A stretch of DNA of 64,000 bases, taken from NCBI GenBank assembly GCA_033442325.1, contig JAWQFM010000003.1, forward strand, positions 1,651,944 through 1,715,943, given 5' to 3'. Positions within the stretch are counted from its first letter, which is position 1. Each line of letters begins with the position of its first letter. The notes beneath the pieces were generated by a model, which saw nothing but the letters and a program-made list of their open reading frames with translations, ran no database searches and was not told the DNA's origin. A program made the translations under genes and the position numbers. Source of the stretch: Salpingoeca rosetta. Its lineage: Eukaryota; Protista; Choanoflagellata. Shown one piece after another: positions 1 through 64,000 of the stretch.

Positions 1-132
1 GCGTGAGAAAGTGTCTGTGAAGATCCGATGTTGTGTGCGTTTGAGCTGCTTCCTTGTGGTGTCACACTTGTGTGTTGTTTTGTCCTCACGGTTTCACTTG
101 TGTTTATTCGGTGACGCCTGCTGTGCTTTCAG

Positions 133-582
133 TCGCACATTGTCGGCAATCTTGTTTGGGGTCACAGCAGGTATTCTGGCATTAACAGCATGGCAAGGGT
201 TTGCCTTTTATCTCGTCTCGTCCGCATTTCTTTCCGTGAGTATTTGGGTGTGCATGTGTGGGCATGTGATTGTGTGTGGAGTTGTGTGGATGTGTTCTTG
301 TGTGTTTTGTTTGTACGGTGTTGCCATCGCATGTGTGAGTGCATTCCTGTACTTTTGCTCCATGCGCCATGCGCACATGCGCTGGGCTGGTTTTGTTCGC
401 GACTCACGTGGAACGCACCAACTGGCCCGTGTCGACAGGTGTACTTGAATGTGCTGTTTGGGTCCAAGGCGGGGGATTGGTTTGAGTCTCCGAAAGCGCT
501 GTGGTTTAGCGGAGTGCCAGGGAACGCATTTACCTTTGTGCTCTTCTGGACACTCGCCTATGGCCTCGTCCACGTGTATTGA
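133..582 (+). CDS. EMC6: ER membrane protein complex subunit 6 (3' part; last two exons 133-235 and 439-582; 5' exons outside the window)
   Basis: Spliced product RTLSAILFGVTAGILALTAWQGFAFYLVSSAFLS|VYLNVLFG...NAFTFVLFWTLAYGLVHVY*. The C-terminus matches the EMC6/TMEM93 signature FTYVLFWTFLYGMVHVY. Phase-0 GT-AG intron at 236-438. Confidence 0.93.
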   Translation, partial: SHIVGNLVWGHSRYSGINSMARVCLLSRLVRISFREYLGVHVWACDCVWSCVDVFLCVLFVRCCHRMCECIPVLLLHAPCAHALGWFCSRLTWNAPTGPCRQVYLNVLFGSKAGDWFESPKALWFSGVPGNAFTFVLFWTLAYGLVHVY

Positions 583-588
583 GAGGAA

Positions 589-632
589 AGAAGAAGAAGA
601 AGAACAACAACAACAACAACAACAACACCACC

Positions 633-718
<86 letters not shown>

Positions 719-719
719 C
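589..719. repeat. Compound trinucleotide microsatellite (GAA)n-(CAA)n-(CAC)n-(CAA)n just after the EMC6 stop
   Basis: Seen directly. It produces the polyQ/N/T/C/L/V ORFs in the track. Confidence 0.95.
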
Positions 720-1260
720 CTGCGCCGATTGCCCCATCTTCCTCGTCTTGTTTGTTACGTGCACAAGACGCAAGTTTGTCCTCTTCGAGTATCGCCACTC
801 TTCCTCCTTTGTCCTGCGCCGTGCCGGATTCACACACACACACACACACTGTGTCTGGTGTGGTGTTTGGTTTGTACAGATGATAAAGTGACCGCGCTTA
901 TTGTTTGCACACTTCCACTGCTTCTCTGACTGTTTAGTTCGTACATGAGCGAGTTGTGATAATGGTTCACATCAGCTCTCTATAAACACGACCACTGGCT
1001 AAGCCAGAGGAAGAGGAATAGGAAGCACCAGAGGGGGGGGGACGCAAACAAGCAAGTGCAGAAGAGACAGTTTACGTTATGAACAAGTGTATGCAACCTA
1101 AAGCCGTCAACACACGTCAAGAGCCTGAAGATATGGTGTCTGTGTGAGTCAAGTGTCCAATACCGAATAGGAAGGGAAGGCGAGCTGTGGGTGCTGGGCT
1201 GGCGAAAGGGGGGAGGGAAGGGAAATGGTGAATGTGTACACCAAACACGCGTGAATAGCC

Positions 1261-1395
1261 TCACGCGCTGCTTTCCACGACGTTGAAGAAGTGGAACACT
1301 TCGTCCTTGTCAAGCATGGCCACCTGAAGCACGACGCATTGTCAGGTGAGAAGCAGCAGATATGTGTGTATATGTATGTGTGGGTATGTGTGTAT

Positions 1396-1474
<79 letters not shown>

Positions 1475-2799
1475 TGTGTGTATGTGTATGTGTGTGTGAG
1501 GCATGATAGTGTGGGGGATTGGTCTGTGCGGTGGTGCATCTCCATCGCTCCCCCCCCCCCCAAACAACCGCACGCAGTCAGTCACATGTACAAGTACCAC
1601 GGTGTTGCAGGTAGCGCAGTGTGTTGGATGGAAGAGGTCCTCGGTTGTCGGCTCCTTGCCCCGCGCGCTGTGCTGCTTGCGCTTCTTCTTGGCCTCCATT
1701 TTTTCCCGAAACACAACCTCCTGCACGCAGCAAACATGTTGGTGTGAGGAGGTGAAGCAGGGAGTGGAGAAAGGGAGGCGAGACAAGAGTGAAGGAGGAA
1801 GTGGAGAAAGGGAGGCAAGAAGGGAGAAGATAAGAGAGGCGAGAAGGGACAAGGGGAGAAACAGACAAGGGACAAGGGGTGGCAAGGAGCAGCTCGTAAA
1901 GCCAACATGCACACACTTGCACACACACACACTTGCGCACACACACACACACACACACAAGTGCACACACACACACACACACACTTGCGCGCACAAGCAC
2001 ATACAAGCAGACCAACCTGAGAATAGTCAACACGGCAGTTCATGACAAACATGGCCCGAAACTGGGTCGGGTAGAGCTCGTGGCGTTGGCAGTCAAGACA
2101 CAAGGGAGTCAGGCACGCGGGGCAGTTGAGAACAGCATCGCTCTCAGGGGCAGCAGTCAGGCCACCTTGTACATTCTTCGCATGCGCAACCTGGCCCTGC
2201 GTGGTCCTGGCGCGCATCTCCTTCACCCACAACTCGTTCTCATCGTCGATGTTGGGATCATAGAACAGCTCGTCATCCGTTGGCTGTGCTGCACGCAGCG
2301 CCGCCTCATCGTACCCGCGCTCGTCCTCGTCATCGCTGTCTGACAAGGCTGCACCCTGCCGTGCCTGTGCCCTCCCTGCCACGCCTGAAGGCTGGCGGCC
2401 ATCCCGCGCTGTTGCTGCTTCTCCTGCACCCTGCCCTCTCGCTCCTTGTTGCTGCCTTTGTTGCCTTTGCTGCTGTTGCTGCCGCTGTCGTTGCTGTTGC
2501 TGTTGCGCGGACGACCGCAGCTGCTGATACTCCATGTCACCCAAAGGCGCAGACAGCACGCCATCCTTGCCTCCAAATGCGGCACGCCGACCGCCGCCTC
2601 CTTCCCTCGCTACACTGCCATCAGTCTGCGTCGCGCGGCTTCCTATGCTGCGATCCTCGCCACCCCCGCGACCATCATCACCATCACCATCATGGTCGTC
2701 GTCGTCCGCGTCCCAGTCCAAGCCTGCCTCCTGCACATAGTCGCCCAGCCCAAGCTCCGCGCCACCATACACGTCCTCGTTGTCGCTGTCAAAATCCAT
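1261..2799 (-). CDS. EAPP: E2F-associated phosphoprotein (EAPP family); exons 2799-2017, 1720-1598, 1323-1261
   Basis: Motifs DDELFYDPNIDDENELWV, SDAVLNCPACLTPLCLDCQRHELYPTQFRAMFVMNC, and the spliced C-terminus FHPTHCATCNTVVAMLDKDEVFHFFNVVES*. All match EAPP_C. Both introns are GT-AG, phase 0. Confidence 0.93.
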
Positions 2800-3260
2800 C
2801 TTTCCGCCTGTCGCCTGTCGTCGAAAATGATGATGAAGCAAGAAGCAAGCAACAAGCAAGCAAGGAAGCAAGCAACAAGAAGGCAGAAGCAACGAAGCAA
2901 AACACTGCTGCCTGCACGCAATCAAAACACGCAGTTGTTGAGTTGTTGAGGCTGCACAGCGCGCCCACCCCACGCAAGAAAACACGGCTTCGGGCATCGC
3001 AACGGAGAAGGCGCTTGGGTTGACTGCGCCTGTACGCCTGTGGGAGATGCGTGTGGCCGCCATTCTTCTTTCATGATGACATTCCGTTGCTGCTGAAGTA
3101 AGAAGACCCACAACCAGGCACCACAAACCACACTGCTCGCAGTTCTGTTGTTGGCCGGCCAGCCAGGTTGCTTCATTTCTTCCCTCGACATCCCTCTTCC
3201 GAGTGCCATCGATTCGACCCTTCTACCCCCGAGTGACCCTCCGCGCCTCTTCCTCTCAAC

Positions 3261-3374
3261 ATGAGTGTGCGAAAACCAGATGCGTGCTCCATGGCCAAGC
3301 CGCGACCAGAGCTGGAACACCTCGATCTCGCGCACGTTGCCGTGCTCATCGATGACTGCAGCTTCACCGTACGT

Positions 3375-3454
<80 letters not shown>

Positions 3455-5941
3455 TGTGTGTGTGTGGTGTGTGAGTGAATGCTGTTGAACGGGAAGTGAT
3501 GTCTGCAGTGCGCAAGCATGCTTGCCCCTCCCCTTGCAGCACCTGATCACACTGTTACTCACCACCACCTCCATCAACTAAATCCACACTGCACCAGGTT
3601 GCGTATGGTCGCGTGCTCATCTTCAATCGGGGCTCACGCGAATGGGTGCCCGTGTTCTTCTCCATCTCGGTCAGTTCCGTCACATCACCACCACCTCCAT
3701 CACAATGCAACTGTGCTCCACGCATGCGTGGCCTCGTTGCGAGTTTGCCTGCGTGCACGCATGCAAACGCCACGTCAAAACCAGCTGTGCGAGCTGACCG
3801 AAGCCTCCCTCCCTGTGCTCTGTAGGTGGATGGCAGTGGATGTTACTTCAACGTCTTTCAGCAAGCGCCAAGTGGAAGCCCACACGTCTGGCTCAACACA
3901 GAACCTTCCGTACGTGCTTGCGCCACCCCCAAGGGTGCATGAGGATTCCCACGTGGCCCCTCCCCCCCTAGTGCTTTGTTTCGCTTCTCAGCGTGTCTGC
4001 CCCACCCCCTCACATCTTGTTCTTGTCCCCCCGGCCCACATCCACTCTGCGCGCTGCCTTGCACTCCACTTGCGCTCCTCACCACCCACAAACCTTCTTC
4101 CATCTCTTCGGGTTTGGTTTGCCTCCTGCTCCGCGACTTCATCAGAGGAGGTTCAAATTTGTTGATGTCATCGGGGGCACCAGTCCAGACTGCCCGGCCA
4201 TGCCCGCAACGGCGTGCCGCTGCTCTTCTTGCTGCGTCCCAAAGTTTCCGGCATCTTGGATGGTTGGCAAGACCGAACAATCCGACTTGGTATGCGCGCC
4301 AACGAGGCCCTGGCATTGCCCACCTGCACAAGCATGCTTGCCTGTCTGTCCTCGGTTTGCTCTTCCTTGCTCGTAGGGCCAATTCAGACAGTTGAATCAC
4401 CGTTGTGGAAGTAGCGACCACTATGTGCCGCGGACCCACATGCATGCAAGCCGTGCAAACGCAATGCAGCCAAGCCAACACATGCCGTGTTCTGGCTGCT
4501 GCTCACGCTGTTCACCTGCCTTCTCAACACCGACAGGACATGCGCCGCTGCTGCCTCATCGAGGACGGGTCCGATGGCGTGCGCCACATTGTGTGTCGGA
4601 CACAGGAGGAAGCCCTCATGATCACACTGGTCGGGGAGAAGGTGCACACGCTTCGGCACCCCGACGTCCATCAGGGCAGCCAGCTCGTGGTGCGTAGCAT
4701 GTGCACGCGTGCAGACATGGCATTCATGCGAATACTTGTCAACATGCCCCACCCATGAATCTTGGTCCTCCTCCTGTACATGCTGCTGTGACTGCGCCTC
4801 CAATGTGCATCATCACATCACATCACGGGCTTCCGCGCCCCTCATTTCGTTTGCGCGTGGCCGTCTCTTGACTCACAAGCCCATACCACACACACACACA
4901 CACATACGCACACACAACACGCACACACACACACATACGCACGCACACACATTCACACATTCACACAACACACACACACACGCACACACACAACACATAT
5001 ACACTCACTCATTCTGATGCACTGACTGCGACAGTCGAGCATGCTGGACGTTGTGCACCATTTGACAGACAAGGTGATTCCCGCCAAGACTGGTTTCTCG
5101 TACCACGCACTGGACGACACGGAGCTCAACTTCGTGGAGCCCACAGGCATGATGTACAACGATCACCGCGTGTACGCTGTGCGCGGCCGGTGGGCGACGT
5201 ACTTCTACTTTGACAACGCCAGCCAGTGGGTCATGGGCACTGGCAGCGAGCTCTCTGCGTGCTGCAGTGCTCTGTGCCAAGGTACGCTTTGCGGCGCCAT
5301 GTGCAACCCGTTTTGCCAGCCGTGCACGCGTCCTTGCTGCAAGTCAACCTGCCAGTCGTGCTGCGCGCCGGTGTTTGAGCCCCACAAAATGTTCAGGCCC
5401 GACATGATCATCGACCAGGACTGCGACCACCCAACAGCCTTCAGCACCGTGGCCTGGGATCCAAACGTCATTCAGGAGGAGGACCCGCCCAACTTGCACG
5501 CGCTCGTGACGGAACAGCCATGCACCATCTCCATCACCGCCACGACACGCAGCTTCCAAGCACACCCTGAAGAGCACATTCCAAACCAGCTTCATCTCGT
5601 GCCCACAACCCTCCTCACCGACCCGGAGTCCACCTGCTGTGGTGGCAACTGCAACGACTGCAGCAAATGCATGAGGAGTGTGGGTGCTGGCCTTGCCACT
5701 TGCCTGGGCGGTTTGCTGTTTGCGCCCTGCATCATTGCCGGCGGCTTGCTCAAGGCGTGCTGCACCTCATCGCCCTCCAAAGCTGCGCCACCACCTCCGC
5801 TTCGCCCCAAGCCCGCACCCGCGATTGGCCCAGGCTACTACGACTTTGTACTCCACGGTGCGTGCGTGCGTGTGTGTGCGTGTGTGTGCGTGTGTGTGCG
5901 TGTGCGTGCGTGTGCGTGTGTGTGTGCGTGTGTGTGTGTGT

Positions 5942-6010
<69 letters not shown>

Positions 6011-9000
6011 CGACGCTGCCGGCATAATGCGTTGATATCTTTGTCGTCTTTGGTTCTGTGTGCGTTGACTCTTGGCCCACCCGTCTTCTCTGCCCACGTT
6101 GCTCGCATGCTCGCTCACTCACTCACATGCTCACTAACCCCCCTCTCACTCACACGCACACGCACACACTCTCTGTATCCACTCGTTTTGTTCTTGTGTT
6201 GCAGACAATGTGACCGTGAAGCTGACGGAGATTCTGTTGCGCACTGCCCACTTCAGTCAAGACCCTGTTGTTGCCTCCTTCCTCTGCGCCACGCCATCAC
6301 CCGAGCAGCCATCGCCGCTCCTCTCCCTCGTGCGCAAGCTCTCCTGGCGCCTTCCCCCGCTTGTTGAGCCGTTTGTTGCCGAGATCTGCGCCGTTGTTCG
6401 GTCTGTTGCCGCGCACATCAGCATTGCAGATGACCTGCAGCGCCGGCGCACGATGCAGACATCGCCGCTGGAGAAGCACGAGCTCGTTAGGGAGACACTG
6501 GAGAGGCACCGCGGCCACACGGACGCAGAGGTGGTAGAGGCTGTGCTGATGATCCGTGAACACATGCAGGAGGACGTTTTGCCTGCGCTCATCGACCTGC
6601 TGCACGGCGTTGTTGTTCGTGGGGACAAGTGGACCACAGACTCCGTCAACTTCATCAACATCTGCCCGGACCAGGTGCAGGGGGAGTTCCCAGCGCACCT
6701 GGCGCGCGGGTACTTCAACCGCAAGGACAAGCAAGTCAACGGCCGCGCCGTCTTCTACAACCGCATAGTCAAGCGCACACTGTACTGGAGTGCTGCTCGC
6801 TCGCGCTGGGAAGTGGCCAGTACGGTTGCCGAGGACACGGATAAGTTTGTGGAGGCGTACGCCAAAGAGGACTGCATGTCCCCGGACGTGGCCACCACGT
6901 GGTATTTCTACCGCCGTAGAAACGCTTACACGCGAGGGTTCGAGCCCATGCAACGCGTCTGCATGGAGCAGGCCCCATCTGGTGCGTTTGTGCGCGTTCG
7001 TGTGTGTGTGTGTGTGCATGTGTGTGCGTGTGCGTGTGCGTGCGTGTGCGTGCATATGCGTGTGTTGTGCTAGGTCTGTGTTCTGCATTTTGCGACTTCA
7101 GTCCCGCCACAAATTTCTCACTTCATCCTGTGTTTTGTCCATTTGTTTGGCAAACATTCAACACCACATGGACTTTCTCTTGAAACACATGGACGGTCTC
7201 TTGAAACACGTGGACGCCCCTTTTGTTGTACTTGACAGGGCTGCGGTTCCAATATCTGGATGCGCTTGTGCGGACAATTGCGGAGCTGATCAAGGCGGCG
7301 GGTCTGCGCATGGCAACTGCAAGCCCCATGATGCAGCAGATGCGAGATGTTCTGGACCACGCCATCGCCCGCGTCAGCATCGGTCACCCCGTCAACTTTG
7401 ACAGCCCGTCCCTGCTCCACCTCTGCAGCCTCGTGTGCGACATTCCCGCCAACAATAATGATGGCTTCTTCGATCTCATCACAGAGTGCGCGCGTGTCAA
7501 CTACTTTCACGGCTTCGTGGCCGGGTTTGACCTCACAGCCACCATGTTCCTGTCCACGCTCAATGCGGCGGATGGCGTCACGCCGCAAGCACCACCACCA
7601 GCACCAGCACCGCCACAGCAAGCCGCCTCTGGAATATCTGCCGTCACTGAGGATACCAGCGCGGGATCTGAGCAGCACCAAGAGCAAGGCCCAAGCGCGG
7701 AGGCAACAGAGCAGTGGGCGTTTGTGCAATTCTTCGACCGCATCTTCAAGGGCCGCGACTTGCTGTTCAATGCGATTGTTCGGCTTCGAAGCGGCGAGCG
7801 CCTTTCTCGTGCCATTGGCAGCGCCCCTAAGCTAACAGACGAGCGTGGAGAGCTTGAAGTGCTGATGGATGGCCTTGCGCGCCTCGACCACTGCATCGGC
7901 AAGTGCGTCACCTACCGCATGTTTTCTCTCTTCCTGGATTCCTTTGGTAAGCTGGAGGACACGCTGCTGCAGGCCGCAGATGATGCCCGCACCGCAGCGC
8001 AGGCCGAGGCGCGCAGGGCCTTGGAGCAGCGTGCTGTCATGCATGGCGTGGGCCGCTTGTCTGCCCGGGAGGCTGCCGTGGACGCAACAGCCGCTGCTGC
8101 TGACGACTCATCTTCAGCCCTGCGCGTCATCTCGGCATCGACTGTGGGCATGGACATTGCCAATGCAAACCTCGAATCCCTCCTGCGCGTGCTTGCCGCA
8201 ACCAAGAGGAACGCAGCGTGGTCGCACACGCTCAGTGCCCGCGTTCCACAGCTGGCCAAGCCACTGGAGAGCGTGGTGGTGATGGCGCGGGGGCTGCCGT
8301 ACGCCCTGCCGCAATTCATCCTGCTGCTGGAAGAGGCGGTGACAGACAGCTGGACCACAGCCACGACACCAACCAGCCTGCATCGCAACCCTGTCTCTGG
8401 CCACCTCATTGAGCTGCTTGCCAACATGACCGAGCACGCGGTTGCTCGCGGTGGGCTGACTCACCGACATCACCAAAGCCACCACGACCGCCGCCGCCAC
8501 TACGACGCCAACGCCGACGCCACTACGAGTGTCGATGATGATGCTCGCCAGCACGCACTCGACATGCAACTTGTGACCTCCACCATCTTCCACGCCAACC
8601 CGGTGCCTGTGCTGGTGTCGCTCATGTGTGGGCGCCAGCTGCACAACAACGTGTTTCGCACGACGGCCGATCTTGGCACGCAGCTATCCTGGTTCACCAG
8701 CGCCCTGCGTGCCCTGGGCAACCTGGCCAAGTCGAAGAAGGAGCACCGCCTGCGCATCGTGCATGAAGGCCTTATCCCTGTCCTGCTCCGCTTCCTCATT
8801 GTCGGCAACCTCAAGCTGAGGCACAACGCCACGCGCTGCCTCAACGAGACACTCAAGTTCACGCCGGAGAGCGTGGACGAGTTCCTGCAGCAAAGTGGAC
8901 ATCTCACGGTACTGCGCCTGGCCCAGGAGGCCAGGAACGAAGACATTGCCAGCACAGACACGCAGCTTCTTGGGTCACTGCTGAGCGTGCTGGCTGCCAT

Positions 9001-11376
9001 TGCATCCGTGCCTGCCGGCGCCAACGCGCTGCTTGATGAGCCCGAGTTTGTGGCGCTGTTGCGGGAAGCAGTTGATGCGCAGACACGAGCGGTGGAGGGC
9101 ATGGCGGTGTTTGATGCGTCCCTAGTGAGCCTGCTCATGTGCGACCAGGTGAACCTGCTGTTTGTGGTGCTGCGGCAGCTGCAGGTTCCAACCAGCATGA
9201 ACACGGTGCGAGCAAACCTCGCCAACCTCGGTGACGCCCTCATGCAGAAAGGGTTCCGCAGTAACATGGAGCGCGTGGAACGGTGGCTGCACCACGACCA
9301 GGGCAGCGACAGCGGTGGTGGTGTTGGTGTGACGGGCATTAGCGCTGTGCCCGGCGATGGTGCTGCTGATGAAGAGGATGAGGAGGATGATAACCTCGTT
9401 GACGGCACACCGATGCAGCCGGAACACGAGAGCGACTGTGACACGCTGCTCACGGGGCACCTGACCACACGCCAAGGGCAGCAGCTGTCACGGCGTGAGA
9501 CTTACGCGTACCAGCTCGGCACACTCGCTGATGTGTGCACGGAGAAAGGTGCTGGTGCAGTCAGGAGCGCCACGGCACAAGGCCCATCCAGCGCACAGGA
9601 GCAAGCACCGCCACCAAAGGTGTTCTTGTCCTTCAGCTGGGCGCACCAGGTTACCCAGGAGCAGATCTGCGAAGCTCTTAAGCAAGCTGGCTTTGATGTC
9701 CTCCTCGACGCCAACTACAACCGCTCCCAGGTGTGTGTGTGTTGTGTGGATGTGTGTGTGATGTGTGTGTGTGTTGTGTGGATGCGTGTGTGTGTGTCTA
9801 TTTTGCATGTGAGTTGCGTGTGAACCAACATTTGGTGCGGGTTGGTTTGTATTTTCTTCAATGCGTCCAAGGATGGACTTGAAGTCTTACTTGCCACAAC
9901 ATGCGGGTCTTGCTCCGAGTCAACTCTGACTGATTCATGCTGTTGTATGGTTCTGTCTCATACACCCACACCCTGTGGTAGGCGCGGACGTTGAGCAGCG
10001 TTGCTACGGCCGTTGCAGATGCAGATGTGACGGTGGTTGATTACTCCCCGGATCACGACAAGTCCTACAGGTGCAACGCAGAGCTCATGTTCATCCACAA
10101 GTACCGCAAGCCCTTGTTCTTTGTGAAGACAGCTCGGGCATCGGTGAGTCGACCTTTGTGCCGGGCTTCTCGTGCTACCATATCTGCGAGTCTGACTGTA
10201 TGCATGTGTGTGTGTGCAGTCGTGTGAATGTGTGTGAATATGCTTGTGTAGTTGTGTGTTTGCGTGTGTGTGTGTGTGTTTGTGTGTGTGTGTTTGTGTT
10301 TGCATGTGCGTGTGACATTGAAACTCGATGTGATCAATGTGGTTCTCACACGCGTGCTCAACCCACTGCCTGATTCGCTTGCGTGCTGCGATGTACCCTC
10401 GCTTCCGCTCCTTGTCTGCCCTGTGTGCAATTGCAGCCACCAAAGGAGAGCCCGCTGGAGGTGCTGTATTCACAGCACATGCAGTTTGATATGACGCGGT
10501 CCGTACAGAGCGATGACGTGGCACTGCAGCTGTGCATGGCTCTCAAGGCCCACTTCTACAACCCAGCAACAACAGCCATAACAACTGGAATGTGCACGTC
10601 CGACCCCGTTCTGATCAAGTTCGTGTCGGATGCTGGTGTCGCAGCCAGCGAGGTGCTGCCTGTTTTGCAGCGCCGCGGCGTGTGGACCTTTGACCAGCTT
10701 CTGTCACTAACGCGGCACGATGTGGATTCGCTGCCATTGCCTGTGCCAGACAGGGCTGCGCTGCAGGCCAAGATGGATCTTTTTGAGTATGAGGTGCTGG
10801 TGACCTTTTTGCGGCGCGTTGGCGCTGCCTCACTGCATGCGCTGAGTGCCCTGCGCAGCCACGGCGTGCTGTCGTTTGCGATGCTGGCAGCGCTTGGGCG
10901 TGACGAGTTGATGCATATGGGCTTGCACATGGGTGACATTGTGCAAATTCTCAACAACAAGGGGAGCTTTGACGCGGACGCTGCACTGGCTCAAGTGAGG
11001 ACACACCGTGGTGGTGGTGGCGGGTCTTGGTCGCAGCCCAGCGGGCTTGAATCGCAGCCCAGCTGGGCGTTCCCACCGCTTTACCAGCAGCAGGCCCCAA
11101 CACAACAGCAGCAGCAGCAGCAGCAGCCGCAGCAGCAGCAGGGGGAGGCGTCGGGGAGTGGGCAGGGCGGCTTGTCAAGCCCGCTGTCGGATGATGTGCT
11201 TCGTGCGCTGCAACGGAAGGAGCAGGAACTTATGCAGGCGCAGCAGGAGATGCAACGACAACAGCAAGAGCAAATGCAGCAAATGCAGCAAATGCAAAGG
11301 CAGCAAGAAGGGCGTGAGCGGCAATTGCGACAACAACACCAGCAGGGGCAACAAGTGGAGCGTGAGACGCAACAGC

Positions 11377-11463
<87 letters not shown>

Positions 11464-61758: not shown

Positions 61759-62270
61759 TGGGTGAGGGAACCAGTCTTTGTCAGGAAAGGCGCGGGGGGA
61801 TGAGAAAGAGCGTAAGCGTGTGTCGTTCCGTGTGTTTGTGTGCCACGGATGGGTGTGAGCAGAGTCCATCCATGCTGAAGAGCCACAATCGAAGCAGCGT
61901 ACAGAGAGGTCGCAGACGAGAAGTGCCTGTCTCAGGCCATCCATGGTCCATCCGAGTCCAGACAGGGCGCTATCCATCATGATGGGCACCAGTGGCTGCA
62001 ACCACAAACACGTGCGAATGCGTGCGTGTGTTCAAAATGCTGCACATGGGTTTTGGAGTGTGGTTATTGGGAAGCACAGTCACATCCATCACAACACGCC
62101 TACACACAGTCATTACAGCACACGTGTGCAACACACACACACACACGCACGCACACCCACACGCACGCACGCACACACACACACACCTTCTCCGCGCCAA
62201 AGTGGTGGTGTGCCTCTGCAACGCCGTCGTCAAAGGCGCGCTGCACCACGTTGGCGATGATGTCCTCCAT
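58145..62270 (-). CDS. LRGUK: Leucine-rich repeat and guanylate-kinase-like protein (LRGUK), about 14 exons
   Basis: Cap ALSGLGWTMDGLRQALL; SDS22-like LRRs (LQVINLSNN, LRKLDLSHNAI, LHVLDASRNKI, LQRLNLSHNS); LRRcap YRLSLIFRFKALTKLDGKPVTADEK; linker HPSPRVTAAVDH...YPLIVVTGP; GUK-like FGIEVAAIEAVAAKG...MHERGVHS. Confidence 0.85.
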
Positions 62271-62497
62271 CACGCCACGGCTGTTGTTGTGGCCTTGCTG
62301 TTGTCGATGGTGGTTGTCCTTCCCCTCCTTGCCACGCACAGGCTCCTCCTCCCCCTCTTGACTGTTGTTGATGTTGTTGTTGTTTTGTTGTTGTTGTTGT
62401 TGTTGTTGTGCCTTGCTTGGGTAGGGGCAGGGTGCTTCGGGTGTTTTGTTTGGTGCAGTGCGGGCGCGTTCGTCAGCAGCGCCACAGCCGGTTTGGT

Positions 62498-62534
62498 TGG
62501 CAACGGATCACGACAGCATAAATTTCAGTTGCCA
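62498..62534. promoter_or_regulatory. Two oppositely oriented RFX (X-box half-site) motifs GTTGCCA in the LRGUK/PIERCE divergent promoter
   Basis: TGGCAAC at 62498-62504 (GTTGCCA on the minus strand) and GTTGCCA at 62528-62534, between two ciliary genes. Confidence 0.65.
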
Positions 62535-62630
62535 AGAAGCCACATAAAACAACAACAGCTACCAGCCAGACAACCACAAAGACAAACCCACCATCCACGC
62601 CACACGCCACACGCCACACACAGACCGGAG

Positions 62631-62823
62631 ATGAGCAGCAACGGCAAGCAGCAGAGCAGCGGCAGCGGCAGTGCTCCCGGCACGGCCAATGAGGGCGGTG
62701 TTGCGCACAACGAGGGGAACCCCGTGTTCAGCGCCTCTGGCACCATGAAGACCTCCGACCTCTACGCCACACGCAACTTGCCCGAGCGCTTCGACAACCC
62801 AGGTGTGTGTGGGTGTGTGTGAG

Positions 62824-62893
<70 letters not shown>

Positions 62894-63541
62894 TGTGTGT
62901 CTGTGTGTCTGTGTGTGAGGTTTTGTGTGTGTATCTCCGTATGTTTGTGTGTGTGAACGTGAGACCGTGCATGCGTTGCGTCACACGAGTGTTTGGTAGA
63001 CGTCAAGTTGCACGCTTGTTGTCAGCACGTTGTCTTGAAACTCACTTGCGTTTCTTCTGGTGGTGCGCGCCTCAGGCGAGTTCAAAGGTTACGGAAAGGG
63101 CAAGGGCGGCGAGAACCCAATGTACCAGACATCCAGCAGCTCTTATGGGTGAGCACATGCGCGTAATCAGGCAGTTGTTTGTTGCTCTGTGTTCGTGAGC
63201 CTTGTATGCTGCTGTGTGCTTGAACGCGTTCTTGTGTCTTTGTGTTGTCTTGGCGGCGCTACAACTCACAGCGTGCGCTGTTGACTTTCTTTTCCTTGTT
63301 GCTTGTTTTCATGCGCGGTCCACATCGCTTGCTCGTGGTACGCTTGTCCGTTCCCTCCCCTCTCCCCTTTTGAACCCGTCAACACAGGCTGCTGCCACCC
63401 AACGTTCACACAACGCCGACCGCGTTCCACGGCCTGAACCAGAAGTTCTCCTCGCACCTCGGGCAAGCAGGCATGTCACGGAACACGGGTCTGAACACTG
63501 CAAAGGACAAGAGCAAAGTGCACAAGGCCCTCGACCCCTAA
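62631..63541 (+). CDS. PIERCE1: Piercer of microtubule wall protein (PIERCE1/2, DUF4490); exons 62631-62802, 63076-63148, 63388-63541
   Basis: GNPVFS...KTSDLYATRNLPERFDNP|GEFKGYG...NPMYQTSSSSYG|LLPPNVHTTPTAFHGLNQKFSSHLGQAGMSRNTGLNT. Intron phases are consistent. Confidence 0.9.
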
Positions 63542-63935
63542 ACTAGCTTTCACGTCTACACACCCGCGCTCTCACCCTTCAAAACCCCCACACATGTGGC
63601 GTGTCCACTTATGCCCTCACTTGAGCCTGTGTCGTGTTCATGCGGCCAGCCAAGACTTTCGTTTAATGTTCTCGCTCGCTTGCTTGTCTGTCCACACATT
63701 AATCAAAGGTCACACCTCCAAACCCCACCAGCAGCAACACCATCACGCCTCGTAACGACCAGCTTCAACCCCTCCGAGCCAATACACTGTATCCTCATCT
63801 TCCCTCCCCTCTCCCCTTCAGATGTCCACTCGCCGTGTCATGGCATGCTTGTTCGTATGGGCCAGCGTGGCATTGCAGTCGAAAGTTGCTCCAGCCACGC
63901 TTGCTCACAATAAAAGCCATACCTGTGCACGCGGG

Positions 63936-63971
<36 letters not shown>

Positions 63972-64000
63972 TGGTGGTGTGTGGTGGTGGTGTGTGTGGA

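Follow-up and report, generated by a model that had tools for sequence, protein, structure and literature searches.

In the choanoflagellate Salpingoeca rosetta, a 64,000-nucleotide stretch of genomic DNA (the window) encodes a TIR_2-type TIR domain whose coding sequence is interrupted by two phase-0 introns, the first within the BB loop and the second behind strand D. The gene is expressed, and its product is a large cytosolic protein with several domains, which is a member of a four-gene choanoflagellate paralog family and is arranged in the order conserved N-terminal part, armadillo repeats, acidic linker, TIR, two SAM-like domains, and poly-Gln plus acidic tail. We read this protein as a predicted assembly-activated NAD+ hydrolase, which, lacking the aromatic residue of the WxxxE motif, would be likelier to produce ADP-ribose than a cyclic isomer, and we give this reading a probability of about 45%. 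Judging from the sequence, enzymatic activity of the TIR is plausible.

The DNA of the window is eukaryotic and rich in GC, its introns carry TG microsatellites, and the part of the gene upstream of and within the TIR is laid out as follows:

7238 to 9730, forward strand: large exon, with the conserved N-terminal part, armadillo repeats (about 8171 to 9289), acidic linker, and TIR piece 1 at its 3′ end
9731 to 9981, forward strand: intron 1, 251 nt, GT..AG, phase 0, TG-rich, within the BB loop
10144 to 10436, forward strand: intron 2, 293 nt, GT..AG, phase 0, TG-rich, directly after strand D

The gene is real, expressed, and spliced as the preliminary description had proposed. Translation of the three coding pieces reproduced the exon peptides given there, and the two introns that it had drawn (9731 to 9981 and 10144 to 10436) are spliced out in transcript contigs from two independent studies. 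Read from the sequence, exon A ends in CAG/GT at 9730/9731, exon B occupies 9982 to 10143 with an AG before it and a GT after it, and exon C begins at 10437, preceded by an AG. Twenty public RNA runs match the stretch, four of which were aligned over 6900 to 12400, with two of the four yielding assembled contigs (depth of 93 for the 2024 study, X4, and of 17.6 for the 2011 study, X7). In both studies, the contigs align at 6900 to 6980, 7238 to 9728, 9980 to 10142, and 10436 to 11093 with consecutive record coordinates; these joints differ from the proposed ones by 1 or 2 letters that fit either side and are thus the same joints. The region from 7238 to 9728 is covered without gaps by contigs from both studies, in both contigs the 293-base joint bears GT..AG ends, and an additional upstream intron is also absent from both. 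The reading frame is intact over all exons, and both introns have canonical splice sites. Because the contigs reach ∼2.36 kb upstream of 6900 and the open frame continues to 12146, the protein is estimated to comprise ∼2,200 residues.

Further RNA signal was seen in the same region. One contig, of depth 8.65, lies within intron 1, which points to some RNA left unspliced or to DNA carried over. Raw RNA reads from two runs (X22 and X23) are few on the exons and add nothing beyond the contigs. Moreover, many loose read ends occur at 10197 to 10218 and at 12206 to 12223, where the sequence consists of TG-rich repeats; we took these ends for cross-mapping.

Searching the whole genome (55.4 Mb in 68 contigs) revealed three paralogs, located on contigs C11, C30, and C33, with both intron positions common to all four genes. 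Exon B shares 38 to 46% identity with its paralogous counterparts in whole-exon alignments (43 to 47% in the initial search), and 18 of its 54 residues are invariant across the paralogs, including those of S-x-x-C-x-x-E-L and R-K-P-x-F-F-x-K-T. The long armadillo exon is shared with the paralogs on C30 and C11, and two exons upstream of it are shared with the C30 paralog, while the C33 paralog consists of the TIR part alone.

The TIR itself was assigned in three pieces, the last of them probable:

9617 to 9730, forward strand: TIR piece 1, with strand A (box 1, V-F-L-S-F-S-W), helix A, strand B (D-V-L-L-D), and the start of the BB loop
9982 to 10143, forward strand: TIR piece 2, with helix B, strand C (V-T-V-V-D-Y-S-P), helix C with S-Y-R-C-N-A-E-L, and strand D (L-F-F-V-K-T)
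10437 to 10571, forward strand: putative TIR piece 3, which would hold helix D, strand E around M-Q-F-D-M-T, and helix E

All profile searches were run exon by exon rather than with a joined domain. Exon A matched Pfam TIR_2 (PF13676) over positions 1 to 31 (25.6 bits, E = 1.8e-5) and exon B over positions 43 to 86 (14.2 bits, E = 0.064); these matches are collinear, both fall short of the 28-bit cut-off when taken singly, and their scores add up roughly to ∼40 bits, a sum that is not a joined-domain score. The corresponding exons of the paralogs matched positions 2 to 34 (24 to 30 bits for exon A) and 38 to 89 (25 to 31 bits for exon B), with some of these exons exceeding the cut-off alone (30 and 31 bits). 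In addition, a profile of 12 intronless TIRs from the same genome aligned exon A at 13 to 48 and exon B at 50 to 105. Among PDB structures, the exon A profile built from the four paralogs matched the bacterial TIR 3h16, and the matches of the exon B profiles were almost all TIR domains; profiles were required for this, as single-exon phmmer searches against the PDB returned no TIR match.

For exon C, the first 50 residues had no match to Pfam or to the local profile of 12 TIRs, one weak hhalign match fell at the strand E place of another TIR of the genome (E = 0.024, probability of 2%), and an AF2 model was of low confidence over this part, with two helices. Eight columns of this exon are invariant among the paralogs. 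Since exon B stops right after strand D, we infer that exon C contributes the remainder of the fold. The earlier claim of a TIR spread over three exons was thus borne out by the three-exon transcript and by the TIR_2 matches of exons A and B, whereas the share of the third piece in the fold comes from this inference.

The preliminary description had also placed a catalytic glutamate in helix C, within S-x-x-C-x-x-E-L, and its codon is indeed read in frame there, next to two further residues that bear on activity:

10069 to 10071, forward strand: AGG, Arg, standing where WxxxE has its tryptophan, four residues ahead of the Glu
10072 to 10074, forward strand: TGC, Cys, three residues ahead of the Glu, invariant in eight TIR segments of the genome
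10081 to 10083, forward strand: GAG, candidate catalytic Glu, in frame, codon 34 of exon B, within S-Y-R-C-N-A-E-L

Profile alignment puts this Glu at the predicted catalytic position, in agreement with the earlier assignment. In every printed alignment, the Cys and the Glu are paired with the C and the E of the W-C-x-x-E-L motif of SNC1 (where it reads W-C-L-N-E-L), 7xoz, TLR1, and Cat1, and the Glu is likewise aligned to the conserved Glu of the local profile of 12 intronless TIRs. The four-paralog exon B profile retrieved SNC1 (E = 0.01), TLR1, 7xoz, TLR6, ROQ1, RUN1, and RPV1 from the PDB, those to ROQ1, RUN1, and RPV1 being matches in the same searches whose alignments were not printed. 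With an eight-sequence profile, composed of the four paralogs and four further TIR segments of the genome, including a SAM-TIR locus on contig C14, the best match was Cat1 (E = 1.2e-4), followed by 7xoz, TLR2, TLR1, and others. In SNC1, the two residues correspond to C90 and to the catalytic E93, and E93A abolishes function (PMC9706416). The structure 7xoz is of a plant TIR whose deposition names it an ADP-ribosyl cyclase. All four paralogs keep the Glu, as they do the Ser, Cys, and Leu of S-x-x-C-x-x-E-L, and across the eight related TIR segments the Cys and the Glu are the sole invariant columns, which supports the enzymatic reading.

Plant TIR enzymes (SNC1, RUN1, RPV1, ROQ1, and 7xoz) represent the best local match for the segment from strand C to helix C, with E values that are weak (0.01 to 1.6) because the query was the 54-residue exon alone. 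Of the plant motif S-x-W-C-x-x-E-L, the Ser, Cys, Glu, and Leu are kept here, whereas the Trp is replaced by Arg, and the NB-ARC or LRR context of the plant proteins is absent. Cat1 and the bacterial 3h16 resemble the present domain in belonging to the TIR_2 family, and box 1 reads F-L-S-x-S-W here, similar to I-F-I-S-H-A-W in 3h16. Cat1, however, keeps the Trp (S-D-W-C-W-D-E-L), whereas the domain studied here is eukaryotic, split by introns, and set in another domain context.

The residues around the Glu weaken the enzymatic reading in several respects. In SNC1, TLR1, 7xoz, and Cat1, the counterpart of the Arg column is the W of W-C-x-x-E-L, so that the aromatic residue of WxxxE is absent from this copy, and the three paralogs have Asn, Asn, and Ser at the same place. 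The BB loop (N-Y-N-R-S-Q/A-R-T, interrupted at the slash by intron 1) is without Gly or Pro, while the paralogs keep one Gly. Of the four copies, this one has also diverged furthest, with 14 bits for exon B against 25 to 31 bits in the paralogs. The two substitutions that had been pointed out before as possible causes of unusual specificity, F for Y in box 1 and L for W in V-W-x-D, do set this copy apart from the paralogs, but to our knowledge neither residue is a catalytic determinant, and the change from W to R, which the preliminary description had overlooked, matters more than both.

Published mutants indicate the weight of these positions. An aromatic residue occupies the Trp position of WxxxE in 12 of 12 TIRs that form cyclic products (bioRxiv 10.1101/2022.05.07.491051), and W204A deprives AbTir of most of its cyclization (Manik et al., bioRxiv 10.1101/2022.05.07.491051). 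According to the same work, NADase activity is lost in L6 W131A and ROQ1 W82A and partially lost in the Trp mutants of AbTir and SARM1 (W638A), while the BB-loop mutants G174A and S176A of AbTir are nearly dead. With Arg instead of an aromatic residue at the Trp position of WxxxE, the signal by a cyclic ADPR isomer that the preliminary description had considered beside NAD+ depletion is disfavored. In an Escherichia coli screen published in 2026, a cyclic ADPR isomer was made by 4 of 29 protist and 12 of 61 animal TIRs bearing the Glu (bioRxiv 10.64898/2026.04.20.719644). One S. rosetta TIR, with D-N-V-L-L-E-W around the catalytic position, makes cADPR in E. coli (bioRxiv 10.64898/2026.04.20.719644), and counting on its printed sequence gives an Asn, not an aromatic residue, four residues before the Glu, so the Trp rule is not absolute.

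According to the same work, TLR2, IL-1R9, and IL-1R10 are inactive despite having the Glu (bioRxiv 10.64898/2026.04.20.719644), meaning that the Glu is necessary but not sufficient, and the existence of such TIRs weakens the enzymatic reading. It also favors a non-enzymatic TIR, that is, a module for homotypic or heterotypic interaction that makes the ARM-TIR-SAM protein a scaffold or adaptor, with the Glu having a structural role as in TLR1, TLR2, and TLR6. The exon B profiles match these three receptors no worse than the plant enzymes, the Trp of WxxxE is missing from all four paralogs, the BB loop is atypical, and the genome, with at least 48 six-frame TIR_2 matches, would offer potential partners. 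Nevertheless, retention of the Cys and Glu alone through eight diverged TIR segments is easier to reconcile with catalytic constraint than with a contact at the surface, the active S. rosetta TIR does without an aromatic residue at the position in question, and the TIR of TLR4 was reported active in 2026, so that the scaffold class is shrinking. On balance, we regard a non-enzymatic role as unlikely, though as deserving serious weight.

A TIR enzyme acting through the same Cys and Glu on another substrate, or by another chemistry, appears improbable. Such an enzyme might synthesize 2′,3′-cAMP/cGMP on nucleic acids or remove NAD caps from RNA. The invariant Cys points in this direction, as its plant counterpart has been linked to a proposed 2′,3′-cNMP synthetase activity and serves that activity rather than the NADase (PMC9706416), and NAD-RNA decapping by TIR domains has a precedent in the literature (PMC10937652). 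The helix D region in exon C is, however, not alignable, so that a basic patch lends no support, even for plants it is debated how much the synthetase activity matters biologically, and none of the observations is specific to chemistry of this kind.

Equally small is the chance that the TIR of this copy has drifted since duplication and is functionally dead within a gene that is still transcribed: it has the lowest TIR_2 scores among the four paralogs and has lost the Y of box 1, the W of V-W-x-D, and the BB-loop Gly, all present in the other three copies, but the intact frame, the canonical splice sites, the spliced transcript in several studies, and the exon B residues that remain invariant, including the two motifs named above, argue against decay.

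Returning to the predicted NAD+ hydrolase, the domains on either side of the TIR bear on how its activity might be regulated. Upstream, Pfam gave weak matches to ARM_ARMC5, HEAT_EZ, and Arm; the AF2 model of 8171 to 9289 had a pLDDT of 59, and the best 50 Foldseek matches to this model were all designed armadillo proteins, SARM1 not being among them. Downstream of the TIR, the following feature was delineated:

10602 to 10958, forward strand: two SAM-like domains, from weak Pfam matches, AF2, and Foldseek

Here the Pfam matches were to SAM_EPH (E = 0.0025, 17.9 bits against a cut-off of 27) and SAM_2 (E = 0.052, 14.2 bits against a cut-off of 20.5). AF2 modeled the region with a pLDDT of 75 to 81 over residues 57 to 176, and Foldseek matched the model to the tandem SAMs of Caskin and SARM1 and to single SAMs, with TM scores (by target) of 0.7 to 0.8 and E values of 0.07 or greater throughout. 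Because these SAM-like folds follow the TIR, an oligomerization module is proposed, although Pfam scores under the cut-offs and the Foldseek E values weaken the SAM assignment.

A TIR followed by a SAM occurs elsewhere in the genome in five solid and two weak cases, which are taken as the Roco-TIR-SAM family. These proteins resemble the present one in the order of the two domains and in the conserved Glu, but their TIR is of another subfamily (the intronless D-N-V-L-L-E-W type, of which one sister makes cADPR), and an LRR-Roc-COR part lies upstream of it instead of armadillo repeats. On contig C14, in contrast, one open frame holds a SAM before a TIR (SAM_2 with 41.7 bits and TIR_2 with 74 bits).

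SARM1 is likewise built from armadillo repeats, a pair of SAM-like domains, and a TIR bearing the helix C Glu, and the two proteins probably share a logic in which assembly driven by the SAMs activates the TIR enzyme and the repeat domain restrains it. They differ in several features. SARM1 has the order ARM-SAM-SAM-TIR, whereas here the armadillo region (8171 to 9289) is followed by the TIR (9617 to 10571) and then by the two SAM-like domains (10602 to 10958). SARM1 has W638 four residues before E642, where the present protein has Arg, and the latter possesses ∼1,000 extra N-terminal residues as well as the poly-Gln and acidic tail. Moreover, the PDB matches obtained here include plant TIRs, TLRs, and Cat1; the SARM1 TIR is not among the matches at E ≤ 10 for the exon A profile or for the four- and eight-sequence exon B profiles. 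SARM1 ortholog status thus fails on domain order and TIR similarity, and SARM1-like action is at most an analogy. Derivation from a rearranged SARM1 was considered and rejected, given the absence of the SARM1 TIR from the PDB matches, the generic armadillo model, and the C14 frame in which the SAM precedes the TIR.

In the mechanism that we propose, the SAM domains would probably bring the protein together, with the armadillo region exerting control, and the assembled TIR would cleave NAD+ by means of the Glu encoded at 10081 to 10083. With the Trp of WxxxE replaced by Arg, linear ADP-ribose and depletion of NAD+ would be a likelier outcome than a cyclic ADPR isomer. Such action would be comparable to that of SARM1 and the bacterial TIR NADases without implying SARM1 orthology. 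A bolder version of this idea, for which we see little chance, is that the four-gene ARM-TIR-SAM family represents a SARM1-like executioner of choanoflagellates, metabolic or immune in function and assembled independently, in which replacement of the Trp by Arg, Asn, or Ser with C-x-x-E kept would reflect an undescribed TIR chemistry, with a substrate or product outside the set of ADPR and cyclic ADPR.

Beyond this genome, relatives were sought in collections from which its own records were excluded. A word search with the 836-residue exon, over a range of lengths below that of a ∼2,200-residue protein, gave no match. An exhaustive search of representatives with the same exon found three metagenomic fragments only, with 35 to 55% identity and on contigs of 1.3 to 1.8 kb (one of them a Tara Oceans scaffold), and none of the three reaches the TIR. 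A metagenome scan with the exon B profile gave 598 pattern matches, 0 of them confirmed.

Choanoflagellate SARM1 homologs with the conserved Glu, together with Arm-associated TIRs, were already described by Richter et al. in 2018 (PMC6040629), and one catalytic S. rosetta TIR has been known since 2026. Against this background, the gene contributes one more TIR with the Glu, here in the company of armadillo repeats and SAM-like domains. What is new is small, namely, the confirmed intron positions common to four paralogs and the finding that Cys and Glu are the sole helix C invariants in eight TIR segments. Since the whole family is without the Trp of WxxxE, it provides a natural test case for the role of that residue.

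Both introns that split the TIR domain lie at identical positions in the window gene and in all three of its TIR paralogs elsewhere in the S. rosetta assembly (G000), which occur at the following loci:

C11:110824-113973, TIR paralog (L003)
C30:708890-712042, TIR paralog (L002)
C33:204984-208115, TIR paralog (L004)

The armadillo exon is common to the window gene and the C11 and C30 paralogs, and the two upstream exons of the window gene are also present in the C30 paralog. The linker between the armadillo part and the TIR (window 9416-9560) carries a motif, P-E-H-E-S-D-x-D ... E-T-Y-x-Y-Q-L-x-x-L-A, that is kept in the C11 and C30 paralogs. The apparent start of the C33 paralog is a Met immediately ahead of the TIR, and thus this locus may encode a short TIR protein without the armadillo part. 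Outside this genome, the armadillo and N-terminal exons had as relatives only short metagenomic fragments with 35-55% identity, presumably from uncultured choanoflagellates; among these, P0001 begins at the position corresponding to window 6210. The nucleotide records of these relatives included the following:

L006, contig of ENA ERZ840537, 1778 nt
L007, scaffold of a Tara Oceans metagenome, 1289 nt

The C-terminal tail (window 11250-12146) contains a run of ∼40 Gln residues, encoded by a CAG repeat, inside a wider Gln-rich stretch that is followed by a long Glu/Asp-rich stretch, and transcript assemblies were interrupted in this region. Many raw RNA reads from two 2026 runs end with TG-rich loose ends at window 10197-10218 and 12206-12223 and link these two segments with inserted repeat letters; the pattern resembles cross-mapping caused by a TG/CG-rich repeat that intron 2 and the 3' flank have in common, rather than a real joint. 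Three anomalies fall inside 30 bases at window 7588-7615, namely a C>G difference at 7595 seen in RNA reads and one contig set, a few reads that jump backward from 11343 to 7588, and a skip from 7615 to 9368 in one contig. A paralog transcript, polymorphism or chimeric assembly are possible explanations.

A SAM-before-TIR order, like that of SARM1, was observed in a single open frame on C14 (L005:1632-2546, equivalent to C14:846631-847545), where a SAM_2 match (41.7 bits) lies upstream of a TIR_2 match that is strong (74 bits) and carries the motif S-D-Y-C-R-K-E. The SARM1 homolog described in the 2018 survey of choanoflagellates (Richter et al. 2018, PMC6040629) may correspond to this locus. 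The reverse order, a TIR_2 match followed within ∼1 kb by a same-strand SAM match, was detected at seven loci in the assembly (five solid and two weak):

C26:20811-21969, TIR_2 then SAM
C30:18474-19582, TIR_2 then SAM
C14:1676079-1677147, TIR_2 then SAM
C23:1193250-1194303, TIR_2 then SAM
C1:989455-990874, TIR_2 then SAM
C4:2360964-2361970, TIR_2 then SAM
C4:2149043-2149993, TIR_2 then SAM

Thus, the TIR-before-SAM order is widespread in this genome rather than unique to the window gene.
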